Assembly (NCBI GenBank): GCA_021789895.1 | Contig: JAJYIU010000019.1 | Coordinates: 2,523-66,522, forward strand | From: Acidobacteriota bacterium | GTDB taxonomy: Bacteria > Acidobacteriota > Terriglobia > Terriglobales > SCQP01 | Direction of reading: 5' to 3' | Length of the DNA: 64,000 bases | Shown: one piece after another, positions 1 through 64,000 of the stretch | Layout: each line of letters begins with the position of its first letter | Numbering within the stretch: position 1 is the first letter of the stretch | Notes under the pieces: generated by a model | Database searches by the model: none | The model's input: the letters and a program-made list of their open reading frames with translations, nothing else | What the model was told of the DNA's origin: nothing | Translations under genes and position numbers: made by a program

Positions 1-330
1 CAATCACCAGAAGTTCACATTACGGCCAAACTCGGTATGGTGATGCACAGTATCGAACGCCCATTGCTTGATCGAGCGCAGTCCGCGGCCTTAACGGCTG
101 CCGGGCACGCACATAAATACTTACGCTCCTTGCAGCGAATCATCAACCCGCAATCGCGAAACAGGCGGTGAATCCGCTTGTGGTTCACCGTCGCCCCATC
201 TCATTACACCAAAACTTGCAAGCGCCGATAGCCGAACCGCGGACGCCTCCCGGCCAGCTGCACCAATCGGCTCCGCAATAGCTCGTCATTGCGGCGAGGC
301 GAGCAGCATTACCCCGCAGGCATGCCGCTC
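1..330 (-). pseudogene. IS3-family transposase (OrfB N-terminal region) remnant, broken by stops/frameshift and cut by the window edge
   Basis: Reverse-strand translation reads ELLRSRLVQLAGRRPRFGYRRLQVLV**DGATVNHKRIHRLFRDCGLMIRCKERKYL. After a frame change it reads IKQWAFDTVHHHTEFGRNVNFW*. The PRFGYRR, VNHKRxxRL and QxWxxD motifs are typical of IS3-family OrfB. The six-frame track has no intact ORF here. Confidence 0.5.
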
Positions 331-478
331 GCAGAAGGCGTACTCCTCTGGTGCAACTATCTCATTTTTACTCCGCAGGCCCCTTATCTGATTCAATTTT
401 ATATGCTTATGTATATTTAACGATTGCATTGAACGTCTTTCATGTCTCATTTCACTCCGGGCGTTGCGTCAGCAGACG

Positions 479-2260
479 TCAGCGGCTGTACTGCACCGCA
501 TATTGTCCCAGGCGCCAGACCTGGCGGCCGCCGACATAGGTCGCCAGCACGCGCACGTTCCAAATCTGCCGGGGCGGAATGTGGAAGAGGTTGTGGTCGA
601 GAATGATGAAATCGGCGTCCTTGCCGGGAGTGAGCGAGCCCAGCCGTTTTTCCTCGAAGCCGGCGTAGGCCGAGCCCATGGTGTAGTCGTAAATAGCCTG
701 TGCCAGCGGAATTTTCTGGCGCGGGAACCAGCCGTTGGGGTGCTTGCCATCGAGCGTGGCGCGGGTGACGGCGGCATAGATGCCATAGAGCGGATTCAGC
801 GGCGCCACCGGCCAGTCGGTGCCGAATGCCAGCCGGGCGCCGTGCCGCATCAGGCTTCCGTACGCATAGCTGGTTTTAGCGCGCTCGTAGCCGATGCGCT
901 TTTCCACCCAGCGGCCGTCGTCAATCGCGTGGTATGGCTGGACCGAGGCGATGACGTGCAGTTGGGCAAAGCGCGGGATATCGGCAGCGATCAGATGCTG
1001 GGCGTGCTCGATGCGGAAGCGGCGGTCCTTAGACCCGTCCAGGCGCTCCACCTTCTGGAAAAAGTCGAGCACCATGTGGTTGGCCGCATCGCCGATGGCG
1101 TGGACGCAGACCTGCAATCCGGCGCGGTCGGCCCCCAAAATACGGCGGTAGAGCTTGGCCGGCGGCTGCGCGTCCGGGGCCAGCAGGCCGCGCCAGTTCG
1201 GATTGGAGGGCGGATTATCGCGATAGGGCTGGAACAGATACGCCGTGCGCGAGCCGATGGCGCCGTCGGCGAAGGCCTTCATCGAGCCCACGGTAATCCA
1301 GGGCCCGCCAAAGCCGCGGCGCACGCCCATGGCCGCCCAGTGCCGCCAGAGCGCGAGCGGCTGGCGCACGTAAAAGCGCGCGGTCAGCTCGCGGCGGGCG
1401 AGCAGCCGGGCATAGATACGGGGCGCCTGGGGATAGGACAGGTCCATGGATTGAATCGTGGTCACGCCCAGGGCGGCGGCATGGCGCAGGCCAATGCGCG
1501 CGATGCGCATGCGCTCGGCCAACGATGGCGAAGGAATGACGCGCGCCACCAGGTCCTGGGCGGCGTCCTTGACAATGCCGGTGGGCCGTCCTTGCGCGTC
1601 ATGGACGATGACGCCGCCTTTGGGGGTGGGCGTGGCGCGGCTGATATGCGCCAGCTTCAGCGCCAGCGAGTTGGCCAGTCCCATATGGCCGTCGTAACGG
1701 TTGACATACACCGGATGGCGCCGGGTGCAGCCGTCAATCATCCAGCGCGTCGGCCAGCGCGCCGGCTGCCAGCGTTGCTCGTCCCAGTTGCCGCCGGTGA
1801 TCCACTCGCCCGGTGGGAGGGTGCGGGCGTAGGCGCAGATCTTGCGGGCGAATTCGGCCGCGGAGCGGGTGATGCGGAGATCCACCGAGCTGAGATCGTA
1901 GGCGCCGGCGAAAAAATGCACATGGCCGTCAATAAAGCCGGGCAGCACCAGGCGCCCGTGGGCATTGACGATGCGCGTGCGCGGACCGATCCAGGGGCGG
2001 ATTTGGGCGTCGCTGCCCACCGCCAGGATGCGTCCATGCCAGATGGCCATTGCCTGCGCCCGCGGCCGCCGGGCATCCATGGTGCGCAGATGCCCGTGCA
2101 GCACGACTTCATCGGCCGCCGGCCGGCCGAGCGGCGAAAACAATCCGGCGCTGGGCCGCCGCGCGGGGCGCTGCGCCGCCGCGCCGGCCGCCGGCAGAAG
2201 GCTGGCTAACAGGAAACAGCAGAGCGAGTGCGGGCGAATGCGTAGCCGCTCGAAACCCAT
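479..2260 (-). CDS. Amidohydrolase-3 family metal-dependent hydrolase with signal peptide
   Basis: ORF 479..2332. Motifs PGFIDGHVHF, VHAIGDAAN, FGTDWPVAPLNP. Start moved to ATG 2260 (MGFERLRIRPHSLCCFLLASLLPAAGAAAQ), which gives a signal peptide. Confidence 0.85.
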   Translation of the reverse strand: MGFERLRIRPHSLCCFLLASLLPAAGAAAQRPARRPSAGLFSPLGRPAADEVVLHGHLRTMDARRPRAQAMAIWHGRILAVGSDAQIRPWIGPRTRIVNAHGRLVLPGFIDGHVHFFAGAYDLSSVDLRITRSAAEFARKICAYARTLPPGEWITGGNWDEQRWQPARWPTRWMIDGCTRRHPVYVNRYDGHMGLANSLALKLAHISRATPTPKGGVIVHDAQGRPTGIVKDAAQDLVARVIPSPSLAERMRIARIGLRHAAALGVTTIQSMDLSYPQAPRIYARLLARRELTARFYVRQPLALWRHWAAMGVRRGFGGPWITVGSMKAFADGAIGSRTAYLFQPYRDNPPSNPNWRGLLAPDAQPPAKLYRRILGADRAGLQVCVHAIGDAANHMVLDFFQKVERLDGSKDRRFRIEHAQHLIAADIPRFAQLHVIASVQPYHAIDDGRWVEKRIGYERAKTSYAYGSLMRHGARLAFGTDWPVAPLNPLYGIYAAVTRATLDGKHPNGWFPRQKIPLAQAIYDYTMGSAYAGFEEKRLGSLTPGKDADFIILDHNLFHIPPRQIWNVRVLATYVGGRQVWRLGQYAVQYSR

Positions 2261-2267
2261 GCCCGGC

Positions 2268-2276
2268 ACTATAGCA
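2268..2276 (-). promoter_or_regulatory. Extended -10 element TGCTATAGT, 7 nt upstream of ATG 2260 (possible leaderless transcript)
   Basis: Reverse complement of 2268..2276 is TGCTATAGT. Only 7 nt (gccgggc) separate it from the start codon. No convincing -35. Confidence 0.3.
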
Positions 2277-2442
2277 TTTTTAAATCGGCCGGCCGTGCTA
2301 TCTCGACGGAGGCAGCTAGCATGCGCCAACATAGCGCCGCCTGGCAGCGAACTGGCGCAAAGTCGCTCGTTCTAGCAGTGCAACCATTCGGTTCGCTATC
2401 GGAAGCCAATCTTGTGAGTTTAAACGGTTTAGCACGCGCCGC

Positions 2443-3699
2443 TTATTGCGGAGTATAGTATCTCACCTGTGGCTGAACAAAAAACGCCTGGTTAGCCGGC
2501 ACGATATTCACATGCGCCCCGATGTTGTTGATCAGCGGGTGAGCGCCATTGCCGTCCGGACGCACCGTGGCCACATGTCCATGCGGCTGGTGCGGTTGCA
2601 CGGCGATGACCAGCCGCCCCTGATTGGCCAGTTGCTGGGCTACCTGTGCATTCACTTCCCGGTAGCGATCGCTGGCGGCAAGCTGTACCGCAATATCGTC
2701 GGCCAGTGCGGGCGCTCCATGCTGCGTCAGCGGAGCCAGCGGCGCGCCCACGGCGCGGGCAATGCGATAGGTGGCTATATTACAAAAGGTTTCTCCGCCG
2801 TGAGGATGCAAAGCGGGGTCGTTGCGCGCCGCATCCTGGGCATTCATCAGATTGGCCACTGCCGGCGAAGGCGCCGGCGCGGATGCTGGTGCCGATGCCG
2901 GCGCGGACGCCGGCGCAGACGCCGGGGCAGAGGCGGGAGAGGAAGCTGGCGCGGAGGCGGGCGCGGCGGTCACGTCATATTGATATAAATCGCTTCCCTT
3001 CATGATGCGCTTGAGTTTGGCGCCGTAATTGGGATCGGTGGCATAGACTCCCGTCAACGCGTCGGCAAAGCCATCGGGGTTGTTTTCCAGGCTGCGGGCG
3101 CGCCCATAATAATGCGAAGTCGCCAGCAGCCGCCCATGCTGGTCGAACGCATCCGCCAGCGAGACAAATTTGCGGAAACGCGCCGTGATGGTAATCCATT
3201 GACCGTCTTTATATTCCCGGGTTTTGGTTTCGACGAACGGCTGCCCGCCCACGGCTTTGATTCCGAAAGGATTGTTGCTGCCCGCCGGCATGTGCCGCCC
3301 CCAGCCGCTCTCCAGCGCCCACTGGGCCAGGGTCACCGCCGCCGGAATCTGCCATTTCTTGTCCGCCGCCTGGGCGGCGCCAATGACATTCAACGGGACC
3401 GGTCCAACCCCGGCCGAGGGCATCGCGCCGGCCGATCTCGCCGGCGCTTCCCCGGCCAGATAGCGAAACGTGGGACCGGTCGGAACAATCCTTCCATCCG
3501 GATGGGGCATGCGCAAGCCGCGGCTTTGCACCGCGTCAATGGCGCCGATCGTCAATGGCCCGCAAAGCCCATCCAACACCAACGGCCGCAGCGGCACCGG
3601 CAGCTTGGCGTTGATCAACCGCTGCACCGTGAGTACGTCATCGTGCCGGTTGGCGCAATCGCGGCCGACAGAACCCGATATGCTGGCTGGATCCGGCAT
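2443..3699 (-). CDS. Multidomain peptidoglycan hydrolase: PG_binding_1-like domain, glucosaminidase (FlgJ-type) domain, (PAS)n linker, C-terminal putative Cys/His hydrolase domain; no signal peptide
   Basis: N-terminus VLTVQRLINAKL...LDGLCGPLTIGAIDAVQ (PG-binding-like). AQWALESGWGRHMPAGSNNPFGIKA (glucosaminidase motif). APASAPASSPASAPASAPASAPASAPASAPAPSP linker. C-terminus GETFCNIATYRIA ... HGHVATVRPDG (Cys...His pair). Confidence 0.8.
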   Translation of the reverse strand: MPDPASISGSVGRDCANRHDDVLTVQRLINAKLPVPLRPLVLDGLCGPLTIGAIDAVQSRGLRMPHPDGRIVPTGPTFRYLAGEAPARSAGAMPSAGVGPVPLNVIGAAQAADKKWQIPAAVTLAQWALESGWGRHMPAGSNNPFGIKAVGGQPFVETKTREYKDGQWITITARFRKFVSLADAFDQHGRLLATSHYYGRARSLENNPDGFADALTGVYATDPNYGAKLKRIMKGSDLYQYDVTAAPASAPASSPASAPASAPASAPASAPASAPAPSPAVANLMNAQDAARNDPALHPHGGETFCNIATYRIARAVGAPLAPLTQHGAPALADDIAVQLAASDRYREVNAQVAQQLANQGRLVIAVQPHQPHGHVATVRPDGNGAHPLINNIGAHVNIVPANQAFFVQPQVRYYTPQ

Positions 3700-3882
3700 A
3701 GATTTTCAATGCCCGGGCGGTTTAAAAAGCGCTATCCATGACTTGAGCTACGGCGGGCGGCAATCTGGCGCAGACACCACTTCCCGCACCCGGCGCCTTG
3801 CATCGCGGCTTGCAGATGCCCTGGATTGAGCGACGGCGCGTCGGCACCGCGGCGTCCGGGGTACTGCAACTTGGGCGACAGG

Positions 3883-4512
3883 TTAAGGCGTCGGCGTCGT
3901 GCTAAGTTGCTTTTGCGCTTTCTGCGTCAGCACCTTCACATCATCGTTGACGATCGTCTGGATGAGGGTCGCCTGCGATTGAATGATGTTCGTGAACAGG
4001 CTCAAGACCTGGCTCATCCCGCCCGGCATCTGGTCCTGCACCGCATGCACCGAAACCTGCATGCTGTAGGTGTCGTCAACAACGCTGCCAAACTGATAGG
4101 TGTTCTTATCCGTCACAGTCACCGATAAGCTGACGAACCAATTGGCCGAGGCCGAAGCGGTAATTGCAAAATCGTTGCTGAACGAATTAGAAGAGGTGCT
4201 ATGCAGTTGCACGTTAAAGTTGATGCTCATATCCTCGACCCGAATGTAAGGGATCGGGATGATGGTCAACAGCGGGACCTTGATCTCGGTATAATCCGAC
4301 AAGCCGCCTAAATTTTTATTCTGCAGCACCTGCGAAAAATCGAAGCTCACGGCCTGCAGCTTGGGCGGATTGTCCTTGGTAAACGCGAAACTCTGAATGA
4401 AGTTGGTGGTGGTGTTCGCCGCCATGGCTTGCGCGTTTACGACTGCAACCAGCGGACCTCCGATAATATCTTTAAAATCGAGTTGAGATAATTCTCTTCC
4501 CTGAGTTAGCAT
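3883..4512 (-). CDS. DUF2589-like protein (family name from memory; function unknown), Ser/Thr/Asn-rich, beta-rich
   Basis: 209 aa. N-terminal helix LSQLDFKDIIGGPLVAVVNAQAMAA, then VPLLTIIPIPYIRVEDMSINFNVQL. Strong SD (GGGAGGAAG) 6 nt upstream of the ATG. Many A/T-ending codons in a GC3-rich genome. Confidence 0.8.
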   Translation of the reverse strand: MLTQGRELSQLDFKDIIGGPLVAVVNAQAMAANTTTNFIQSFAFTKDNPPKLQAVSFDFSQVLQNKNLGGLSDYTEIKVPLLTIIPIPYIRVEDMSINFNVQLHSTSSNSFSNDFAITASASANWFVSLSVTVTDKNTYQFGSVVDDTYSMQVSVHAVQDQMPGGMSQVLSLFTNIIQSQATLIQTIVNDDVKVLTQKAQKQLSTTPTP

Positions 4513-4539
4513 GATCAGCTTCCTCCCTTCTCAGGCGCC

Positions 4540-4571
4540 TCTATAGCAACATACTTTCCCCTCACTGTCAA
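4540..4571 (-). promoter_or_regulatory. Putative sigma70-type promoter for the DUF2589-like gene: TTGACA ... TGcTATAGA
   Basis: Minus strand has TTGACA (4571..4566) and extended -10 TGCTATAGA (4548..4540). The spacer to TATAGA is 20 nt, which is long. Lies in the 100-bp gap after the TPR-GT stop. Confidence 0.3.
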
Positions 4572-4612
4572 GCAAGATAACACTCGAAATTCCAATGACT
4601 TAGATGCTGTAC

Positions 4613-6712
4613 TTACGAGGCGGAATTTTTTCGCCGCAGCCGTTCCTGCAACTCGCCGGCCATGGCGGCAAACACCGCCGGCCACTGGCGCGGGCCGGGC
4701 TGGCGAAACAGCCGCAGGGTGGGGTACCAGGGGGAATCCCGGCGATCGGCAAACCAACGCCAGTCTGGCGTGTAACTCACCGCCAGCCAGACCGGACGGC
4801 CCAACGCGCCGGCCAGGTGGGCGACGGCGGAATCACTGGTGACGATCAAGTCAAGATTCATCATCGCCGCCGCCTTTTCGGCAAACGGCAAGCCCAGGTC
4901 GACAAGGGGCCAATCCTGCGCCACCTCGGAGATTTGTTCGCGGCCATAGCCGGTTTGCAGGCTGAATAGCCGGACGCCAGCCAAGCGGGCCAAGGGCGCA
5001 AATTGGGCCAGCGGGATGGAGCGGATCCGGTCTCCTTTGAACTGCGGGTTGCCCTGCCAGGCCAGGCCGAGCTTGAAGCCGGGCTGCACGCCAAGCCGGG
5101 CTTTCCATTCCGCCACCCGGTCCGGATCGGGCCGCAGGTAAGGAACGGCGGCAGGGAGATTATCGAGGGTCGTTTCCAACAGCCCCGGCAGGTTCATCAG
5201 GGGGGCATGGTAATCGAACCAAGGCACGTTTTGCGTCTGGTCGAGCACCAGATCTACGCCCTGGCATCCGGCAAACAGTTTGCGCAAAGGGCCAGGACAC
5301 AGCAGCAGTACGCGCCCGGCGCGCAGTTTTAGCGGCGCTGCGAAGCGTACGAACTGGATGCTATCCCCGAAGCCCTGTTCCGCGTGGAGCAGGATGCAGC
5401 GGCCATGCAGGCTTTCGCCCTGCCAAAGCGGTTGGGGAAAACGGTCGGGTGAGACATCCTTGAAGCGCCAGCGCCATTCCCACTCTTTCCAGCCTTCGCT
5501 ATAGCGCCCCTGCAGCAGCAGATGCATGCCCAGATTGACGTGGATTTCGGCATTTCCGGGCTGAATTTCCAGGGCGCGGCGGAAACAATGCTCGGCGTCG
5601 GCGAGCGCCGGGCCGCGGCGCAGCAGCGCTTGAACATGCAAGACGCCGCCGAGATTGTTCCAGGCATCGAGAAAGTCGGGCTGGCGTTGCAGCGCGAAGC
5701 GGAGGTGCGATTCGGCCTCGTCGTAGCGCTCCTGCAGCAGCAAAGCGTGGCCCAGGTTGCAATGCGTCGCGGGACGCTCCGGAGCCAACTGCAGGGCGCG
5801 TTGCAGGCAGGCCAGCGATTCCTTCCAGCGGCGCCGATCGGAGAGGACGATGCCCAGCAGATCGAGCGCTTCCACGCAATCCGGCCGGCGGCGCAACACC
5901 GAGCGGAGACACGCTTCCGCCTCCGGCAAGCGCCGCAGTTCGCGAAGCGCCTTGGCGAGATTCAATTGCGCTGCGTTGAACTCCGGCGACAGCTCCAACG
6001 CCCGGCGGAAATAAGGCTCCGCCTGCGTGGTTTTACCCATCGCTTGCAACTGCGCGCCAAGATTGTTTTGGGCCTCGCAGGAATCCGGCTGCAACTCGGC
6101 CAGGCGCTGGAAATGGCGCAAGGCGGCTTCCGGACGGCCGAGCGTCCGCAGCAGATGGCTCATGCGGTCATGCGCTTCGGCGCAGTCGGGCTGCAATTCG
6201 AGCACCGACTGGTAGGCGGACAGCGCCGGCTCGGCGCGGCCCATCGAATCCAGGCATATCCCCAACCCCATCCAGGCCGGGACGAACCCGGGACGCAATT
6301 TTAGGGCGCGGCGATACACCGCCGCAGCGCGGCGCAGCATGCCGCGCTCGCGAAGCAGGTTGGCCAGGTTACAGTGCGCCTCTGCGAAATCGGCCTCGAG
6401 ACGAACCGCCTCGCGGTAGCAGGCGGCAGCGCGATCCACCTGTCCCAGCTTGCGATACACCACCCCCAAATCGTTGTGATAGCTGGCCACCCGGGACTGG
6501 AGTTGAATCGCGCGGCCAAGGAGCTGGACGGCGTTCTCGGGCGAGCCGAGTTGAGCGGCAATCAGCCCGAGTAGATGCAGCGCGGGGTGATTGCGCGGAT
6601 CCGCGGCTAAAATCTGCGCGCACAACTCGGCAGCCGGCTGCCAGCGCCCCGCCCGATGCAAGTGCACGGCCTGAGCCAAAAGCCCGTCTAAAGCTGTATC
6701 CATCGCCTCCAT
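4613..6712 (-). CDS. TPR-repeat protein fused to a GT9 (heptosyltransferase-type) glycosyltransferase domain
   Basis: ORF 4613..6964, start moved to MEAMDTALDG (ATG 6712) downstream of the Sel1 gene stop. About 400 aa of TPR repeats (AEAHCNLANLL, AEAHDRMSHLL, CEAQNNLGAQL ...). C-terminal GT9-like motifs EQGFGDSIQFVRF, LGLAWQGNPQFKGDRIRSIPL, VTSDSAVAHLAGALGRPVW. Confidence 0.8.
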   Translation of the reverse strand: MEAMDTALDGLLAQAVHLHRAGRWQPAAELCAQILAADPRNHPALHLLGLIAAQLGSPENAVQLLGRAIQLQSRVASYHNDLGVVYRKLGQVDRAAACYREAVRLEADFAEAHCNLANLLRERGMLRRAAAVYRRALKLRPGFVPAWMGLGICLDSMGRAEPALSAYQSVLELQPDCAEAHDRMSHLLRTLGRPEAALRHFQRLAELQPDSCEAQNNLGAQLQAMGKTTQAEPYFRRALELSPEFNAAQLNLAKALRELRRLPEAEACLRSVLRRRPDCVEALDLLGIVLSDRRRWKESLACLQRALQLAPERPATHCNLGHALLLQERYDEAESHLRFALQRQPDFLDAWNNLGGVLHVQALLRRGPALADAEHCFRRALEIQPGNAEIHVNLGMHLLLQGRYSEGWKEWEWRWRFKDVSPDRFPQPLWQGESLHGRCILLHAEQGFGDSIQFVRFAAPLKLRAGRVLLLCPGPLRKLFAGCQGVDLVLDQTQNVPWFDYHAPLMNLPGLLETTLDNLPAAVPYLRPDPDRVAEWKARLGVQPGFKLGLAWQGNPQFKGDRIRSIPLAQFAPLARLAGVRLFSLQTGYGREQISEVAQDWPLVDLGLPFAEKAAAMMNLDLIVTSDSAVAHLAGALGRPVWLAVSYTPDWRWFADRRDSPWYPTLRLFRQPGPRQWPAVFAAMAGELQERLRRKNSAS

Positions 6713-6795
6713 CCCGAAACGGCCGCTGATGGCTGCGGCGTTATCGCCAGCGCAGGAACCGCGGCGAGAAGGCGCCGGCCCGGCTGGCGTGCGTA

Positions 6796-8019
6796 TCAGG
6801 TCGCGTCCGCTCCCAAGCCGCTCTCTTGCAGCCGTTGGATGGCCAGGCTGGCATTCTGCGCCAGCGCGGCGCGCCGGGGATCGTTTTGGGTAAGCGCATA
6901 GCAGCGATGAAACCAAGCCAGGGCCTGCTGCCGGTCCGGCGCGGTGCCAAGGCCGTGGGCGCATTGGTAGCCCAGGTTATATTGCGCCTCGGCGCAATGC
7001 TGGCTCGCCGCCGCCTGATTCCAGCGCAAGGCGGCATCGTAGTCCTGCAACTCGTGAAGATAGATCTGGCCGAGCAGAAACTGCGCCTGCTGAGCTCCCT
7101 GCAACGCTGCTTTTTGCAGCCAGTACACCGCCTGCTGCAGATCGCGTTCCAGGCGCGACCCCTCGTATAGCACCGAGCCCAGCAGAATCTGCGCCTCAAG
7201 CAAACCTGCTTCCGCGGCGCGGCACATGCCATCCCGAAACTTCTCCGCATCCGGGGCGGCGCCCAGGCCCTGGGCATAGATCAAGCCAAGATAATAATCC
7301 GCTGGCGGATGGCCTTTCGCCGCGGCGCGTTCCAGCCACTCCCGGCTGCGGAGGGGGTCGGCGGCGACGCCCCGGCCCGACAGATAGCATTTGCCGAGCT
7401 CGAACTCAGCCAGCATGAAGCCTTCGCCGGCGGCTTGGGTCAGCCAATGAACCGCTTGCACCTCGTTGCGCTCGACGCCTTTACCCTGCAGATACAACAG
7501 CGCCAGCGAATATTGGGCTTCGCAGATACCCTTTTCCGCCGCCCGCCGATACCAGCGTTGGGCCTGGCCGAGATCCGCCTCCGTGCCGATTCCATCTTCG
7601 TAGAGCCGGCCCAGCGGGGCTGCCGCTTTCACGAAATCGTCTTCGGCGGCTGCGCGCAGCCATTGAAAAGCCTGCGCCTCGTCTTTTTCTACTCCCGTGC
7701 CGGAAAGCAGCAGCGAGGCCAGATTGATGCGCGCCTGCGGATGTCCGTGCTGCGCCGCGCGTTGATACCAAGCCGCAGCCTGAGTCAGATCCTGGGGCAG
7801 CGCCGCGCCGAATTGACTGCACTGGCCCAGCATAAACTCGGCCTCGCGCTCCCCGCCGGCCGCCGCCCGTTTCCACCAGCAGACGGCTTGGGCGCGATCC
7901 TCGGGTTCCGGCCCGCGGCTGAACAGCAGCAACCCCAGCGCGTATTGCGCCTTGGCATTGCCGGCTTCCGCGGCTTGCGCCAGTTGTTCCAGATCGTCGT
8001 GGTGCTCATTCGCGTTCAT
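6796..8019 (-). CDS. Sel1-like repeat (SLR) protein
   Basis: 407 aa with at least 8 SLR units (AQYALGLLLF, AEFMLGQC, AQYSLALLYLQGKGVERN, AEFELGKCYLSGRGV, ADYYLGLIYAQGLG, AQILLGSVLYEGSRLERD, AQFLLGQIY, AQYNLGYQCAHGLG). No signal peptide. Confidence 0.85.
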   Translation of the reverse strand: MNANEHHDDLEQLAQAAEAGNAKAQYALGLLLFSRGPEPEDRAQAVCWWKRAAAGGEREAEFMLGQCSQFGAALPQDLTQAAAWYQRAAQHGHPQARINLASLLLSGTGVEKDEAQAFQWLRAAAEDDFVKAAAPLGRLYEDGIGTEADLGQAQRWYRRAAEKGICEAQYSLALLYLQGKGVERNEVQAVHWLTQAAGEGFMLAEFELGKCYLSGRGVAADPLRSREWLERAAAKGHPPADYYLGLIYAQGLGAAPDAEKFRDGMCRAAEAGLLEAQILLGSVLYEGSRLERDLQQAVYWLQKAALQGAQQAQFLLGQIYLHELQDYDAALRWNQAAASQHCAEAQYNLGYQCAHGLGTAPDRQQALAWFHRCYALTQNDPRRAALAQNASLAIQRLQESGLGADAT

Positions 8020-8036
8020 GCGCTGCGATGGCCTTT

Positions 8037-8828
8037 TTAGCTTCCCAAGGTGTATATTTTCTGGCTATTTTTCTCACTCACGATCCACCGGAGATCGGAG
8101 GGATTGATGGTGATCTTGATCTTATTCAACAACGCGGTGTCCAGCTTTCCGAGATCCGCCGTACCCACAAGCACGTTCAGTGCCATCGGCGCCGGTGCGC
8201 CCGGCGCCTGCTGCGCTCCCTGCAGCGAGCGCAGCATTGCCGCGATCCTGGACTCGATCAGTTTTTGCAGGGGAACGGTCTCGGACTCCGGCTTCACCCC
8301 CTGCGCCAGCCAGAAGGGTGAGGGCTTTACCAGGAGGAGTAGCAGCGGGGCCACTGCCGGTTTCTGCTCCTCTGCGGCAGTTTCATAAAAGTAATTTTGT
8401 ACGCTCAAGGCAAGACTGTGCGCCAGGTCCACAGGATCGGATGCCGGCCGGGAAAGGATCTGCGCAAAACGCTGACTCATGCTTGCCAGGCCTGCCTTCC
8501 AGCGTGCCTGGAGCGGCGCATTCTGGCTGAAGTAATCTTTGAACTCCGGCTGGCTGGGAAAACTGCTCAGTAAATCCTGTAGTTGATAGGTAAGGTTTTT
8601 TTGCACTTCGTCATCTTCGAGGAATGAAGCCGATTCCAGCTTGGAAGCGACCCCGAAGTTCAACTCCATCTCGACGTCGCGCAACTGCATCCGCGGCACC
8701 GGAAAGCCTTTCAACAGCTCATTTTGCAAATAGCCTTCGGCAATGTGAACCGAGGCCCCGTCGCTCATCTGGCGCGCCATCGCCAGTTGTTGCATCAAGG
8801 CTCCGATAAAGGACTCGAGGGTGATCAT
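8037..8828 (-). CDS. DUF2589-like paralog (longer, 263 aa), function unknown
   Basis: N-terminus MITLESFIGALMQQLAMARQM ... GFPVPRMQLRDVEMELNFGV parallels the helix and PIPYIRVEDMSINFNV segment of 3883..4512. Lies 17 bp upstream of the Sel1 gene. Confidence 0.75.
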   Translation of the reverse strand: MITLESFIGALMQQLAMARQMSDGASVHIAEGYLQNELLKGFPVPRMQLRDVEMELNFGVASKLESASFLEDDEVQKNLTYQLQDLLSSFPSQPEFKDYFSQNAPLQARWKAGLASMSQRFAQILSRPASDPVDLAHSLALSVQNYFYETAAEEQKPAVAPLLLLLVKPSPFWLAQGVKPESETVPLQKLIESRIAAMLRSLQGAQQAPGAPAPMALNVLVGTADLGKLDTALLNKIKITINPSDLRWIVSEKNSQKIYTLGS

Positions 8829-8950
8829 TTAGAGTATCTCCCCTGGACCGCTTAATTTTTCCAACACTATACTAAACTTGGCCACAGAATGCATTTCCTG
8901 CTGCACCTGGATGCGGGAAGCAGCGCTTGCAGTAGTAGAGGCTATCTCAC
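8829..8950 (-). pseudogene. Relic of a CarB C-terminal coding end (second, decayed copy)
   Basis: Minus-strand frame reads EIASTTASAASRIQVQQEMHSVAKFSIVLEKLSGPGEIL*. The real carB end is [34 protein letters not shown]. The nucleotide block gcatttcctgc-gcacctg is shared (8891.. vs 9127..). The relic stop TAA (8831..8829) directly abuts ATG 8828. Confidence 0.55.
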
Positions 8951-9083
8951 GATTGAGGTTTTCAGGCGGATTTAGATGAATTTATAAAAGCCATTGACGC
9001 TTCTTTTAGATAGCTTTAAAAATGCTTCCCCTTCTAGTCTTGCAAATGCTTTACGTTTTTTCATCCCTTGCCCGCCATGCCCT

Positions 9084-12404
<3,321 letters not shown>

Positions 12405-12506
12405 AGAGCATCCTCGAGCCAGGCATCCGCGGGGCGAAAACGCCGGCGGGGGAAATAAAGAAAAATTTTAAACAGGAATGGGCGCCGGGAAAGCAGACAG
12501 GCCGGC

Positions 12507-13682
12507 TCACGCGTCCCCACCCGCGGCTTTCCAGTCGCGCATCATGCGGACGAAATCGGCAAACAGGTAATGCGAATCGTGGGGGCCGGGCGAGGCCTCG
12601 GGGTGGTACTGGACGCTATAGAGCGGAAGGGAGCGGTGGCGCAGGCCCTCGAGGGTGCCGTCGTTGAGGTCGAAGTGGGTCAACTCGACCTCGGCGGCGG
12701 GCAAGGAATCGGGATCCACGGCGAAATTATGATTGTGGGCGGTGATTTCGATGCGCCCGGTCGCGTTGTGGCGGACGGGGTGGTTGCCGCCGTGGTGCCC
12801 GAACTTCAGCTTGTAGGTACGGCCGCCGAGCGCCAGGCCAACGAGCTGATGACCAAGGCAGATGCCGAAGATGGGCGCGCGGCCCATCAGCTTGCGTATG
12901 GTTTGCCGGGCATAATCCACCGGCTCGGGATCGCCGGGGCCGTTGGAAAGAAAGATGCCGTCGGGCTTGAGCGCGAGCACGTCTTCGGCCGAGGTGGCGG
13001 CGGGAACGACGCGCACGCGGCAGCCGTGGGCGGCGAGCTGGCGGAGGATATTGCGCTTGATGCCGAAATCGTAGGCGACGACCCGCAGCGCGTCTTCTCC
13101 GGGCGCGACGGCGGGAGCGTGTTCGGGAATGTCATCGCCCAGCGCCTGGCTCCAGTCATAGCCGGCGTGGGTAGTAACTGCTTTGGCCAGGTCGAGCCCG
13201 ACCATGGGCGGCACGGCGCGGGCGCGATCCCGCCAGGATTCGAGGGCGGCGGAGTGGTGGGGATCGAAGCCGGCGGCCTCGGGGCCGTGCAGCAGATAGC
13301 CGCGCTTGACGCCCTGGGATCGAAGATGGCGGACGAGGGCGCGGGTATCTATGTCGGACAGGACGGGGACGCGGTGGCGCTCGAGGTAGGCCTGGCAGGC
13401 TTCCTGGCTGCGCCAGTTGCTGGCCAGGCGGGAAAACTCGCGCACGATCAGGGCTTCGATATAGGGGTGGTCGGCTTCGTCATCCCAGACATTGGCGCCA
13501 TAGTTGCCGATCTGGGGCTGGGTGAGGCAGACCATCTGGCCGGCGTAGGAAGGATCGGTGAAGATTTCCTGGTAGCCGGTCATGGAAGTATTGAACACCA
13601 CTTCCCCGCCCCGTCCGGTTTGGGCGCCAAAGCCCTGGCCGCGGAACCAGCGTCCATCTTCCAGTACCAGGAATGCTTCCAT
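12507..13682 (-). CDS. carA: Carbamoyl-phosphate synthase small (glutamine amidotransferase) subunit
   Basis: ORF 12507..13823, start moved to [19 protein letters not shown] (ATG 13682, SD GGAGG). Motifs [35 protein letters not shown]. Confidence 0.95.
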
Positions 13683-13714
13683 TTGCCTCCGCGCGGCGGC
13701 GCGCCGCCGGAAAT

Positions 13715-13720
13715 ATTTTA
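13715..13720 (-). promoter_or_regulatory. Candidate -10 box TAAAAT upstream of carA
   Basis: Minus strand gtctgcTAAAATatttcc, about 33 nt upstream of ATG 13682. Followed by the 16-nt palindrome cggcggcgcgccgccg and then the SD. The -35 is weak. Confidence 0.25.
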
Positions 13721-14075
13721 GCAGACGGCAGGCAAGGCCAAACCGAAAGATGAAAGCGAACGAGCGCAGTCGCCAGGATGAAATGGAACCGGCGGCGGCA
13801 TTGTCCGAAGCGCGATATTGCATCCACGCCGGAATTGTTGTTTACTGTTCCTACACTAGGAAAGGAGGTGGTCCAGTGGACGAAACAGGCAGTCGAATTT
13901 GGACTAGTGAGGTGGCTGAGGCTTAGGCGCTCGCATGCGCCTCGACGCCTTGGTAATCCGGCGCGCCCCGCAAGGGCGCGGCGGAGGCCGCGATCGGTAC
14001 ATGTGACCGCCTCGGCCAATCCCAACAGTACACCGCCCCGCAGCGATTCGCCACGGCGCATCCTTCGGGCTATCC

Positions 14076-14107
14076 GTCAACCCCCGCGGGCAACCGCGGG
14101 GGTTGAC
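14076..14107. repeat. Perfect 14-bp inverted repeat with GCAA loop (REP-like hairpin)
   Basis: gtcaacccccgcgg-gcaa-ccgcgggggttgac. Sits directly after 8 codons of a PIN/VapC-like start (MPFVLDAS). Confidence 0.7.
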
Positions 14108-14143
14108 GCTTGAGGCATCCAGCACAAACGGCATCAGCGTTTT

Positions 14144-14365
14144 CTACCCTGATCGCGAGCCGACAGGATTTTCCCTGCGCGTGATGCGGCTGCTGCGAGG
14201 GCCAAACGCCCGGATTTCGGCAATCGCCTTATGAATATCGTCCTGGCGGTTTTCGCTTTCCGGCATGAGCCGGGCGATAGGCTTGCCATGTCGGGTAATC
14301 AGCCAGGATTCCCCGCGCTCGCTCGTGTCGAGAAGCTGCAAAAAACGCATTTCCCGAGCGGTCAC
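14144..14365 (-). CDS. Phd/YefM-type antitoxin-like ORF, probably 5'-truncated and orphaned
   Basis: RFLQLLDTSERGESWLITRHGKPIARLMPESE matches the antitoxin core (ItRhGKPvArL.P). The N-terminal strand is missing. A GTG start overlaps the stop of the upstream dehydrogenase (GTGA). Ten bp downstream begins MPFVLDAS (PIN-like), then decays. Confidence 0.5.
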   Translation of the reverse strand: MTAREMRFLQLLDTSERGESWLITRHGKPIARLMPESENRQDDIHKAIAEIRAFGPRSSRITRRENPVGSRSG

Positions 14366-15795
14366 ATCAGCAGCAGGCGGGGTTCGGTCATGTGCTCGAT
14401 GGCGTAGCGGATGCCTTCGCGGCCGAGGCCGGAATCCTTGACCCCGCCATAGGGCATGGGGTCGAGGCGGAAAGAGGAGGCCTCGTTGATCATCAAGCCG
14501 CCGACCTCGATTTCGCGGAAGGCGCGCTGTACAAATTCCAGGTCGCGGGTGAAGAGCCCGGCCTGGAGACCATAGCGGCCGGCATTAGCCTCGGCAATGG
14601 CCTCGGCGGGTTCGGCATAGGGCTTGAGCGCCAGCACCGGAGCGAAGGCTTCTTCACGCCAGACGCGCGCCTGAGGCGGGACGTTTTCCAGGATGGTGGG
14701 ATCGAAAAACCCGCCGTCGCGGCGTCCGCCGAGCGCGATGCGGGCGCCGAGCGCCACGGCTTCGCCGACCCATTCCTCGATGCGGCAGGCTGCGGCCTCG
14801 GTGATCATCGGGCCCACGTCGGTGGTGGCATCGAGCGGATCGCCCAGACGCAATCCTTTCGCGCCTGCAATCAGGCGTTCGCGCAGTTCTTCGTAAATGT
14901 CCCGGTGGGCGAACACACGCTGGACGGAAATGCAGGATTGGCCGGCGAAGCGGAAGGCGCCGGCAACGAGTTTGCCGGCTGCGGCGGCGAGATCGGCGTC
15001 GCGATGCACGATATTGGCGGCATTGCCGCCGAGTTCGAGCACGACGCGGGCGCGAACCGGGCGGGTCTTGAGCAGCCAGCCGACGGCGGCGCTGCCGGTA
15101 AAGGAAAACAGCGCCAGGCGGGAGTCGGTGAGGATCTGCTCGACCGGTTCGGCGCCGCCAGCGAGCACATTGACCGCGCCCGGCGGCAGGTCGCATTCGA
15201 GCGTTAGCGCGCCGAGCAACAATCCGGTGAGCGGGGCGCGGGGCGAAAGCTTGAGCACGATGCTGTTGCCGGCGGCGATGGCGGGCGCAAGCTTGTGCAG
15301 CACCAGGTTGAGGGGGAAATTGAACGGGGTGACGCCGGCGACCAGGCCGAGAGGAAAGCGGCGGAGCAAGGCCAGGCGTCCGGCGCCGCCGGGCGCGGCA
15401 TCGAGGCGCGGCAGTTCGTCGGCCAGGCCGGCGGCGGCTTCGGCGGCGGCGCGCAAGGTCACCAGCGCGCGCTGCACTTCTCCCTGGGCGTCACGCATCG
15501 GCTTGCCGGCTTCGCCGGCCATGAGCGCGGCAAAATCATCCTGTCGGGCGCGCACGCGGGCTTCGAGCTCGAGCAATGCCTGGCGGCGGGCAGCGAGGTC
15601 AAGCGCAGCCATGGCCGGACGGGCGGCGGCGGCGGCATCGAGCGCGCGCTGTACCTCGAGCGCCATGGCTTCGCCGCAACGCCCGACGGCGTCGCCGCTG
15701 AATGGGGACGTGACCGTGACCATCTGCGCCGGATCGAGGCGCGCTCCGCCCACGATGAAAGGAAACAAAGGGCTGCTTTCGCCCGCCGCCGCCAT
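14362..15795 (-). CDS. NAD(P)-dependent aldehyde dehydrogenase family protein
   Basis: ORF 14362..15930, start moved to MAAAGESSPLFPFIVGG (ATG 15795). Motifs LELGGNAANIV and FRFAGQSCISVQR (catalytic Cys), plus PYGGVKDSGLGREG. Confidence 0.9.
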   Translation of the reverse strand: MAAAGESSPLFPFIVGGARLDPAQMVTVTSPFSGDAVGRCGEAMALEVQRALDAAAAARPAMAALDLAARRQALLELEARVRARQDDFAALMAGEAGKPMRDAQGEVQRALVTLRAAAEAAAGLADELPRLDAAPGGAGRLALLRRFPLGLVAGVTPFNFPLNLVLHKLAPAIAAGNSIVLKLSPRAPLTGLLLGALTLECDLPPGAVNVLAGGAEPVEQILTDSRLALFSFTGSAAVGWLLKTRPVRARVVLELGGNAANIVHRDADLAAAAGKLVAGAFRFAGQSCISVQRVFAHRDIYEELRERLIAGAKGLRLGDPLDATTDVGPMITEAAACRIEEWVGEAVALGARIALGGRRDGGFFDPTILENVPPQARVWREEAFAPVLALKPYAEPAEAIAEANAGRYGLQAGLFTRDLEFVQRAFREIEVGGLMINEASSFRLDPMPYGGVKDSGLGREGIRYAIEHMTEPRLLLM

Positions 15796-15893
15796 ACATC
15801 CCCCTGACGCCTTCAGAATAACGCTGGCGCCGGCGAGGATGCCCCGCGCAACTGCCGCCGGCGGGCCGGGGCGGAGTCTGCTAGACTCCGCTG

Positions 15894-16400
15894 GTGCGAG
15901 TGCTGGGCATCGATTGCGGCAGCCAGGCAACCGGCTATGGGCTGATCGAAAGCGACGGGTATCGCCATCGCGCGGTGCTTTACGGTGTCATACGCCCGCC
16001 GGCGAAGCAGGAATTTGCCCAACGGCTGGACCACATCCATAAAAAAATTTGCGAGTTACTGATCGGCGAGCGGCCCGATTGGGTCGCGGTAGAAGACGTC
16101 TTTTTCGCTGAAAACGCGCGCTCGGCGATCAAGCTGGGCCACGTGCGCGGCGTAGTGCTGCAGGCGGCGGCGGGGGCGGGGATCGCGGTTGCCGAATATA
16201 CGCCGCTGGCGATCAAAAGCGCGCTTACCGGCTACGGGCGGGCGGAGAAGCCACAGGTGCGGCACATGGTCACCGTGCTGCTGAAGCTGAACGAGCCGCC
16301 CTCGTCGCTCGACGCCTCCGACGCGCTGGCGGTGGCGATCTGCCATATACAGACGGCGGGGGCTGCCGCGGCGGCAGCGGCGGGAACGCAGCGGCGATAG
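15894..16400 (+). CDS. ruvC: Crossover junction endodeoxyribonuclease RuvC
   Basis: GTG start. RVLGIDCGSQATGYGLIE ... AKQEFAQRL ... DASDALAVAICH. Confidence 0.93.
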   Translation: MRVLGIDCGSQATGYGLIESDGYRHRAVLYGVIRPPAKQEFAQRLDHIHKKICELLIGERPDWVAVEDVFFAENARSAIKLGHVRGVVLQAAAGAGIAVAEYTPLAIKSALTGYGRAEKPQVRHMVTVLLKLNEPPSSLDASDALAVAICHIQTAGAAAAAAAGTQRR

Positions 16401-16533
16401 AGCGGACGGCCTCAAGGACAAGCGCCGCCGGAGGTGCATCCGCCTCCACAATGAAGCGGCCGCTAAAAGCCACGCTGCTTTGCAGGCACATCCTCCTGCT
16501 GCTGGCAGAATGACCGCTTGTCAACGCCGCAGG

Positions 16534-17157
16534 CTATACCCGGCCGCTCTGAATGAGCGAGAGGAACTCGTTGCGGGTTTCGAGTTCGGAGCGGAAGGCG
16601 CCGAGCATGGCGGAAGTGACGGCGGCGGAGTGCTGTTTTTCGACCCCGCGCATCATCATGCACAGGTGCCGGGCCTCCATCACCACCCCGACGCCGAGCG
16701 GGTGGATCAGCTCCTGGATGCTTTCGGCAATTTGCGTGGTCAGCCGCTCCTGCACCTGCAGGCGGCGGGCGTACATATCCACCAGGCGGGGCAGCTTGCT
16801 CAGGCCGATCACCTTGCCGTGGGGCAGATAGGCGATATGGCAGCGCCCGAAAAACGGCAGCAGATGGTGCTCGCAGAGGCTGAACACCTCTATGTCCTTG
16901 ACGATCACCATCTCGTCGTAGTTGACCGAGAACAAGGCGCCGTGCAGCAGCCGATCGCGATCCTGACGATAACCGCTGGTGAGGTAGTCGAAGGCCTGGG
17001 CGACGCGCTGGGGAGTGCGCTCCAGGCCCTCGCGCGCGGGGTCATCGCCCAGGCGCGCGAGAAACTCGTGCACCAGCTCCTCGGTCGAGACGCGGCCCAG
17101 GTCGGCAGGCCGGCGTCCGGCGGCAAGAGAGTCGGGTTTAGGCAGGCGCGTAGCCAT
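16534..17157 (-). CDS. folE: GTP cyclohydrolase I
   Basis: [29 protein letters not shown] ... [23 protein letters not shown]. Confidence 0.95.
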
Positions 17158-17213
17158 TCGCGTGGCGGCCAGAGTGGCGGCTTTTCACCGACTTCTTTAA
17201 CATAGCATCAGAT

Positions 17214-17741
17214 ATGGGAACAAAAATCATTGGCTCCCTGGGCCGCGCCTTGAAACCGCTGCCGCTGCTGCTGTTCTTGCTTCTGCTGGCCGGCTGCCAC
17301 CCGGCCGCGCACCTGGGAAAACGCGCGCCTGGCTTTCGCGTGCGCACGCTCGCGGGTCAGACCCGCACGCTCGCAAGCTATCGCGGCCGGGTGCTGATTC
17401 TAAATTTCTGGGCCACCTGGTGCCCGCCTTGTGTCGAGGAAGTGCCGTCGCTGAACCGCCTGCACCAGCAATTGCACGGGCTGCCGGTCAGCATCCTGGC
17501 GATTTCCATTGACCAGGACGCGAACGCCTATCGCAAGTTCCTCAAGTCCTGGGATATCCAATTCAATACCGCGCGCGACCCCTCGGCAGCGATCATGCAC
17601 CGCTACGGCACGCAGAAAATTCCCGAGACCTACATCATCGACCAGAACGGGCGGCTGCGGCGGAAGATTGTCAGCGCCAGCAACTGGACCGACCCGGTGA
17701 TGGTGCGCTACCTCACCGATCTGGCGCGCGGCGAGAATTAA
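17214..17741 (+). CDS. TlpA/ResA-like thiol:disulfide oxidoreductase lipoprotein
   Basis: Lipobox LLLLAGC. Thioredoxin motif FWATWCPPC. YGTQKIPETYIIDQNG. Confidence 0.9.
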   Translation: MGTKIIGSLGRALKPLPLLLFLLLLAGCHPAAHLGKRAPGFRVRTLAGQTRTLASYRGRVLILNFWATWCPPCVEEVPSLNRLHQQLHGLPVSILAISIDQDANAYRKFLKSWDIQFNTARDPSAAIMHRYGTQKIPETYIIDQNGRLRRKIVSASNWTDPVMVRYLTDLARGEN

Positions 17742-17808
17742 GCCCCGCACGCAAACCATGGCGCCGCGCGCGGGCAGTGTGGAATCGCGCGATATCGTGC
17801 GGCGGGCG

Positions 17809-18009
17809 TCAGCCGCCGCCGACAAACTGCACGATTTCCAGCCGGTCGTTTTCAGCCAGCCGGCGCGCGCTCCACTCCGCGCGCGGCGCCAGCTCGCGAT
17901 TCAATTCCACTGCCACGCGCGCGGGCGGCAGGCCCAGTTGGGCGAGCAATTCGGCGATGGTGGGCTCGCCGGCGATTTCCTTTTCGGCGCCATTGACGAA
18001 GATGCGCAT
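17809..18009 (-). CDS. thiS: ThiS/MoaD-type sulfur-carrier protein
   Basis: ORF 17809..18048, start moved to MRIFVNG (ATG 18009). 66 aa ending ...[12 protein letters not shown]. Confidence 0.8.
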
Positions 18010-18065
18010 ACCAGCGTGTCGGCAGGGGAACAGGCCCGCCTTTTTCAATTATTGCAGGACGGCTG

Positions 18066-18341
18066 TCACAGACGTTCGAGCAGACAGATGGTGACCGAAT
18101 CGCCGGCCCGCTTACCGAGCTGGCGGCGCAGGCTCGCCTTAATGGGCAGCTTATGGGTGCCGTCGCCGAGAGCCATGAACGAACTTTGGAAGGGAAGGCC
18201 GTCCACGGTGCCGCGAACTTTGACCAGGCCGCGGGTTTGAAAAACCTTGGTTGATTTCGGCCAGACGACATAAGTCCATCCGCCCTTGGCGGGACTGGTT
18301 TGCAATCGGGCCCGGAAGCGCAGGTTGAGCATGGAGCGCAT
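18066..18341 (-). CDS. DUF1905 domain protein
   Basis: [11 protein letters not shown]...[48 protein letters not shown] matches the DUF1905 pattern. Confidence 0.75.
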
Positions 18342-18364
18342 TCTCCTCTTTTATACTGAATTTT

Positions 18365-19705
18365 ATGACTTCGCGCCTCGAGCTGCTGGCAACCGCGATT
18401 GCCGCCCATCCCACGCTGCCGCGCGAGGCGGTGGTGAAGGAAGACCTGCTGCGCACCGGCATCGCCTTCAGCCCGGCGGCGCTCAAGCTGGCAGCCCAGT
18501 TCAAGAAGAAAGCCTACTTCATTTTTTCCTTCGATCTGGTGCCGCTGGCCGAGATGGAAAAGGGCGAGCACTGGCACGCTCCGGAAGAGCTGTGGCTGGA
18601 GGGCGGCGGCTGGGGGTTCCGGCCGACGGTGGTTTCGGTGCGGCTGAACCCGGCCTCGCCGTACCGGGTGGAGGCGGAGGAGGGCGCGGCGGTGCTGCGG
18701 GTGGAGGGCGAGGAACTGGCGCGGGTTAAATTTCCTCCGGTGCCGGAGTACTACAACCGCGCGCTCGCCAGCGGCAAGCGGGTGATCGAAATTGCGCCGA
18801 CGATCGAGTGGGGCTACCTGATATACCTGACCGTCTTTCGCATTTGCCAATACTGGGGCGACAAGGAAGAGTGCCAGTTCTGCGATATCAATGAGAACTA
18901 CCGCCAACAGACCAGGGCCGGGCGGCCCTACACCGGGGTGAAATCGGTGGAAGAGATTCTGGAGGCGCTCGAGATCATCGCCTCGACCGACGCCGCCAGC
19001 CGCGCCTATACCATCACTGGCGGCAGCATCACCTCGGAACTGAAGGGGCAGACGGAGGTGGAGTTTTATTCCGCCTACGCGGCGGCGATCGAAGCCCGCT
19101 TCCCCAACCGTTGGATCGGCAAGATGGTGGCGCAGGCGCTGCCGAAAGCGCTGGCGCGGCGCTATCAAGACGCCGGAATCAAGATCTACCATCCCAATTA
19201 CGAGGTGTGGGACGCGCGGCTGTTCCGCCAGTTCTGCCCGGGCAAGGAGCGCAGCATCGGGCGGGAGGAATGGATGCGGCGCATTCTGGACGCCGGCGAG
19301 ATCTTCGGCCCGGCGTGCGTGATCCCAAACTTCGTCGCCGGCATCGAGATGGCGCGTCCCGACGGCTACGAGCGGGTGGAAGACGCGATCCGCTCGACGG
19401 CGGAGGGCCTGGAATACTTCATGTCGCGCGGCATCTCGCCGCGCTTCACCACCTGGTGCCCGGAGCCGTTAACGACGCTGGGGCGGGCGAATCCGGAAGG
19501 CGCGCCGTTGGAATACCATTGCCGGCTGCTGGAAACCTGGCGCGACACCCACGCCCGGCATCATCTGGCGGTGCCGCCCGGCTATGGCGATCCGGGGTTG
19601 GGGCGGGCGGTGTTTTCGGTCAGCTCGTTCATGGATGTGATCTCGCCCGCAGCCCCGCCGCCGCCGGCGCTGTTGCCGGCCAGCGGCGTTCCCGCCAGCG
19701 TCTGA
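18365..19705 (+). CDS. Radical-SAM-like enzyme with non-canonical CX8CX2C cluster loop
   Basis: 446 aa. IYLTVFRICQYWGDKEECQFCDINENYR follows a beta-strand as in radical-SAM cores. Downstream are VEEILEALE and YTITGGS (GGE-like). No canonical CX3CX2C. Confidence 0.65.
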   Translation: MTSRLELLATAIAAHPTLPREAVVKEDLLRTGIAFSPAALKLAAQFKKKAYFIFSFDLVPLAEMEKGEHWHAPEELWLEGGGWGFRPTVVSVRLNPASPYRVEAEEGAAVLRVEGEELARVKFPPVPEYYNRALASGKRVIEIAPTIEWGYLIYLTVFRICQYWGDKEECQFCDINENYRQQTRAGRPYTGVKSVEEILEALEIIASTDAASRAYTITGGSITSELKGQTEVEFYSAYAAAIEARFPNRWIGKMVAQALPKALARRYQDAGIKIYHPNYEVWDARLFRQFCPGKERSIGREEWMRRILDAGEIFGPACVIPNFVAGIEMARPDGYERVEDAIRSTAEGLEYFMSRGISPRFTTWCPEPLTTLGRANPEGAPLEYHCRLLETWRDTHARHHLAVPPGYGDPGLGRAVFSVSSFMDVISPAAPPPPALLPASGVPASV

Positions 19706-19721
19706 ATTTCAAGCGGAGCTT

Positions 19722-20729
19722 TTACCGGGCGCCGGCTGCCGCGGCGATTTTTTGCAAGCGGGCCCAGGCCGGCCAGAGCTGCCAGGAGCGGGCGGCGAAA
19801 AATTTCCGCGGAAAAAATTCGCGCGCCTGGCGCGGAGTGAGCGCATGCGCCCAGGCGGAGCGGCGGGCGGACCGGGCGCCGGGCCCGGTGGATCCATATT
19901 CGCCGTACCAGGCGGTGCGCTGAATGGCGGGGTTGCGCCAATCATCCCAACCCACGCGGCGCAAGCCGCGGCCCAGGTAACAATCGAGGTAAACCACGCG
20001 CGAGCAGCGCCGCCAGGGACGGCCCAGGAAAGCGCCGGGGCCAACGCGCGGGCCGGCGATGCGGCAGCGGTAAAACACAAATCCGGTCGAGGCGGCGGGA
20101 GAACGGCGGCTCTGGGCAGTAATATAGCCGCGGCCGATGGCGGCAATGCGGCAGTGATCGAACACCGCGGCGGCATTGCCGAAGATGAAATCCACCGCGC
20201 CCTGAATGTAGCAATCGCGGTAATATTGCGCGCCGCTGGCGGCATAGAGCGTGTCTTGGTAGCCGAGCAGGCGGCAGCGGTCGAGCACAACGCGGCCGGC
20301 ATGCAGTGAGAGCGCGACCGCTTGCGAACCGGGCCCGAAGGAGTTGGCGATGGTCAGGTTGACAGCTTCGAAACCGCGGCCTTCGACGTCCACGGTGCTG
20401 CTGAAGAAGGTGCCGCCGGCGCGCCGGGCGGACATGTTGTACGTCAAGACGGTATCTTGCGGGCGGGCGCCGAGGCCGAGAAGGGTCACGCGCGGGCGGT
20501 CGCGGGGAATCGAGACGCGTCCGAAATAAACGCCCGGCTTGATGGCGACGATCAGCCGGCGCTCGCCCTGGGCATTGTCGGGAGCGTGATCCATCGCCTG
20601 CTGCACGGTGCGGTAATCTCCGCTGCCATCGGCCGCCACCACGACTCGGATCGGCTTCGGCGCAAGCCGCGCGGCGCCCGCGCAGCGCGCCAGCGAGCAC
20701 AACGTCAACAGCCAAAAGATCCGCCGCAT
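19722..20729 (-). CDS. Pectinesterase (CE8), secreted
   Basis: ORF 19722..20804, start moved to MRRIFWLLTLCSLARCAGA. Motifs DGSGDYRTVQQAMD, QAVALS, GYQDTLY, DFIFG. Confidence 0.9.
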   Translation of the reverse strand: MRRIFWLLTLCSLARCAGAARLAPKPIRVVVAADGSGDYRTVQQAMDHAPDNAQGERRLIVAIKPGVYFGRVSIPRDRPRVTLLGLGARPQDTVLTYNMSARRAGGTFFSSTVDVEGRGFEAVNLTIANSFGPGSQAVALSLHAGRVVLDRCRLLGYQDTLYAASGAQYYRDCYIQGAVDFIFGNAAAVFDHCRIAAIGRGYITAQSRRSPAASTGFVFYRCRIAGPRVGPGAFLGRPWRRCSRVVYLDCYLGRGLRRVGWDDWRNPAIQRTAWYGEYGSTGPGARSARRSAWAHALTPRQAREFFPRKFFAARSWQLWPAWARLQKIAAAAGAR

Positions 20730-20739
20730 GCGGGTAAGC

Positions 20740-21273
20740 TTACCAGCCCTGGCGGCGGCGCAAGGTGGTGATATGGGCGGAGTGATGGCGCCCATGCCAG
20801 GCATAAAGACCTAGCATGCGGTCGAGCGGCATCCGCCCGTTGACGGGATGTTCGAGCTGGCGCTCGAAATCGGCGGGCGCGAGCGAGGCAAGCAGCAGCG
20901 ACAGGCGGCGGTGCAGGGCGTCGAGCAGATCGAGCGAGAGCTCGACCGGAGCGGAGGCGGCGTCGGCGAGTCCGGCCCACAGCTTTTCGTCATAAACGAA
21001 GATGCGCGGCGTGGTTTCGGTCAGGGCCAGGCGAAAGCGGCAATAGGCATTCATGTGGCTGTCGGCGACATGATGCACGACCTGGCGAACCGTCCAGCCG
21101 CCCTCGCGATAAGCAGTATCGAGCTGCGCGGGCGTAAGCCCGCGGACGGCGGCCCGCAGCTCGCCGGGGGCGGCGGCGATCTGGGTGATCCATTCGCGAC
21201 GCAGTTCCGGGGTCGAGCCGGCATACGTATATTTCCCGATGGGATATCGCGGATCGGAGGGTTCAGGGCGCAT
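20740..21273 (-). CDS. DinB/YfiT-family metal-dependent hydrolase (bacillithiol-transferase-like fold)
   Basis: YPIGKYTY...WTVRQVVHHVADSHMNAYCRF...AWHGRHHSAHI (His triad). Confidence 0.85.
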   Translation of the reverse strand: MRPEPSDPRYPIGKYTYAGSTPELRREWITQIAAAPGELRAAVRGLTPAQLDTAYREGGWTVRQVVHHVADSHMNAYCRFRLALTETTPRIFVYDEKLWAGLADAASAPVELSLDLLDALHRRLSLLLASLAPADFERQLEHPVNGRMPLDRMLGLYAWHGRHHSAHITTLRRRQGW

Positions 21274-21311
21274 CGTTCATAGCCATCCAGGATGAATTTT
21301 CAACCGCCGGC

Positions 21312-22391
21312 TCAGCGGTCCGAGTCGCCGGCGCTGGCGATCTGGACCAGCTCGCCCTCGAGCGCTTCCGGCTCGAGGTGCGGCCGCCCGGCGCCGGCCG
21401 GCTTGCCTGCGAGCGCGGGCCGCTGGCGCCCGCGCCACTGATCGAGCAGCGAGGTGTAATGGGCGCAGGCGACGGTGCAAAAGGGCGAACAGGACTTTTC
21501 GGTGAAAAACTCGCGGCGGATATCCTCGCGCGTGTAGCCGGCAAGCGGCACACCGGGGTAGCCGCGCTGCTGCGAGCAGTAATGCACCAGCCCGTTTTCG
21601 CAGATGTAGAGGTAGCGGCTGCCGGAGCGGCAGCGCCAGCGGTTGGGCAGCCCGCGGGCGATGTTGTCTTGAAAACGGTTGTAGCGGGCGAAGCTGCGCT
21701 TGCCCAGCGATTTGACCTGGCGATAGATGGCGCCGGCGCGGGCATCTAGGGGGCGAAGCTGGCCATGCCCGTCGTGGATGATGCCGACAGTGGAGATAAA
21801 CCCAAGCTCGACCGCGCGGCGGGCGATCACGAGCGCGTCTTCCGGAAGGGCCACGCCGGCGCCCAGGACCGAGTTGATATTGACGTCGAAGCGGGCGTAG
21901 GCGGCAAGCAACTCGAGCTTTTTATCGAGCACTTTGAGGCTTTTTTTCGAAACCTCGTCGGGCTGCACGTTGTCAATCGAGATTTGCAGGTAATCGAGGC
22001 CGGCCTGGTTCAGGCGCTCGATGCGCTCGCGCACGAGCAGGTAGCCGTTGGTGATGAGGCCGGCCAACATGCCGGCGCGGCGGACGGCGGCAATAATATC
22101 TTCCAGTTGCGGATGCAACAGCGGCTCGCCGCCGCTGATGGTGACCAGGCTGACGCCCAGCCCGGCCAGCTTGCGCACGCGCCGCAGCATTTCTTCGAGC
22201 GGCACCGGCTGGGATACGTCGTCGAACTCGTTGCAATAACCGCAGGCAAGGTTGCAGCGCCGCATCGGCACCATGTGAACCTGGATAGGATGCGTAGTGT
22301 CCATCAGGGCATGCGCCACGGCGCGCCACTCCCGCCAGCGGCGGGAAAGCGGTTTTTTGCGGCGGGCCCGAACGGCATCTTGAGCAGACAT
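21312..22391 (-). CDS. Radical SAM protein with C-terminal Cys-rich (SPASM/twitch-like) region
   Basis: [14 protein letters not shown] (CX3CX2C). ISGGEPLL. C-terminal [20 protein letters not shown]...CSPFCTVAC. Confidence 0.85.
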
Positions 22392-22520
22392 AGGACAGCG
22401 TAGTTTCGCCGATCCTGCCCGCGCTTGTCATCCCACCTGCAGGGAAAAGGCAATTCCCCGCAGTCAACGGCTGCTACCGCGGGTGAAGATGCGATTCAGG
22501 CTGCTTTAGACTGAAAGGGC

Positions 22521-25292
22521 GTGGCGTGGCGATTCTCTTTCCGGCAACCGGGTACCTGGCGGCAGCAACTACGGCGGTGGCTGACCCTAGCCTTGCTGGC
22601 CGGGGCGGGCGTGGTGCTGGCGTTCTATCTGCGCGGCCGGATGCGCCATTCAGCGCCGCCGGTCCCGCGGGTGCAACTGACGATCCGGGAAAGCGCGCAT
22701 GGGTTCGAGCTGAACCGCAGCCTGGGCGGGCGCACCCTGTTCCGCCTGCAGGCGGCCACGGCGGTGCAGCTTCGCCGTCACCAACGCGCAATCCTGCGGC
22801 AGGTCAAAATCGACATTTACCAGGCCGACGGCCAGCATGTGGATCAGCTTTACGGGCAGAAATTCGAATACCGGCCGGAAAGCGGCATGGTCACCGCGCC
22901 GGGTTTGGTCCACATTGATCTGGGAGGACGGCTGGGACCGGAGACGGGGTTTCAACAGCCGCCGAGCGAGGAGCGGGGCAATCCGATCCATATCGAAGCC
23001 CACAACCTCAATTTCAACCTGCATACCGGGCTGGGAGTTTCGAGCGGTGGAATCCAGTTTCGCTACCTCGAAGCCAGCGGCCAGGCCGACAGCGTATTTT
23101 TAAGCTCGCATCCGAACCAGGCCCGGCTGGAAGGCGGGGTGCAACTGGTCTGGCGCCGTCCAGGGCAACCGGAATTTCGTCTCCGCGCGCAGCAGGCGTT
23201 GCTGGATCGCGCGACCGAAACGATTATGCTGCGCGGGCAGCCGGGCCAGCCGGTTGAAATCGTGCAACTGGGGTTCACGGGCGGGGCGGCGCGCGCGCAA
23301 CCGGCGGGATTGCGCCAAACGGCGGCGGAGCCTCCCACGGCGCGCTTCGAAGCGCCGGTCATGACGCTGTACCTGCGCCCGGACTATTCCGTCGCCCGGA
23401 TGCATTTTACCGGCGGCCTGCGCGGCCAATGGCTGGCAGCCAATCAACGCATGAACCTGCGCTCCGCCTCGGGCTGGCTGTGGATGCGCCCCACGGCGTC
23501 TGCGGCAAACCCGCAGGCGCGATCCGCCGCCCTCCGGGCAGCGGCAGGGCTTGCGCGCAAGGCCGCCGCGGCGCAGCCAAAACGCAAAGCGAATCCGCGC
23601 CCCGCCTCCGGACGGCTGGCCAATAATCTGCTGCCGCGCCAAAGCGCGCAGATTGCGAGCCTGCGGCTGCGCGGAGACGTCGTCATTCACCGCCTGCTGC
23701 CGGGCCAGACTGAAACCCTGCAGGCGCAACTGATCGAAGCCGGATTCGCTCCCGGCAATCACCTGCGCCACGTGACCATGCGCGGCTCGGCGCAACTCGA
23801 AATACGCCATGCGGCCGGCGCCGCGAAGGCGGCCGGAAAAGCAACGTCCCGGGTGGCGGCCGCGTCCGCCCAACCGCCTGCCGGCGGCCTACGGCTTCCC
23901 AGCCTGCCGTTTCCGGGGGCAGCGTCGGGGCAGGGCGACTGGACGATTGCAGCGCCGCGCCTGGATTTTGCCTTTCAGCCGGGCGGCGCAGCGCCGGGCA
24001 CGCTGGCGCGGATTACCCGCCTGCCCTCCAGCCGGCTCAAGCAGGTTATCGCCGCGCAGGCGGGATCGGCGACGCCTCCGCGGCTGATTTTTCAGGCGCC
24101 CGGCCGGACCCCGGCCAGCGCGCAAAGCCCGCATATGCAGTTCGAATTCGGCGGCAACAACCGCATCCAATCCGCAGGAATGTCGGGTGGTGTGCGGCTG
24201 CAATCGGCGCGCCGCTCGCCGCACGGCCTCGAAGCGCGGGTCAATACCGCCGAGCGGCTGCAGATGCAATTCGATGCGGCCGGCAGACTGGAGTTCGCCC
24301 GCGAAGACGGGCGGGTCGAGCTTCGCCAGGGAACGGCCACGGCGCGCGCCGACCAGTTACGCTATGCCGCGGCCAGCGAACAGGTGCGGCTGCTGGCATT
24401 GAATGGCAGCGATTACAGCGGCGGCCAGGTCCAGGTGCGGACGCCGCAGTTCCGGCTGATGTCGCGCGAGGTGATTGCGGTGCGTTCGACCGGGCTGGTG
24501 CGCACGCCGGGCGCGGTGCGCATCGCCATGCTGCCGCAAGCCGGCATGGGACTGAATTTTCTGCCTGCCTCCGGGCCGGCCGGCGCCGCCACTGGACGAA
24601 ACGATGGCGAAACGGTCAATCTCGCCGCGGGCGCCATGGAAGCCTACCAGAACACCGGCTGGGCGCTGTTCACTCATTCGGCGCGGCTCTGGCAGGGGCC
24701 AAACCTGATCTCCGCCGACCGCCTGCTTTTTGAACGCAGCCGGCAAACGTTGGCGGCCGGCGGCGGAGTCTCCAGCGTATTCATGCTGCCGGCCGCCAAG
24801 CCGGGCGCGAAGAACCGGCCGGGGCTGAAAATTCCCGGCCGTCAGGGAACGTCTGGCGCCCAACCGGCGCGCAGCCTGGCGATCCGGTCGCAAAGCCTGC
24901 AATTTTCCCAATTGCGGCATGAAGCCACTTATTCCGGCGCGGTAACTATGACCAGCGGCGCAACCGAAATGCACGCCCACCTGCTCCACATCTTTTTCAG
25001 CGCCGGAGCCCAAGCCCACGGTGCCGGCCAACTGCGGCGGGTCGAGGCTCTGGGCGCGGTGAAGCTGCGTTCCAAAACCCGCCGCGGACAAGCTGAACGG
25101 GTGGATTATGACTTAGCGCGCAACCTTATCACTATGCAGGGAGGAACGCCAAGCATTTATGATGCCGAACTCGGATTTTTAACCGGCCGTTCGTTGACTT
25201 TCAATCCTGCCGAGGATAGCATTAAGGTCGAAAGCTGGTCGAATGCAAGGATTTACACTACTTATTACCCGAAGAAACAAAATCCGCAATGA
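22521..25292 (+). CDS. Giant LptC/LptA (OstA)-like periplasmic LPS-transport bridge protein
   Basis: GTG start. N-terminal TM helix [18 protein letters not shown]. Repetitive beta-rich segments. C-terminus [36 protein letters not shown] is LptA-like. Overlaps lptB by 4 nt, in the canonical lptC-lptA-lptB-rpoN position. Confidence 0.65.
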
Positions 25293-26047
25293 GGTTGGAA
25301 ACTAACTTGCAGCCGGCATCCGCCCATCTACTTGCGGCAGACCAGATCGGCAAGGACTTTCGAGGTCGAAAGGTAGTGCATGGGGTCAGCCTGAATATCG
25401 AGCGGGGCGAGGTGGTTGGGCTATTGGGGCCGAACGGCGCCGGCAAGACCACCACCTTTCACATGATCGTGGGGCTGCTCACCCCGGATACCGGCCGCAT
25501 ACGCTTGGATGATCAGGACATCACCGCCATGCCGATGTACGAGCGGGCGCGGAAGGGCATCAGCTACCTTCCCCAGGAAGCTTCGATTTTCCGCAAGCTG
25601 ACGGTGGAACAGAACCTGCTGGCCATCCTCGAAACGCTGCCGCTCGATACCGCCGGACGGCAGGAGCGGTTGGAAGCGCTGCTGGAGCAGTTCGGGCTGA
25701 ATAAAGTGCGGCGCACGCCCGGCTATGCGCTTTCCGGAGGCGAGCGGCGCCGCACCGAGATTGCCCGCGGACTGGTGCTGAACCCGATCTTTATCCTGCT
25801 GGACGAGCCCTTTTCCGGAATCGATCCGATTGCGGTGCTGGACATTCAACGCATCATCTTCGATCTGCGGCGGCGCGGCATCGGGGTCTTGATTACCGAT
25901 CATAATGTGCGCGAAACGCTGTCGGTCACCGACCGGGCGTATATCATTAACAACGGGGTTATTTTCCGCGCCGGCGCACCGCGCGATCTCGGCAGCGACG
26001 AGGAAGTCCGCCGGGTTTACCTGGGAGAAAGTTTTACTCTGGCCTGA
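25289..26047 (+). CDS. lptB: LPS export ABC transporter ATP-binding protein LptB
   Basis: [39 protein letters not shown]. Context immediately upstream of rpoN. Confidence 0.93.
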
Positions 26048-26050
26048 AGT

Positions 26051-27790
26051 ATGCATATTGGTCCCAAATTAGTTCCCAAGCCGGCCCTGAAGCAGACGCT
26101 GACGCCGGGGCTGGTACAGATGGTCAACCTGCTGACCCTGAACAAGCTGGATTTGCAGGAAGCGATCACGCAGGAACTGCTGGAAAACCCGCTGCTCGAT
26201 GAGGTTCAGGAGCCGGACGAATCCACCGAGCCGATCACGATCGATCAGCTAATCGAAGCCGAAAGCCGGTTACGCCAGGCCGCGGACCAGGAAGTGCTGG
26301 ATGCGGCACGGGAGCCGGCGGCGGCCGAGGCCCCGGCGCCGGCGGAGGCGGCGGGCGAGGAATCCAGCGCTCCGGCGGCGTATGAAGGGGCGGGAACGTC
26401 CGGCCTGGAAGCCCGCATCGCCGGCGAGCGCCGCGGCGAAGCGGAGGGAGCGGAGACGGGCGCGGAACCCGGAGCGGAAGCGGGAATCGAGGCGGGCGCG
26501 GAGCCGGCGGCGGAAGCCGCCGCCGAGCCCGGGGCGATGGATCCGTTTGAAGAAATCGATTTCGGCGACTTCTTCGAAAAGTACCTCGATCCGGGCAGCT
26601 TTATCGGCGAGAGCGAAGAGATCGAGCGGCCGACCTATGAGAATTTTCTCAGCGCGCCCACCACGCTGACCGACCACCTGCGCTGGCAGCTCAGCGTGTC
26701 GCCCGCGGATGAGGCGGTGCGCGAGGCGGCGGAAGCGATCATCGGCAACCTGGACGAAAACGGCTATCTGACCGCGGATGAAGAGCGCGGCCAGCGCCCG
26801 CTGCAATTGGAGGAAATCGCGGAGGCGGAACAACTGCCGCTGGCGGCGATCCAAGCGGGGCTGGAGCTGGTGCAAAGCTTCGATCCGCCGGGCGTGGCCT
26901 GCCGCGATCTGCGCGAGTGCCTGCTACTGCAGCTCCGACAATGCCCGCTGCTGCAGCCGCTGGCGCTGACGCTGGTGGAAGAGTATCTGCCGGCGCTGCA
27001 AAACCGGGATTACAAGGGGATCGCGCGCGCCCTGGGGGTGCCGGTGGAAAGCGTGCAGGCGGCATTGGCGACCATCCGCAGGCTCGATCCGCATCCCGGC
27101 CGGCGCTACAACAAAGCCCAGGCGCGGCTGATCGAACCCGACCTGTTTTTCGTCAAGGGCCGCGCCCATCCCTGCCCCATCTGCGGGCGCGAAGACTGCG
27201 AAAACGAATACCGCATCCTGCTCAACGACGACGGCCTGCCGCAGCTCACCATCAACCGCGGCTATCGCTCGATGAAGTGGGACAAGAGCGAACGCGAGGT
27301 TTCGCGCTACATCCGCGAGCGCTACAGCAGCGCTATCCAGTTCCTGAAGAACCTGGAGCAGCGCAAGCAGACCATCGCCCGCGTCTGCCACTCGATCATC
27401 GCCCGGCAGGCGGAGTTCCTGGACACCGGCATGGACGCGCTCAAGCCGATGATGATCAAGGAAGTGGCGGAAGAGATCGGCGTCCATCCCTCCACCGTCA
27501 GCCGCGCGGTGGCCAACAAATACGCGCATACCCCGCAAGGCGTGCTGGAGCTGCGCTTCTTTTTCACCGAATCGGTGCAGGGCGAGCGCGGCGGCGAAAC
27601 TTCGCTGGTGAATTTAAAACGCCGGGTCAAGAAACTGATTGAGGAAGAAGACGCGGCGCATCCGCTGACCGACGAGCGGATCACGCTGCTGCTGCGAGGC
27701 GAAGGCATCAACGTCACCCGCCGCACCGTGGCCAAGTACCGCGAAGACATGCACATTCCCTCGACCCACCAACGGCGGCGGAAACCCTGA
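26051..27790 (+). CDS. rpoN: RNA polymerase sigma-54 factor
   Basis: N-terminus LKQTLTPGLVQMVNLLTLNKLDL. Long acidic region II. RpoN box TRRTVAKYRE. Confidence 0.97.
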   Translation: MHIGPKLVPKPALKQTLTPGLVQMVNLLTLNKLDLQEAITQELLENPLLDEVQEPDESTEPITIDQLIEAESRLRQAADQEVLDAAREPAAAEAPAPAEAAGEESSAPAAYEGAGTSGLEARIAGERRGEAEGAETGAEPGAEAGIEAGAEPAAEAAAEPGAMDPFEEIDFGDFFEKYLDPGSFIGESEEIERPTYENFLSAPTTLTDHLRWQLSVSPADEAVREAAEAIIGNLDENGYLTADEERGQRPLQLEEIAEAEQLPLAAIQAGLELVQSFDPPGVACRDLRECLLLQLRQCPLLQPLALTLVEEYLPALQNRDYKGIARALGVPVESVQAALATIRRLDPHPGRRYNKAQARLIEPDLFFVKGRAHPCPICGREDCENEYRILLNDDGLPQLTINRGYRSMKWDKSEREVSRYIRERYSSAIQFLKNLEQRKQTIARVCHSIIARQAEFLDTGMDALKPMMIKEVAEEIGVHPSTVSRAVANKYAHTPQGVLELRFFFTESVQGERGGETSLVNLKRRVKKLIEEEDAAHPLTDERITLLLRGEGINVTRRTVAKYREDMHIPSTHQRRRKP

Positions 27791-27793
27791 GCC

Positions 27794-28705
27794 ATGCCCC
27801 GCAAAGCGTCCGCACCCCGCCGCGGCCGTAGCCCTGAGCGTCACCTGGTCATCCTGACCGGATTGAGCGGATCGGGCAAGGGCTCCGTGCTGCGCGTCTT
27901 CGAAGACAGCGGCTATTATTGCGTCGATAATCTGCCGCTCGAGCTGCTCCCCACCTTCACCGAACTGGTGCGCCAATCGGCCGAAATCGAACGCGCCGCG
28001 CTGGTGGTGGACGTGCGCGAGACCGGCCGGCTGGAATCGCTGCCCGAACTCATCGCCAAGCTGCGCTCAACCTCGCTGCTGCGCCTGACGCTGGTGTTTC
28101 TGGAGGCTTCGGAAGAAGCGCTGGTCCGGCGCTTCAGCGAAACCCGGCGCCCGCACCCGCTCGGCCGGCGCGACCTGCGCGAGGGCATTCGCGCCGAACG
28201 CCGGCGCCTGGCGCAACTGCGTAAAGTGGCCGACCTGGTGCTCGACACTTCGCGCTTCAACGTGCGTGAGCTGCGCGATTACGTCGAGCTGAAAATCATC
28301 CATCCCGAACGCGAACGGGCCATGCAAATCGGCATCGTCAGCTTCGGCTATCGCAACGGGCTGCCGCCCGATGCCGACCTGGTGCTGGACGTGCGCTTTT
28401 TGCCCAACCCCAACTATGTCGCCCGGCTGCGCCACCGCAACGGCCGCGATCCCGAGGTGGCGGCCTTCATCCGCCGCTTTGCCCAGGCCCGGGACTTCCT
28501 CAACCGCATCGCCGCGCTGCTGATCTCGCTGATTCCGCACTACATGGACGAGGGCAAAAGCTATTTGACGATTGCGCTGGGCTGCACCGGCGGGCAGCAT
28601 CGCTCGGTGATGATGGCGGAAGAAATCGGGCGCCGGCTGCGCCGCGCCGGCTATAAGCCGAAAATCCACCATCGCGACCTGCCGCTGGCGGCACGGGAGG
28701 CCTGA
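27794..28705 (+). CDS. rapZ: RNase adapter protein RapZ (YhbJ)
   Basis: LVILTGLSGSGKGSVLRVFEDSGYYCVDNLP ... GCTGGQHRSV. Confidence 0.93.
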   Translation: MPRKASAPRRGRSPERHLVILTGLSGSGKGSVLRVFEDSGYYCVDNLPLELLPTFTELVRQSAEIERAALVVDVRETGRLESLPELIAKLRSTSLLRLTLVFLEASEEALVRRFSETRRPHPLGRRDLREGIRAERRRLAQLRKVADLVLDTSRFNVRELRDYVELKIIHPERERAMQIGIVSFGYRNGLPPDADLVLDVRFLPNPNYVARLRHRNGRDPEVAAFIRRFAQARDFLNRIAALLISLIPHYMDEGKSYLTIALGCTGGQHRSVMMAEEIGRRLRRAGYKPKIHHRDLPLAAREA

Positions 28706-28759
28706 ACCCGCTTCCGGACGCGGCGGTAGCAGCCGGGCCATTTCCGGCTAAAATTGCAC

Positions 28760-30631
28760 ATGCGCGAATGGATGCGACTGGCCCGGCTGGCGGGCCGCTA
28801 TTGGCTGCATCTGGCGCTGGCCATCCTGCTGATGGCCGCCGTTGGCGCCAGCATGGGCGTCCTGGTGCTGCTGTTCGGGGCCGTCATCCAGACCGTCCTC
28901 GCTCCGCATGCCAACGGGCACCATAAAGTGATGCTGCTGCCGCATCTGCCCTTTTTCGGCCGCCCGCTCTACTTGAATACGCTGCTGCCTGGCTGGATTT
29001 CGCATAATCCCGCTTCCATGGTCGCCATCGCGATGATCGTGACCATCGCCTTCAAGGGCCTTTGCCAATATCTCGGCACCTATCTGGTCAACTATGGCGG
29101 CTATGGCTTAGTGACCGATCTGCGCAATCACTTCTACGAGAAACTTATCTATAAATCCGCCTCTTTTTTTCATAAGCATTCCACTCCCAAGCTGATCTCC
29201 ACCGCAATCAACGACATCAACCGCATTCAGACCGGGCTGTCGAACAATCTCGCCGACGCGCTGCGCCAGGGCTTCACCTTGCTCTTCCTGGTGGCCACCA
29301 TCCTGGCGATCAACTGGCAGATGTCGCTGGTGTTGCTGCTGGCCGCGCCGGTGGTGGTGATTCCCAGCGCCCGCATTGGCCGCCTGGTGCGGCGCACCAC
29401 GCGGCGCGGGCTCGACGAGCTGGCCGACGTGCAGCACATCCTGCATGAAACCCTGACCGGCAACCGCGTGGTCAAGGCGTTCAATATGGAATGGCGCGAG
29501 ATTCAGCGCTTTCGCGACGCCGCGATGCGGCTGCTGCGCCAGAACCTGCGCTATATCCAGCAGCAGAATCTCAGCTCGCCGCTGATGGAATTTTTCGCGG
29601 TCGGCTTGATGGCCTTGTATGTGCTGTATGTCCGCAGCTTGATCAACCATGGCTACATGACCAACGGCACCGCGGTCGCGTTTTTCATCGCGCTCACCCA
29701 GCTCTATCAGCCGCTGCGGCGCCTGCCCGGCATCTATAACCATTTTCAGCAGGCGCTGGGCTCGGCGCAGCGGGTCTTCGAGTTCATGGATGCGCGCCAG
29801 GACGTGGTTGAGCGCGAAGGCGCGCGGCGGCTGCGCGGGTTGCGCCAGAGCATCCGCTTCGACCAGGTGGAGTTCGCCTACGAAGGCGAGGAGCCGCTGC
29901 TGCGCGATATCAACCTGGAAATCGCGCGTGGGCAGGTGCTGGCGCTGGTAGGCGCCAGCGGCGCCGGCAAATCCACTCTCGCCAACCTGCTGCCGCGCTT
30001 CTTCGACGTCAGCGGCGGGCGGGTGCTGGTGGATGGCGTGGATGTGCGCGACCTGACGCTGCGCTCGCTGCGCGACCAGATTGCCTACGTCGCTCAGGAT
30101 ACGATTCTGTTCAACGACACCGTCGCCGCCAACATCGCCTATGGCGCCGCCGCCGCCGGCGAAGCCCGCATCCAGGCCGCCGCCAGCGCCGCGCTGGCGC
30201 ACGATTTCATCCTGGCGCTGCCTCAGGGCTATGCCACCCGGCTGGGCGAGCGCGGGCTGCGGCTTTCCGGCGGCGAACGCCAGCGCATCGCGATTGCGCG
30301 GGCGTTGCTGAAAAATGCGCCCATTCTGATTCTGGACGAGGCCACCTCGGCCTTGGATACGGAAAGCGAGATGCTGGTCCAGCGCGCCCTCGGCAACCTG
30401 ATGCTCAACCGCACCGTGCTGGTGATCGCGCATCGCCTCGCCACCATCCGCCGCGCCGATTGCATCGTGGTGCTGGAAAAAGGCCGCATCGTCGAGCAGG
30501 GCACGCATGACGAGCTGCTGGCTTCAAGCGGACGCTACCGCCAGCTCTACGATCTGCAATTCGCCGATAGCGAGGATACGGCGCTGCCGGTTTCCACCCT
30601 GGCGCCCGAGCCCGCGCCCCCGATCGCCTGA
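28760..30631 (+). CDS. msbA: Lipid A export-type ABC transporter permease/ATPase (MsbA-like)
   Basis: ORF from 28754 (TTG); first ATG at 28760. Six-TM N-terminal half. GASGAGKST, LSGGERQRIAIARALL, LILDEATSALD. Confidence 0.88.
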   Translation: MREWMRLARLAGRYWLHLALAILLMAAVGASMGVLVLLFGAVIQTVLAPHANGHHKVMLLPHLPFFGRPLYLNTLLPGWISHNPASMVAIAMIVTIAFKGLCQYLGTYLVNYGGYGLVTDLRNHFYEKLIYKSASFFHKHSTPKLISTAINDINRIQTGLSNNLADALRQGFTLLFLVATILAINWQMSLVLLLAAPVVVIPSARIGRLVRRTTRRGLDELADVQHILHETLTGNRVVKAFNMEWREIQRFRDAAMRLLRQNLRYIQQQNLSSPLMEFFAVGLMALYVLYVRSLINHGYMTNGTAVAFFIALTQLYQPLRRLPGIYNHFQQALGSAQRVFEFMDARQDVVEREGARRLRGLRQSIRFDQVEFAYEGEEPLLRDINLEIARGQVLALVGASGAGKSTLANLLPRFFDVSGGRVLVDGVDVRDLTLRSLRDQIAYVAQDTILFNDTVAANIAYGAAAAGEARIQAAASAALAHDFILALPQGYATRLGERGLRLSGGERQRIAIARALLKNAPILILDEATSALDTESEMLVQRALGNLMLNRTVLVIAHRLATIRRADCIVVLEKGRIVEQGTHDELLASSGRYRQLYDLQFADSEDTALPVSTLAPEPAPPIA

Positions 30632-30632
30632 T

Positions 30633-31568
30633 ATGCCTGCCTCCCCCATCCCCTGCCGCTCGATGACCGGCTTTGCCCAGGCCCAGGCCCAACTGGCGAC
30701 CGTGGCGGGCGCCATCGGCTGCGTGCTGACGCTGAAAAGCGTGAATCACCGCTTCCTCGATTTGAGCCTGCGCCTGCCGCCCGGCTTGGAGTCGCTGGCC
30801 CCGGGCATCGAACGGCGCATCAAGGCGGTGCTGCGCCGCGGCCACGTGGATTGCGCCCTCCAGCTCGAACAGCCGCTGCCGGCGCAATACCGCCTCGATC
30901 CCGCGCTGGCGGAAGCCTACCGCCGCGCCTGGCAGGAATTATCGGGCAAGCCCCCGGCCGCCGCCCGGCGCCCCGACCCGGAGGCAATGCTGGCCGTGCC
31001 CGGCATGCTGGCCGCCGGCCCGCCTTCCGGGCTGCGCGAAGGCGAGGCCGCGAATGGGGCTTTGCCCCGAGGAGTCGAGGAACCGTTGCAGGCCGCGCTG
31101 GCCGGGCTGCTTCGCATGCGGGAATTCGAGGGCGCGGAGCTGCGCCGCGAGCTTGAATCGCGGCTGGGCCAATTGGGCGCCGAGGTGGAGCGGATCGCGG
31201 CGCGCCAGCCCGATTTGAACGCCGCCCTGCGCGATCGCCTGCGCCGCCGGCTGTTGGAATTGGCCAACGCCAGCGTGAGCGAGGAACGCCTGGCCCAGGA
31301 GGCCGCCCTGCTCGCCGACCGGGCGGACATCAGCGAGGAAATCGCGCGCCTGCGCGCGCACGCGCAGCAATTCGCCGCGACCCTGGCCGCCGGCGGCGAA
31401 ATCGGGAAAAAATTGGAATTCCTGCTGCAGGAAATGCAGCGCGAGGCGGGAACGCTGCTGGCCAAAATCAGCAGCGCTTCCGAACCCGGCCTGGAAATCA
31501 CCGAGGCCGGGCTGCGCATCCGGCTGGAACTCGAAAAGTTGCGCGAACAGGTGCAAAATCTGGAATGA
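30633..31568 (+). CDS. yicC: YicC-family stress-induced protein
   Basis: ATG 30633, one nt after the msbA stop. SMTGFAQAQ...LKSVNHRFLDLSLRLP. C-terminal LEFLLQEMQREAGTLLAKI...LREQVQNLE. Confidence 0.88.
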   Translation: MPASPIPCRSMTGFAQAQAQLATVAGAIGCVLTLKSVNHRFLDLSLRLPPGLESLAPGIERRIKAVLRRGHVDCALQLEQPLPAQYRLDPALAEAYRRAWQELSGKPPAAARRPDPEAMLAVPGMLAAGPPSGLREGEAANGALPRGVEEPLQAALAGLLRMREFEGAELRRELESRLGQLGAEVERIAARQPDLNAALRDRLRRRLLELANASVSEERLAQEAALLADRADISEEIARLRAHAQQFAATLAAGGEIGKKLEFLLQEMQREAGTLLAKISSASEPGLEITEAGLRIRLELEKLREQVQNLE

Positions 31569-32320
31569 CGCCGCCCCCTTCCGCCTCGGATCGCATGCCC
31601 GCCGCCGCTCCCCTCCAGTCCACTCCGGACGCCCCGCTGCTGTTCATCCTCTCCGCTCCCTCCGGTTCGGGCAAAAGCACGCTGGTGCGCGAGCTGTTGC
31701 GACTGGTGCCGGGCTTGGAGTTCTCGATTTCCTACACCACCCGCCCGCCCCGCGGCAGCGAAGTCCACGGACGGGAGTATTTCTTCATCGGCCGGAACGA
31801 GTTCGAGGCGATGCGGCGCGCCGGCGACTTTCTGGAAACCGCTGAAGTTTTCGGTTACCACTACGGCACCGCCTGGCATTATCTGGAAGACGCCCGCCGG
31901 CAGGGGCGCGACCTGTTGCTCGACATTGACGTGCAGGGCGCGGCCCTGGTGCGGGCGCGGCGCCCGGACGCCATCGGGATTTTCATTGCCCCGCCCGACC
32001 GTAAAACCCTGGAATGGCGCCTGCGCAACCGCGGCCAGGATAGCGAAGCTGCCATGGAAACCCGTTTGCGCGACGCTTCGCGCGAGATTGCCGCGTATAA
32101 TAAATATGACTATCTGCTGCTCAATGACCGGCTGGAGGAATCCGTCGAGCGCTTGAGCGCCATTGTTGAAAGCGAGCGCGCCCGGGCCCGCGGCCCGCGG
32201 CCGGAAGAAAGCGAATCCGACCGGCGGCATCGCGAAGCCTTGGCCGCCAGTTGCCGGCGCGAAGCAGCGGCTCAGCGGCTCGTACCTGTCCTGCGGTCCT
32301 TTGGCATCGCGGACCCATAA
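31565..32320 (+). CDS. gmk: Guanylate kinase (with about 50-aa C-terminal extension)
   Basis: LFILSAPSGSGKSTLVREL, SISYTTRPPRGSEVHGREYFF. Confidence 0.93.
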   Translation: MTPPPSASDRMPAAAPLQSTPDAPLLFILSAPSGSGKSTLVRELLRLVPGLEFSISYTTRPPRGSEVHGREYFFIGRNEFEAMRRAGDFLETAEVFGYHYGTAWHYLEDARRQGRDLLLDIDVQGAALVRARRPDAIGIFIAPPDRKTLEWRLRNRGQDSEAAMETRLRDASREIAAYNKYDYLLLNDRLEESVERLSAIVESERARARGPRPEESESDRRHREALAASCRREAAAQRLVPVLRSFGIADP

Positions 32321-32364
32321 TCGACCCCGGCAGCGCGGCCCGGCGCGCTCCAAGGAGAAGCTGC

Positions 32365-32592
32365 ATGCAGGCCTATAAAAGCATCGAAGAAATTCCCAGC
32401 CGCTATGAGTTCGTCCACGTCGTCGCCCGGCGGGCGCGCAAAATCCAAAATGGCGCCCGACCGATGTTGAATACCCCGGTGAAGAAACCCACGCGCATCG
32501 CGGAACTGGAAACCATGTCCGGCATGGTGGAGTATTACCATCTGCCGGCCGCGTCCGAAACCGAGCCGGAAGCGGAAAAATCGGAAAAATAA
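32365..32592 (+). CDS. rpoZ: DNA-directed RNA polymerase subunit omega
   Basis: ORF 32251..32592, start moved to ATG 32365 (SD AAGGAG). RYEFVHVVARRARKIQNG. Confidence 0.85.
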   Translation: MQAYKSIEEIPSRYEFVHVVARRARKIQNGARPMLNTPVKKPTRIAELETMSGMVEYYHLPAASETEPEAEKSEK

Positions 32593-32610
32593 GCCTCGGC
32601 GCCGCCGGTT

Positions 32611-33918
32611 ATGAGTTCGTCATCGGCCAGAATCCTGCTCGGCGTCAGCGGCGGCATCGCCGCTTACAAGGCGGCGGAACTGGCGCGGCTGCTGCAGCAG
32701 CGCGGTGCATGCGTGCGCGTCATCCTGACCCGCAACGCTTGCCGCTTCATCACGCCGCTGACGTTCGAAGCGCTGACCGGCAGCCCGGCCCTGACCCGCC
32801 TGTTTACGGCTTCGGCTTCCTCGCCGCAAAATGACGATTTCGACAGCGCCATTGAACACATTCGGCTGGCCCAATCGGCCGACCTGCTGCTGATCGCTCC
32901 CGCCACCGCCAACCTGATCGCCCGCCTGGCGAACGGCCTGGCCGATGATTTGCTCACCACGGTTTACCTCGCCACCCCCGCGCCGGTGCTGCTGGCGCCG
33001 GCAATGAATACGCAAATGTGGCAGCATCCGGTAACGCAGGAAAATCTCGAGCGGCTGCGGCGGCATGGGGTGGAGTGGCTGGAACCGGAATCCGGACCGC
33101 TGGCTTGCGGCCTGGTCGGCCCGGGACGCCTGCCGGAGCTGGAAACGATTGTCGAGCGCGCCTGCGCGCTGGCTCACCCCCGGCCGGCCGACCTGACCGG
33201 CGAAACGGTGCTGGTGACCGCCGGGCCGACGCGCGAGCCGCTCGACGCCGCGCGCTACATTTCCAACCGTTCCAGCGGGCGCATGGGATACCGCCTGGCC
33301 CAGGCCGCGGCGGAACGCGGTGCGCAAGTGGTTCTGGTCAGCGGGCCGGTGTCGCTCGCGCCCCCGGCCGGCCGGCGCGGCGCGATCCAACTGGTGCCGG
33401 TCACGACCGCGGCCGAGATGGCAGCGGCGGCCTTGGCCGCTTTCGAACGCTGCAGCCTGGCCCTGCTGGCCGCCGCGGTGGCGGATTATCGCCCCGCCTC
33501 GGCCAGCACCGAAAAACTGCCGAAACAGCCTGGCGACTGGGCGCTGCAGCTGGAGCCGACCCCAGATATCCTGGCCGAATTAGGCCGGCGCAAGCGCGCC
33601 CAGTTCCTGGTCGGCTTTGCCGCCGAAACCGCCGCCGGCGACGAATCCGCCGCCCGCGCCCGCGCCCGCGCCAAGCTGCGCGCCAAACAAGCCGACCTGA
33701 TCGTTTTCAACGACATCAGCCGCGCCGATATCGGCTTCGATCGGGAAACCAACGCAGTGGTGCTGATTGACGAAGCGGGCGATACGGAAATCCCCCGCGC
33801 GGGCAAGCTGGAAATCGCGCATGCCATCCTCGATGCGGCGCTCGCCCGCCGCAAGCTGCGCCCTGCCCAGCCCTCCCCATCCGCGCATCCCCAGCCGGCA
33901 GGGGCGCTGCGGGCATGA
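32611..33918 (+). CDS. coaBC: Bifunctional phosphopantothenoylcysteine decarboxylase / phosphopantothenate-cysteine ligase
   Basis: ILLGVSGGIAAYKAAELARLL, PAMNTQMW, ISNRSSGRMG, AAAVADYRP. Confidence 0.95.
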   Translation: MSSSSARILLGVSGGIAAYKAAELARLLQQRGACVRVILTRNACRFITPLTFEALTGSPALTRLFTASASSPQNDDFDSAIEHIRLAQSADLLLIAPATANLIARLANGLADDLLTTVYLATPAPVLLAPAMNTQMWQHPVTQENLERLRRHGVEWLEPESGPLACGLVGPGRLPELETIVERACALAHPRPADLTGETVLVTAGPTREPLDAARYISNRSSGRMGYRLAQAAAERGAQVVLVSGPVSLAPPAGRRGAIQLVPVTTAAEMAAAALAAFERCSLALLAAAVADYRPASASTEKLPKQPGDWALQLEPTPDILAELGRRKRAQFLVGFAAETAAGDESAARARARAKLRAKQADLIVFNDISRADIGFDRETNAVVLIDEAGDTEIPRAGKLEIAHAILDAALARRKLRPAQPSPSAHPQPAGALRA

Positions 33919-34805
33919 GCGCGGATCCCCGTCAATTAGCCGAATACCTGCGATTCCTGCGCGAGTTGGGCGTGGAAGATACCGCCATCAGCTCCGATAT
34001 CGCCGCCCGCCTGGTAGCCGCCAATAATTCGCCTGCCGCCACGCCGCCGGCGCCTGAACCCGCCTCGCCGTCTGCCAAGGCCGCCGCAGCCGCGCGGCGA
34101 GCCCCCGCGCAACCCGCCCCCGCGCCCCGTCCCGCGCAGATTTCAATGCCGGGCAACGATAGCTTTCCCATCGCCCTGGCTGACGCCTCCGGGCCGGGCC
34201 GTGCCGACGGCGCCGATCCGGCGGAGCAACTGCGTCAGATCCGCGCCGATCTGGGCGACTGCACCCGCTGCAAGCTGCACGCGCAAGGCCGCCGGCAGAT
34301 TGTCTTCGGAGTGGGCAATCCCCGCGCCCGGCTGGTCTTTGTCGGCGAAGGCCCGGGAGCGGATGAAGACGCGCAGGGCATTCCTTTCGTTGGCCGCGCC
34401 GGCAGGCTGCTGACGGACATGATCGAGAAGGGCATGGGGCTGCGCCGCGACGATGTTTACATTTGCAATGTAGTCAAGTGCCGCCCACCCAACAACCGCA
34501 CCCCGGAAAACGACGAAACCGCCGCCTGCTCGCCCTTCCTCCGGCGGCAACTTGCCGCTATACGCCCGGAAATGGTCTGCGCCCTGGGCGCGGTGGCCGC
34601 CCAGAATCTGCTTGGCCGGCGCGGACCGATCGGCGGATTTCGCGGCACCGTCCACCGCCTCGAGCTCGAAGGCTTTACCACCCGGCTGGTGGTGACTTAC
34701 CATCCGGCCTACCTGCTGCGCGATCCTTCGCAGAAAAAAGAAACCTGGAAGGATTTACAGATCGTCATGCGCGAGCTGGGCCTGCCGCTGCCCGCACGCT
34801 CCTGA
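33915..34805 (+). CDS. Family-4 uracil-DNA glycosylase with about 110-aa N-terminal extension
   Basis: CTRCKLH...[27 protein letters not shown]...[11 protein letters not shown]. Confidence 0.9.
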
Positions 34806-34854
34806 TTGCCGGGCGCGTTGCTGCCTAGCTCCCCAGCCAAGATACTTTTTGAAA

Positions 34855-36489
34855 TTAATTCGTCGCCGCCAAATAGCTTTCCAGGCGCCGTTGATAACGC
34901 CGCCGCCGGTCGGCAAACCAGCCGGCGTCGGGCGGCGTGGTTTTTTGCGCGGCAAAGGCGCAAAAGGCCGCGCGAAAGGCTGCGTACGCGGGACGATGCC
35001 AGCGCAGGCGGTCGAGCACGGCTTCGTCGCCGCTGCGCCGGCAATAGGCGCGGCGCACGGCCTCGGCCAGCGGCTCGCCTAATTCCAGCTCGATGCCGGC
35101 CAGATCCCAGGCCGGATCGGCGGGGCCGGGGAAGAAATGGTCGTCGCCGTGGTCGAGGGCGTCGAATTTCAGGAACCGTCCGCCGGCGTCGCCCCACTCT
35201 TCCGCCAGCATGCGGCCGTCCAGGCGGCAGCAGGGGCCGGGGCTGGGCTCGGGCATGCCGGGCGCGCGGACTTGCAGCAGCCGGCAGTTCGTCGGCAGCA
35301 TTTCCAGCAGTTCCTGCGAGGGCAGCTCGCGCGGCTGCAGGCGATACTCCACCGCGCACCAGGCAATGTAATTGCCGGCCCACTCCGCCCATTGCGCCAG
35401 CCGCAGTTGCGAGCAGGTTTCGAAAAACAGCATGCGCGCGGGTAAGACCGGCAGGCTGATCCAGCCATCGCCTTCCTCGCGGGCGGCCAGACTGACGCCG
35501 GCCCGGGCCAGGCGGCGCGAGCGCTCCGCCGCTTCCCGCGACGCATCGCACAGCCCGGCGAACTTGAAAAGCTTTGTCCCCGCGGCATCGAGATATTTCA
35601 TGCGATCCTGCAGCGGCCAGACGGGAATGCGCCGGCCCGGGGCAAAAATTTCCCGCCATCGGCCGGCGCTCAGGTTGCGCGCCGCGCCGGGCGGGGGTTG
35701 CGGCGGCGGCGCCGGATAGCGCCGCCAGCGTTCCCAGCGGCGCGCCGCCAGTGGATGGCTGAGTTGCTCGGCCTGCGGGTTCCAGCTCGGCAGCAGCGCC
35801 AGGCGTCCTTCGGCAATTCCCAAATGCCGCAGCCCCTGCACCAGACCGGCGAAAGACGAGCCGCTCAGCCCCGGCCCTTCGTCCACCAGCAGGAAATTCC
35901 CCTGCCATTGCCGCAACTGGGTTTCTAACTCGCGCGTCCAGCGGTATCGGCGGTCGTCGGGCAAGCCGCGAGGACGCAGCGTGGTCAGGCGGACTTCCAA
36001 TCCGGTGCGCGCCAGTTCTGCCGCCACCACCGCGCCCAGCGCGCTGCCGATGGTGCGAATGCCGAGCACCCAGGCGCGCCCCTCGGCCGGATGCTCGCGC
36101 CGCCATTGCCGCGCCGCGGCCGCATAGGCAGAAGGATGCAGCGCATAGTAGCGAAATCCTTCGGCCGCCGACAGGCTGAAACTGCGGTGGCGCATCCAGC
36201 TCTGCAACCGGGCCAACGCCGGCTGACGGCGGCGGGAGGCGTGTTGGCCATCGCCGCCGACAAATTGCGCCGCCGATTCCAGCAGAAGCTCGCGCGCGCA
36301 GTTCAGGATCGGCGGTTCATGCTCATTGGCGGCGCAAACGCAATCGGCGATAGCGCACTCCAGGTCCCCGGCCGCCAGCAGGCAGCGCAGGCGGTTCTCC
36401 GGCGTGGGCGCCGATTCCCAGCTCCGCCGCAGGCGGCCCAACAGTTCCCTGCCCGAATACCGGTTGCTTGCACCGCGAAAAATATACAT
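34855..36489 (-). CDS. Hypothetical protein with PRTase-like and kinase(APH)-like signatures
   Basis: 544 aa with balanced composition, unlike the overlapping Arg-rich alternate frame 34709..36106. NFLLVDEGPGLSGSSF resembles the PRPP-binding loop. FDALDHGDDHFFPGPADPAWDLAG resembles an APH/kinase catalytic segment. Confidence 0.6.
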   Translation of the reverse strand: MYIFRGASNRYSGRELLGRLRRSWESAPTPENRLRCLLAAGDLECAIADCVCAANEHEPPILNCARELLLESAAQFVGGDGQHASRRRQPALARLQSWMRHRSFSLSAAEGFRYYALHPSAYAAAARQWRREHPAEGRAWVLGIRTIGSALGAVVAAELARTGLEVRLTTLRPRGLPDDRRYRWTRELETQLRQWQGNFLLVDEGPGLSGSSFAGLVQGLRHLGIAEGRLALLPSWNPQAEQLSHPLAARRWERWRRYPAPPPQPPPGAARNLSAGRWREIFAPGRRIPVWPLQDRMKYLDAAGTKLFKFAGLCDASREAAERSRRLARAGVSLAAREEGDGWISLPVLPARMLFFETCSQLRLAQWAEWAGNYIAWCAVEYRLQPRELPSQELLEMLPTNCRLLQVRAPGMPEPSPGPCCRLDGRMLAEEWGDAGGRFLKFDALDHGDDHFFPGPADPAWDLAGIELELGEPLAEAVRRAYCRRSGDEAVLDRLRWHRPAYAAFRAAFCAFAAQKTTPPDAGWFADRRRRYQRRLESYLAATN

Positions 36490-36661
36490 GGAACTCCGGT
36501 TAGTATTCTTAGAATCTCCGCGAGGCGCGGCGGCGGCTCCGCCGCGAATTTAAGTTCTTTGATACCTTTTCCCGCCCGCCAAGGCCGAAAAAGTACACTG
36601 GGGCCGCGAGCGGCCGCCGGGCTGCTCCCGGTTTCGTTTTCGGATACAATGAAGCTGTTTT

Positions 36662-37255
36662 ATGCCGCTCTGGAAACGACAGGAAGAACCTTCGCCCGAC
36701 CCGATTCCTGCGTCCGTGCCAGCTCAGCCTGCGCCGCCGCACCCAAAGGAGAGTCACGTGCCACCGACCTATGAAGCTGGCCGCGATAGCGCCTATGTGG
36801 GCGTTTCCGTTCGCATCCGGGGAGAGATTCGAGGCGAGGAAGATCTCTACCTGGACGGCGAGATCGAAGGCAACATCCTGCTCCCCAGCCAGCGCCTGGT
36901 GGTCGGGCCGAATGCGCGCATTCATGGCCAGATCATCGCCCAGGAAGTGCTCGTCAACGGCAAGGTGCTGGGCAACATCCAGGCGAAAGAACGCTTGGAA
37001 ATTTTCAAGACCGGATGGGTGGAAGGGGAATTGAACGTCCGCCGGATCGCAATTCAAGAGGGAGCGTATTTCAAAGGCTCGGTCGCGATTGTAACCGAGC
37101 AGCCGCGGGCCGGAGCCGCGGCCGCCGCGCAATCCACCGCCAATATTTCATCCCCCGCTCCCGCTTCGACGCCTTCCAGCCCGGTCGCAGCCGGCTACAA
37201 AGAATCCTCCGGAACACCCCCCATCCAAAGTTCCTGGCTGGAGCGCAAGCCCTGA
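36662..37255 (+). CDS. Bactofilin (polymer-forming cytoskeletal protein)
   Basis: IRGEIRGEEDLYLDGEIEGNILLPSQRLVVGPNARIHGQIIAQEVLVNGKVLGNIQAKERLEI...AYFKGSVAI. Confidence 0.9.
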   Translation: MPLWKRQEEPSPDPIPASVPAQPAPPHPKESHVPPTYEAGRDSAYVGVSVRIRGEIRGEEDLYLDGEIEGNILLPSQRLVVGPNARIHGQIIAQEVLVNGKVLGNIQAKERLEIFKTGWVEGELNVRRIAIQEGAYFKGSVAIVTEQPRAGAAAAAQSTANISSPAPASTPSSPVAAGYKESSGTPPIQSSWLERKP

Positions 37256-37297
37256 TATGGATGGGGCGCTGCAGCCTGCATGGCCGTATCCTAGGAA

Positions 37298-37972
37298 ATG
37301 AATCTGGAGTTGTTCAATAAGGTGCGCTCTGCCTGGGGCGCATCGGCCAAAGATTCCAAACGCGCCGAATCCCTCGTTTCCGGCACTCCCCGCCATAGCA
37401 ACGGCCTGAAAGAACTGGCGCAGGCGTGGGAAAAGGCAGGCGAGCAGGAACAGCGGCTGCGAATCATGGATCTGGGGCCCACCTCGCGCTCCAATATCGG
37501 CTATATCACCGGCCTGGGCCATAGCCTGTTCAACGAGAACTTGTTGCAGTCCATCCCCAGCGCCTACCTGCAGGCCACCGATCCGGAGCAGCAGGCCGGG
37601 CTCGACGCGGAAGCGTTTCTTAACGAAAACCTGCAACTGGAGCCGGCTTCCTTCGACGCCGCATTATTATGGGATTTGCCCGATTACCTGCCCGAACCCC
37701 TGGTTCGCCCGCTGGTCGCGCGGCTGGAAATGCTGCTAAAGCCCGGGGGCGCTATTTTGACCTATTTGCATACCCGCGACGCCGGCCCGCACGCCCCCTT
37801 TTTGCACTACCACATACAAAACCGCGACACCCTGGAAATGCGCGTTGGACCCCGCCTGCCGTTAAAGCGTATCTATAACAATCGCCACGTCGAACAGCTC
37901 TTTCGCAATTTCCATTCTTTTAAATTCTTCCTGGCTCGCGACGGTTTGCGGGAAGTTCTGGTCATCCGCTAA
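37298..37972 (+). CDS. Putative class-I SAM-dependent methyltransferase
   Basis: RIMDLGPTSRSNIGY (motif-I-like). FDAALLWDLPDYL...LLKPGGAILTY. Confidence 0.5.
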   Translation: MNLELFNKVRSAWGASAKDSKRAESLVSGTPRHSNGLKELAQAWEKAGEQEQRLRIMDLGPTSRSNIGYITGLGHSLFNENLLQSIPSAYLQATDPEQQAGLDAEAFLNENLQLEPASFDAALLWDLPDYLPEPLVRPLVARLEMLLKPGGAILTYLHTRDAGPHAPFLHYHIQNRDTLEMRVGPRLPLKRIYNNRHVEQLFRNFHSFKFFLARDGLREVLVIR

Positions 37973-38112
37973 ATCGGGATAAGGAAATCGGCATTCCCAT
38001 TCTGGGAATTATTTTCTACCCCGAAGCGCAAGCTGGGGCTAGCTGCCGATGCCGGAACACGCATCCATTTAGATGTCCCCACTGCGGGGATCCTTTCTCA
38101 ACTCTCCTGCCT

Positions 38113-38161
38113 GGGTAGCCGACAGCGCGCTTGCCGGCTACCCTTTCCTCTTTATATTTTT
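38113..38161 (+). terminator. Rho-independent terminator candidate
   Basis: 9-bp stem gggtagccg / cggctaccc with a 13-nt loop, followed by tttcctctttatattttt. Confidence 0.45.
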
Positions 38162-38217
38162 CCGTTCCTCGTAGCAGTGCAGGACCAGCCGTTAGCATCG
38201 GCCTGGCGTTTGCGCAC

Positions 38218-38247
38218 TTGACAAAACACGGCTACGGATTGCAGACT
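38218..38247 (+). promoter_or_regulatory. Promoter-like TTGACA-N17-GCAGACT just upstream of ATG 38256
   Basis: TTGACA at 38218..38223. The downstream CAGACTGCGC block is shared with the site at 39776. Confidence 0.25.
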
Positions 38248-38255
38248 GCGCCCTT

Positions 38256-39722
38256 ATGCGATTCCGTGCCCCTGCTTCCCTCTCCGGCCGGCTCCGGCTC
38301 CATTTATCCAACCTGCTGTCTTTCAGCTTCCTGGCCATTTTCTTCGGCCTGGCCGGCGTTGCCCGTCTCGCCGCGGCGCCGCCCAGCCAAGGCTTTTATT
38401 TGCACCCCGGCGACCGGGTATGCTTTTACGGCGACAGCATCACCGAGCAGCGCTTTTATCCGGCCGAGGTCGAAACCTACGTTCTGACGCGCTTTCCGCA
38501 TCTTAGAGTGCGCTTCATAGACGCCGGCGTGGGCGGAGACCGCGTCACCGGCGGCTGGGCGGGGCCGATTGACCTGCGGCTGAAGCGCGACGTCTTTCCT
38601 TTCCGGCCCACCGTGGTCACCATCATGCTCGGCATGAACGATGCCGGCTATCGTCCCTTCGACGCCAAATTATTTGCCACCTATAAAAACGGATATCGCC
38701 ACATCATTGCATCCTTGCGGCGGCATCTTCCCGGCGTCCGCATCGTGCTGCTGGCCACCTCACCCTACGACGACGTAACCCAGCCGCCGACGTTTCCCGG
38801 CGGCTACAATGCCGTCCTCGACCGGTATGACGCCTTCGTGCGCCGGTTGGCAAAACAAGATCACCTGCTGTTCGTGGATTTCAACGCGCCGATGGTGCGC
38901 GTGTTGCGCGCCGCCTGGAAAAGCCATCCGCAACTGGCCAAACAAATTCTGCCCGGGCGCGTGCATCCCAGCGCGGCGGGCGAGATGATGATGGCGCAGG
39001 CGCTGCTCAAAGCCTGGGGCGCGCCGGCGCTGGTTTCAAGCGTGGCGCTCGATGCCCGTTCCGGCGCGGCCGCGCGCGCCGTCAAAGCCACCGTCGCCGG
39101 CTTGCGCCGGCTGCCATCGGGCGGCCTGAGCTGGAACGAGACCGAGCGGGCCTTGCCGCTGCCGATGCTGGCGCTGCATGAAAACTGGCCCCAGTTTCCA
39201 GCCTGGAACCTGTTTCTGCCGCCGCAGCCGCAGCCGAACTACACCAGCCCCTCCGCCGCTTTGATTGATCGCTTGAGCGGCTTCACCCGCCAACTCGACC
39301 AGGAACGCCTGCAGGTCTCGGGCCTCGCCGACGGCCAATACCGGCTGGCGATTGACGGACATCCGATCGCGAACTTTTCCGCCGCGCAACTTCGCCGCGG
39401 GGTCAATCTGGCGCGCTATTTCACCCCCATGCTGCTCCAGGCCTACCGCGTCAACGACCTGGTATGGGAAGAAATCGAAGCCCATTTCGTCGCCTGGCAC
39501 GGCATTCAAACCGCTCTGCAGGGTTTTCCCAAGCCCACCTGGAAGCGGCATGGGGTGGTCACGCCCCGCAATCTGCCGCTGCTGTCCACCAACGATGCCG
39601 CCGCCGCCCGGGCGGTTAGCCAGGCGATGGCGGCGATGGCGCGGCTGCAGACGGCGATTGCAGCGCGCGAGCGGCAGGCGAGCCGCCCGCGACGGCATCA
39701 ATTCACGCTCATCCCGCAATAA
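38256..39722 (+). CDS. SGNH/GDSL-family hydrolase, secreted
   Basis: VCFYGDSITEQ (block I Ser). MLGMNDAG (block III). N-terminal hydrophobic signal. Confidence 0.85.
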   Translation: MRFRAPASLSGRLRLHLSNLLSFSFLAIFFGLAGVARLAAAPPSQGFYLHPGDRVCFYGDSITEQRFYPAEVETYVLTRFPHLRVRFIDAGVGGDRVTGGWAGPIDLRLKRDVFPFRPTVVTIMLGMNDAGYRPFDAKLFATYKNGYRHIIASLRRHLPGVRIVLLATSPYDDVTQPPTFPGGYNAVLDRYDAFVRRLAKQDHLLFVDFNAPMVRVLRAAWKSHPQLAKQILPGRVHPSAAGEMMMAQALLKAWGAPALVSSVALDARSGAAARAVKATVAGLRRLPSGGLSWNETERALPLPMLALHENWPQFPAWNLFLPPQPQPNYTSPSAALIDRLSGFTRQLDQERLQVSGLADGQYRLAIDGHPIANFSAAQLRRGVNLARYFTPMLLQAYRVNDLVWEEIEAHFVAWHGIQTALQGFPKPTWKRHGVVTPRNLPLLSTNDAAAARAVSQAMAAMARLQTAIAARERQASRPRRHQFTLIPQ

Positions 39723-39775
39723 TTTCGCTAAAAAATCCCGTTATTTTACTTCGCGGCAATCATGCGCTCGCCCGC

Positions 39776-39804
39776 TTGACAATTCCGCCCGCGCACGCCA
39801 GACT
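39776..39804 (+). promoter_or_regulatory. Promoter-like TTGACA-N17-CAGACT upstream of ATG 39840
   Basis: TTGACA at 39776..39781, CAGACTGCGC at 39799.., then ttgTATACAAT. Confidence 0.25.
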
Positions 39805-39839
39805 GCGCGATTGTATACAATTTCGGAGTACAAAAGCTC

Positions 39840-42800
39840 ATGCCCATCTTCCGCCTGCACCCGCAAGTGGCTGGTCATTTGTCCCTTCTAGCTCAATCAG
39901 GCTCCCGCCGCCCGTCCCGGACCGCGCTGGCGCTGGCGCCATTTGCGCTTTGGGCACTGCTGGCGGCCAAGCCCACGGCCAAGCCCGCCGCGGCTAAATC
40001 GGCCAAGCCGGCCCTGCCCTGGTACCATGCCTTGCAGTTCCGCTACATCGGCCCCCCGGGCAACCGCGTCAGCGCCGTCACCGGCGTTCCCGGAAATTGG
40101 AACGTTTATTTCGCCGGCGCGGCTTCGGGCGGAGTCTGGAAATCCACGGACGGCGGCATCCATTGGCGCCCGGTCTTCGATCAAGAGCCGGCGCAGTCCA
40201 TTGGCTCGATCGCCATTGCCCCCGAAGACCACAACCTGGTCTGGGTGGGCACCGGCGAGCCTTTCATCCGCAGCAATGTCTCCATCGGCAACGGCATTTA
40301 CAAATCCACCGACGGCGGCGAGACCTGGAAACACATGGGGCTGGAAAAAAGCGGGCGCATCAGCCGCATCGTGATTGATCCGCGCCACCCTCAGCGCGTT
40401 TTCGCCTGCGCCATGGGCACGCTCTACGGCCCGCAGCAGACCCGCGGCGTCTTCCGCACGCTCGATGGCGGCGCGCACTGGCAGCGGGTGCTGTTTGCCG
40501 GCCCCGACGCCGGCTGCTCCGATCTGGCAATGGATAGCCAGAATCCCCGCGTGCTGCTCGCCGGCACCTGGCAGATGGTGATCCACACCTGGGGCAAGTA
40601 CAGCGGCGGCCCGCAAAGCGGCCTTTTTATTTCACATGACGCCGGCGCCACCTGGCAGCGGCTGCAGGGCCGCGGCTTACCGCCGGCGCCCTGGGGCAAG
40701 ATCGCCGTCGGCATCGCTCCCAGCGACGGACGGGTGATGTACGCGCTGATAGAAAACTCCGATCCCGGCAAGTACGGCATGCTGTTCCGCTCCGGCGACG
40801 GCGGCAAATCCTGGCGGGCGGCCAGCTACCAACGCGTGCTCGACGAGCGCCCCGATTACACCACCCGCTTTGCCATCGCACCCGATAATCCCAATGAGGT
40901 CGTAGTCGCGTCCAACTACGTCAGCCTATCCTACGACGGCGGCGTGACCTCGAGGATCGTTTATTGGGGCGGCGACACGCACGACGTCTGGTTCGATGCC
41001 ACCGACGCCCGGCGCATCATGATCGGCGACGACGGCGGGGTCAATATTTCCACCAACCGCGGCCGCGGCTGGCATCGCGTCTCGCTGCCCAATGCGCAGA
41101 TCTATCACGTCGCCACCGACGACCGCATTCCCTACTACGTTTACGGCAACGAACAGGACAATGAATCCGTGCGCGGCCCCAGCGACAGCCGCGGCTATTT
41201 CATCCCCTCCGGGCTGTGGCAAACCACCGCCGGCTGCGAATCCGGCTTCTCCTATCCCGAGCCTTCCAATCCGAATATCGTCTGGGGAAGCTGCTATGGC
41301 GGTTATTTCGCCCGCTACGACCTGCGCACCCAACAGACCCGCGCCGTCAGCCCGTGGCCGAGCGAAATTCTCGATTCGCCCGCCAACGCGGTGCGCTACC
41401 GCTGGAACTGGACGCCGCCGCTGCTGATCTCGCCCTGGCAGCCGCACACCGTCTATGTCGGCAGCCAGTATGTGCACGTCACCACCGACGGCGGCCAGAG
41501 CTGGAAAGTCATCAGCCCCGACCTAACCCGCGACCAGAAAAAGCGCATGGGCCCTTCCGGCGGATTATGGCCCGACAACCTCGGGGTCGAATACTGGGGC
41601 ACCTTGTTCGCCCTCGCCGGCTCCCCTCGCCAGCCCGGATTGCTCTGGGCCGGCAGCAACGACGGGCTGGTGCACATCTCGCGCGACGATGGACGGCATT
41701 GGCAGGACGTGACCGCCCATATCCCCGGCATTCCCAAATACGGCACCATCAGCAGCATCTTTCCATCCCCCTACAGCGCCGGCGCGGCCTACATCGCCGT
41801 CAATGCCCACCAGGTCAACAACCGCAATCCCTACATCTTCAAAACCGCCGACTTCGGCCAAAGCTGGAAAAAGATCACCCGTGGCATTCCTCCCGGCGTC
41901 TTCAGCTACGTGCACATCGTGATCGAGGACCCAGTGCGCCGCGGACTGCTCTACGCCGGCACCGAAAACGGCCTCTACGTCTCTTTCAACGATGGCGGCG
42001 ATTGGCAGCCTTTGCAGGATAATCTCCCCCATGCTCCAGTTTCCTGGCTGACGGTGCAGCCGCGCTTCGACGACCTGGTGGTCGCCACCAAGGGGCGCGG
42101 CATCTGGATTCTCGACGACCTGGCCCCGCTGCAGCAGGCGACTACGGCGGTGCTGGCCGGGCCGCTGCAACTGTTTCATTCGCGCCCGGCGTATCGTTTC
42201 CGCAAAATCGGCACGATTCGCGATACCGGCGACGACATCGCCGCGGGCCGCGATCCCCGCTACGGCGCCGACATCAACTTTTTCCTCCACGCCGCCCCGC
42301 CCGCCAAAGCCAAGAGCTCGGTCGAGATTCTCGACCGCCGCGGCCGGCTTGTGCGCCGATTGAAGCTGCGCGGCCTGCATCCCGGCCTGAACCGCGTCTG
42401 GTGGGACCTGCGCTACGCCAAACCGCTGGCGGTTGCGCTGCGCACTACGCCTCGGGCGATGCCCCGGCTGTGGTACGAACAGCGCTTCTGGTACAAGCAT
42501 ACCCGCACCATCTATCACTGGGGCATGCGCGAGGCCGAACGCGGCCCGCTCGCCGAGCCCGGCGTCTATACCGTCAAGCTGAACATCGCCGGTCAGAACC
42601 AAACCGGAACCGTGACCGTGCTGAAAGACCCGCATTCGGCGGGCACGCTGAGCGACATCCATCAGGATGTGCAATTCCTGCTGGCGCTGCGCCGCGATCT
42701 CAATAGCACCGCCCGCACCATCAATCAGATCGAGCAGCTTCGGGTGCAACTGCAGCAGCAGGCAGTGTTGCTCAAATCCAATGCCTCGATGGCCTGGATG

Positions 42801-43229
42801 CTCGCGCGCGGGCGGAAATTGAACGCCCAGCTACTACAGGTCGAAGATCAACTGCTCCAGCCCGAGTTGGCTTGGGACGATCTCAAATCCTACATGGCGC
42901 CGATGAAGCTCTATTCCAAGCTGATCTGGCTTTACGGCGAAGCCGGCAGCGGCGTCGGCGATGTCGCCGGCAATCCCGATTTCCCGCCCACCACCCAGGA
43001 AATCGCGGTCGCCGCCCGGCTGCATCGCCAGTTGGAAACGGCCCTGGCCGGCTATCATACCGTGCTGGCGCGCGACATCCCGGCTTATAACCAGGCGCTG
43101 GCGGCGCGGCAGGTGCTCAATCTGGTCGTGCTCAACGCGCGGCGCCTGCGCCCGCAAATCGCGCAGTCGGCGGCGAAGCATCCGCCGGCCGCCAAGCCCA
43201 AGCCGCGCAAATCCGCCCGCCGGAAGTAG
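39840..43229 (+). CDS. BNR/Asp-box repeat (sortilin/VPS10-like) glycosidase-family protein, secreted
   Basis: 1129 aa. Repeated SxDxGxTW boxes: STDGGIHW, STDGGETW, TLDGGAHW, SHDAGATW, SGDGGKSW, TTDGGQSW, SRDDGRHW, TADFGQSW. Confidence 0.85.
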   Translation: MPIFRLHPQVAGHLSLLAQSGSRRPSRTALALAPFALWALLAAKPTAKPAAAKSAKPALPWYHALQFRYIGPPGNRVSAVTGVPGNWNVYFAGAASGGVWKSTDGGIHWRPVFDQEPAQSIGSIAIAPEDHNLVWVGTGEPFIRSNVSIGNGIYKSTDGGETWKHMGLEKSGRISRIVIDPRHPQRVFACAMGTLYGPQQTRGVFRTLDGGAHWQRVLFAGPDAGCSDLAMDSQNPRVLLAGTWQMVIHTWGKYSGGPQSGLFISHDAGATWQRLQGRGLPPAPWGKIAVGIAPSDGRVMYALIENSDPGKYGMLFRSGDGGKSWRAASYQRVLDERPDYTTRFAIAPDNPNEVVVASNYVSLSYDGGVTSRIVYWGGDTHDVWFDATDARRIMIGDDGGVNISTNRGRGWHRVSLPNAQIYHVATDDRIPYYVYGNEQDNESVRGPSDSRGYFIPSGLWQTTAGCESGFSYPEPSNPNIVWGSCYGGYFARYDLRTQQTRAVSPWPSEILDSPANAVRYRWNWTPPLLISPWQPHTVYVGSQYVHVTTDGGQSWKVISPDLTRDQKKRMGPSGGLWPDNLGVEYWGTLFALAGSPRQPGLLWAGSNDGLVHISRDDGRHWQDVTAHIPGIPKYGTISSIFPSPYSAGAAYIAVNAHQVNNRNPYIFKTADFGQSWKKITRGIPPGVFSYVHIVIEDPVRRGLLYAGTENGLYVSFNDGGDWQPLQDNLPHAPVSWLTVQPRFDDLVVATKGRGIWILDDLAPLQQATTAVLAGPLQLFHSRPAYRFRKIGTIRDTGDDIAAGRDPRYGADINFFLHAAPPAKAKSSVEILDRRGRLVRRLKLRGLHPGLNRVWWDLRYAKPLAVALRTTPRAMPRLWYEQRFWYKHTRTIYHWGMREAERGPLAEPGVYTVKLNIAGQNQTGTVTVLKDPHSAGTLSDIHQDVQFLLALRRDLNSTARTINQIEQLRVQLQQQAVLLKSNASMAWMLARGRKLNAQLLQVEDQLLQPELAWDDLKSYMAPMKLYSKLIWLYGEAGSGVGDVAGNPDFPPTTQEIAVAARLHRQLETALAGYHTVLARDIPAYNQALAARQVLNLVVLNARRLRPQIAQSAAKHPPAAKPKPRKSARRK

Positions 43230-43509
43230 ATCAGCCGGCGATCGGCGGCATGACCTGGCGTAAAGCGGGCATCGCTCGGCTAAACGCCATCATTGCTAAA
43301 AGCACCCATCCGGCCTTGCCGGTTAGGCATTGCCGTGGAATGTTGCAGTCAGCACTGTTAAATGACTGGCAAGTAATCAGTTAAGACCAATTCTTGGGTA
43401 TTAGCTGTAGTAATTTTTCAGCCGCTGGCAGCATTTGGCGTTAATTTTTCCCGCGGAATGGCGCGAACTCCAGCCGCCGCCGGTGCGTATTAGTCTTCAG
43501 GAGGGCAAC

Positions 43510-44292
43510 ATGCATTTTCGCCGCATTGCGATCTGGCTGGCGCTCTTTTCCCTGCCCCTGGCGGCAAAAACCTGGTCGCGAACATTCGCCGTGCACGGCC
43601 AGCCGGCGCTGCATGTCAGCACCGACAATGCCGCGATCACGGTGCAGGCCTGGAGCCGCGCCGAAGTGCAGGTCCAGGTGGTGAGCCGCGCCTGGGGCTC
43701 GTCCTCCGATCAATTCAACGCCGAGGCAAGCCAGAGCGGAAACCTGATTTCGGTGCTGGTGCGGACCCCGCATCATTTCTTCTCCTTCGGCGGAGAATCC
43801 ATACACATTACGGTCGAAACCCCCTCGCCGGCGCGCCTGGCGCTGCACTCCAGCAATGGGGCCATCCATGTCATGGATGTCGCCGGCGAACTCGAACTCT
43901 CCACCTCCAATGGCAGCATCCATGCCCGCCATGCCGGCGGTGAAGTGCGCGCGACCAGCAGCAACGGCAGCGTGCATCTGGATGGCCGCATTCAAACTTT
44001 GCTGGCGCGCACCAGCAACGGTTCGATCCACATCGTCGCCCAGCCGGGTTCGAGCGTCTCCAGCCGCTGGACGCTGACCAGCGGCAACGGCTCCATTCAT
44101 CTGCAGCTCCCGTCCGATCTGTCGGCCCAGGTGGAAGCGCATACGGGGTTAGGCAGCATCCATTGCGGCCTGCCGCTGCATGGCTCGCAGGCCGTAGGCC
44201 ATATCGGCCGGCACGAGCTGCATGGCACCTTGAATCGGGGCGGGCCGGTGATTGCCCTGAGATCCGGCAACGGCTCTATTAGTATCAATTGA
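43510..44292 (+). CDS. DUF4097-type putative adhesin (beta-helical repeats), secreted
   Basis: ORF 43435.., start moved to ATG 43510 (SD GGAGGG, signal MHFRRIAIWLALFSLPLAA). Repeats SNGAIHV, SNGSIHA, SNGSVHL, SNGSIHI, GNGSIHL, GNGSISI. Confidence 0.8.
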   Translation: MHFRRIAIWLALFSLPLAAKTWSRTFAVHGQPALHVSTDNAAITVQAWSRAEVQVQVVSRAWGSSSDQFNAEASQSGNLISVLVRTPHHFFSFGGESIHITVETPSPARLALHSSNGAIHVMDVAGELELSTSNGSIHARHAGGEVRATSSNGSVHLDGRIQTLLARTSNGSIHIVAQPGSSVSSRWTLTSGNGSIHLQLPSDLSAQVEAHTGLGSIHCGLPLHGSQAVGHIGRHELHGTLNRGGPVIALRSGNGSISIN

Positions 44293-47209
44293 AGCCGTTC
44301 GGTGATTGGAATCGCCACTCGATGCGGCGCCGGCAGGTGGCCGCGCCGGGGATGGGCCGCACCTCCGCCGCCGCAATGCCGGCGAGCGAACGGCGATAGG
44401 GCAGCAGCAGCCACAATTCATTCTCCCCGCCAAAATGCAGCCACGGCTCGGGCATATAAAAGTCATGCTGCGGGCCGATGGCGGCGTAGCGGCCGATGAA
44501 TTTGCGGTTGACGTAGATCAGGGCGTCGCTGCCGGCTTCCAGATGCAGCTCCCAAGGCAGAAACCAGTCCGGCGTCGCCGGCAGGCGGAAACTTCGCCGC
44601 GCCCATAGCATTGCGGCTTCCAACCGTGTCAACGGTTCCGGCGCGGCCGCCGGCGCCGGCCAGCGCGAATAATCGAACGCCTCGCGCAGATCGCGCCCGC
44701 GCGATGCGTCATCCAGATTGGCGGGAAAGCGCTGCAGCCGCCAGGAGGATATCCGCTTGGATTCGCCAGAGCGCATGAGCGCGCCCGATTTCAATCCCTT
44801 CAAGTCGGCGATGTGCCGGCCGAAATTGTGCGCGCCAAACATTTCGTAGCAGACTACGATGCGATTGGAGCCAGCCACCAGATGCGGCGCCGCATTGTAG
44901 TTGGCGCCGGCTCCGGAACGCGATGTCTCGCGCGCATGCCGGCCGTTGATGAACACCCGCCAGGCGCTCTGCGCGGAATGCATTTCCAGTTGCAGCAATG
45001 CCAGCGTCCGCGGCGCGGCCGGTTGCGCCTGCAGGCGGGTTTCGTAAACGACATAGCCATACGGCAGCCGCCCGAAATGCTGCAACGGCGGCAGCTCCGG
45101 ACCTTGCAATTCCGGGCTGTCGGCCGGAGATGCCGCCAGCGGCTGCAGATGCAGTTGCCAGCCGGCCGGGCTTTCCGCCGGGTTCGCATCCGCCGGCGTT
45201 AAGCGTATGGCTGCAGCCGGCGCGGCGGGAATCGAGAGCTCCAAACGCGCCAGCTTGCGGCGGGCGCCGAATCGGAACGGCTGCGGCCGGCCCTGCACGC
45301 GGCATGCGGTGGGGGTTTGCGGCAAGGCGACCTGCAATCGCCGCCGGCCGGGGCTCAACTGCACCTCCGCCCAGGCGGACTGGCCATCGCCGCCGGAGGC
45401 CTCGAGCAGCGCCACCTCGCCCAGCCAAAGCAGTTTATCCGCCCCGGCCCCAGCCTTTTTTGCATTCGCCGGGCTGATCCACAAACGCCCCGCTTGCGGC
45501 CGCGGCAGGAGAAATACCTGAAGCTCCGCTTCAGGCTTCGGCCAGCTCAGCAGGAGCGACCGCGCGCGATTGCCGAAGCGAGATTCCAGGCGCACGGCTT
45601 TGCCGCTTTGATTCCAAACTGCGCCGGCGGTTGGACGCGGCGGCTGAGAAGCGGCAAACATCGCCTCGACCGCTTCGCCCGGCTCGCCCGCCAGCACCAC
45701 TATTTCCCTGCCCCCGCTGCGCTCGGCGGCGATGACTTCGGCCGTCGCGTTGAACAAATGACGGCCATTCAAGTTCCAGTCGAACGGCAGCAGGCGCGCG
45801 GCACGCGCCGGCACAAAAATCTCCCCCCGGGCGGGAAAGCGCCGGGGCGCGAAATCGCCGTATTGCAGCGCGAGGCGCTGCGGCCGGCCGCGCAGTTCCT
45901 GCAGAAACAAAAAGCCCGCGCCCGATGGCTCATGCACACGCTGGGTGACGGCGACTCCGGAATGAAGATGGTCGGGGGCAAACGCGCCGATTCCATTGAA
46001 AATTTCCGACCGCGCCAGCTTTTCACCCGCCAGCGCCAGGATCATGCCCACTTCGCGCAGGGCGTAGTACTTTTCCCAAAGCCAGCCGCCTTCGCGCACC
46101 GGGGCGGCGTAGTCGTAGGTCGAAGTCAGGTCCTGGGCGGCCCAGTTGAAGTTGGAGCCGCCGTGGCCCATGTAGTAGTTGAGATAGGTCACGCCCTGGG
46201 CGAGCACCAGCCGCGTGAGCGAGGCCAACTGCTCCGGCCCGATCCCCGGCTGCTCGATCGAAAGCCGGCCGCCGACCTGGGCAAACCAGCCGCCCTGCAG
46301 TTCGGCCACGGCCAGCGGCGCATTGGGCACCTGGCGGCGCAACTGCTGCAGCGGCGCCAGCACGCTTTTCAGGTCCCAGCGCGGATAAAAGTCGCAGCTA
46401 TCGAACAGCCGCGCCATGACCGGATTCTTGCGCTCCCGCACCTGCTTGCCCCAGTTGGTGAACAGCGGCACCTGAATGCCCGCATCCCAGGCCATGCCGG
46501 CCAGCGCGGTGAGATAGGCGAGTTTTTCCGCGTCCGGCAGCGGCCAGAAATCGTATTCGTTTTCGATCTGCATCAACACGATCGGACCGCCGGCGGAAAT
46601 CTGGCGGCGGCGGATGACGGGCAGCACGTGGTTGAACCACTCTTGCGAAGTGGCCACGCTGCGCGGATCGGGGCTGCGCAGAGGAAACCGCTGGGCGACG
46701 ATCCAGGCGGGAAAACCGCCGGTGGCCCATTCGGCGCAGATATACGGACCCGGGCGGGCGATCATGTACATCCCCATTTCGCCCACCAATCGGCAATAGG
46801 CGTCGAACTCTTCCAGATCGAACTGGCCGGGGACGAGCTCGTGGTAATTCCAGAAAACCACCGTCTCGATGGTGTTCACGCCGGCGGCGCGCAGTTTGAG
46901 CAGCCGGTCGCGCCACAACTCGCGCGGAACGCGGGGGTAATGCATGGAAGCGCCGAACAGCAGCCGGTCGCGCCCGGCAATGGTGAAGCAATGCGCGTCG
47001 TAGCGCACCGGGCCGGACGGCGGCGGCAGGAGGTGGCAACCGCAGGGTTTGGCCGGTTTCTGCCGCGCCGGCGGCAGCCACAGCCAGCCGCCGCCGGGCA
47101 GCGCCAGCGGCGCCAGCGCCGCCTGCCGCAGAAAACGGCGCCGCGTCGGCGGCAGGTTACTTGGGGAAAGATCGAACGCAATCGTTGGCGACGGTTTTTC
47201 AGGCGGCAT
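44285..47209 (-). CDS. GH35 beta-galactosidase with Tat signal
   Basis: TRRRFLRQAALAPLAL (Tat). HYPRVPRELWRDRLLKLRAAGVNTIETVVFWNYHE, GPYICAEWATGGFPAW, QIENEY. Confidence 0.92.
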   Translation of the reverse strand: MPPEKPSPTIAFDLSPSNLPPTRRRFLRQAALAPLALPGGGWLWLPPARQKPAKPCGCHLLPPPSGPVRYDAHCFTIAGRDRLLFGASMHYPRVPRELWRDRLLKLRAAGVNTIETVVFWNYHELVPGQFDLEEFDAYCRLVGEMGMYMIARPGPYICAEWATGGFPAWIVAQRFPLRSPDPRSVATSQEWFNHVLPVIRRRQISAGGPIVLMQIENEYDFWPLPDAEKLAYLTALAGMAWDAGIQVPLFTNWGKQVRERKNPVMARLFDSCDFYPRWDLKSVLAPLQQLRRQVPNAPLAVAELQGGWFAQVGGRLSIEQPGIGPEQLASLTRLVLAQGVTYLNYYMGHGGSNFNWAAQDLTSTYDYAAPVREGGWLWEKYYALREVGMILALAGEKLARSEIFNGIGAFAPDHLHSGVAVTQRVHEPSGAGFLFLQELRGRPQRLALQYGDFAPRRFPARGEIFVPARAARLLPFDWNLNGRHLFNATAEVIAAERSGGREIVVLAGEPGEAVEAMFAASQPPRPTAGAVWNQSGKAVRLESRFGNRARSLLLSWPKPEAELQVFLLPRPQAGRLWISPANAKKAGAGADKLLWLGEVALLEASGGDGQSAWAEVQLSPGRRRLQVALPQTPTACRVQGRPQPFRFGARRKLARLELSIPAAPAAAIRLTPADANPAESPAGWQLHLQPLAASPADSPELQGPELPPLQHFGRLPYGYVVYETRLQAQPAAPRTLALLQLEMHSAQSAWRVFINGRHARETSRSGAGANYNAAPHLVAGSNRIVVCYEMFGAHNFGRHIADLKGLKSGALMRSGESKRISSWRLQRFPANLDDASRGRDLREAFDYSRWPAPAAAPEPLTRLEAAMLWARRSFRLPATPDWFLPWELHLEAGSDALIYVNRKFIGRYAAIGPQHDFYMPEPWLHFGGENELWLLLPYRRSLAGIAAAEVRPIPGAATCRRRIEWRFQSPNGFN

Positions 47210-47358
47210 GGTGGGAGCGCGCGCGGGCGCTCCCCAGCATTGTACGCGAGCCGGCTGCGGGGGCTGCGGCAGCCGGGCTTCCCAGATCTGGAGCAGAGTG
47301 GGCCGTCGGGGCGCCGATTCTGGGTATAATTAAATCTCTTTTATAGGAATTCCCGCGC

Positions 47359-48549
47359 ATGAAAACCTTGCCAGACCTACACCTGGCGGAGGCTATGAGC
47401 CGCCTGGGCACGGAAGGCGCCTTCGAAGTGCTGGCGCGCGCCCGCCAGCTCGAAGCCGCCGGTAAGTCCATCATTCATTTGGAGATCGGAGAACCGGACT
47501 TTCCGACCCCGGCCCCCATACAAGCGGCTGCGGCCCAGGCCCTCGCCGACGGCTACACCCATTACACTCCGGCGCAGGGGCTGCCGGCGCTGCGGGAAGC
47601 GGTGGCCGAATACGTGAGCCGCACCCGCCGGATTGCGGTCGAGCCGGAGGAAGTCGTCATCGCTCCCGGGCTGAAACCGATTCTCTATATCGTCATGACG
47701 GCGCTGCTCGAGCCCGGCGACGAAGTCATCTATCCCGATCCCGGCTTCCCGATTTACGAATCGCTAACCCATTTTCTGGGAGCGAAAGCGGTTCCGGTGC
47801 AACTGCGCGAAGAGGCCAGCTTTGCCATGACCGCCGAAGACGTCGCCGCCGCGCTGACCCCGCGCACGCGCATGCTGATTCTGAACTCACCGCACAACCC
47901 CACCGGCGGCGTGCTGCCGCGCGACGAAGTGCAGCGGCTGGCGCGCCTGCTGGCCGAGCGCGACGTGGTGGTATTTTCCGACGAAGCTTACAGCCGGATC
48001 GTTTTCGAGGGCGAGCACCATTCGCTGATTTCCGAGCCGGGCATGCGGGAATGCACGGTGCTGCTGGACGGCTTTTCCAAGACCTATGCCATGACCGGCT
48101 GGCGGCTGGGCTACGGGGTGATGCCGAAAGCGCTGGCGCAGGCCGCGACCCGGCTGATGATCAACATAAATTCCTGCACCGCCGCGTTTACGCAAATGGC
48201 GGGGGTGGAGGCGCTGCGCGGCGATCAATCGGCGGTGGAAGCGATGGTGGGCGAGTTCCGGCGCCGGCGCGACGCCTGCCTGGCCGGGATACAAACCATT
48301 CCCGGCTTCCGCTGCCGCCCGCCGCACGGCGCGTTTTACCTGTTCCCGAACATCGAAGGCACCGGCTACGGCGCGCGCGAGCTGCAGCAGGCGCTGCTGC
48401 AGGAGGCCGGGGTCGCGGTGCTGGCGGGCACGGCGTTCGGGGCCAACGGCGAAGGCTTCCTGCGCATTTCGGTGGCCAACTCGCTGGAGAATATCGAACA
48501 GGCCATCGAGCGCATACGCAATTGGATCGCCGCCCATCCGCGAAAGTAA
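47359..48549 (+). CDS. Class I/II PLP-dependent (aspartate-type) aminotransferase
   Basis: IIHLEIGEPDFPTP, NSPHNPTGG, SKTYAMTGWRLGY (PLP Lys), LRISVANS. Confidence 0.92.
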   Translation: MKTLPDLHLAEAMSRLGTEGAFEVLARARQLEAAGKSIIHLEIGEPDFPTPAPIQAAAAQALADGYTHYTPAQGLPALREAVAEYVSRTRRIAVEPEEVVIAPGLKPILYIVMTALLEPGDEVIYPDPGFPIYESLTHFLGAKAVPVQLREEASFAMTAEDVAAALTPRTRMLILNSPHNPTGGVLPRDEVQRLARLLAERDVVVFSDEAYSRIVFEGEHHSLISEPGMRECTVLLDGFSKTYAMTGWRLGYGVMPKALAQAATRLMININSCTAAFTQMAGVEALRGDQSAVEAMVGEFRRRRDACLAGIQTIPGFRCRPPHGAFYLFPNIEGTGYGARELQQALLQEAGVAVLAGTAFGANGEGFLRISVANSLENIEQAIERIRNWIAAHPRK

Positions 48550-48563
48550 GCGGCGCCGCATGA

Positions 48564-48902
48564 GATGCTGGGCGAAGCGATAAGCATCGCTGGGCTTCGT
48601 TGTTTTTTCATGCTTTAAGCAAAACCTGCGGTTTTGCTATTGGCTCGGCAATCCTCATGTACGTCCATGTACACCAGGTCGCCTCGCGGCATTGCTAAAA
48701 GCAATTTCTGCGAAATTGCTATTGCGCCTCGCTCTGCTCGCGACTTCTCCTTTCGCAAAACCTTCGGTTTTGCTTGGCTTCGCCTTGACGTTACTGAATC
48801 GCGGAGGGTCGGGACCTGACAGGAAACCCCGACCTTCCCACTCGACCTCGGCATATCTAACTCCCATCGGTGGACTTGTGGACCGCCGCTATTTGCTGCC
48901 GG
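48564..48902 (+). repeat. Dispersed structured repeat, long copy (A)
   Basis: Blocks gatgctgggcgaagcgataagcatcgc, gctcggcaatcctcatgtac-tccatgtacac, cctcgctctgctcgc and ttactgaatcgcggagggtcgggacctgacaggaaaccccgaccttcccactcgacctcggcatatctaactcccatcggtggact are shared with 63305..63550. Copy A has three extra hairpin modules. Confidence 0.85.
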
Positions 48903-48965
48903 CGCCAACCGCGCCGGAAAACCGGTTTCGCTGAAACCGCAGGCGCCGGGGTTTACCCTGGAAAC

Positions 48966-51900
48966 ATGAGCGATCAGCGGCGCACGGCGGCCGGCCCAAC
49001 GCCGTTGGAGGAACTGGCCGGGCAGTTGCGCAGCCAGATAGCCGGCGAGGTGCGGACCGGGCTTGGCGACCGGGCGCTGTATTCCACCGACGCCTCGAAT
49101 TACCAGCGTTATCCGGTGGCGATCGTCACGCCGCGAACGGCGAGCGACGTGGAAGCCACGCTGGCGTGGGCGCGGCGCTACGGCTATCCCATCCTGCCAC
49201 GCGGCTGCGGCACCAGCCTCGCCGGGCAGGGATGCAACGCCGCGGTGGTGCTGGATTTCTCGCGGCACATGCGGCGCATTCTCGATCTGAATGCGGGACG
49301 CCGCCGGGCGCGGGTCGAGCCGGGGGTGATCTGCGATCAATTGCGCGATGCGGCGGCGGCGCACGGGCTGACCTTCGCGCCCGATCCGGCGACGCATTCG
49401 CACTGCACGCTGGGCGGCATGATCGGCAACAACGCCTGCGGCGCGCATTCGGTGATGGGCGGCAAGACGGTGGATAACGTCGAGGCGCTGGAGATTCTGA
49501 CCGCGGATGGGCTGCGGATGCGGGTCGGGCCCATGAGCGAAGACCTGCTGGACGCCGCCATCGCCGCCGGCGGAAGGACCGGAGCCATCTATGCCCGGCT
49601 GCGGAATTTGCGCGACCGCTATGCGGCGCTGATCCGGGCGCGATTTCCACGCATTCCGCGGCGGGTTTCCGGCTTCAACCTGGACGAATTGCTGCCGGAA
49701 AACGGCTTTCACCTGGCCCGCGCGCTGGTGGGCAGCGAAGGCGCCTGCGTGACCGTGCTGGACGCGGTGGTGCGGCTGCTGCCCTTCCCGGCGGCGCGCT
49801 CGCTCGCGGTAATCGGCTTCGAAAACGTCTATGCGGCCGCGGCCGCCGTGCCGGCCTTGCTCGAGCACCAGCCGCTGGCGCTGGAAGGCTTCGACGACGA
49901 GCTGGCGCAGAACGTGCGCAAGCGGGGCCAGGGGGCGAAATTGGGCGTGCTGCCGGCGGGCGCGGGCTGGCTGCTGGTGGAGTTGGGCGGCGAGACCTTG
50001 GCGGAAGCCGAAGAGCGGGCGCAGCGGCTGGCGAACACGATGGAGGGCCGCGCCGTGCGGGGGATACGCGTGTACAGCGATGCACCGCGGCAGCAGCGGG
50101 TGTGGGAAATTCGCGAATCCGGGCTGGGCGCGTCGGCCCGCGTGCCGGGCGAGCCGGATACCTGGCCGGGCTGGGAAGATTCGGCGGTAGCGCCGGAAAA
50201 GCTTCCCGAATACCTGCGCGAGCTGGCGGCGCTAAAGCAAGAATTCGGCTATAAAGGCGCGCTTTATGGGCACTTCGGCCAGGGATGCGTACACAGCCGC
50301 ATGAGCTTCCGCTTCCATACGCAGGCGGAAGTGGCGCAATTTCGCCGGTTCATGGAAAGCGCCGCCGACCTGGCGGTGCGCTATGGCGGCTCGCTTTCGG
50401 GCGAGCATGGCGACGGGCAGGCGCGCGGCGAGCTGCTGGAACGCATGTACGGGCGCGAGTTGGTGGAAGCGTTTGCTGAATTCAAGGCGATTTGGGACCC
50501 GGAAGGCGCCATGAACCCGGGGATGGTGGCGCATCCCTACCGCCTGGACGAGGATTTGCGTTTTGGGCCGGGTTTCCAGCCGATGCAAGCGGCCACGCGG
50601 ATGCATTTTCCGGAAGATCAGGACCAGTTCGCGCGCGCGGTGGCGCGCTGCGTCGGGGTGGGCAAATGCCGGCGGCCGGATACGGGCGCCATGTGCCCCA
50701 GCTACCAGGCGACGCAGGAGGAGCGGCACTCAACCCGGGGGCGGGCGCGGCTGCTGCTGGAAATGCTGCAGCCGGGACGGCTGGAAGGCGCCGGCTGGCG
50801 CAGCGAGGAAGTACGCGATGCCTTGGATTTGTGCCTGGCCTGCAAAGCCTGCAAGAGCGAATGCCCGACGCAAGTGGACATGGCCGCGTATAAGGCGGAG
50901 TTTCTGTCGCGCTATTATGCCGGACGCCGGCGGCCGCTGCCAGCGTATTTATTCGGCTGGGTGGATCAATGGGCGCGGCTGGGCAGTCTGGCCCCGGGCA
51001 TGGTCAACCGCCTGCTGCGGTCGCCGACGCTCGGCCCGGCGCTAAAGCATCTGGCCGGGGTGGCGGCCGAACGCAGGCCGCCGCAATTGGCCCGGCAGAG
51101 CCTGCAGGCTGGATTGCAAGCGGAAAAATCTAGGCGGCGGGCGGCGCAAGGCGAGATCGAACGGCAGGCGGAAGGCTCGCCGGGCGGCGAAGAAACACAT
51201 GCGCGCGAAGTGATCCTTTGGCCGGACACGTTCACCAACTATTTCGAGCCGGGGATTGGAATGGCAGCCAAACAAGCGCTGGAATCGCTGGGCTGGCGGG
51301 TGCGGGTGCCCAAGGGCCACCTTTGCTGCGGGCGCCCGCTGTACGACTATGGCTGGCTGGCGCCGGCGCGGCTGCGATTGCAGAAAATTCTGGAGCGGCT
51401 GCGCCCGGCAATCGAACGGGAACTGCCGCTGATCGTGCTCGAGCCCAGTTGTCTATCGGTTTTCAAAGACGAGCTGCTGCGATTTTTCCCCGACCATGAG
51501 CCGGCGCGGCGGCTCAGCCGGCAGGCGATGAGCCTGGGCGAATTCTGCCTGCGGCAGCGCTTGGATCTGGATTTCGAGCGTTACCGACGCAACCCGGGCG
51601 GCGCGGCCGCGCCGCGCCGGCGGGCGCTGGTGCACACGCACTGCCACGCCAAGGCCGGCGGCGCCGCCGCGGAGCAGCGCTGCCTGGCGGCGCTGGGCTT
51701 GGAAGTGGCGGAAATGCAAACCGGCTGCTGCGGCATGGCGGGCGGCTTCGGCTTCGAACGCAGCCATTTTGCAGTTTCGCAGACCGTGGCAGCACAGCGG
51801 CTGCTGCCCGCGGTCGAAGCCGCGGAAGCCGGCACACTGCTGGTGAGCGACGGCTTCAGTTGCCGGCAACAGGTGGCGCAGAATCTGCCGCGCCGGATGC

Positions 51901-52118
51901 TGCACACCGCCGAGGCCATTGATTTACGGCTGCGGGAACTGCGCGGCGAGCGCCTGGCCGAGCCCTACCCGGAAACTTCGGCGGACACGGCGCGGAATCA
52001 GGATGGAGGCCGCCGGCCGAAGCGGCGGGCGTGGCTGCCGCTGGCGCTGGCCGGCATCGGCTTGGGGGCGGCCATCGCACTCTGCCTGTTGAACGGAAAC
52101 GACGATTCTAAAAAATAA
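48966..52118 (+). CDS. FAD-linked oxidase fused to Fe-S/CCG (GlcD-GlcF-like) domains, C-terminal TM anchor
   Basis: ORF 48870.., start moved to ATG 48966 (MSDQRR), outside the repeat. FAD-binding PCMH region. CLACKACKSECP (4Fe-4S). CCGMAGGFG (CCG). C-terminus WLPLALAGIGLGAAIALCLL. Confidence 0.88.
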   Translation: MSDQRRTAAGPTPLEELAGQLRSQIAGEVRTGLGDRALYSTDASNYQRYPVAIVTPRTASDVEATLAWARRYGYPILPRGCGTSLAGQGCNAAVVLDFSRHMRRILDLNAGRRRARVEPGVICDQLRDAAAAHGLTFAPDPATHSHCTLGGMIGNNACGAHSVMGGKTVDNVEALEILTADGLRMRVGPMSEDLLDAAIAAGGRTGAIYARLRNLRDRYAALIRARFPRIPRRVSGFNLDELLPENGFHLARALVGSEGACVTVLDAVVRLLPFPAARSLAVIGFENVYAAAAAVPALLEHQPLALEGFDDELAQNVRKRGQGAKLGVLPAGAGWLLVELGGETLAEAEERAQRLANTMEGRAVRGIRVYSDAPRQQRVWEIRESGLGASARVPGEPDTWPGWEDSAVAPEKLPEYLRELAALKQEFGYKGALYGHFGQGCVHSRMSFRFHTQAEVAQFRRFMESAADLAVRYGGSLSGEHGDGQARGELLERMYGRELVEAFAEFKAIWDPEGAMNPGMVAHPYRLDEDLRFGPGFQPMQAATRMHFPEDQDQFARAVARCVGVGKCRRPDTGAMCPSYQATQEERHSTRGRARLLLEMLQPGRLEGAGWRSEEVRDALDLCLACKACKSECPTQVDMAAYKAEFLSRYYAGRRRPLPAYLFGWVDQWARLGSLAPGMVNRLLRSPTLGPALKHLAGVAAERRPPQLARQSLQAGLQAEKSRRRAAQGEIERQAEGSPGGEETHAREVILWPDTFTNYFEPGIGMAAKQALESLGWRVRVPKGHLCCGRPLYDYGWLAPARLRLQKILERLRPAIERELPLIVLEPSCLSVFKDELLRFFPDHEPARRLSRQAMSLGEFCLRQRLDLDFERYRRNPGGAAAPRRRALVHTHCHAKAGGAAAEQRCLAALGLEVAEMQTGCCGMAGGFGFERSHFAVSQTVAAQRLLPAVEAAEAGTLLVSDGFSCRQQVAQNLPRRMLHTAEAIDLRLRELRGERLAEPYPETSADTARNQDGGRRPKRRAWLPLALAGIGLGAAIALCLLNGNDDSKK

Positions 52119-52138
52119 ACGCGGCTCCCGAGAGCCGC
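52110..52138 (-). terminator. Rho-independent terminator of tRNA-fMet (hairpin possibly bidirectional)
   Basis: Minus strand gcggctc-tcgg-gagccgc followed by GTTTATTTTTT, 13 nt after the tRNA 3' end. The T-run overlaps the stop codon of the convergent oxidase gene. Confidence 0.65.
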
Positions 52139-52151
52139 AAGGCAGGAAATT

Positions 52152-52228
<77 letters not shown>

Positions 52229-52233
52229 TTAAG

Positions 52234-52262
52234 ATATTCGCATGCGTCCTCAGAACTGTCAA
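52234..52262 (-). promoter_or_regulatory. Putative tRNA-fMet promoter TTGACA-N17-GAATAT
   Basis: Minus strand has TTGACA (52262..52257) and GAATAT (52239..52234). The predicted +1 coincides with the mature tRNA 5' end. Confidence 0.4.
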
Positions 52263-52283
52263 ACCCAGCAGGAACTGCGATTC

Positions 52284-53846
52284 ATGGCGGCACGGGTGGC
52301 GGCGCGGATGGCAGCATGCGTCGCGCTCGGCGCGCTGGCACTCGCCGCGCAAGCGCCGGCGGCAGCCGCGCCCGCCGCCATCGTGCAGGTGAATGCGCGA
52401 CATCCTGGCGCGCGCATTCCCCGGGATTACGCCGGCTTCAGCAATGAAGTTTCCACCGCCGGGATGGGATTGCCGCAACCTTCGGCCCAGGCTGAAGGCA
52501 CAGTGCAGCTTCCGGCGGGCGTGCCGGCCGGGGCGCAACTGGTTTACGCGCTGGGCCGGCCGGGAGCGCCGAATCGCGGTTTTTTCCGCTTCATGCGCAA
52601 CCTCGGCCCGGGCGTACTCCGCCTCGGCGGCAACAGCCAGGACAACACCTGCTGGAAGCCCGCGACCGCACCGCACCCGGATTGGTGCAAAGGAGCGATC
52701 ACCCCCGGCCTGCTGCGGCTCTATGCCCGGGCCGCGCAGGCCTCCGGCTGGCGCCTGATCATCGGATTGAATCTGAAGCAAAACTCGCCGCGCTGGGCGC
52801 GCAGCGAAGTTGCCGGGGGGATTGCGAAAACGATTCCCGCCGCCAGCATCATTGGGCTCGAATTGGGCAACGAACCCAGCCTGTTCGTGCGCACGCCGGC
52901 GCGGCCGAAGAATTATTCACCCGCCGACTACGCCCGCGACGCGCTGGGCTACATCCGCGCGCTGCGGGCCGATCCGCAGACCCGCGGTTATAGCTTCGCC
53001 GGCCCCGCCAACTGCTGCCAATGGAACAATCCGGCCAGCCTGAACCAGATTCTCAGCCGGATCGGGCCGGATTTGAAGCTGGTGACGGTGCACAACTATC
53101 CCACCACGACCTGCGGGCGGCGCAACGTGACGGCGCAGGAGCTGTTGTCGCCGCGCCGCATGGCGAGCTTCGACCGCCTCTCGCGCGCGCTGGCGGCCAC
53201 CGCCCGGCGCCATCACCTGCCGTTGGCGCTGGCGGAAACCAATTCGGCTTCCTGCGGCGGCATGGCCGGCGTCAGCGATGCCTTCGCCTCCGCCGCCTGG
53301 GGGCTCGACTATATGTTCCACACCGCCCGCGACGGCTACACGCTGATCAATTTTCATTTCAGCTACCGCGCCGGCGGCAGCGCGTACAACCCGATCGTGA
53401 CTTTTGGCTGGAAGCAGGGCGGGCGGGAGCGGTACCGCAACCTCGCCCAGCCGCTTTACTACGCCATGTATATGTTCAGCCGCTACGCGGAGGGCGAGCA
53501 TTTTCTGCCGGCGAGAATCACCACCCCGCATCACATCGCCGCCTACGCCACCTCCGCCTGCGGCGCCTGCGCGATCCACGTCTTCGTGATCAACGAAGAC
53601 GCCGCCGCATCCGGCCGCGTCGTTGTACACGTCAACGGACGGCATGGCGGCGCCGCCAGGCTGTTGGCGCTCGGCGCTCCCAGCCTCGACTCGCCGGCCG
53701 GCAGCGTTCGTTTTGGCGGGCGGCAATTCGATTCCGCAGGGCGCATCGCCGCGCCCCGCACCCGCCCGATCGCGCCCGCGCGGCAGGGCGATTATGCCTT
53801 TACTCTGCCCCGGGCCGCCGCGGTGGTGCTGACGATCCGGCGTTGA
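52284..53846 (+). CDS. Secreted glycoside hydrolase, GH79 (beta-glucuronidase/heparanase)-like
   Basis: ORF 52242.., start moved to ATG 52284 (MAARVAARMAACVALGALALAAQA signal) so that it clears the tRNA promoter. LRLGGNSQDN, IGLELGNEPSLF (NEP acid/base motif), LAETNSASCGG. Confidence 0.75.
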   Translation: MAARVAARMAACVALGALALAAQAPAAAAPAAIVQVNARHPGARIPRDYAGFSNEVSTAGMGLPQPSAQAEGTVQLPAGVPAGAQLVYALGRPGAPNRGFFRFMRNLGPGVLRLGGNSQDNTCWKPATAPHPDWCKGAITPGLLRLYARAAQASGWRLIIGLNLKQNSPRWARSEVAGGIAKTIPAASIIGLELGNEPSLFVRTPARPKNYSPADYARDALGYIRALRADPQTRGYSFAGPANCCQWNNPASLNQILSRIGPDLKLVTVHNYPTTTCGRRNVTAQELLSPRRMASFDRLSRALAATARRHHLPLALAETNSASCGGMAGVSDAFASAAWGLDYMFHTARDGYTLINFHFSYRAGGSAYNPIVTFGWKQGGRERYRNLAQPLYYAMYMFSRYAEGEHFLPARITTPHHIAAYATSACGACAIHVFVINEDAAASGRVVVHVNGRHGGAARLLALGAPSLDSPAGSVRFGGRQFDSAGRIAAPRTRPIAPARQGDYAFTLPRAAAVVLTIRR

Positions 53847-55812
53847 GCAGCGCCGGCGCCGGGCGCAAGCGCAGGCGAAGCACGGTAATCGAATCCGCCG
53901 GCAGCGTATAGGCAAACGCCGGCTGGATGCCATTCAATACCGCGCGCCGGGGCACCACATTGCGGCGCCGGGTAATGGAGTTGGTGGCATCGGGAGGGGC
54001 CGAGAGGGTGATGGCGAGCGCGGCGGGCTGCAGCCGGCGCACGCCCTCGAGCCGTATGCGCAGCGGCTGCGCCGCCGGCTGCGGGTTGACCAGCTTGATG
54101 AAGATCTCGCCGGTCCGGCTGTTTTCGGTCACCGAGACGGGGAGCGCCGGATCCGTAAGCGTAGAAGCCAGAATCCAATTGCCATAGTTGCGGCTGAACA
54201 TGCGGATGGCATAGTAGCTGGGCGAGCCGAAGACGTGCAGCGCGTCATAGCCGATCAAATCCGGCCGCCACTGCCGCAGGCCGCGGCCGACGTTGACCAG
54301 CATCGGGGCGTAGGCCTGCATTTTGACGATATCGGAGTTGCGCTCCAGGCCGGTCATCCAAGCAGCGTCCGCCAGCGCGCTCAACATGTCGGGGGTTGGG
54401 GGCAGCGGCTTCGAACGGGGATTCCAGGGCGGGAAGGAAGTTTCGTACGAGGCCCATTCGCCGACGAAAATCTCGGGGCCGCGCCGGGGGTAACCATCGA
54501 AGTGCGCCGTATCGGCGAGAAACTTATGCGCGGGCTCGTAGTAATGCTCGTCCAGCATCCGGGGATGGTCTTGGCGCATGGCGGCCCAGCCGCTCGGGTG
54601 CTCGGTGCCGATGGTGGAGATGCAAATCAGTTGGGGGTAGCGGGCATGGATGGCGCGCTGAAACTGGGCGAAGCGCGCGGGATAGGAATGGGAGCGGTCG
54701 AAGAAATCCTCGTTGCCGATTTCCACATAATGCAGCGGGAAGGGTTTCGGATGCCCGTCGCGCGCGCGCGCCGCGCCCCAACGGCTGGTGACCGGGCCAA
54801 TGACGTACTGAATTTCGTCGAGCGCGTCCTGGACAAAAGGAGCGAGCGCCGGCCCCGGCGCGACATGCTGTTGCCGCAGCGAATAGCCGGCATAGACGGC
54901 CAGCACCGGCTGCGCATGCAGGTCTTCCGCCCAGCGCAGGAATTCGAGCAGGCCCATGCCGTCGGTGGAGCGATAGCCCCAGGGACCCCAATGGCCCGGG
55001 CGGTTGCGCAGCGGGCCGATGGTCTTTTTCCAATCAAAGCGCTGCGCGATGGTGTTCCCTTCCAGAAAATTGCCGCCGGGAAAGCGCAGAAACCGCGGCT
55101 TCAAATCCACCAGCATCTGCATCAGGTCGGGGCGAAAGCCATTGGGCTGGTTGCGCCAGGTGGGCGGAAAAAGCGAGACCAGGCTGAGCCAGATCGTCGC
55201 CGGCTGGCGCAGGGCCAGCACGAAACGCGCCTGCGCGGCCGGCGCGGCATCGCCGGTTTGGAGAAAGAGCCGGTAATGACGCCAATGGGTCGTGAGGCCG
55301 GAGACTTCGCCGCGGGCATACACCTGGCGGCCGTGGCCGTTCTCGATTGAAACCGCAACCGGCCCGGTAAAGCCCGGAGCGGCCTTGGCATAGAAGGCCA
55401 CGCGATAGCGCGTATGAGGGCGCACCGGGATGCCGTCGTAGCCGTCATTGGCGACGCCGGCCGGATGCGCACCGGAAGCCTGCGTGACTTCGAGGCGAAG
55501 GCTGGTGGGCAAAGCGCGGTCGAGCGGCCGGCTGGGATCGAGCGCGATCCGCGCCGCGGATGCGGCGTCGTGCACGACGGCCCAATGCGCGGGCGCGCGC
55601 CGGTCGTCCATAAACGCGCGATTCCGGATCAGTTCGGCATAGAGTCCGCCATCGTAGCTGTGGTTGATCTCTTCCGTCATCAGTCCATAGAGGATAGGGC
55701 TGGCCTGGGCGGCGGGCCTGGCGGCCTGTATGGTCAAGGTGGGCGTCTGGGCGAAGGCGGCCAACAGCAGGCCGAAAGCGGCGGATAAGGCAAACAACCA
55801 GCGAGTTCGCAT
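53800..55812 (-). CDS. GH51 alpha-L-arabinofuranosidase, secreted
   Basis: ORF 53800..55890, start moved to MRTRWLFALSAAFGLLLAAFAQ (ATG 55812, SD GGAG). LRFPGGNFLEGN, YVEIGNEDFF. Confidence 0.92.
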   Translation of the reverse strand: MRTRWLFALSAAFGLLLAAFAQTPTLTIQAARPAAQASPILYGLMTEEINHSYDGGLYAELIRNRAFMDDRRAPAHWAVVHDAASAARIALDPSRPLDRALPTSLRLEVTQASGAHPAGVANDGYDGIPVRPHTRYRVAFYAKAAPGFTGPVAVSIENGHGRQVYARGEVSGLTTHWRHYRLFLQTGDAAPAAQARFVLALRQPATIWLSLVSLFPPTWRNQPNGFRPDLMQMLVDLKPRFLRFPGGNFLEGNTIAQRFDWKKTIGPLRNRPGHWGPWGYRSTDGMGLLEFLRWAEDLHAQPVLAVYAGYSLRQQHVAPGPALAPFVQDALDEIQYVIGPVTSRWGAARARDGHPKPFPLHYVEIGNEDFFDRSHSYPARFAQFQRAIHARYPQLICISTIGTEHPSGWAAMRQDHPRMLDEHYYEPAHKFLADTAHFDGYPRRGPEIFVGEWASYETSFPPWNPRSKPLPPTPDMLSALADAAWMTGLERNSDIVKMQAYAPMLVNVGRGLRQWRPDLIGYDALHVFGSPSYYAIRMFSRNYGNWILASTLTDPALPVSVTENSRTGEIFIKLVNPQPAAQPLRIRLEGVRRLQPAALAITLSAPPDATNSITRRRNVVPRRAVLNGIQPAFAYTLPADSITVLRLRLRPAPALLNAGSSAPPRRPGAE

Positions 55813-55861
55813 TGAGGGCTCCGTCTTGCGATTATAGTGAGCGAAGAAGAAGCGCGGCATA

Positions 55862-56434
55862 GCAAAATGAGACACGTGGGGACGCCGCATGCGCCTAGAT
55901 TAACGAGATAAGTCTTGATTGCAGTGACATATGCGACATAGAAGCCAGAAAAAAGAGACAAACTGGCGTTTTAGAAAAACACTGCTTCAAATTTTTTTAG
56001 CAAAACGGCACCCGAGGCCTGAAATCGGGGTTAAACGCTCTAGTTTCAATGATTTGATCGGGTGCCGTTTGCAATTTAAAACGGCACCCGAAACGGCACC
56101 CGATGAGCAGAGTTGCTGCCACGGGGAGACGTTGATGCCGATATACACAATGGCAGCGATAAACGCGACATTGCAAAATGAGACACCCGCAAACCCGAAT
56201 GCATCAAGATAGGCAAGATAAGCCCTTATAGCAGTGACAGATGCGACGTAGAAACCAGAAAAAAGAGACAAATTGGCGTTTTAGAAAAACACTGCTTCAA
56301 ATTTTTTTAGCAAAACGGCACCCGAGGCCCGAAATCTGGGTTAAACGCTGTATTTTCAATGATTTAATCGGGTGCAGTTTGCAATTTAAAACGGCACCCG
56401 AAACGGCACCCGATGAGCAGAGTTATTGCCGCCG
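55862..56434. repeat. Two-copy tandem duplication (period about 310 bp) in AT-rich divergent intergenic region, with a 12-nt motif array
   Basis: Copy 1 is 55862..56124 and copy 2 is 56173..56434, roughly 90% identical by eye from agataag onward. AACGGCACCCGA occurs at 56004, 56080, 56092, 56314, 56390 and 56402. It is inverted at 56058 and at 56368 (one mismatch). Confidence 0.9.
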
Positions 56435-56468
56435 GGAGGACGGCACCGGCTTGGATTACCATCGAGGC

Positions 56469-57614
56469 ATGAAAGATAGGACACGGCGTGAATTTCTAGC
56501 CGCGGGCGGGGCCGCGCTCGCCGCCGCTCCCCTGGCCGGCAGGGTGTTGGCTTCCGCGCCTTACGCGCCGCCGCCCGCGCCGGCGGCAGGCACGGTTGGC
56601 TATTGCATTGTGGGCTTGGGACGCGTCTCGATCGGACAATTCCTGCCCGGGCTGCGGTATGCGCCGCATGCCCGCCCGACCGCGCTGGTGAGCCGCGATC
56701 CGGGCATCGCCGCGATCATCGCCCGCCGCTATGGCATAGAGCCGCGGCATATCTACAACTACGCCAACTTCGACCGGATCGCCGACGACCCCGCCATACA
56801 GGCGGTCTATATCGCCCTGCCCAACGCGCTGCACGCCGAATACAGCATTCGCGCCGCGCGCGCCGGCAAGCACGTGTTGTGCGAAAAGCCGATGGCCGCC
56901 AACTCCGGGCAGGCCGAGCGGATGGTCGAGGCCTGCCGCCGCGCCGGACGCAAGCTGATGATCGCCTACCGCTGCCAATACGAGCCGGCGACGCTGCGCG
57001 CCCGCCAGGTGGCGCGCTCGGGAGAACTGGGACCGCTGCAAATGATCACCGCCCGATACGGGTTCAATATCTCGCCCACATTTCGCCTGATGGGCGAGAC
57101 GCGGCCCGAATGGCGGCTGAAGAGGGCGCTGGCCGGCGGCGGTCCGCTGATGGACGTAGGCATCTATTGCCTTAACGCCGCCCGCTTCATCAGCGGCCAG
57201 GAGCCCGCCGCGCTGCAGGCGGAAATCGGCAACACGCCCGGCGACGCGCGCTTTCGCGAAGTGGAAGAGAACCTGAGTTGGAGCATGCGCTTCGCTTCCG
57301 GCCTGACGGCCGCGTGCGCCACCAGTTATGGCGCCAGCCTGGGCGAAAGCTTCGAGCTGTACGGCGCGCGCAACGCTTCGCTGCGGCTCGACCCCGCCTA
57401 TGGATATTCCAGCCACCGGCTGGTGGCCGGCGGCGCGGCGCCGAGGCTCGATTTCACGCCCGATTTTTCCGGCCACCGGCAGTTCGGCGCCGAAGCCGAG
57501 CACTTCGCGCGCTGCATTCTGGAAAACCGCGAGCCGCGCACGCCGGGGGAGGAAGGGCTGCGGGACATGCGGCTGATGGCACGCATTTATGCCGCCGCGG
57601 GAGTAAAGGGATAA
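56469..57614 (+). CDS. Gfo/Idh/MocA-family oxidoreductase with Tat signal
   Basis: ORF 56241.., start moved to ATG 56469 (MKDRTRREFLAAGGAALAAAPLAG). GYCIVGLGRVSIGQFLP (Rossmann). HVLCEKPMA. Confidence 0.9.
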   Translation: MKDRTRREFLAAGGAALAAAPLAGRVLASAPYAPPPAPAAGTVGYCIVGLGRVSIGQFLPGLRYAPHARPTALVSRDPGIAAIIARRYGIEPRHIYNYANFDRIADDPAIQAVYIALPNALHAEYSIRAARAGKHVLCEKPMAANSGQAERMVEACRRAGRKLMIAYRCQYEPATLRARQVARSGELGPLQMITARYGFNISPTFRLMGETRPEWRLKRALAGGGPLMDVGIYCLNAARFISGQEPAALQAEIGNTPGDARFREVEENLSWSMRFASGLTAACATSYGASLGESFELYGARNASLRLDPAYGYSSHRLVAGGAAPRLDFTPDFSGHRQFGAEAEHFARCILENREPRTPGEEGLRDMRLMARIYAAAGVKG

Positions 57615-57755
57615 AGAGGGTACACCGCTTGCAGCTATCAGCCATCAGCGAAAAAGCTTGCAGCTAATTGCTTTCAGCGGCTGCTGCGCAACTCGCATTC
57701 AGAGATGGCCGTAAACCGTCAGGCATCCATCAACCCACTAATCCTGATTGCCAGC

Positions 57756-59786
57756 TCAACCGGGCGGGGGTTCATACACTTCCAAGCCGACCGATTGCAT
57801 CAGCTTTAAAGCATTGCTGGAGCGGGCCACGCCGGGCAGAAGGCGGTAATCGAAGCAGAGCTGTCCGGCCTCGAAGCGGTCGTCGAAATGGAAGTTGCGC
57901 GCCGCCGCGACGGTTTCCGGAATTTGCGCCAGCGCCAGGTCGTGGGTGGTAACCAGGCCGAGGGCGCCGCGGGCAAGCAGGGCGCGGGTGATGAGGCGGG
58001 CGCCGGCATAGCGGTCGTGGGAGTTAGTGCCGGAGAGCAACTCGTCCAAGAGAAAAAGCAGCGGGCGGGGGCCGGCGGCGAGATCGGCGAGCAGCTTCAG
58101 GCGGCGGATTTCGGCATAAAAGCGGGAGACGCCGCCCTGCAGGGAATCGAGCACGCAGATAGAAGCGCCGACGGCGAGGGGCGAGAGGCGCAGGCGGCGG
58201 GCGCGCGCCGGGGCTCCGCACTGAGCCAGCACGGCATTGATGCCGACGCCGCGGAGAAAAGTGCTTTTGCCGGCCATGTTGGGACCGCTGATCACCAGCA
58301 GGCGGGTTCCGGCATCGAGCCGCAGATCGTTGCCCACGGCGCGCGATTCCGGCAGCAGCGGGTGCGCCAGCGCTACGGCCTCGAACAGCGGGCCGCCGGC
58401 GGCAAATTCGGGCCAGACATCGCCGGGATGCTCCCAGGCATAGCCGCCGAGCGAGGCGAGCGCTTCCAACTCGCCGACGGCGGCCAGCCAGGCGCGCACC
58501 GCGGGGCCGAAATGCCGCCGCCAGTTTTCCACTCCCAGCGCCAACAGGGCGGCGTAGAAGACGAGCGGCGACAAGGGCTGCAGAATCAGATTGCGCCGCG
58601 ACTCGAGGCTTTCGACCAGGCGCCGCAGGCGCGCGACCGCTTGCGCCGGCGCGGCGCCGGCGGCGATCAGATCGTGGCGCAGGCGGCACAGAGCGGGCGC
58701 CTCGAATGCTTCCTGCTCGATCAGCGCCAGCACGCGCGCCAGCGGCCGCAAGTCCGCGGCAACGCTCTCGACGGCGGCGATGGAGGCTTCGACGCGCGGC
58801 TTGAGCAGGCGGCTGAGGCCGAGATTGAGCAGCGAGACGAGCAACAGCGGCAGCCAATTCCAGGTTGCGAGCGCAAAGACGGCGGCAGCCAGCCAGAGCG
58901 CGGCCAAGGGCGCCAGCAAAGCGGCTAAAGCCGGAATGCGGCGAAAGAGCGGAGGCGAGGCGCCCCAATCGGCAAACGCTTCGGGCAACGAGGCGGGAGG
59001 CACGCGCGGGGCGTTGTTTGGCGCAATTCCTGCGGAATTGCTTGAATTGGGCGCAATTCCTGCGGAATCGTTTGAGCCTGGCGCAATGCCTGCGGAATTG
59101 CTTGAGCCTGGCGCAATGCCTGCGGAATCGCTTGAGCCTGGCGCAATTCCTGCGGAATTGCTTGAGTTGGGCGCTATTCCGGTGGAATTGCTTAGCTTGG
59201 GCGCGATTCCGGCGGCAGGGGTTTTGCCGGGCGCCATGCCGGCGCTGACGGCGAAGAGGCGCTCGCGGAAATCCAGGCGGGCGCCAAGCTCGCGCGCGGC
59301 CGCCTGGCGGCTCAAGACGATTTCCGGCAGAGCGGGCGCGAGCAGCCAGGCGGCCAGGGTGGCTTCGCCGGCGCGGGTGCGGGCGGCACAGAGCAACTCG
59401 AACAGCGAGCCGGGGCCGAACAGATCGAGATCGCGCGCATAAGGATGAGCCGGGTCAAGGAAGTTTTCGCCGCCGGCGCCGGCGCCTGCCCAGCGGTCTT
59501 CCAGCCGGGCAAGGCCGCGCGCGTAGAACTCCAGGCGGGATTGGCTGCGGCGCAGGCCGCGGAGCAGGCGCTCGTGCGCGGCGATCATGGCCACCAAGCC
59601 GGCGGCGGCAGGAACCAGCAGCGGCGCCAGCCAAGCGGAATGGCGCAGAGCGACGGCGGCGAGCATGGCGGCGGGCACATAGGCGAGCTTGGCGTAGCCC
59701 AGGCGGTCGCTCCAGCACCGGCGGCGGGCTACCAGCACGCCGAGAGCATCCAGTTGACGGCGGTAAATGGCGGCGGGGGATTCCAT
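57756..59786 (-). CDS. Membrane-anchored MutS-related protein (MutS domain V ATPase, no mismatch-binding or Smr domain)
   Basis: LLVISGPNMAGKSTFLRGVGINAVLAQ (Walker A). LFLLDELLSGTNSHDR. TTHDLAL. N-terminal and central hydrophobic helices. DLDLFGPGSLFELL core motif. Confidence 0.85.
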   Translation of the reverse strand: MESPAAIYRRQLDALGVLVARRRCWSDRLGYAKLAYVPAAMLAAVALRHSAWLAPLLVPAAAGLVAMIAAHERLLRGLRRSQSRLEFYARGLARLEDRWAGAGAGGENFLDPAHPYARDLDLFGPGSLFELLCAARTRAGEATLAAWLLAPALPEIVLSRQAAARELGARLDFRERLFAVSAGMAPGKTPAAGIAPKLSNSTGIAPNSSNSAGIAPGSSDSAGIAPGSSNSAGIAPGSNDSAGIAPNSSNSAGIAPNNAPRVPPASLPEAFADWGASPPLFRRIPALAALLAPLAALWLAAAVFALATWNWLPLLLVSLLNLGLSRLLKPRVEASIAAVESVAADLRPLARVLALIEQEAFEAPALCRLRHDLIAAGAAPAQAVARLRRLVESLESRRNLILQPLSPLVFYAALLALGVENWRRHFGPAVRAWLAAVGELEALASLGGYAWEHPGDVWPEFAAGGPLFEAVALAHPLLPESRAVGNDLRLDAGTRLLVISGPNMAGKSTFLRGVGINAVLAQCGAPARARRLRLSPLAVGASICVLDSLQGGVSRFYAEIRRLKLLADLAAGPRPLLFLLDELLSGTNSHDRYAGARLITRALLARGALGLVTTHDLALAQIPETVAAARNFHFDDRFEAGQLCFDYRLLPGVARSSNALKLMQSVGLEVYEPPPG
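59020..59215 (-). repeat. In-frame 30-bp tandem repeat (about 6.5 units) inside the MutS-related gene
   Basis: Units start at 59020, 59050, 59080, 59110, 59140, 59170 and 59200 (ggcgcaattcctgcggaattgcttgaRYYg). They encode the (S/N)SNSAGIAPG decapeptide array. Confidence 0.9.
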
Positions 59787-59978
59787 CGGATCGTGGCAAC
59801 GGCCTTTTTTTATGTTCAGACGCTGAAGCTCAGCCGGCAGCCATCAGATATCAGCTTTGAGCCGCCAGCAGATATTAGCAAACTGCTTTCAGGCGGCACG
59901 GCCGCCACCCACGCACCGTGCGGGTACACGTTTCCGGGCAGAAAAGCTTTCCGACCCGACCGCTAAAGCTTCCGGCAG

Positions 59979-60863
59979 CTAGCAACCGCCAGCCTGGGGC
60001 CGGCCGCTAGCAGCGCTTTCCGAGGCGGCCAGGCGATAGATGCGCTGCGCATTGGCGGAAAACAGCTTGCGCCGGTTTTCCTCGCCCGCGCCGCGAGTCA
60101 ATTCGGAGAGCGCCTCCACCCACTGCCGCAGCGAGGCGGAAAGCGTACACACCGGCCAATCGCTGCCAAACATGACGCGATCCCAGCCGAAGCATTCGAT
60201 CACATGCTCGACATAGGGCGCGAGGTCGGCGGGCGTCCAGCGATGGGGATCGGCGTAGGCGACGATGCCGGAGACTTTGCAGGCGACGTTGGGCAAGCGG
60301 GCCAGTTCGCGAATCGAAGCGCGCCAGGGATCCAATTCACGTTCCTTGACGCGCGGCACGCCGCAATGATCGAGAATGAAGCTGACCTGGGGGCAGGCGC
60401 GCGCCAAGCGCAACCCGACCGGCAACTGGCGGGCGAGCAGGCATAGATCGAAGCTCAGGCCGAGCGGGGCGAGCCGGCGCAAATTTTCGGCAAACAACGG
60501 CGGCTCGGACAGCTCGTCCGGCTGGGTATGCAGGATGCGGCGGAGTCCCTTGACGCGCGGCAGCGCGGCGACGCGCTCGAGATCGCGTGGAAAATCAGGC
60601 GATTCCGGGCGCCCGCCGACGACCGCGGCGCAGAGCGTCTGGCCGGCTGCGGCCAGGCCCAGAATCCAGTCCGTCTCATCCTGCATGAAAGCCGGATCCA
60701 CGTCGGCTTCCATGTGTAGGCTCTGCACGATGCCCAGGCCTTCGGCGGCGCGGAGGTAATCTTCCAGCAGATAGCTGCGGCGCAACTGCGGCACGCCGTC
60801 CAGCCAGGCATAGGTGAAGCGGTGGAGATTCCAGAGATGCTGATGGGTATCAATGATTTTCAT
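59979..60863 (-). CDS. Amidohydrolase-2 family protein (sugar-lactonase-like)
   Basis: ORF 59979..60947, start moved to MKIIDTHQHLW (ATG 60863). ILDHCG, MFGSDWPV. Confidence 0.88.
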   Translation of the reverse strand: MKIIDTHQHLWNLHRFTYAWLDGVPQLRRSYLLEDYLRAAEGLGIVQSLHMEADVDPAFMQDETDWILGLAAAGQTLCAAVVGGRPESPDFPRDLERVAALPRVKGLRRILHTQPDELSEPPLFAENLRRLAPLGLSFDLCLLARQLPVGLRLARACPQVSFILDHCGVPRVKERELDPWRASIRELARLPNVACKVSGIVAYADPHRWTPADLAPYVEHVIECFGWDRVMFGSDWPVCTLSASLRQWVEALSELTRGAGEENRRKLFSANAQRIYRLAASESAASGRPQAGGC

Positions 60864-61177
60864 TTGCGTTTCATTGTAGATGAATGCATGATGCTTCCAT
60901 TTTTTCGCTTTTACCGGAACCGAATTATGCCGCCGCGGACCCGCCAAGCCAAAAGTGCATCAGTACAGATACACGCCTTTCGTCTAAATACGCCAGCGGC
61001 ACGCCTCGCCGCCAGCGGAGGAGCGGCCGGGCCGGATTATGCGTCATTTTGAGGCAGGACGATCATTTCGTCACGCCGCGCCCAAAGTTGATTTTTGGAT
61101 GTAAACGATTCGAAAAACAGCTACTTCGAATCCAAATTGATCTGCTCTGGAAAGCAGGCCAGGCAATGTGTTTAAAT

Positions 61178-62125
61178 ATGCCCACTGCAAGTCCGGCATC
61201 CGATTTGGCCACTATGGACACGAGGTTACTGCAAAGTGTCGTCATCGCGGGCGAGGAGTTGCACTACGAAGCCGCCGCGGAACGGCTGGGCATATCCATA
61301 CGCCGGCTGAAATCCAACCTGGACATAATTGAGCGCCAGTACGGCGAGCGGCTTTTCATAGCCGACGACCACGGCCTGCAGCCGACCGCGACGGGGATTT
61401 ATTTTATAGAGATTGCGCGCAAACGCCTGCTGCAAGCGCACCTAGCCATGCATGATGGCATGACGAAGGAGCCGAAGCCGGGGTATTGCCTGGCGTATGC
61501 GCCGCACACCAACCCGGTGCTGCTGGCAAGCGTCCGCAAATTGAGCGAGCGTTTTGGAGTGCGGCCGGCGCTCTTCAGCGTGGCTTCGGGAGAACAGCTC
61601 GAGCTGCTGCAGCGCGGGGTATTCCAAGCCGGCCTGACCGTCGAAATCGCAGCGGCGGTCGGCATCCAACTGTCGCCGATGTTTATGGAACGGCTGTCGG
61701 TGGTGCTGCCGGCGGAGCACGAATTGGCGCGCCGCGGCCAGCCGGTACAGCTTGCGGAATTGCGCGAAACGCCGCTGATCGGCTTGAGCCGCCCGTACGC
61801 GCACTTGAACAAGCGGCTGCAGCAGGCCTGCCAAAACGCCGGCCTGAAACCCCGCCCGGGGCCGATGGCAGGGTGCCTGGCGGAGGCGGTGCTGCTGGCC
61901 GGCGGCGGCGAAGGTTTTTGCCTCGCGCGCGATTGCGAGCGCCGCTATGCCCGCGCGGGCGCGGTTTTCCTGCCGCTGACCGAATCCCTGTGGATCGCCA
62001 CGATGCTGGCTTTCCGCAGCGGTTGCCGCGACGAATTCACCGCCGCATTGAGCAGCGCGCCGCTGCCGATAGCCGCGCGCGGGGTCGGCGTACGCGGCCC
62101 GCTCAGCAATGCCAGCAACGCATAA
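61178..62125 (+). CDS. LysR-family transcriptional regulator
   Basis: ORF 60884.., start moved to ATG 61178 (alternative MDTRLL at 61214). HTH LLQSVVIAGEELHYEAAAERLGISIRRLKSNLDIIERQYGERLF. Confidence 0.85.
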   Translation: MPTASPASDLATMDTRLLQSVVIAGEELHYEAAAERLGISIRRLKSNLDIIERQYGERLFIADDHGLQPTATGIYFIEIARKRLLQAHLAMHDGMTKEPKPGYCLAYAPHTNPVLLASVRKLSERFGVRPALFSVASGEQLELLQRGVFQAGLTVEIAAAVGIQLSPMFMERLSVVLPAEHELARRGQPVQLAELRETPLIGLSRPYAHLNKRLQQACQNAGLKPRPGPMAGCLAEAVLLAGGGEGFCLARDCERRYARAGAVFLPLTESLWIATMLAFRSGCRDEFTAALSSAPLPIAARGVGVRGPLSNASNA

Positions 62126-62465
62126 AGCCAGCCAACCGCCGAACCGCCAAATCGCGATGCGCCATCAGCCGCCGGCGATCCGCTTTCAGCCGGCGGCACC
62201 GCGGAATTTTTACCGGATTTCCACCCTGGCGAAAGCAAGGCCGAAGGCCTCCATGCGGCTTCAATTGCAGTAAATTCAGGGATTTAAATTTTTTCATCGC
62301 GGCTGGCATGGCAGTTGCTAATTGCGTAAATAGCCATGCATCGCCGCCCGCGGCGCGGAAGTCACCATGATTTCCGCGGCCACCGGCGGCGGCGGGCGTT
62401 GCGGAATTGCGATTGCGCACGAGAAGCTCGCGTTTCCATGGGCCACCACCGTTTGAATTCGCACC

Positions 62466-63335
62466 ATGAGCGCTACAGCGCAACAACTTTATCAGCAGCA
62501 GTTGGAGTCCATCATCCTCGCGGGCGAGGAGCTGAATTTTCGGCGCGCGGCGGCGCGGCAAGGGATTTCGGAAGCCACGCTGCGGCGGGTGATTGCGGCG
62601 CAGGAGGCGAAATTAGGCTACGCGCTATTCCAGCGCGCCGGCCGCGGGCTGCGGCTGACCCCCGGCGGAATCGAGTTTCTGCAGCACGCGCGGCGGCAAT
62701 TGTTGCGCGAGCTGAGCGGCGCCGCGAAGCAGGCGGAGCAGCGCCCGCTGCTGGTGGGCTACTCGCCGCATGTCAACCCCGCGCTGCTGGTTTGGCTGCG
62801 CCGCCAGTACGCAATCCAGCGGCAAAGCTGCCGGACGCTGAGCCTGGGGTCGCTCGAGCAGGCCGGGCTGGTGCGCGACGGGTGGCTGGATGCCGGGCTG
62901 GTGCTCTGCCCGCTGGCGGCGGTGGGAGTGAAAATTGCGCCCAGCTTTTGCGAAGCGCTGCAGGTGGCGCTGCCCGCCCGGCATGCGCTGGCGCGGGCGG
63001 AGAGGCCGCTCGAAATCGCCGAATTGCGCGGGCTGCCGATGATCGGCCTGGCGCAACACCTGCACCGGCCGCTGGCCGCACGCTTTCAGCAAATCTGCCG
63101 GCGGCACGGGCTGGAGCCGGAAATCGCCGGCGAGGCGCTTCATATAAGCGAAGCCATCGCGCAAGTGGCGGCGGGCAAGGGATTCTGTTTTGCGCGCGGC
63201 TGCGACCAGCGTTTTGCCGGGCCGGGGGCGGCGTTTCGCCCGCTGGCGGGCACTCCGGCGGTGATCCTTACCGGGATTCTCTTTCGCCACGGCGCGGAAT
63301 TGCCGATGCTGGGCGAAGCGATAAGCATCGCATAG
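62466..63335 (+). CDS. LysR-family transcriptional regulator (paralog of 61178..62125)
   Basis: LESIILAGEELNFRRAAARQGISEATLRRVIAAQEAKLGYALFQRAGRGLRLTPGG. The last 10 codons lie inside repeat copy B. Confidence 0.85.
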   Translation: MSATAQQLYQQQLESIILAGEELNFRRAAARQGISEATLRRVIAAQEAKLGYALFQRAGRGLRLTPGGIEFLQHARRQLLRELSGAAKQAEQRPLLVGYSPHVNPALLVWLRRQYAIQRQSCRTLSLGSLEQAGLVRDGWLDAGLVLCPLAAVGVKIAPSFCEALQVALPARHALARAERPLEIAELRGLPMIGLAQHLHRPLAARFQQICRRHGLEPEIAGEALHISEAIAQVAAGKGFCFARGCDQRFAGPGAAFRPLAGTPAVILTGILFRHGAELPMLGEAISIA

Positions 63336-63550
63336 CTTCGTTGGTTCGTCGCTCGGCAATCCTCATGTACATCCATGTACACTGCGGTTGCCTCGCGCCT
63401 CCCGCCTCGCTCTGCTCGCTTCTCCCTTCGCCTTGGCGTTACTGAATCGCGGAGGGTCGGGACCTGACAGGAAACCCCGACCTTCCCACTCGACCTCGGC
63501 ATATCTAACTCCCATCGGTGGACTCGTGAGCCGCCGCTAGATGCTGCCGG
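63305..63550 (+). repeat. Dispersed structured repeat, short copy (B)
   Basis: Collinear with 48564..48902 but lacks its three hairpin inserts. About 95 nt around the 11-bp hairpin ggagggtcggg/cccgaccttcc are identical. Confidence 0.85.
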
Positions 63551-63650
63551 AGGAGAACGGCGCGTTTCCGGCGAGCGTATTGTAAAGCGACGGGCTGGTA
63601 TACTGAACCGCCGCATAGATATCAGCCGCGGCCGCCGCTCATGCCTTTCA

Positions 63651-64000
63651 CGAACCCGCTCCTTCGCCTGCAACATTTTTACCGCGCTTGCCTGACGCCG
63701 GCTACGCTCGTGCTGACGGCGCTTGCCCTGGCGCCGCCGGCACCGGCGCAGGCGTTTATCCGCCGGCAAGGCGGCCATTACCTGCTCGGCAACCGCTACC
63801 TGGTGCGCGTCATCGGCCTGCACGCCGGGCGGGTGCAAACCCTGGCGCTGCGCAATCGCATGGACGGGCGCAGCTATGCGGTTTCCGGCGGCGAGTTTCA
63901 ACTGCGGCTGATTCGCGAGCGGGTGGGCTACAGCTACGGCGGGCAGAATCCGTGGACGCTCGACGCGCGCGATTTTCTGGCCTCCGCGCCGGCAATTCGC
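63651..64000 (+). CDS. Partial CDS (5' end) of a secreted hypothetical protein, runs off the window
   Basis: ATG 63651. The frame has no stop to 64000, so it is absent from the ORF track. MPFTNPLLRLQHFYRACLTPATLVLTALALAPPAPAQA is signal-like. Codon bias is GC3-rich. Confidence 0.5.

Follow-up and report, generated by a model that had tools for sequence, protein, structure and literature searches.

We found the DUF2589 family mentioned in only two papers, in passing both times, and its Pfam entry PF11655, like PF27375, is a catalogue entry without a function. In Archaeoglobus fulgidus, AF0414-AF0417 form a cluster of short "DUF2589 related" genes (PMC3949148). Our literature search on AF0414 and PF27375 found nothing relevant. 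A second point of comparison is FlmG, the flagellin O-glycosyltransferase of Caulobacter, in which an N-terminal TPR domain is followed by a C-terminal glycosyltransferase (GT)-like domain of about 280 aa. It is active in the cytoplasm, where its TPR domain binds the Ser/Thr-bearing, self-assembling flagellin (PMC7591256).

The locus described here resembles the A. fulgidus cluster in being a paired-paralog cassette; one protein (g4) is a full-length PF11655 member, and close homologues of the other (g1) carry PF27375. To these catalogue entries it adds a TPR/GT-like gene, a Sel1-repeat gene in place of the third gene, a permuted gene order and an adjoining peptidoglycan (PG) hydrolase. The initial annotation knew of no described system with this composition, and we likewise found none that matched, including in a PADLOC HMM search (PADLOC-DB v2) of g1 and g4. 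Comparison with related loci showed that g1-g4, as judged from their sequences, are a rearranged and embellished lineage-specific version of a widespread uncharacterised cassette.

Layout of the gene block

The window, i.e. the whole stretch of 64,000 nucleotides that was analysed, contains five minus-strand ORFs at the positions initially described, and re-checking reproduced the gaps of 17, 83, 100 and 183 bp between them, with g2 beginning 17 bp after g1. The block and its associated features are as follows:

8037-8828, minus strand: g1, 263 aa; DUF2589 partner, judged a distant paralog
6796-8019, minus strand: g2, 407 aa; Sel1-repeat protein (PF08238)
4613-6712, minus strand: g3, 699 aa; TPR repeats and a GT9-like C-terminal domain (sub-threshold)
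4513-4612, minus strand: g3-g4 spacer; strong ribosome-binding site and promoter-like stretch
3883-4512, minus strand: g4, 209 aa; DUF2589 protein (PF11655)
2443-3699, minus strand: g5, 418 aa; signal-less predicted peptidoglycan hydrolase
8890-8921, no strand assigned: carB 3'-end duplicate (repeat D7), 32 nt, 88% identical to 9127-9158
15-188, minus strand: IS3-family transposase fragment, to which the ORF "MNHKRIHRLFRDCGLMIRCKERKY..." of L006 (14325-14498) maps

The ribosome-binding site in the g3-g4 spacer is GGGAGGAAG, and the same spacer contains a TTGACA...TATAGA promoter-like stretch. Since the consensus promoter scan listed none on the minus strand within 4513-4612, a separate promoter for g4 in this spacer is only a possibility. 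RNA folding of the g3-g4 and g4-g5 spacers gave no significant structure and no terminator, and none of the spacers had a terminator in the consensus scan. The g3 reading frame could start further upstream, reaching 6964; a start at 6703-6712 is favoured on the basis of orthologues and the public gene call.

The block lies in a low-GC3 island beside carB. Low GC3 had been assigned to g1 and g4, and this is correct for both but not specific to them, as all five genes have values of 0.69-0.77, compared with 0.82-0.84 for the flanking genes. A recombination scar proposed at carB was recovered as a degenerate copy of the 3' end of carB within the AT-rich spacer between carB and g1, and this copy marks an insertion or recombination boundary. 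The block was also said to sit next to an IS3 remnant. Fragments were indeed found at about 15-188, but an amidohydrolase gene (479-2332) intervenes. Beyond the window start, the source contig has more IS3-like fragments and a HipA_2 gene.

The paralog pair and its cassette

The initial annotation regarded both g1 and g4 as DUF2589-like. The Pfam search established g4 as a clear PF11655 member, with 105.1 bits (E 6.1e-30) over model positions 2-153 of 154 against a gathering cut-off of 23 bits. In contrast, g1 had no match in Pfam or NCBIfam (PF11655 was absent even at E <= 10), and only remote homology is left for it. Precomputed matches to PF27375 ("AF_0414") exist on the g1 homologues P0126 and P0127, and a weak one on a 250-aa protein of locus L010 (L010:5237-5989). 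PF27375 was absent from our Pfam matches for g1 and also for L010:5237-5989, which suggests that the Pfam copy used may lack this model.

The homology between g1 and g4 had been called clear. BLASTP detected nothing, and hhalign with 3- and 5-sequence profiles gave a probability below 1%. With deep profiles (62 vs 77 sequences), the probability rose to 65% (P 6e-5), with g1 residues 3-31 aligned to g4 residues 12-40 and g1 residues 32-69 to g4 residues 76-112. These coincide with the two segments named initially. Reciprocal HMM cross-hits between the two families were in the same register, the best at 7.5e-8. Hence the homology stood in both segments, but it is distant and needs deep profiles to be seen; on this profile evidence we class g1 and g4 as distant paralogs. 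The N-terminal helices were not amphipathic as claimed, their hydrophobic moments being 0.15-0.29.

We collected 135 homologues of g4, for which the motifs are PIPYIRV and HAVQDxMPGG. Of 185,579 species genomes, at least 325 carried the DUF2589 module in a two-motif scan. The partner family of g1 comprises at least 770 clusters at 50% identity. In a six-frame analysis of 80 loci, 10 of them archaeal, DUF2589 and the partner were adjacent in 77 of the 77 evaluable loci, and a third, helical gene was found in 68. In 56 loci the partner HMM matched the next gene (+1), encoded on the same strand. These results showed that the paralog pair, DUF2589 and its obligate partner, is the invariant core of the cassette. 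Pairwise identities of the three cassette families correlate with each other (r = 0.87-0.92), and the DUF2589 protein is the most conserved member, with a mean identity of 55% vs 26-28% for its cassette partners. The surroundings are not conserved, with 118 Pfam families among 108 immediate neighbours.

Two forms of the cassette were distinguished. In the common type A, found in many bacterial phyla and in archaea, DUF2589 and the partner are followed by the helical protein of about 190 aa. In type B, to which the window belongs, the third-family HMM had no match in the window or in the other type B loci, and a cytoplasmic-looking Sel1 protein occupies the third position. A subclade of type B also has a TPR protein whose C-terminal domain is GT9-like, usually together with another protein of about 190 aa, X190. 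A Caulobacter MAG shows the canonical type B order, DUF2589-partner-Sel1-X190-TPR/GT, and the order in the window, partner-Sel1-TPR/GT-DUF2589, is a circular permutation of it with no X190 remnant left. Because of this permutation, DUF2589 and the partner are 3.5 kb apart in the window, on the same strand. A relationship between X190 and the third family was rejected by hhalign. An Sf6-terminase-like match to the third family occurred in only 2 of 55 members and was treated as spurious.

A neighbourhood check of DUF2589 homologs had been suggested for linkage to Sel1, TPR-GT9 and hydrolase genes. The linkage of the paralogs to Sel1 and TPR/GT-like genes is kept in independent lineages (L001/L100, L005/L101, L104, L010, L011 and L015), whereas linkage to the hydrolase is not. 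These data bear on the reading that the block is no functional unit, but five unrelated genes on one strand of a genomic island. Such a reading would fit the gaps of 83-183 bp, which leave room for separate promoters, and the island features given by GC3, the carB duplicate and the IS3 fragments. However, four of the five genes have been rearranged and yet stay linked in at least six independent lineages, and the pairing of DUF2589 with its partner is universal among evaluable loci. This conserved synteny refutes the reading for g1-g4 and makes it highly improbable for the block as a whole, while for g5 alone it is possible.

DUF2589 and its partner are a tightly co-inherited module in bacteria and archaea. 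The advance lies in defining the cassette as an obligate paralog pair with a third helical protein, in recognising a clade that has taken on Sel1 and TPR/GT-like accessories instead, and in flagging repeated adjacency to signal-less PG hydrolases, so that a bare DUF entry becomes a testable system.

Accessory proteins and a proposed cytoplasmic assembly

The assignment of g2 as a Sel1-repeat protein was confirmed, with eight PF08238 repeats (210.8 bits, above the cut-off, E 5.5e-64) and no visible signal peptide. Its orthologues lie directly after the partner gene in L001, L005, L008, L010, L012-L016, L101, L104 and L108. The TPR repeats of g3 were also verified (TPR_1, E 1.9e-60); they extend over about 430 aa and are followed by a C-terminal domain of about 270 aa. 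The GT9 assignment of this domain fared less well. It shows motif similarity to PF01075 over only about 33 residues, in the nucleotide-sugar-binding motif region, but the score of 21.3 bits is below the cut-off of 22. The L010 orthologue matches the same motif region at 17.5 bits, and the E-value of the g3 domain against TIGR02193 was 0.11. L001, L010 and L011 conserve the domain, at 57-64% identity. Searches of the PDB with its sequence and with a 4-sequence profile returned nothing relevant at E <= 10. A GT-B fold is thus only suggested by the sub-threshold GT9 motif, and the analogy drawn to autotransporter heptosyltransferases (BAHT/TibC) was not borne out by these PDB searches. In L010 the module has further glycosyltransferase genes on its flanks.

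In its predicted architecture g3 is like FlmG, with a TPR N-terminus fused to a putative GT-like C-terminus. It differs from FlmG in its sub-threshold GT9 similarity, in having no linked sugar-biosynthesis genes in the window, and in its putative substrate, which would be DUF2589 rather than flagellin. The g4 protein has a Ser/Thr-rich, charge-poor loop at about residues 105-145 and ends in STTPTP, and S/T/P-rich tails are present on type B proteins. The charged fraction of the DUF2589 loop is 0.04-0.12 in five loci with the TPR/GT gene and 0.17-0.27 in six type B loci without it, an association that may stem from one ancestral event, since the five TPR/GT loci form one subclade.

The AF2 monomer models had a pLDDT of 59 for g1 and 66 for g4, and because these models are poor the architecture is uncertain. 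Foldseek of both models against the PDB gave no match at E <= 0.001, and in the BFVD viral library the only matches were unnamed viral proteins resembling DUF2589. PDB searches by sequence and by profile with DUF2589, the partner and the third gene were empty or gave chance-level matches. The claim that none of the five proteins has a recognisable signal peptide held on inspection by eye. No transmembrane segments were found in the three cassette families.

We lean slightly towards the following reading of the locus, a type B cassette in which DUF2589 and its partner would assemble together into a hetero-oligomer or polymer in the cytoplasm, by way of the N-terminal helix and P-x-P strand common to both paralogs. 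The low confidence of both monomer models despite strong conservation, and the far higher conservation of DUF2589 than of its partners, point to such an oligomer. The helical-repeat proteins, i.e. the third gene product, Sel1 and TPR, would be adaptors or assembly chaperones. The TPR arm of the TPR/GT-like protein would bind DUF2589, and the protein would glycosylate the Ser/Thr-rich, charge-depleted loop or tail of DUF2589 as FlmG does with flagellins. The architecture shared with FlmG, the low loop charge in TPR/GT loci, the S/T/P-rich tails and the glycosyltransferase genes in the L010 flanks are consistent with this modification. The hydrolase g5 would be an add-on.

A wider proposal is that the triad is a new prokaryotic system, a regulated cytoplasmic assembly serving lysis, release, conflict or an unseen intracellular structure, whose subunit in the window would be a glycosylation substrate of a TPR-guided transferase, with coupling to a signal-less murein hydrolase. 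We put this forward tentatively, as it is rather doubtful at present. Should the module be a new self-assembling or conflict system, the interest would be broad; should it be a minor pair of structural or stress proteins, what is gained is a useful annotation only.

The adjoining hydrolase g5

The initial annotation divided g5 into three modules. The glucosaminidase was verified (PF01832, 93.4 bits, E 2.2e-26, above the cut-off), and it matched FlgJ-type hydrolases in the PDB at E 5.5e-17 to 4e-13. The PG-binding module was supported only transitively, and the Cys/His module matched no family. The predicted layout consists of a PG-binding-like N-terminal domain (aa 7-86), a GH73/FlgJ-type glucosaminidase (aa 108-235), a PAS-repeat linker and a C-terminal domain with Cys and His, for which PDB searches were empty or at chance level.

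A glycosylated, self-assembling envelope structure had been proposed, inserted through the sacculus by g5 as a dedicated hydrolase in the manner of FlgJ for flagella. The glucosaminidase domain of g5 is homologous to the GH73 domain of FlgJ, a TPR/GT-like gene is present, and DUF2589 has Ser/Thr-rich segments. Nevertheless, g5 scored 75.2 bits against the FlgJ equivalog TIGR02541, for which the cut-off is 193; only the glucosaminidase half of the model was matched, indicating that g5 is without the rod-binding N-terminal domain, and the context is not flagellar. The core cassette is present in archaea, Actinomycetota, Clostridia and Chloroflexota, its flanks show no conserved genes for secretion or assembly, and neither signal peptides nor transmembrane segments were found. 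Since the hosts include archaea and monoderm bacteria and secretion signals are missing, the comparative data largely refute an envelope structure that needs murein remodelling, and we consider it very unlikely.

The claim that the five genes are a unit with a dedicated murein hydrolase at its end was not upheld either, because a g5-like gene is missing from every other related locus and g5 is unique to this contig. This suggests that g5 is an add-on rather than a conserved cassette member; on sequence comparison it adjoins the cassette and is placed outside the conserved module. It may be an effector-type signal-less PG hydrolase that shares the island and was recruited secondarily. Calling g5 unrelated to the cassette may nonetheless be wrong, since signal-less PG hydrolases recur beside the cassette, as a PG_binding_1 and VanY-like protein in L059 (same strand, position -1) and as a PG_binding_1 and muramidase protein in L040/L047.

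This recurrence bears on another reading, in which the DUF2589/partner assembly would permeabilise or remodel the cell boundary on a phage or stress trigger, or aid the exit of signal-less effectors, with PG hydrolases recruited repeatedly, either to finish the lysis or for use on neighbours. In its favour, the hydrolases of the three independent lineages have differing catalytic domains, and the N-terminal domain of g5 is 49% identical to that of the L059 protein. The same domain type, at 39-44% identity, heads proteins in T6SS/Rhs toxin islands. The patchy distribution of the cassette suggests horizontal transfer, as it occurs on plasmids, in a few viral contigs and in the low-GC3 island. 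HipA toxin genes lie near the cassette in the source contig and on a Fulvitalea plasmid.

On the other hand, all three cassette families are without transmembrane helices, the archaeal hosts have no murein, and a PG enzyme is nearby in only about 4 of some 75 independent loci. A defence-island context was rejected, as there was no PADLOC match and the flanks are not enriched in defence genes. A phage origin was rejected as well, DUF2589 being found in 7 of 2.9 million viral contigs and one phage record. Neither a small secreted, immunity-like ORF beside g5 nor T6SS genes among the ten largest ORFs of the window were found. Taken with the evidence on both sides, we regard this reading as unlikely, and the cytoplasmic hetero-oligomer with g5 as an add-on is preferred.

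The T6SS/Rhs-island effectors, including a papain-like protein of Sagittula encoded after tssEFGH and a TIGR02594 protein of Pseudoalteromonas, share with g5 the PG-binding-like N-terminus and the lack of a signal peptide. They differ from g5 in their catalytic domains and in context, as the surroundings of g5 yielded neither a T6SS nor an immunity gene. A fourth PG-binding protein, which counts in favour of the lysis or conflict reading, has PG_binding_1 and SH3 domains; it lies three genes off (-3) in L008, and its N-terminus may carry a signal or membrane segment.

Composition of the gene block and its conserved core

The five minus-strand open reading frames described in the initial annotation were all recovered by ORF analysis, with intergenic gaps, in order from g1 through g5, of 17, 83, 100 and 183 bp.

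Genes of the block
8037-8828, minus strand: g1, DUF2589 partner, 263 aa; no Pfam match
6796-8019, minus strand: g2, 407 aa; eight Sel1 repeats (Pfam E 5.5e-64)
4613-6712, minus strand: g3, 699 aa; TPR repeats (Pfam)
3883-4512, minus strand: g4, 209 aa; DUF2589 (PF11655, E 6e-30)
2443-3699, minus strand: g5, 418 aa; Glucosaminidase domain (Pfam E 2.2e-26)

The Pfam match of g4 bore out its suspected membership of DUF2589. The g3 frame is open as far as 6964, and a start at 6703-6712 is favored because the orthologues are 690-722 aa long and the public gene call is 696 aa. While the TPR part of g3 was confirmed, its proposed GT9 domain scored just below threshold (PF01075, 21.3 bits against a cut-off of 22 bits).

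Eighty genome loci with DUF2589 motifs, 10 of them archaeal, were compared; DUF2589 loci number at least 325 in total. In 56 loci the partner HMM matched the gene that immediately follows DUF2589 on its strand, mostly across gaps of 8-230 bp, and six-frame re-analysis, which removed shadow-ORF artefacts, placed the partner in 77 of the 77 loci with sufficient sequence. In several high-GC loci the partner had been masked by these artefacts. Next in 68 loci (type A) is a gene for a helical protein of ~190 aa, belonging to a third family without a Pfam match. Pairwise identity in one family tracks that in the others (correlation r = 0.87-0.92), and therefore the three are inherited as a unit. DUF2589, with a mean identity of 55%, is by far the most conserved (the other two average 26-28%), and none of the three contains transmembrane-like segments. 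The g1 family comprised at least 770 clusters at 50% identity (E <= 0.001) in an exhaustive profile search; the mere two relatives returned by a word-indexed search were a sensitivity artefact.

The immediate neighbors of the cassette vary from locus to locus, 108 of them representing 118 Pfam families, and no enrichment of defence genes was found among them. Few viral contigs carry the cassette (7 of 2.9 million), and it occurs now and then on plasmids. Two Bacteroidales loci (L040 and L047, 10001-12583) carry two tandem DUF2589 paralogs followed by the partner and the third gene, and five viral contigs (L091-L095) and a Fulvitalea plasmid (L098 5959-8433) carry DUF2589-partner-DUF2589 without a third gene.

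Where DUF2589 shares about 45% identity or more with g4, a cytoplasmic Sel1 protein takes the place of the third gene (type B), encoded 0-85 bp after the partner (L008, L012-L016, L108). One type B subclade adds a TPR/GT-like protein and X190, a conserved protein of ~190 aa. The order is DUF2589-partner-Sel1-X190-TPR/GT in a Caulobacter MAG (L015), and it is circularly permuted to partner-Sel1-X190-TPR/GT-DUF2589 in peat-metagenome relatives and one 1.5-Mb contig (L001/L100, L005/L101, L104, L010). In type B loci X190 co-occurs with Sel1 and TPR/GT; it has been lost from the window and from a Nitrosomonadales MAG (L011). It is rich in Arg, Ser and Gly, ends in '...FAVRDVSGxxLRFESA...HWSRDPRxL' and matches no family. 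Type B modules with TPR/GT have additional glycosyltransferase genes (GT2; GT4-like C-terminus) and a neprosin-family peptidase gene in their flanks.

X190 and flanking genes in type B loci
L001 5269-5847: X190
L005 2199-2774: X190
L010 7254-7814: X190
L015 9240-9830: X190
L108 14810-15439: X190
L010 1715-4114 and 10770-13042; L001 8868-9308: glycosyltransferase/neprosin-family genes

The conserved type B synteny indicates that four of the five genes form a conserved unit, so that the proposed five-gene unit holds for g1-g4 and not for g5. The window thus carries a permuted, hydrolase-adjacent version of the cassette with Sel1 and a TPR/GT-like gene, of a kind previously catalogued and uncharacterized. 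Its families are already catalogued as PF11655 and PF27375, and a 'DUF2589 related' gene cluster in A. fulgidus has been noted once. In the literature searched, no description of the cassette, the paralog pair or the variants was found, in line with the earlier statement that no system of this composition had been described. Our confidence in the cassette anatomy laid out here is high.

Relationship between g1 and g4

The N-terminal parts of g1 and g4 had been called clearly homologous. BLASTP gave no match between them, and hhalign runs of g1 profiles of 3 or 5 sequences against DUF2589 stayed below 1% probability, with the previously noted P-x-P segment scoring best every time. Deep profiles were then built from both families gathered from 80 genomes (62 g1 and 77 DUF2589 sequences), and these aligned over 67 columns with 65% probability (P 6e-5). 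The alignment pairs g1 3-31 with g4 12-40 (N-terminal helix) and g1 32-69 with g4 76-112 (P-x-P strand), with a ~40-residue insertion in DUF2589 between the two. In the same register, the partner HMM matched many DUF2589 proteins (best 7.5e-8), and the DUF2589 HMM matched eight partner proteins. Profile comparison and HMM cross-matches together indicate that the homology is real but remote, hardly "clear". The N-terminal helices are small-residue-rich rather than amphipathic as had been described (hydrophobic moment 0.15-0.29).

The hydrolase and possible functions

In the middle of g5 lies a glucosaminidase domain of the GH73/FlgJ type. g5 failed the FlgJ equivalog cut-off (75 bits against 193), and the alignment to that model was confined to its glucosaminidase half, so g5 is without the rod-binding half of FlgJ. 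A low-complexity (P-A-S-A)n linker at about aa 245-283 (window 2860-2931), encoded by short tandem DNA repeats, leads from the glucosaminidase to a C-terminal Cys/His module that matches no family. Over residues 7-86, g5 shares 49% identity with the N-terminus of a signal-less PG_binding_1/VanY-like protein, whose gene in an Anaerolineae MAG (L059) immediately precedes a type A cassette, and 39-44% with the N-termini of two signal-less, plasmid-encoded proteins: a Sagittula papain-like protein directly after tssEFGH and a Pseudoalteromonas TIGR02594 protein in an Rhs/polymorphic-toxin island.

Plasmid proteins headed by the g5-type N-terminal domain
L109 6977-7780 and L110 6986-7804: T6SS cluster and Rhs toxin island

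The domain has the motif 'SVGxxGxNxxxDVxxVQxxLN...DGxxGxxT..AI..FQ...PDGR' and may mark exported PG-targeting effectors in general. These similarities suggest that g5 is a signal-less PG hydrolase of the effector type. No immunity-like ORF was found beside g5 among the window ORFs, and no T6SS genes were found among the ten largest. When each of the three g5 modules was searched by phmmer across related loci, only the window's own contig copies were matched, except that the N-terminal module also found the L059 protein. A unit ending in a murein hydrolase did not recur, and we hold with moderate confidence that g5 is not part of the conserved cassette.

Nevertheless, a signal-less PG hydrolase adjoins the cassette in three independent lineages (the window, L059 and L040/L047, the last with PG_binding_1 plus muramidase). 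In L008, a PG_binding_1+SH3 protein whose N-terminus may hold a signal or membrane segment lies three genes away. This recurrence would seem to exceed chance, yet such loci are only about 5% of the total. A role in lysis, release or conflict is possible, given these recurring hydrolases and the patchy, island-like distribution of the cassette. The envelope structure with a dedicated murein hydrolase proposed earlier is disfavored, since the cassette occurs in archaea and monoderm bacteria and export signals are absent.

Searches of PDB (by sequence or Foldseek), PADLOC, PHROGs and the literature identified none of the core proteins; the Foldseek search of the g4 and g1 models used predicted monomers of low confidence (pLDDT 66 and 59, respectively). 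The two paralogs may assemble in the cytoplasm into a hetero-oligomer or polymer, aided by a helical protein as adaptor or chaperone, an idea drawn from their obligatory pairing, common N-terminal helix and strand module, very strong DUF2589 conservation, poor monomer models and a third slot occupied throughout by helical or repeat proteins. The charged fraction of the variable DUF2589 loop is 0.04-0.12 in the TPR/GT subclade (five loci), where the loop is Ser/Thr-rich, and 0.17-0.27 in six type B loci without TPR/GT; type B proteins have S/T/P-rich tails. This pattern is consistent with cytoplasmic O-glycosylation of the loop by a TPR-guided transferase, much as FlmG O-glycosylates flagellins in the cytoplasm (PMC7591256), with a g3-type protein as the proposed counterpart. 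The GT assignment is sub-threshold, and the five charge-depleted loci form one subclade and so may reflect a single event. Confidence in any mechanism is low.

Island features and flanking genes

GC3 is 0.69-0.77 across g1-g5, compared with 0.835 for carB and 0.824 for the downstream amidohydrolase gene. The codon anomaly reported for g1 and g4 is therefore genuine and extends to the whole block. The AT-rich, 255-bp carB-g1 spacer holds a degenerate 32-nt duplicate (8890-8921) that is 88% identical to the carB 3' end (9127-9158), which suggests that the island was inserted or replaced via recombination there. The block had been placed between an IS3 remnant and this scar; IS3 transposase fragments do occur at ~15-188 and farther out on the source contig, and the amidohydrolase gene separates them from the block.

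Features of the source-contig record (L006)
14325-14498 (window 15-188) and 16145-16700: IS3-family transposase fragments (motifs e.g. 'NHKRIHRLFR', 'KHIEAQMISAL')
15240-16142: HipA_2 toxin-like gene beside these fragments

The Fulvitalea plasmid likewise has a HipA pair, ~4.5 kb from its DUF2589 genes. The long plus-strand frames opposite carB (8994-12458, 1154 aa) and the amidohydrolase (464-2209, 581 aa) are not genes but shadow ORFs of the kind common in high-GC DNA. Window 22521-59786 encodes sigma-54, an ABC exporter, GH35 beta-galactosidase, arabinofuranosidase, and BNR/sortilin-like and MutS-like proteins, consistent with a polysaccharide-degrading soil or peat bacterium, and one copy of tRNA-Met is located at 52152-52228.

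Follow-up and report, generated by a model that had tools for sequence, protein, structure and literature searches.

A signal-less chimeric protein with GH73 and Tse1/Tae1-like domains as a candidate antibacterial effector in an Acidobacteriota-like lineage

We propose that a 418-residue protein encoded within a 64-kb stretch of DNA (here, the window) is a signal-less, chimeric antibacterial effector whose two activities would attack peptidoglycan at two different bonds, a reading to which we assign a probability of roughly 55%. An N-terminal PG_binding_1-like module would hold the protein on the sacculus, a GH73 domain (Glu130 and Glu162) would, judging from its family, hydrolyze the glycan backbone, and a Tse1/Tae1-like cysteine amidase (Cys306 and His375) would cut the peptide stem, most likely at the gamma-D-Glu-mDAP bond that its homolog Tse1 cleaves. 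Because the protein has neither a Sec nor a Tat signal, it should reach a periplasm only by a dedicated non-Sec route, of which the likeliest is a T6SS encoded elsewhere in the genome that delivers it into neighboring cells. There, the two activities together would breach the wall and lyse the target. We favor an effector because relatives of the Tae1-like domain are toxin tips, because relatives of the N-terminal and GH73 modules (PGB+GH73) are T6SS linked or paired with immunity-like genes, and because the protein lacks an export signal. The proposal is weakened by a window that has no T6SS gene and no immunity homolog, by a protein that has no T6SS targeting element, and by a GH73 module that is 50 to 62% identical to viral lysin modules. 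Most likely, the kind of protein is already known and the combination of domains is what is new. If the proposal is correct, PG-binding, GH73, and Tae1-like domains make up a new bifunctional architecture in an uncultured, Acidobacteriota-like soil lineage, and there is interest in bifunctional effectors that degrade peptidoglycan as antibacterial enzymes.

The hydrolase gene is a complete coding sequence on the minus strand (positions 2443 to 3699, with the ATG at 3699 and the stop codon at 2443 to 2445; all of its features given below lie on the same strand), and it has a GC3 usual for coding DNA, 0.71. The same 418-residue protein, without a single difference, was predicted on three metagenome contigs, of which two derive from different datasets; the source samples are ERZ27233565 and SRR13170411. 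We therefore reject the possibility that the gene is an assembly chimera. A longer N terminus carrying a signal peptide is also excluded, because an in-frame TGA (3706 to 3708) lies three codons 5' of the ATG. Hydropathy and alignment revealed no hydrophobic segment and no twin-arginine motif at the N terminus, and a hydrophilic start is common to all 48 of 48 aligned orthologs. The initial annotation described a modular open reading frame without a Sec or Tat signal, and by hydropathy and ortholog alignment the protein indeed appears to carry neither.

The GH73 (FlgJ-type) glycosidase domain occupies residues 105 to 243 (2971 to 3387), as judged by sequence matches in Pfam and the PDB. Pfam Glucosaminidase (PF01832) matched residues 108 to 235 with an E value of 2.2e-26 and a score of 93.4 bits against a cutoff of 30.2, and FlgJ/GH73 chains in the PDB matched with E values down to 5.5e-17 for the sequence and down to 2.5e-25 for the family profile. 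The predicted catalytic acid, Glu130 of the motif ALESGWG (codon at 3310 to 3312), is invariant in 49 family members and aligns to AQAIVESGWG of PDB 7qfu and to AQAALETGWG of FlgJ (PDB 2zyc). Equally invariant in the 49 members is Glu162 of the motif TREYK (3214 to 3216), which we take, from general knowledge of GH73 enzymes, to be the second catalytic acid. The GH73 signature is thereby present in both parts, a glutamate in (A/T)xE(S/T)GWG and a second acidic residue about 30 to 40 residues downstream, the latter role being the one predicted for Glu162. There is precedent for such a domain as a weapon, as the C-terminal FlgJ-type GH73 domain of a Pantoea agglomerans VgrG is an antibacterial T6SS toxin with a signal-peptide immunity gene downstream, and an E752A mutant indicated that the glutamate at the position of the annotated active-site residue of FlgJ is essential (PMC9796082). 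E752 probably corresponds to Glu130. The PGB+GH73 family resembles the Pantoea toxin in the invariance of that glutamate and in having a signal-peptide partner gene in the closest relatives of the window protein, but the window GH73 domain is not fused to VgrG, is accompanied by a PG-binding module and an amidase, and has no immunity gene.

The N-terminal module was initially annotated as PG_binding_1 like, and the claim stands for the family but not for the window copy taken by itself. Residues 1 to 105 of the window protein had no Pfam match even at an E value of ≤10. PF01471 was matched at an E value of ≤1 by 35 of 49 orthologs (48 to 65% identity to the window protein), with a best E value of 7.1e-6, and the relative P0053 has a precomputed PF01471 match. 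The alignment conserves the N-terminal motif SVGR.G.N...DV..VQ.LIN..LP.PL.PL.VDG.CG..TI.AI...Q, and a search of the PDB with the family profile found no PG_binding_1-containing chain. The module at residues 8 to 85 (3445 to 3678) is assigned via the orthologs, and the N-terminal approximately 85 residues would thus be a divergent PG_binding_1, an identification that is transitive and valid only at the family level.

The C-terminal domain (residues 284 to 418; 2446 to 2850) is a predicted Tse1/Tae1-like papain-fold amidase, as indicated by AlphaFold2, Foldseek, and a family profile. It contains the motifs FCNIA (Cys306) and HGHVATV (His375), but searched alone it had no match in Pfam, NCBIfam, or the sequences of the PDB, and no Pfam model exists for it. 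AlphaFold2 modeled the domain with a pLDDT of 97.6 and a pTM of 0.92, and the 17 best matches of that model in a Foldseek search of the PDB were all Tse1/Tae1, with TM scores of 0.73 to 0.77. The folds ranked after these in the PDB had TM scores of ≤0.5, and CHAP and NlpC/P60 structures, whether solved or viral, reached a TM score of at most about 0.55. NlpC/P60, CHAP, and Tae-type amidases had been the three initial guesses; the Tae type was the right one, and we reject membership in CHAP or classical NlpC/P60 as there was no Pfam match and the TM scores fell far below those for Tse1. A profile of the domain family found Tse1 at an E value of 2.9e-6 and aligned Cys306 with Tse1 Cys30 and the histidine of GHVATV (His375) with that of Tse1 GHVAVV (His91). 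Cys306 (2782 to 2784), the predicted nucleophile, is nearly invariant in the family and, as domain residue 27, starts a helix (27 to 37) in the model; Tse1 Cys30 is also found at a helix start (PMC3391265). The predicted general base, His375 (2575 to 2577), is nearly invariant as GHVATV and is at the start of a modeled strand (96 to 100). The structure prediction that the initial annotation had suggested as a check thus returned a confident, enzymatic, papain-like fold, and the domain is likely of the Tse1/Tae1 type with an aligned Cys-His dyad.

[quoted passage not shown] Tse1/Tae1 of Pseudomonas aeruginosa (PA1844) and the window domain share a papain-like fold of the NlpC/P60 superfamily over the whole length of the latter, profile-level homology, and the catalytic dyad, and both proteins lack a signal peptide. 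Sequence identity, however, is only about 19%. Moreover, Tse1 is a stand-alone effector of 154 residues, whereas the window domain forms the end of a protein with three modules, its family is found mostly on Rhs proteins, many of which have signal peptides, and neither a Tsi1/Tai1-type immunity gene nor T6SS genes are found near the hydrolase. A functional parallel in overall design is TseP of Aeromonas dhakensis, a chimeric T6SS effector with an amidase and a lysozyme (PMC11893102). TseP is likewise one signal-less polypeptide in which peptide- and glycan-cleaving hydrolases serve interbacterial killing, but the likeness is functional and does not imply homology. TseP is described as an amidase-lysozyme, and the modules here run in the order PG-binding, GH73, and Tae1-like cysteine amidase.

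Relatives of the C-terminal domain point to a toxin. A word-indexed homolog search found only six of them, and an exhaustive profile search was needed to uncover 1,853 clusters (at 50% identity) that lack a Pfam model. The 150 best-matching proteins gave 158 domain matches, 145 of which end within 15 residues of the C terminus, and in multidomain members the Tae1-like domain comes after the ...NNP....DP.G motif of the Rhs core. Pfam partners include RHS repeats (14 proteins), PAAR, the gp5/VgrG OB domain with M23, SLT, T4 gp19, and SpvB. A metagenome scan with a seven-sequence alignment of the domain returned 13 loci. At L087 to L092 and L003, the Tae1-like domain is followed directly by a signal-peptide protein of 155 to 227 residues with the motif YDG.WWL, a putative immunity family that resembles neither Tsi1 nor any entry of the PDB or Pfam at a detectable level, and one metagenome locus has an array of toxin and immunity genes that includes the remnant of an orphan toxin. 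The results support the view that the domain serves as the tip of polymorphic toxins and is matched by a dedicated immunity family, and a large Tse1-like toxin-domain family is now visible on Rhs and other carriers, with immunity proteins that had not been annotated.

Polymorphic toxins are known to include Tox-NlpC/P60 and Tox-Glucosaminidase domains (Zhang et al. 2012, PMC3482391). Like the tips of Rhs/PAAR toxins, members of the window domain's family are terminal, follow the Rhs DPxG motif, precede an immunity gene, and occur in orphan arrays, but they lack a Pfam model, and in the window the carrier is a second peptidoglycan hydrolase. The protein would be an example of a toxin tip grafted onto another effector and not onto a delivery scaffold. 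We note that seven of the nine longest Rhs carriers have signal-peptide-like N termini, and thus the Tae1-like domain may often travel by Sec-dependent Rhs routes instead of the T6SS, which counts against reading it as a T6SS effector.

The PGB+GH73 portion belongs to a separate, widespread family of about 240 residues whose genes either lie within T6SS clusters or occur in pairs with those of a second immunity-like family that had lacked annotation. By Pfam-verified neighbors, the family adjoins TssM in 52 of 80 genomes and TssL in 44 of 80, with its gene directly 5' of tssL (DotU+OmpA) and tssM and an immunity gene not evident there. In Janthinobacterium, the gene sits between VgrG-DUF6931-TagH and an immunity-like gene. 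At 15 loci, which include nearly all of the closest relatives (L007 to L014 and L016, mainly Acidobacteria), a convergent gene for a signal-peptide partner of approximately 160 to 195 residues lies immediately downstream. Loci of the Acetobacteraceae type have the GH73-tssL-tssM arrangement with no obvious immunity gene, which could mean a hydrolase for machine assembly instead of an effector and so counts against our proposal. One sister protein, P0069, has a CHAP domain in place of the Tae1-like domain.

The position beside tssL and tssM is the one expected of a machine-dedicated hydrolase, and an alternative is that the window protein is no toxin but remodels the wall of its own cell, whether as a specialized hydrolase that makes room in the sacculus for a machine spanning the envelope (for example, the T6SS membrane complex) or as an autolysin set free by regulated lysis. 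A window without an immunity gene would fit an enzyme that the cell tolerates. Moreover, Staphylococcus has bifunctional autolysins with GH73 and cysteine peptidase domains, and one such structure matches both halves of the protein, as PDB 5T1Q (S. aureus SAOUHSC_02979) was matched by sequence in the GH73 part and, weakly, by fold in the C-terminal model (TM score of 0.50). The Firmicutes enzymes that join GH73 to CHAP or amidase domains are, however, Sec-exported housekeeping or phage enzymes of Gram-positive bacteria, whereas the window protein is signal-less, has a Tae1-like domain instead of CHAP, and belongs to a Gram-negative (Acidobacteriota-like) host. The window protein lacks any signal peptide or membrane anchor that would position it in the periplasm of its producer, and no machine that it could serve is encoded in the window. 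In addition, relatives of its C-terminal domain are overwhelmingly Rhs, PAAR, or spike toxin tips with a dedicated immunity gene downstream, and the convergent periplasmic partner of its nearest PGB+GH73 relatives is typical of effector-immunity pairs. We consider a self-directed enzyme unlikely, and the comparative context of toxin tips, T6SS linkage, and immunity-like partners supports the initial view of an effector or endolysin and not a housekeeping autolysin.

The GH73 module (residues about 100 to 240) shares 50 to 62% identity with proteins encoded by 80 viral contigs of IMG/VR, either single-domain lysins of 143 to 160 residues or the C-terminal domains of tape-measure-like proteins of 550 to 765 residues, and every PHROG match of the hydrolase is to an "endolysin" family. 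Endolysins of Gram-negative phages are typically signal-less and modular, with PG-binding and catalytic parts, as is the window protein. The protein might be a phage-derived lysin, either an endolysin or what is left of a virion-associated lysin, that during lysis acts from within on the wall of its producer once a holin or membrane damage lets it into the periplasm. The viral matches almost never span the N-terminal module, however, with one viral protein pairing GH73 and PG_binding_1, and the Tae1-like domain hardly occurs on viral contigs (one weak match) and matched no viral predicted structure at an E value of ≤0.001. Genes for phage structural proteins, holins, integrases, and terminases are lacking from both the window and contig L001, the flanking genes being carAB, an amidohydrolase, ruvC, folE, and rpoN, and the PGB+GH73 family occurs in T6SS clusters or beside immunity-like genes and not in prophages. 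A phage lysin therefore seems rather improbable.

If the protein is instead an effector, its usual partners are missing from the neighborhood. Queries with TssL, TssM, VgrG, TagH, and PpkA found nothing in the 64-kb window, and contig L001, which extends about 2.5 kb beyond the window start, has no T6SS gene either. Neither candidate immunity family had a homolog in six frames of the window, L001, or L002 (tblastn and HMM searches, E value of ≤10), no neighboring gene in the window resembles one for a periplasmic immunity protein, the next gene after the hydrolase encodes a 617-residue amidohydrolase, and the hydrolase has no recognized T6SS targeting element such as PAAR or VgrG. The initial annotation had recognized no holin, immunity gene, or secretion apparatus nearby, and explicit searches, including the one it had recommended for a cognate immunity gene, agree.

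The protein appears to be a product of recombination between a PGB+GH73 effector family and a toxin cassette that usually tips Rhs, PAAR, or spike proteins, the two parts being joined by a low-complexity (P-A-S)n linker (residues 245 to 283; 2851 to 2967; sequence AAPASAPASSPASAPASAPASAPASAPASAPAPSPAVAN). The linker DNA is a 12-nucleotide tandem repeat present in 8.8 copies (2861 to 2966), and such a repeat at a domain junction is slippage prone. The initially described order of GH73, linker, and Cys...His domain is thus borne out by the Pfam match, the tandem repeat, and the dyad. Fusion of PGB+GH73 to a Tae1-like domain appears to be unique among the homologs compared, as none of the 120 best PGB+GH73 homologs has a Tae1-like domain and none of 56 multidomain Tae1-like proteins has GH73. 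Alternatively, the protein could be an evolutionary relic of an accidental recombination in which a GH73 gene acquired an orphan toxin cassette and the immunity gene was displaced; it might then not be expressed at all or might serve no current role. The uniqueness of the fusion, the absence of both expected immunity genes, and the slippage-prone junction are consistent with a relic, as is a scan of positions 2200 to 4700 that found no promoter-like or terminator-like site on the coding strand, although the scan is uninformative there. We regard a relic as very unlikely, however, because the reading frame is intact with all four catalytic residues kept, because the C-terminal domain is full length and 56 to 66% identical to intact toxin domains, and because the same sequence recurs on the three contigs.

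Finally, the hydrolase gene lies 183 nucleotides downstream of, and on the same strand as, a cassette that encodes a 263-residue protein, a Sel1 protein, a TPR/GT9-like protein, and a DUF2589 protein. The proximity allows that the hydrolase is cargo of the cassette and that the cassette is an export, delivery, or control module for signal-less toxins. We find the idea fairly doubtful, as DUF2589 genes are missing from all 80 PGB+GH73 loci, and the hydrolase from all eight cassette loci compared. Other neighbors of the cassette are heterogeneous (a glycosyltransferase, lanthipeptide genes, and oxidases), and Pfam searches of the cassette proteins yielded no domain related to membranes or secretion. 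PADLOC matched neither of the two DUF2589-type proteins, the AlphaFold model of DUF2589 had a pLDDT of only 68 and no fold match in the PDB, BLASTP detected no similarity between the 209- and 263-residue proteins, and we found nothing on DUF2589 function in the literature. The stronger version, in which the hydrolase is not a T6SS substrate at all and the DUF2589, 263-residue, Sel1, and TPR proteins are a previously unrecognized system that releases or delivers signal-less toxins, is quite improbable; if it were true, the producer could do without a classical immunity protein in the periplasm. Nonetheless, GC3 is lower in both the hydrolase and the cassette (0.66 to 0.77) than in the flanking carB and amidohydrolase genes (0.82 to 0.83), and the cassette is conserved, with DUF2589 and homologs of the 263- and 407-residue proteins co-occurring in eight of eight other loci (tblastn). 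In other phyla, moreover, DUF4157/"eCIS_core" toxin-like proteins adjoin the cassette in three of nine other contexts, with a GH25 lysozyme in one context as well. In another, M23 and PG_binding_1/SH3 proteins are encoded upstream of the cassette, at distances of about 1 kb and 4.5 kb.

The hydrolase, the 418-amino-acid product of a minus-strand ORF (2443..3699), was initially annotated as lacking any export signal, and that description holds. The N-terminus (MPDPASISGSVGRDCANRHDD...) is hydrophilic and has no twin-arginine motif, its sole hydrophobic peak (aa 40 to 54) lies within a conserved domain, and 48 of 48 aligned orthologues begin in the same way. An upstream start does not supply a signal, as an in-frame TGA three codons 5' of the ATG excludes a longer N-terminus. 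Moreover, an identical 418-aa protein was called on three metagenome contigs, and the two occurrences shown are from separate datasets; we therefore reject an assembly artefact as the source of the fusion.

The C-terminal domain (aa 284 to 418) most resembles the amidase Tse1/Tae1 of Pseudomonas aeruginosa. As a single sequence it had no match in Pfam, NCBIfam, or PDB, and a word-indexed homologue search found six relatives only. An exhaustive search with a profile built on those relatives returned, at E<=1e-3, representatives of 1,853 clusters (580 at E<=1e-10). The family profile also recovered Tse1 by sequence (E 2.9e-6), aligning the nearly invariant Cys306 with Tse1 Cys30 and His375 of GHVATV with His91 of GHVAVV in Tse1. 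When an AlphaFold2 model (72-sequence alignment, pLDDT 97.6, pTM 0.92) was compared with the PDB by Foldseek, the 17 best matches were all P. aeruginosa Tse1/Tae1 (TM 0.73 to 0.77, E 2e-6 to 7e-5), whereas other papain-like toxins, CHAP, and NlpC/P60 enzymes scored far lower (TM <=0.5), and viral predicted structures gave no match at E<=1e-3. [quoted passage not shown] Thus, where the domain had seemed reminiscent of NlpC/P60, CHAP, or Tae-type amidases, the Tae-type suggestion is borne out and the other two are not. Among the top 150 proteins of the family, 145 of 158 domain matches end <=15 residues from the C-terminus, and multi-domain members carry the Rhs core motif ...ARYY..GRF...NLY.Y..NNP....DP.G directly before the domain. 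The Pfam domains that accompany it in these members are RHS repeats (14 proteins), teneurin YD-shell, RHS domains, PAAR, SpvB, T4 gp19, a gp5/VgrG OB domain combined with M23, and SLT.

The N-terminal two-thirds of the hydrolase belong to a conserved two-domain family, here called PGB+GH73, as hundreds of ~240-aa proteins match aa 1 to 240 at 50 to 66% identity. The modules first proposed fared unequally. GH73 is confirmed by Pfam (Glucosaminidase, aa 108 to 235, E 2.2e-26) and by sequence matches to FlgJ and other GH73 structures, with Glu130 (ALESGWG) and Glu162 invariant in a 49-member alignment. The hydrolase's own N-terminus has no Pfam match; 35 of 49 orthologues, however, match PG_binding_1 at E<=1 (best 7e-6), and by transitive homology the module is probably a divergent PG_binding_1 domain. 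The (P-A-S)n linker was correctly recognized and spans aa 245 to 283, encoded by 8.8 copies of a 12-nt tandem repeat (2861-2966). Fusion of these parts is rare, since the Tae1-like domain is absent from all of the 120 best PGB+GH73 homologues and GH73 from all of 56 multi-domain Tae1-like proteins. PGB+GH73 is itself a platform for additions, because a sister protein (P0069) has CHAP at the position of the Tae1-like domain and further members bear different C- or N-terminal extensions. One such extension, about 200 aa, acidic, and N-terminal (P0046, P0052, P0060, P0062, and P0064), has the conserved motif DPYA.IR.AM.PEHA.L.ANE...LG..PA.LVLHQL and may be an unrecognised trafficking domain; a 1,799-aa protein elsewhere (L015:1822-7221) opens with a similar motif.

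The GH73 module alone (aa ~100 to 240) matches proteins of 80 IMG/VR viral contigs at 50 to 62% identity and therefore has close relatives among phage lysins, with which we infer a common ancestry. Half of those proteins are single-domain lysins of 143 to 160 aa, and half are C-terminal domains of tape-measure-like proteins of 550 to 765 aa. GenBank phages match the GH73 part only, at <=40% identity. No phage context surrounds the hydrolase in the window, and PGB+GH73 in its complete two-domain form is T6SS associated or paired with an immunity-like gene. The Tae1-like domain has one weak viral match, of about 90 residues at 34% identity, on the only such contig in the viral collection (L099/L184, IMGVR_UViG_3300025943_000016, 43,976 bp). 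That match could be a phage lysin of Tae1-like fold; the contig is apparently AT-rich, as its ORFs have low codon GC.

We compared 80 genome loci encoding PGB+GH73, from Acidobacteria, Acetobacteraceae, Sphingomonas, Janthinobacterium, and others. The gene is adjoined by TssM in 52 and by TssL in 44, and Pfam confirms IcmF and DotU+OmpA domains in these neighbors. In Janthinobacterium it is flanked by VgrG-DUF6931-TagH and a signal-peptide protein. At L019:7938-13553 and 51 more loci among L007-L086, in Acetobacteraceae and other Alphaproteobacteria, the gene lies directly 5' of tssL (DotU+OmpA) and tssM and has no obvious immunity gene; there PGB+GH73 could be either an effector or a hydrolase for T6SS assembly. 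At 15 of the 80 loci, including nearly all closest relatives (L007-L014, L016), a convergent gene directly downstream encodes a signal-peptide protein of ~160 to 195 aa with the motif W..Y.N.RF.YSICYP..L..PQGE and no Pfam family (minus strand in each of L007:8712-9299, L009:8733-9308, L012:8728-9210, L016:8942-9430, and L068:8829-9347). This partner is a candidate immunity protein for a GH73 effector.

The Tae1-like domain has an immunity-like partner of its own. Downstream of every Tae1-like toxin gene examined, whether Rhs-borne (L087, L092), stand-alone (L003/L089), or on other carriers (L088, L091), lies a gene whose 155- to 227-aa product carries either a signal or a lipoprotein peptide as well as the motif YDG.WWL...G(Y/F).(N/E)G..DC. 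Such genes directly follow the toxin domain at L087:1056-1703, L088:546-1196, L089:7477-7944, L091:1688-2344, and L092:3040-3723 and 4143-4763. Sequence searches match this family to nothing in Pfam or the PDB, and by sequence it is not Tsi1-like. L092:1196-6947 is a classical polymorphic-toxin array, in which an Rhs with a Tae1-like tip is followed by an immunity gene, a 51-aa orphan toxin C-terminus remnant, a second immunity gene, and a further Rhs C-terminal fragment, which has a downstream gene of its own.

The best-supported reading is that the hydrolase is a chimeric, dual-activity antibacterial effector. The effector architecture suggested by the initial annotation gains support from the T6SS-linked or immunity-paired PGB+GH73 family and the Tse1-like C-terminal domain. 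The peptidoglycan-binding module would anchor the protein, the GH73 glycosidase would cut glycan strands, and the Tae1-like cysteine amidase would cut stem peptides; made without a signal, the hydrolase would need a dedicated route to reach a periplasm. Each half of this reading has a precedent, as GH73 acts as a T6SS toxin in a Pantoea VgrG (PMC9796082) and TseP is a chimeric amidase-lysozyme T6SS effector (PMC11893102). Tox-Glucosaminidase and Tox-NlpC/P60 domains are also among the polymorphic toxins of Zhang et al. (PMC3482391). The hydrolase thus joins known kinds of peptidoglycan-degrading toxin module in a new combination of domains. We weakly infer that the T6SS is the most likely delivery route, because PGB+GH73 is T6SS linked elsewhere and the C-terminal domain has no closer known relative than Tse1. 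Against this route, the hydrolase has no T6SS gene near it, N-termini resembling signal peptides occur in seven of the nine longest Rhs proteins that carry the Tae1-like domain, and the GH73-tssL-tssM arrangement could also mean an assembly hydrolase.

The surroundings of the hydrolase are as first described, with neither an immunity gene nor a secretion apparatus: T6SS queries had no match in the window, and neither immunity family had a homologue, by HMM or tblastn at E<=10, in any frame of the window, L001 (the source contig, extending past the window start), or L002. Downstream is an Amidohydro_3 gene, upstream are a DUF2589 cassette and carAB, and further housekeeping genes follow. Neighboring housekeeping genes share 50 to 67% identity and partial synteny with Bryobacterales MAGs, so the host is probably a member of the Acidobacteriota. 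On the source contig beyond window position 1, a possible toxin-antitoxin pair, consisting of a HipA_2 kinase-like gene and a 66-aa ORF (L001:14427-15557), begins about 1.2 kb past the amidohydrolase gene.

The cassette (3883-8828, minus strand) comprises four conserved, uncharacterised genes, encoding a 263-aa protein whose homologues weakly match Pfam AF_0414 (8037-8828), a 407-aa Sel1-repeat protein (6796-8019), a 696-aa TPR/GT9-like protein (4613-6703), and a 209-aa DUF2589 protein (3883-4512). In eight of eight other loci compared, from diverse bacteria, homologues of the DUF2589, 263-aa, and 407-aa proteins occur together; the TPR protein is present in four and the hydrolase in none. DUF4157/'eCIS_core' toxin-like proteins adjoin the cassette in three of nine other contexts examined, one context also includes a GH25 lysozyme, and in another, M23 and PG_binding_1/SH3 proteins are encoded about 1 kb and 4.5 kb upstream of the cassette. 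GC3 of the hydrolase (0.66 to 0.75 by module) and cassette (0.69 to 0.77) is below that of flanking carB (0.83) and the amidohydrolase gene (0.82), which weakly hints that the two are linked, functionally or as a mobile island, and suggests that 2443-8828 is one accessory island. The link gained no further support: PADLOC had no match to DUF2589-type proteins, and a low-confidence DUF2589 model (pLDDT 68), in which long helices at the two termini flank a beta-hairpin, had no PDB fold match. Finally, at its longest the TPR ORF (783 aa, 4613-6964) runs about 170 nt into the Sel1 gene, an overlap that disappears with the start at 6703 chosen by gene callers on the source contigs.

Follow-up and report, generated by a model that had tools for sequence, protein, structure and literature searches.

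Within the window that we analyzed (a 64-kb stretch of acidobacterial DNA), a gene on the plus strand encodes a 446-aa variant radical SAM protein, here called vRS (18365–19705, stop codon included). Two genes lie next to it on the minus strand. The first, thiS (17809–18009, extending to 18048 if the longest start is taken), encodes 66 aa that end in ...FVGGG and match both PF02597 and TIGR01683, the latter at 78.1 bits with a cutoff of 37.45. The second is a DUF1905 gene (18066–18341; PF08922, E = 7e-20), divergent from vRS and separated from it by 23 bp or 32 bp, depending on whether the longest or the called DUF1905 start is used. With a divergent gene upstream and a convergent gene downstream, vRS is a stand-alone transcription unit in the window. 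All three ORFs had been described in a sequence-only reading of this DNA, and we recovered each of them at the same positions. That reading also reported that thiF, thiG, thiH and thiO are absent, and the subset of window genes examined included neither thiG nor a thiF-like gene.

Family and fold of vRS

The description of the 446-aa protein as radical-SAM-like is borne out by a family profile, by structural similarity and by invariant cysteines (see below). NCBIfam model NF045502 (variant_rSAM) matches vRS at 177.2 bits (cutoff 125; E = 4.4e-52), spanning residues 22–374 and model positions 5–335 of 357, and on this profile evidence we place vRS in the already catalogued variant_rSAM family. 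We found no published study, assigned function or substrate for this family in the literature searched. The other profiles that had been suggested as checks did not agree: no Pfam model, PF04055 included, matches vRS at E ≤ 0.01, and assignment to the MSMEG_0568 family (TIGR04043) was rejected because vRS scores 36.5 bits, well below the cutoff of 303.7. That family is distantly homologous to vRS in the radical SAM core (vRS residues 96–327, E = 2.7e-9), but it forms a separate ortholog group and its gene context is not the same. Precomputed PF04055 matches are present in about half of the close vRS homologs and are mostly weak, as in homolog P0008 (29.8 bits, cutoff 29.5).

A search of PDB sequences with vRS gave no match at E ≤ 1. 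The AlphaFold (AF2) model of the protein (pLDDT 94.3, pTM 0.93) contains the (beta/alpha) TIM-barrel core of the radical SAM superfamily, and the best 50 PDB matches returned by Foldseek are all radical SAM enzymes (probability 1.0), among them HydE (E = 2e-8), BioB, LipA, MiaB, ThiH, PylB and HydG. The closest similarity is to the full-barrel class represented by HydE, BioB, PylB, ThiH and HydG (E = 2e-8 to 1e-4), which aligns with the C-terminal core over 250–310 columns with 12–17% identity. Unlike the HydE/BioB class, vRS has no auxiliary-cluster cysteines, a longer cysteine loop and an extra N-terminal domain.

This N-terminal domain (residues 1–148; 18365–18808, plus strand) is a family-specific module of two helices and a beta-sheet, with invariant residues K25, G32, P73, P99, Y100 and G137. 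Modeled alone, it retains a pLDDT of 91.7. Its function had been called obscure, an assessment consistent with our searches: the approximately 148 residues have no Pfam match, and a fold search of the domain model against the PDB yielded no significant match (best E = 0.37, TM ≤ 0.22).

Cysteine loop and SAM-binding motifs

A predicted beta-strand (residues 152–158) leads into the putative cluster-binding loop, C161-QYWGDKEE-C170-QF-C173 (residues 161–173, CQYWGDKEECQFC; 18845–18883, plus strand), in which the aromatic residue F172 directly precedes the last cysteine, as is usual for radical SAM enzymes. The spacing is CX8CX2C instead of the canonical CX3CX2C, and is a catalogued variant (PMC9477430). 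C161, C170 and C173 are invariant in 44 diverse homologs, whose identity to vRS ranges from about 22–24% up to 63%, and are kept in all 80 orthologs examined, so the motif is no chance match. Across five phyla, the loop follows the consensus CQY[FW]GxKEECQ[FY]C.

The motifs expected to bind SAM are also recognizable. TGGS (residues 218–221; 19016–19027, plus strand) stands at the end of beta-2, which spans residues 214–219 in the model, and is the counterpart of the radical SAM 'GGE' motif; in the alignment of 44 homologs, G220 is invariant and G219 is at least 90% conserved. VAGIE (residues 324–328; 19334–19348, plus strand) corresponds to the GxIxGxxE motif, with V324, G326 and E328 conserved at 90% or more in the 44 homologs and at 97% or more in the 80 orthologs. 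E280 likewise reaches at least 90% in the homologs. The earlier identification of a CX8CX2C motif behind a beta-strand, together with TGGS, thus stands up to a conservation check.

Outside the loop, one further cysteine is invariant in the ortholog group (80/80): C365, in the motif TTWCPE (19457–19459, plus strand). Conservation of C365 does not extend to the wider family, and the residue may act in catalysis or H-atom transfer. C291 occurs in 55 of the 80 orthologs. As judged from the 80 orthologs and 44 homologs, the family has no auxiliary-cluster cysteines, C365 being the sole invariant cysteine besides those of the cluster loop. With only one such extra residue, vRS is not predicted to carry an auxiliary Fe-S cluster like that of BioB, LipA or MiaB; the sulfur-inserting radical SAM enzymes (BioB, LipA, MiaB/RimO) are distinguished by this cluster, and vRS departs from them in this respect. 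Conservation of the protein as a whole is high: in the orthologs (n = 80 loci, five phyla), 154 of its 446 positions reach 97% conservation or more, which indicates an active enzyme. Together, the motifs and the model identify vRS as a genuine, highly conserved radical-SAM-type enzyme, with SAM cleavage predicted.

Several other radical SAM enzymes have non-canonical spacings, including HmdB (CX5CX2C), ThiC (CX2CX4C) and the QueE of Burkholderia (CX14CX2C), as do the CX4, CX5, CX6, CX7, CX9 and CX11 clusters catalogued by RadicalSAM.org. They share with vRS the placement of three cysteines on the loop after beta-1, an insertion between the first two and a conserved CxPhiC end. Their spacings differ from that of vRS, however, and these families are unrelated to it and are not known to be linked to mqn genes. 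RadicalSAM.org places the CX8CX2C clusters inside Megacluster-4, in the biotin/thiazole-synthase subgroup, with the spacing listed for Megaclusters 4-6-1, -3, -5 and -6 (PMC9477430). We see no structural difference between vRS and the Megacluster-4-6 CX8CX2C clusters or NF045502, and regard it as a member. The F420/menaquinone subgroup (4-2) belongs to Megacluster-4 as well, alongside these clusters (4-6) (PMC9477430).

Gene context of the ortholog group

Orthologs of vRS form one tight group (60–83% identical) in Acidobacteriota, Actinomycetota, Chloroflexota, Gemmatimonadota and Planctomycetota. We sampled 80 genome loci with orthologs 60–77% identical to the window protein and derived their gene contexts from GC3-filtered ORF calls and tblastn. 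At 36 of the 80 loci, a gene for an MqnC-type radical SAM protein follows vRS directly on the same strand; these loci belong to Thermoleophilia/Gaiellales and Ktedonobacterales and represent about two independent lineages rather than 36 events. At 27 of the linked loci, the end of vRS and the start of mqnC share 4 bp, and at one linked locus the two genes read as a single 766-codon ORF. This arrangement indicates that vRS is translationally coupled to mqnC in the linked lineages. In some cases mqnA lies directly upstream, producing an mqnA-vRS-mqnC order in both Thermoleophilia/Gaiellales and Ktedonobacterales. Over the whole sample, MqnA was found at 21 loci, UbiX and UbiE at 14 each and cytochrome b at 13, and cytochrome bc genes are often near.

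The identities of these neighbors are supported by profile and structure searches. The MqnC copy of Ktedonobacterales scores 442.5 bits against the MqnC equivalog model (cutoff 428.1), and the called genes there run TetR, PF02621, vRS and Radical_SAM/CofH_C. The PF02621 neighbors are MqnA-type (PDB 7ahr/2nxo, E = 1e-38 and 1e-27). One locus (L055) also has an aminofutalosine-deaminase-like amidohydrolase 1.3 kb downstream. In contrast to mqnA and mqnC, the genes mqnB, mqnD and mqnE are all missing from the vRS-mqnC clusters, and a second CofH-family paralog (mqnE) was not detected near vRS at any locus. Between the two phyla, MqnA and MqnC are 35–40% identical versus 62% for vRS, suggesting either an ancient arrangement or two separate origins.

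Elsewhere the context differs. Acidobacteriota loci, the window included, have no mqn neighbor of vRS, and no mqnA or mqnC homolog was found within the 64 kb. The recurrent acidobacterial neighbors are carAB, glmU, a TPR protein gene and a 2-oxoacid:ferredoxin oxidoreductase. In species of Streptomyces, Micromonospora and Actinoplanes, vRS is sporadic and its contexts are unrelated. No functional theme other than mqn recurs around vRS among the 80 loci.

The thiS and DUF1905 genes of the window are not part of any conserved context. Neither was detected at any of the 80 ortholog loci by tblastn or phmmer, and these loci, from five phyla, contain no credible small GG-terminated ORF within 3 kb of vRS. 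The closest relative, at 86% identity, is the only one with an adjacent thiS and does not have the DUF1905 gene; at 77% identity the thiS adjacency is already lost. Conservation of the thiS linkage had been offered as a check on a functional pairing of vRS with ThiS and DUF1905, and the pairing fails it.

Candidate roles for vRS

The mqnA-vRS-mqnC arrangement and the coupling to mqnC lead us to propose that menaquinone (vitamin K2) synthesis by the futalosine route involves vRS, a variant radical SAM enzyme whose most plausible task would be a radical reaction after MqnA and before MqnC. We put the probability of this reading at roughly 40%. Operons of the order mqnEAC are known in Firmicutes (PMC4746308), and vRS takes the place of mqnE in that order. 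Hence, vRS may be an analog of the aminofutalosine synthase MqnE that would act between MqnA and MqnC, and an MqnE-type step is possible by this analogy. MqnA, MqnC and MqnD occur in all surveyed proteomes of Acidobacteria, Planctomycetes and Gemmatimonadetes (PMC3914697). Motifs and model suggest how such an enzyme might be built: a [4Fe-4S] cluster would most likely be held by C161, C170 and C173, on a loop in which five additional residues lie between C161 and C170; TGGS and VAGIE would bind SAM in a HydE/BioB-like barrel; and the active site is probably capped by the N-terminal domain peculiar to the family.

Like vRS, MqnE and MqnC of the CofH family are radical SAM enzymes, and the resemblance in gene position is not matched at the level of the protein. 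No match of vRS to TIGR03700 (MqnE) or TIGR03699 (MqnC) was obtained at E ≤ 0.01, the CofH_C domain (PF19288) is absent, and the MqnE structure (6xi9) is not among the best 50 fold matches. Moreover, vRS has its unique N-terminal domain, and the MqnC-type protein encoded next to it has the canonical CX3CX2C motif as opposed to CX8CX2C. Given the missing model matches and CofH_C domain, vRS would be a functional analog only, not a homologous member of the family. The more specific proposal of a new futalosine-route enzyme is somewhat unlikely; vRS would then either stand in for MqnE as a non-homologous aminofutalosine synthase or catalyze a new radical reaction together with MqnC. Streptomyces species normally possess a complete canonical Mqn set. 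Combined with the sporadic presence of vRS in that genus, this argues against a simple essential replacement.

The family is of interest for its strong constraint, combining a non-canonical cluster loop with an N-terminal domain that has no solved structural relative, and its slot between mqnA and mqnC, with translational coupling, provides a concrete, testable hypothesis for a family without a function. If the menaquinone assignment is correct, vRS would add an enzyme to a pathway under study as an antibiotic target, one from which dominant soil bacteria obtain their respiratory quinone, and the vRS step would run in groups abundant in soil: Acidobacteriota, Thermoleophilia, Ktedonobacteria, Gemmatimonadota and Planctomycetota. 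The role of an extended cysteine loop in radical SAM chemistry would also become visible.

A serious competitor, if a doubtful one, is that vRS is a radical SAM enzyme unrelated to menaquinone and that the mqn arrangement is synteny inherited in a few lineages. The enzyme could then serve the synthesis of some other cofactor, carry out a modification, or act on aromatic acids in the way that UbiD-linked paralogs suggest. Mqn neighbors are lacking at 44 of the 80 loci, at all Acidobacteriota loci and in the window itself, and the scattered actinomycete copies also fit this explanation. A 42%-identical paralog, P0125, has UbiD on one side and an ABC transporter/CoA ligase set on the other, in a catabolic-looking cluster that also includes GntR, which implies that the superfamily extends beyond quinone synthesis. 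Another paralog, P0129, is fused to a GntR regulator; this is the only kind of fusion found when longer vRS-family proteins were inspected for Mqn domains. A metagenome search with P0125 returned 2 loci, and for paralogs P0128, P0143, P0183 and P0130 the contigs are too short for the context to be read. The absence of mqn neighbors in Acidobacteriota, the UbiD-linked paralog and the lack of an MqnE or MqnC model match all count against a menaquinone role. Nevertheless, the stop/start overlap with mqnC is kept at 27 loci across two phyla despite the divergence of their MqnA and MqnC; without functional coupling this is hard to explain, and no alternative theme recurs around the gene.

It is also conceivable, albeit improbable, that vRS serves another menaquinone step, by replacing MqnD or MqnB, by forming a complex with MqnC or by adding a new step to the pathway. 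The link to mqnC is the tightest and most constant one, present at 36/36 linked loci, one of which has both genes in a single ORF; mqnB and mqnD are missing from the clusters just as mqnE is. Against this, the chemistry of MqnB and MqnD is hydrolytic or retro-aldol, and their reactions need no radical. The single ORF occurs in a MAG whose name suggests a long-read assembly, so that an indel error may have produced it, and nothing points to a specific alternative step.

We consider it very unlikely that vRS is a radical-SAM-fold protein whose cluster or SAM chemistry has been lost or changed by the long cysteine loop. The departure from CX3CX2C and the failure of PF04055 to match at E ≤ 0.01 speak for it, but many close homologs do have a weak PF04055 match and spacings from CX4 to CX11 are catalogued in the superfamily (PMC9477430). 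In addition, the three cysteines, the aromatic residue before the last of them, the GG pair and the V.G.E residues are invariant or nearly so throughout the family, and the extent of near-complete conservation in the orthologs is that of a working enzyme.

Least probable of all is the pathway that the sequence-only reading had put forward, an uncharacterised sulfur insertion in which ThiS would be the thiocarboxylate donor and DUF1905 a further partner: the 23–32-bp spacing, the GG end of ThiS, the thiS gene of the 86%-identical relative and the sulfur-handling enzymes among the fold matches (HydE, BioB, LipA, MiaB) speak for it, but the thiS linkage is unconserved, which refutes the idea by its own test, the divergent orientation means that vRS is not co-transcribed with the DUF1905-thiS pair, no second cysteine cluster accompanies C365, and the fold matches reflect a common barrel, not common chemistry. 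Judging from their distribution, thiS and DUF1905 are lineage-specific local synteny beside vRS and not its partners.

A catalogued but uncharacterized radical SAM variant

The 446-aa variant radical SAM protein (vRS; window 18365-19705(+)) carries the CX8CX2C Cys loop CQYWGDKEECQFC (residues 161-173), together with TGGS (residues 218-221) and VAGIE (residues 324-328) motifs. It matched no Pfam family at E ≤ 0.01 and nothing in a sequence search of the PDB; the NCBIfam model NF045502, "variant_rSAM", covers residues 22-374 at 177.2 bits (cutoff 125). Membership in the MSMEG_0568 family, suggested by the sequence-only reading, was rejected (36.5 bits; cutoff 303.7). An AlphaFold model built from an alignment of 44 diverse homologs (pLDDT 94.3, pTM 0.93) places a beta-strand (152-158) before the Cys loop and has TGGS closing the next strand. 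The best 50 Foldseek matches of this model in the PDB are exclusively radical SAM enzymes, led by HydE (E 2e-8) and followed by MgmA, MiaB, BioB, LipA, ThiH, PylB, and HydG, with alignments of ~255-310 columns that correspond to the C-terminal core. The N-terminal domain (residues 1-148; window 18365-18808), modeled alone at pLDDT 91.7, found no structural relative by Foldseek against the PDB (best E 0.37, TM ≤ 0.22), and may have a new fold or act as a substrate-binding cap specific to this family.

Across 44 homologs with 24-63% identity to the window protein, C161, C170, C173, G220, P73, P292, and G299 are invariant, and conservation is at least 90% at G219, E280, G293, K294, V324, G326, and E328; the position preceding the last loop Cys is F or Y in all rows listed of this alignment. 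The sequence-only description of a radical-SAM-like enzyme with a non-canonical motif is thus correct, and its object real. The type itself is not new, as CX8CX2C motifs are given for RadicalSAM.org Megaclusters 4-6-1, -3, -5, and -6, all part of Megacluster-4 (the biotin/thiazole-synthase subgroup), which also includes the F420/menaquinone subgroup 4-2 (PMC9477430). vRS is therefore a member of an already-catalogued but uncharacterized variant radical SAM family; within the library searched, we found no paper treating the family or a CX8CX2C enzyme linked to mqn genes.

A word-indexed protein database returned 2775 matches to vRS, the best 120 of which share at least 62% identity and carry either the name "radical SAM protein" or no name; Acidobacteriota MAGs are the source of most. 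In an exhaustive search of representatives (759 clusters at E ≤ 0.001), a single full-length representative stands for the ortholog cluster (64% identity), and the remaining full-length representatives reach at most 47%, mostly ≤42%. Orthologs are known from Acidobacteriota, Actinomycetota, Chloroflexota, Gemmatimonadota, and Planctomycetota, with mutual identities of 60-83% and the loop CQY[FW]GxKEECQ[FY]C common to all five phyla. Among 80 orthologs, 154 of the 446 positions show conservation of 97% or more. C365, in TTWCPE, is a fourth invariant Cys; beyond it and the three loop Cys none is invariant (C291 occurs in 55/80), leaving no auxiliary-cluster motif.

Linkage to menaquinone genes

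We sampled genomic context at 80 loci with vRS orthologs, taking in up to 6 kb of flanking sequence per locus. At 36 of them, vRS is followed immediately by a co-oriented gene for a CofH-family radical SAM protein; these are Thermoleophilia/Gaiellales, other Actinomycetota MAGs, and three Ktedonobacterales/Chloroflexia loci, and in 27 of the 36 the vRS stop and the CofH-family start share a 4-bp overlap. The Ktedonobacterales copy scores above the MqnC equivalog cutoff (442.5 bits against 428.1); its actinobacterial counterparts resemble MqnC but fall short of cutoff (MqnC 294 bits, MqnE 183). PF02621 proteins, found at 21/80 loci and in some directly upstream of vRS, are of the MqnA (chorismate dehydratase) type (PDB 7ahr/2nxo, E 1e-38 and 1e-27; MqnD 2czl, 4e-5). 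At one locus (L031:5234-8345), mqnA, vRS, and the mqnC-like gene are joined by successive 4-bp start/stop overlaps (5998-6001, 7293-7296), implying translational coupling. An independent gene call on a Ktedonobacterales contig gave the order TetR, VitK2_biosynth, vRS, Radical_SAM/CofH_C. Actinobacterial clusters also hold UbiX-family (14 loci), UbiE/MenG-family (14), and cytochrome b (13) genes, the last accompanied by Rieske and cytochrome c genes, and locus L055 has an aminofutalosine-deaminase-like amidohydrolase 1.3 kb further downstream (190.8 bits; it falls short of its cutoff, 320). Across the two phyla, identity is just 35-40% for MqnA and MqnC versus 62% for vRS, so the arrangement is either ancient or was assembled twice. 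At L059:6001-8298(+), the vRS ortholog and MqnC-like gene form one uninterrupted 766-codon ORF, whereas elsewhere they occupy different frames with the 4-bp overlap. The two proteins could be naturally fused here, or the ORF could reflect an indel error, since the MAG is, judging from its name, presumably a long-read assembly.

The canonical futalosine operon form, described in Firmicutes, is mqnEAC (PMC4746308), and MqnA/C/D are present in all Acidobacteria, Planctomycetes, and Gemmatimonadetes proteomes surveyed (PMC3914697). Clusters with vRS between mqnA and mqnC lack mqnE, mqnB, and mqnD at the scale of the locus, and no second CofH-family gene (candidate mqnE) was found near vRS in any of the 80 loci. 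Most simply, vRS would take part in the futalosine route to menaquinone; we regard this as the best functional lead, with a probability of roughly 40%. To our knowledge, the MqnE step alone among those missing needs radical chemistry, which favors an MqnE-analogous role between MqnA and MqnC, although we consider this narrower assignment rather unlikely.

Several observations weigh against a menaquinone role. The linkage amounts to about two lineages, the sporadic vRS copies of Streptomyces, Micromonospora, and Actinoplanes lie in unrelated contexts, and mqn neighbors are missing both in the window and at every acidobacterial locus. Moreover, a 42%-identical CX8CX2C paralog (P0125, L084:1010-3788) overlaps the end of a UbiD-family gene in a cluster ordered GntR, UbiD, paralog, ABC transporter, MmgE/PrpD, AMP-binding (CoA) ligase, UbiD, and a further paralog, P0129, is fused to GntR/FCD. 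These arrangements hint that the wider family might act on aromatic or carboxylic acids or be tied to UbiD/prFMN enzymes.

Recurrent neighbors at acidobacterial loci are carAB, glmU, a TPR protein, and 2-oxoacid:ferredoxin oxidoreductase. carA/carB (window 9084-13823(-)) lie a few kb from vRS, likewise at many acidobacterial loci (L009-L013, L016, L019, L020, L024, L030), and the oxidoreductase genes are downstream of vRS at 13 loci. Proximity to carAB and the oxidoreductase looks like phylum-level synteny of no obvious functional meaning.

ThiS, DUF1905, and other genes at the window locus

The ORF call confirmed all three ORF positions of the sequence-only reading. The thiS gene (17809-18009(-); Pfam ThiS; TIGR01683 78.1 bits, cutoff 37.45) ends in GGG, and the DUF1905 gene (18066-18341(-); PF08922, E 7e-20) is separated from vRS by a divergent gap of 23 bp from its longest start or 32 bp from the called start. 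With a convergent pectinesterase gene next downstream (19722-20804(-)), vRS is a stand-alone transcription unit in the window.

The proposed partnership with ThiS and DUF1905 in a sulfur-insertion or thiocarboxylate pathway did not hold. Neither gene was found at any of the 80 ortholog loci by tblastn (E ≤ 1e-3) or by phmmer against all ORFs of at least 55 aa (E ≤ 1), and small GG-terminated ORFs within 3 kb of vRS were just Arg/Pro-rich shadow ORFs and one GNAT-like ORF. The closest relative (L091, 86% identical) retains the order ruvC, folE, tlpA, thiS divergent from vRS, DinB, radical SAM gene, lptD, lptB, rpoN; its otherwise syntenic locus lacks the DUF1905 and pectinesterase genes, which by this comparison would be recent insertions in the window or losses in the relative. 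In a 77%-identical relative the vRS neighbors are completely different, so the thiS adjacency is shallow synteny; the sequence-only reading had itself named non-conserved adjacency as grounds for refutation. Given also the divergent orientation and the lack of an auxiliary cluster, the sulfur-carrier reading is unsupported, and thiS and the DUF1905 gene lie beside vRS by local coincidence. Although the ThiS hypothesis fails, the vRS family provides a sharp, testable functional lead.

A second radical SAM gene (21312-22391(-); 359 aa), with a canonical CNLACGYC motif, is also conserved at L091 8175-9221, in the close relative. Its N-terminal ~150 residues alone match MoaA/PqqE/NirJ-type models, all far below cutoffs. 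Two further window ORFs, 3883-4512(-) and 8037-8828(-), one a DUF2589 protein and the other without a Pfam match, have GC at codon positions 1+2 markedly below that of their neighbors and may be acquired genes.

Follow-up and report, generated by a model that had tools for sequence, protein, structure and literature searches.

What role is played by a long, AT-rich spacer that carries one short sequence eight times between two divergently oriented genes of an acidobacterial chromosome? We analyzed such a spacer in a 64-kb window, meaning here the whole stretch of DNA of 64,000 nucleotides. The spacer occupies 55813-56468 (656 bp) and separates a GH51 arabinofuranosidase gene on the minus strand, whose start codon is at 55810-55812, from a Gfo/Idh/MocA oxidoreductase gene on the plus strand, whose ATG is at 56469 and whose protein begins with a twin-arginine signal (MKDRTRREFL). 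It is the longest of the 24 intergenic regions in the window, which have a mean GC content of 57%. The GC content of the spacer was found to be 47.6% (41-52% per 200-nt windows) versus 65% for the window, in agreement with the initial annotation, which had described it as far more AT-rich than the surrounding DNA; two other intergenic regions of the window are equally AT-rich. The chromosomal neighbours are housekeeping genes (carAB, ruvC, rpoN, lptB, gmk, and coaBC). The nearest regulators are two LysR genes, which had been called adjacent and actually lie 4.7-6.9 kb from the spacer. A sigma-70 scan recovered a perfect -10 box (TATAAT) for the GH51 gene at 55831-55836 on the minus strand, about 19 nt upstream of its start codon and outside the site array, and found no promoter next to the arrays. 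No exact match to the IHF consensus was found in the spacer.

The spacer is made up of two direct repeat units of ~280 bp. Unit 1 spans 55848-56128 (281 nt) and unit 2 spans 56159-56438 (280 nt). The units align with 89% identity over 244 nt at an offset of 310 nt, and with 88% identity over a further 26 nt at an offset of 311 nt, which reproduced the tandem duplication originally described at an offset of 310-311 bp with about 90% identity. The 30-nt linker between the units (56129-56158) could not be aligned and has no clear homology; it probably consists of degenerated copies of the DNA adjoining the Gfo and GH51 starts. Each unit also contains the run of seven T residues that had been pointed out (55992-55998 and 56302-56308).

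Within these units, the same motif recurs. The 12-mer AACGGCACCCGA, searched at ≤1 mismatch, has eight matches in the window, all of them in the spacer, compared with 0.42 ± 0.61 expected, and none of 100 shuffles reached eight. The matches are located at 56004, 56080, 56092, 56314, 56390, and 56402 on the plus strand and at 56058 and 56368 on the minus strand, and the eight-site array first proposed is statistically solid. Outside the spacer, a search of the window at ≤3 mismatches revealed no excess of the 12-mer (29 found versus 24 expected). The full motif is a 13-mer, AAACGGCACCCGA, which occurs four times per unit and is absent from all other parts of the 64 kb. All sites but one are identical over the 13 nt; the exception is the minus-strand site at 56368, which carries a C-to-A change at 56376.

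The four sites of each unit have a defined geometry. In unit 1, site S1 (56003-56015, plus strand, AAACGGCACCCGA) is followed 42 nt later by S2 (56058-56070), which has the opposite orientation and could form with S1 a 13-nt stem around a 42-nt loop, as had been noted. S2 and the plus-strand site S3 (56079-56091) together form a perfect 34-bp palindrome at 56058-56091, which reads TCGGGTGCCGTTT-GCAATTTA-AAACGGCACCCGA. It has a 13-8-13 structure in which the 8-bp spacer, GCAATTTA, is asymmetric. Site S4 (56091-56103, plus strand) is a direct copy that abuts S3 with a 12-nt period and shares one base with it; S3-S4 amounts to a 12-nt tandem duplication of 2.1 copies. Unit 2 keeps this layout over 56313-56413. 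Its site S1' is at 56313-56325 on the plus strand, and the S2'/S3' palindrome spans 56368-56401 with the C-to-A change in its left arm, its dyad centre being ~85 nt upstream of the Gfo ATG. Site S4' (56401-56413, plus strand) ends 55 nt upstream of that ATG. The motif scan reproduced the described arrangement of three direct copies and one inverted copy per unit, two of the direct copies abutting. The lox/FRT-type 13-8-13 geometry had been overlooked in the initial annotation, as had the strongly uneven divergence within the units and the fact that a syntenic relative lacks the element, both described below. Only two perfect hairpins with arms of ≥10 bp were found in the 64-kb window, S2/S3 and one at 14075-14108. 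The latter is intergenic, downstream of carA; its 15-bp stem is perfect, its loop is GCAA, and it probably serves as a terminator.

The two units have not diverged evenly. We compared the core of unit 1 (55945-56112), which contains the A/T tracts and the four motif sites, with the aligned core of unit 2 (56255-56422), and found differences at 7 of 168 positions (4%). In the left flank (55848-55944), 25 of 97 positions differ (26%; Fisher p=5e-7). On the basis of this alignment, the cores are either constrained or have been held alike by gene conversion. The motif columns were no better conserved than the remaining core columns (p=0.68), so gene conversion, and not selection acting on the sites, could account for the conservation of the core. 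The changes recorded in the core comprise the seven between units and four strain SNPs, and just one of them falls in a site.

A second assembly containing the locus, L019 (ENA ERZ27233565), is 99.9% identical to the window over 14.98 kb. Both assemblies carry the two units in collinear order, and neither presents an excised or inverted variant. A Logan contig was identical to the window allele and breaks inside the repeat at 55993, as is expected for a repeat. The window and L019 differ by 11 SNPs over the 14.98 kb, 8 of which cluster in 134 bp of unit 1 (55908-56041; binomial p=7e-15). None of the SNPs is in unit 2 and none is in a motif site. With unit 2 as the outgroup, three of the clustered SNPs were derived in the window and five in L019, and five of the eight involve bases present in neither unit of either strain. 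This pattern rules out point mutation in place as the source of the tract and implies a recombination event whose donor was diverged: a different allele, or a paralogue not seen here.

The spacer sits in a 14.7-kb segment bracketed by two copies of a different, dispersed repeat of ~250-340 bp (90-95% identity), located at 48564-48902 and 63305-63550 in the window; a further copy is at 1-77 in L019. The first copy contains three extra small hairpin inserts, such as CATGCTTTAAGCAAAACCTGCGGTTTTGCTATTG. Each of the three copies ends a short distance upstream of a gene that lies on its own strand, and the repeat has no significant Rfam match. The 99.9% identity between the window and L019 holds only between the copies of this repeat, and the flanks (1-48563 and 63540-64000 in the window; 1-2095 and 17073-21146 in L019) are unrelated. 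The mismatch of the flanks can be explained by a genuine rearrangement at a multi-copy repeat or by a join that one of the assemblies made there.

The source is an Acidobacteriota-like bacterium of soil, and homologues bear the names Terriglobia and Bryobacteraceae. The closest syntenic relative, L054 (a 494-kb contig), has 67-80% nucleotide identity and the same gene order, LysR - amidohydrolase - MutS_V - Gfo / GH51 - 527-aa protein, with two extra genes between GH51 and the 527-aa gene. Its Gfo and GH51 genes are also divergent, and they are separated by a spacer of only 144 bp, which has no motif. The only recognisable similarity of that spacer to the one in the window is a segment containing the GH51 5'-UTR and -10 box (CTCCGT...GCGATTATAG at 55819-55837). 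The motif-free spacer of L054 indicates that the array is not an ancestral regulatory feature of the GH51/Gfo pair. Two further relatives, L020 and L022, have spacers of 106 and 92 bp upstream of Gfo. Among the relatives compared, the AT-rich core and its site array are thus confined to the lineage of the window. The most economical explanation is that a short ancestral spacer gained an insert of ~170-210 bp and was then duplicated nearly in full; a loss in the lineage of L054 would be the less economical alternative.

The genes around the spacer have features of their own. The upstream side of Gfo is different in each of the four lineages compared. In L020, which has the closest Gfo protein (75% identity), the region directly upstream of Gfo (7445-9894) encodes a 178-aa Phage_integrase fragment (E=6e-6) flanked on either side by an unknown ORF. 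Adjoining GH51 in the window is a gene for a conserved 534-aa protein (52242-53846) whose L054 orthologue is 76% identical at the nucleotide level. The protein has no Pfam family and a weak GH79 C-terminal hint (E=0.02), and it may be an unclassified glycoside hydrolase. On the minus strand at 57756-59786 is a gene for a 676-aa protein with MutS domain V, whose L054 orthologue is shorter (603 aa). About nine tandem 30-nt units, 62-89% identical, are located inside this gene at 58989-59274 and would encode a decapeptide repeat.

To place the element among known sequences, we searched for the repeat unit, its motifs, and its possible products. No further copy was found within the 64-kb window, and no related match was found in the genome and metagenome collections. 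A search of 185,579 species genomes for the motif pair returned 18 loci, all unrelated tandem repeats and mostly of a coding ETAPE type. In the JGI metagenomes, the palindrome pattern matched no locus and the motif pair matched 28 unrelated loci. None of four patterns matched in IMG/VR, and blastn of one unit against plasmids and phages gave no match. The concatenated translations of six spurious ORFs had no match at E≤10 among 5.8 billion proteins, and two cluster mates, P0122 and P0123, were unrelated 47-aa proteins of a flagellar locus. A literature search with the 12-mer returned eukaryotic primer sequences only. A Pfam scan of the called ORFs of the window found no PF00589, tyrosine or serine recombinase, transposase, Rep, tnpI, tnpA, or reverse transcriptase. 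The element is real and statistically solid, its sites follow a clear internal grammar, and it bears marks of recombination. Neither a homologue nor a cognate protein was found, and the comparisons with relatives support no particular function.

Several readings of the spacer were rejected. The short ORFs described in each unit are indeed open on both strands. The claim that most differences between the copies are non-synonymous held in terms of counts (plus strand, 9 non-synonymous and 3 synonymous; minus strand, 7 and 6), but these ratios are near the neutral expectation and the ORFs have no protein homologue, which argues against coding. It is highly improbable that the spacer specifies a structured RNA (for example an sRNA, a leader or attenuator, or a pair of terminators) with the 13-mers as alternative helices. 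S2 is able to pair with S1, S3, or S4, and when both strands of both units were folded, unit 1 folded slightly better than shuffled sequence (z -2.8), but unit 2 reached a z of just -0.8. The Rfam comparison proposed with the initial annotation gave no match, either at gathering thresholds or at E≤10. The C-to-A change at 56376 is uncompensated, as had been observed, no U-tract follows the hairpin on either strand, and the flanking genes are divergent, so no terminator is needed between them. These results, together with the near-neutral ORFs, agree with the earlier preference for protein-binding sites over an RNA helix.

The initial annotation had left three options for the array: a replication origin, integrase arm sites, or a multi-operator region. 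The origin can be dropped, and the other two are retained as candidates. The spacer contains no DnaA box at ≤1 mismatch, there is no rep gene and no turn of the GC skew, and the chromosomal context is one of housekeeping genes; the abutting repeats have a 12-nt period with two copies per unit and are not iterons of 17-22 bp. Iteron plasmid origins and partition centromeres (the 12-bp tubC repeats, parC) are alike in having short abutting direct repeats and an inverted copy by A/T-rich DNA, but here only two copies abut per unit, and the core chromosome around them provides no rep or par gene, DnaA box, or change in GC skew. A replication terminus was rejected because there is no dif-like XerD arm and no turn of the GC skew. 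The two units are also not the TR/VR pair of a diversity-generating retroelement (DGR), since their differences involve all four bases, both units are intergenic, and no reverse transcriptase was found. For a sigma-54 promoter, the best match was TGGCAGCAACTCTGCT (56106-56121, minus strand), which has two mismatches with ~0.17 expected and is not significant. Plus-strand matches resembling -24/-12 elements (CGGCACCCGATGAGCA) occur at 56094-56109 and 56404-56419 at chance level, their GGCAC coming from site S4; rpoN itself is encoded in the window at 26051-27790. The proposal that the LysR proteins bind the array gained no support, as LysR1 has an orthologue in L054 and LysR2 in L020, two relatives without the element.

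Taken together, the features make it most likely that a protein recognises the array as double-stranded DNA. The reading that we tentatively favour, as a possible rather than a probable one, is that a protein whose gene lies elsewhere in the genome binds the array, which acts as a shared operator for GH51 and Gfo. Each unit would then be a protein-binding module acting at the DNA level, with four 13-bp sites in A/T-tract DNA: the dyad S2/S3 with its 13-8-13 structure, S4 as a direct copy that abuts it, and, farther off, S1 in the orientation opposite to S2. The module would have arrived within the ~170-210-bp AT-rich, lineage-specific insertion in what was a short divergent promoter region, after which nearly the whole spacer would have been duplicated in tandem. 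The protein might bind with one subunit per 13-mer and oligomerise over the dyad and the flanking copies. The array would thereby serve as a shared operator or upstream regulatory array for two divergent glycan-utilisation genes, the unit 2 array lying 55-155 nt upstream of the Gfo start and the unit 1 array 170-270 nt upstream of the GH51 -10 box. The two arrays, 310 bp apart, could cooperate through DNA looping.

The shared-operator reading is consistent with the rejection of the coding and RNA readings, with the excess of sites over expectation (eight versus 0.42, with no excess elsewhere in the 64 kb) and with their position between two divergent starts, that is, in the promoter region of the candidate target genes. 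It is also consistent with the slow divergence of the core (4% versus 26% in the flank), in which nearly all changes spare the sites, and with the presence of both units in the window and in L019, the window allele being found in the independent Logan contig as well. Against it, no regulator gene adjoins the spacer, the orthologous spacer of L054 has no sites, no sigma-70 promoter was found by the arrays, the sigma-54-like matches are at chance level, and the motif columns are not specially conserved within the core (p=0.68). Apart from the one C-to-A change, the sites are identical over 13 nt, and 13-bp arms around an 8-bp spacer are more typical of recombinases. The operator sets of transcription factors are usually degenerate, with half-sites of 4-7 bp. 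The araO2-araI, deoO1/O2/OE, and bioO operators likewise place repeated sites between divergent sugar-related genes, in clusters a few hundred bp apart that could loop. However, the half-sites of those operators are short and degenerate, and their regulator is encoded close by or controls a wider regulon, whereas the sites studied here are 13 bp long and identical, have no adjacent regulator, and are missing from the orthologous promoter region of a relative.

The main rival, raised by the site geometry, sees in the array an orphan or relic recognition site for a Cre/Flp/TnpI-type tyrosine recombinase, in which S2/S3 is the crossover core, S4 and S1 are accessory arm sites, and the whole arrived with a mobile element. 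We regard this as somewhat doubtful. Like loxP and FRT, the palindrome has two perfect 13-bp inverted arms and an asymmetric 8-bp spacer, 34 bp in total, and there are two such sites in direct orientation; the full FRT has a third arm abutting its core, as S4 abuts S3. Unlike loxP and FRT, the sites are in a chromosomal promoter region rather than in a phage or plasmid, have no recombinase gene within the 64 kb, and have a fourth copy 42 nt off on the other side, and no recombination products were seen in the two assemblies. The layout of four motifs also resembles the internal resolution sites (IRS) of Tn4430 and Tn5401, at which TnpI acts and where one motif occurs four times in ~100-116 bp, as an inverted core pair with direct accessory copies. 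The Tn5401 site doubles as an operator. In the IRS of Tn4430, the core spacer is 4 bp, cuts are staggered by 6 bp, and the two accessory motifs flank the core on the same side (PMC2847244). Here, an accessory copy adjoins the core on one side and the other is 42 nt off on the opposite side; no Tn3-family transposon or tnpI is present, and the spacer contains no Tn3-like terminal repeat. A published prediction of Cre-type sites used inverted arms of 13-15 bp with ≤2 asymmetries and an 8-bp spacer, searched within 1 kb of a recombinase gene, and had an experimental success of ~50% (PMC10250229). By this geometry, 56058-56091 is perfect and 56368-56401 has one asymmetry. The identical copies of the site would fit a young element, the AT-rich insertion is specific to the lineage, and the Phage_integrase fragment upstream of the L020 Gfo orthologue indicates that the junction upstream of Gfo has hosted integrative DNA. 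On the other hand, the 64 kb encode no tyrosine recombinase, serine recombinase, or transposase, and the palindrome pattern is missing from the viral, metagenome, and plasmid and phage collections. Directly repeated sites 310 bp apart could mediate the excision or amplification of a unit and, if active, should collapse to one unit; the retention of both collinear units in the two assemblies, with no excised or inverted variant, counts against an active recombinase. A more elaborate version, in which the units are cassettes of a recombination-driven promoter module, a tyrosine recombinase encoded elsewhere acts on the lox/FRT-like 34-bp sites and adds, removes, or inverts 310-bp units, a phase or dosage switch through the copy number or orientation of the regulatory DNA between GH51 and Gfo, and the unit 1 hot spot is a trace of this activity, seems to us very improbable.

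The same observations can be read without any function for the sites. The spacer would then be a neutral structural by-product, in which AT-rich filler or foreign DNA acquired the S3-S4 microduplication, template switching produced the palindromes S1/S2/S3, unequal exchange duplicated the spacer, and the palindromes provoked gene conversion. S3-S4 is indeed a plain tandem duplication of 12 nt, the motif columns are not more conserved than the rest of the core, and the SNP hot spot of unit 1 shows that the locus is recombinationally unstable. A syntenic relative also has the same genes without the element, and no homologue was found in the genomes, metagenomes, viruses, plasmids, phages, and proteins searched. 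But to arrive at four identical 13-mers with three different spacings and orientations, several rare events would have had to occur independently, the sixfold gap in divergence between core and flank must rest wholly on gene conversion, and the duplicate was kept although tandem repeats tend to be lost. We consider this explanation unlikely. It is still less probable that the element is a low-copy dispersed mobile repeat of a MITE-, REPIN-, or BIME-like type, with the strain differences in unit 1 produced by ectopic gene conversion from other copies. The five clustered SNPs found in neither unit of either strain would suggest an unseen donor copy, the element is an insertion relative to L054, and the genome has other dispersed repeats with nested small hairpin inserts. 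However, no second locus of the element turned up in the 64 kb or among the other loci compared, no copy is present in the ~6 kb of L019 that differ from the window, no terminal inverted repeat or target-site duplication was found at the core boundaries, and neither the 185,579 species genomes nor the JGI metagenomes contained a match.

The element fits known kinds, namely operator or iteron arrays and recombinase sites, and does not define a new one. As the orphan of a single lineage, the locus has a modest immediate value. Should its sites prove to be targets of a recombinase, the 34 bp would offer a new lox-type site ready for use, and the enzyme could be sought in the same genome. If the array binds a protein, the promoter region would have gained a complete multi-site control module in one step, through the insertion of ~200 bp of foreign AT-rich DNA and the doubling of the spacer, in a phylum in which gene regulation is almost unstudied.
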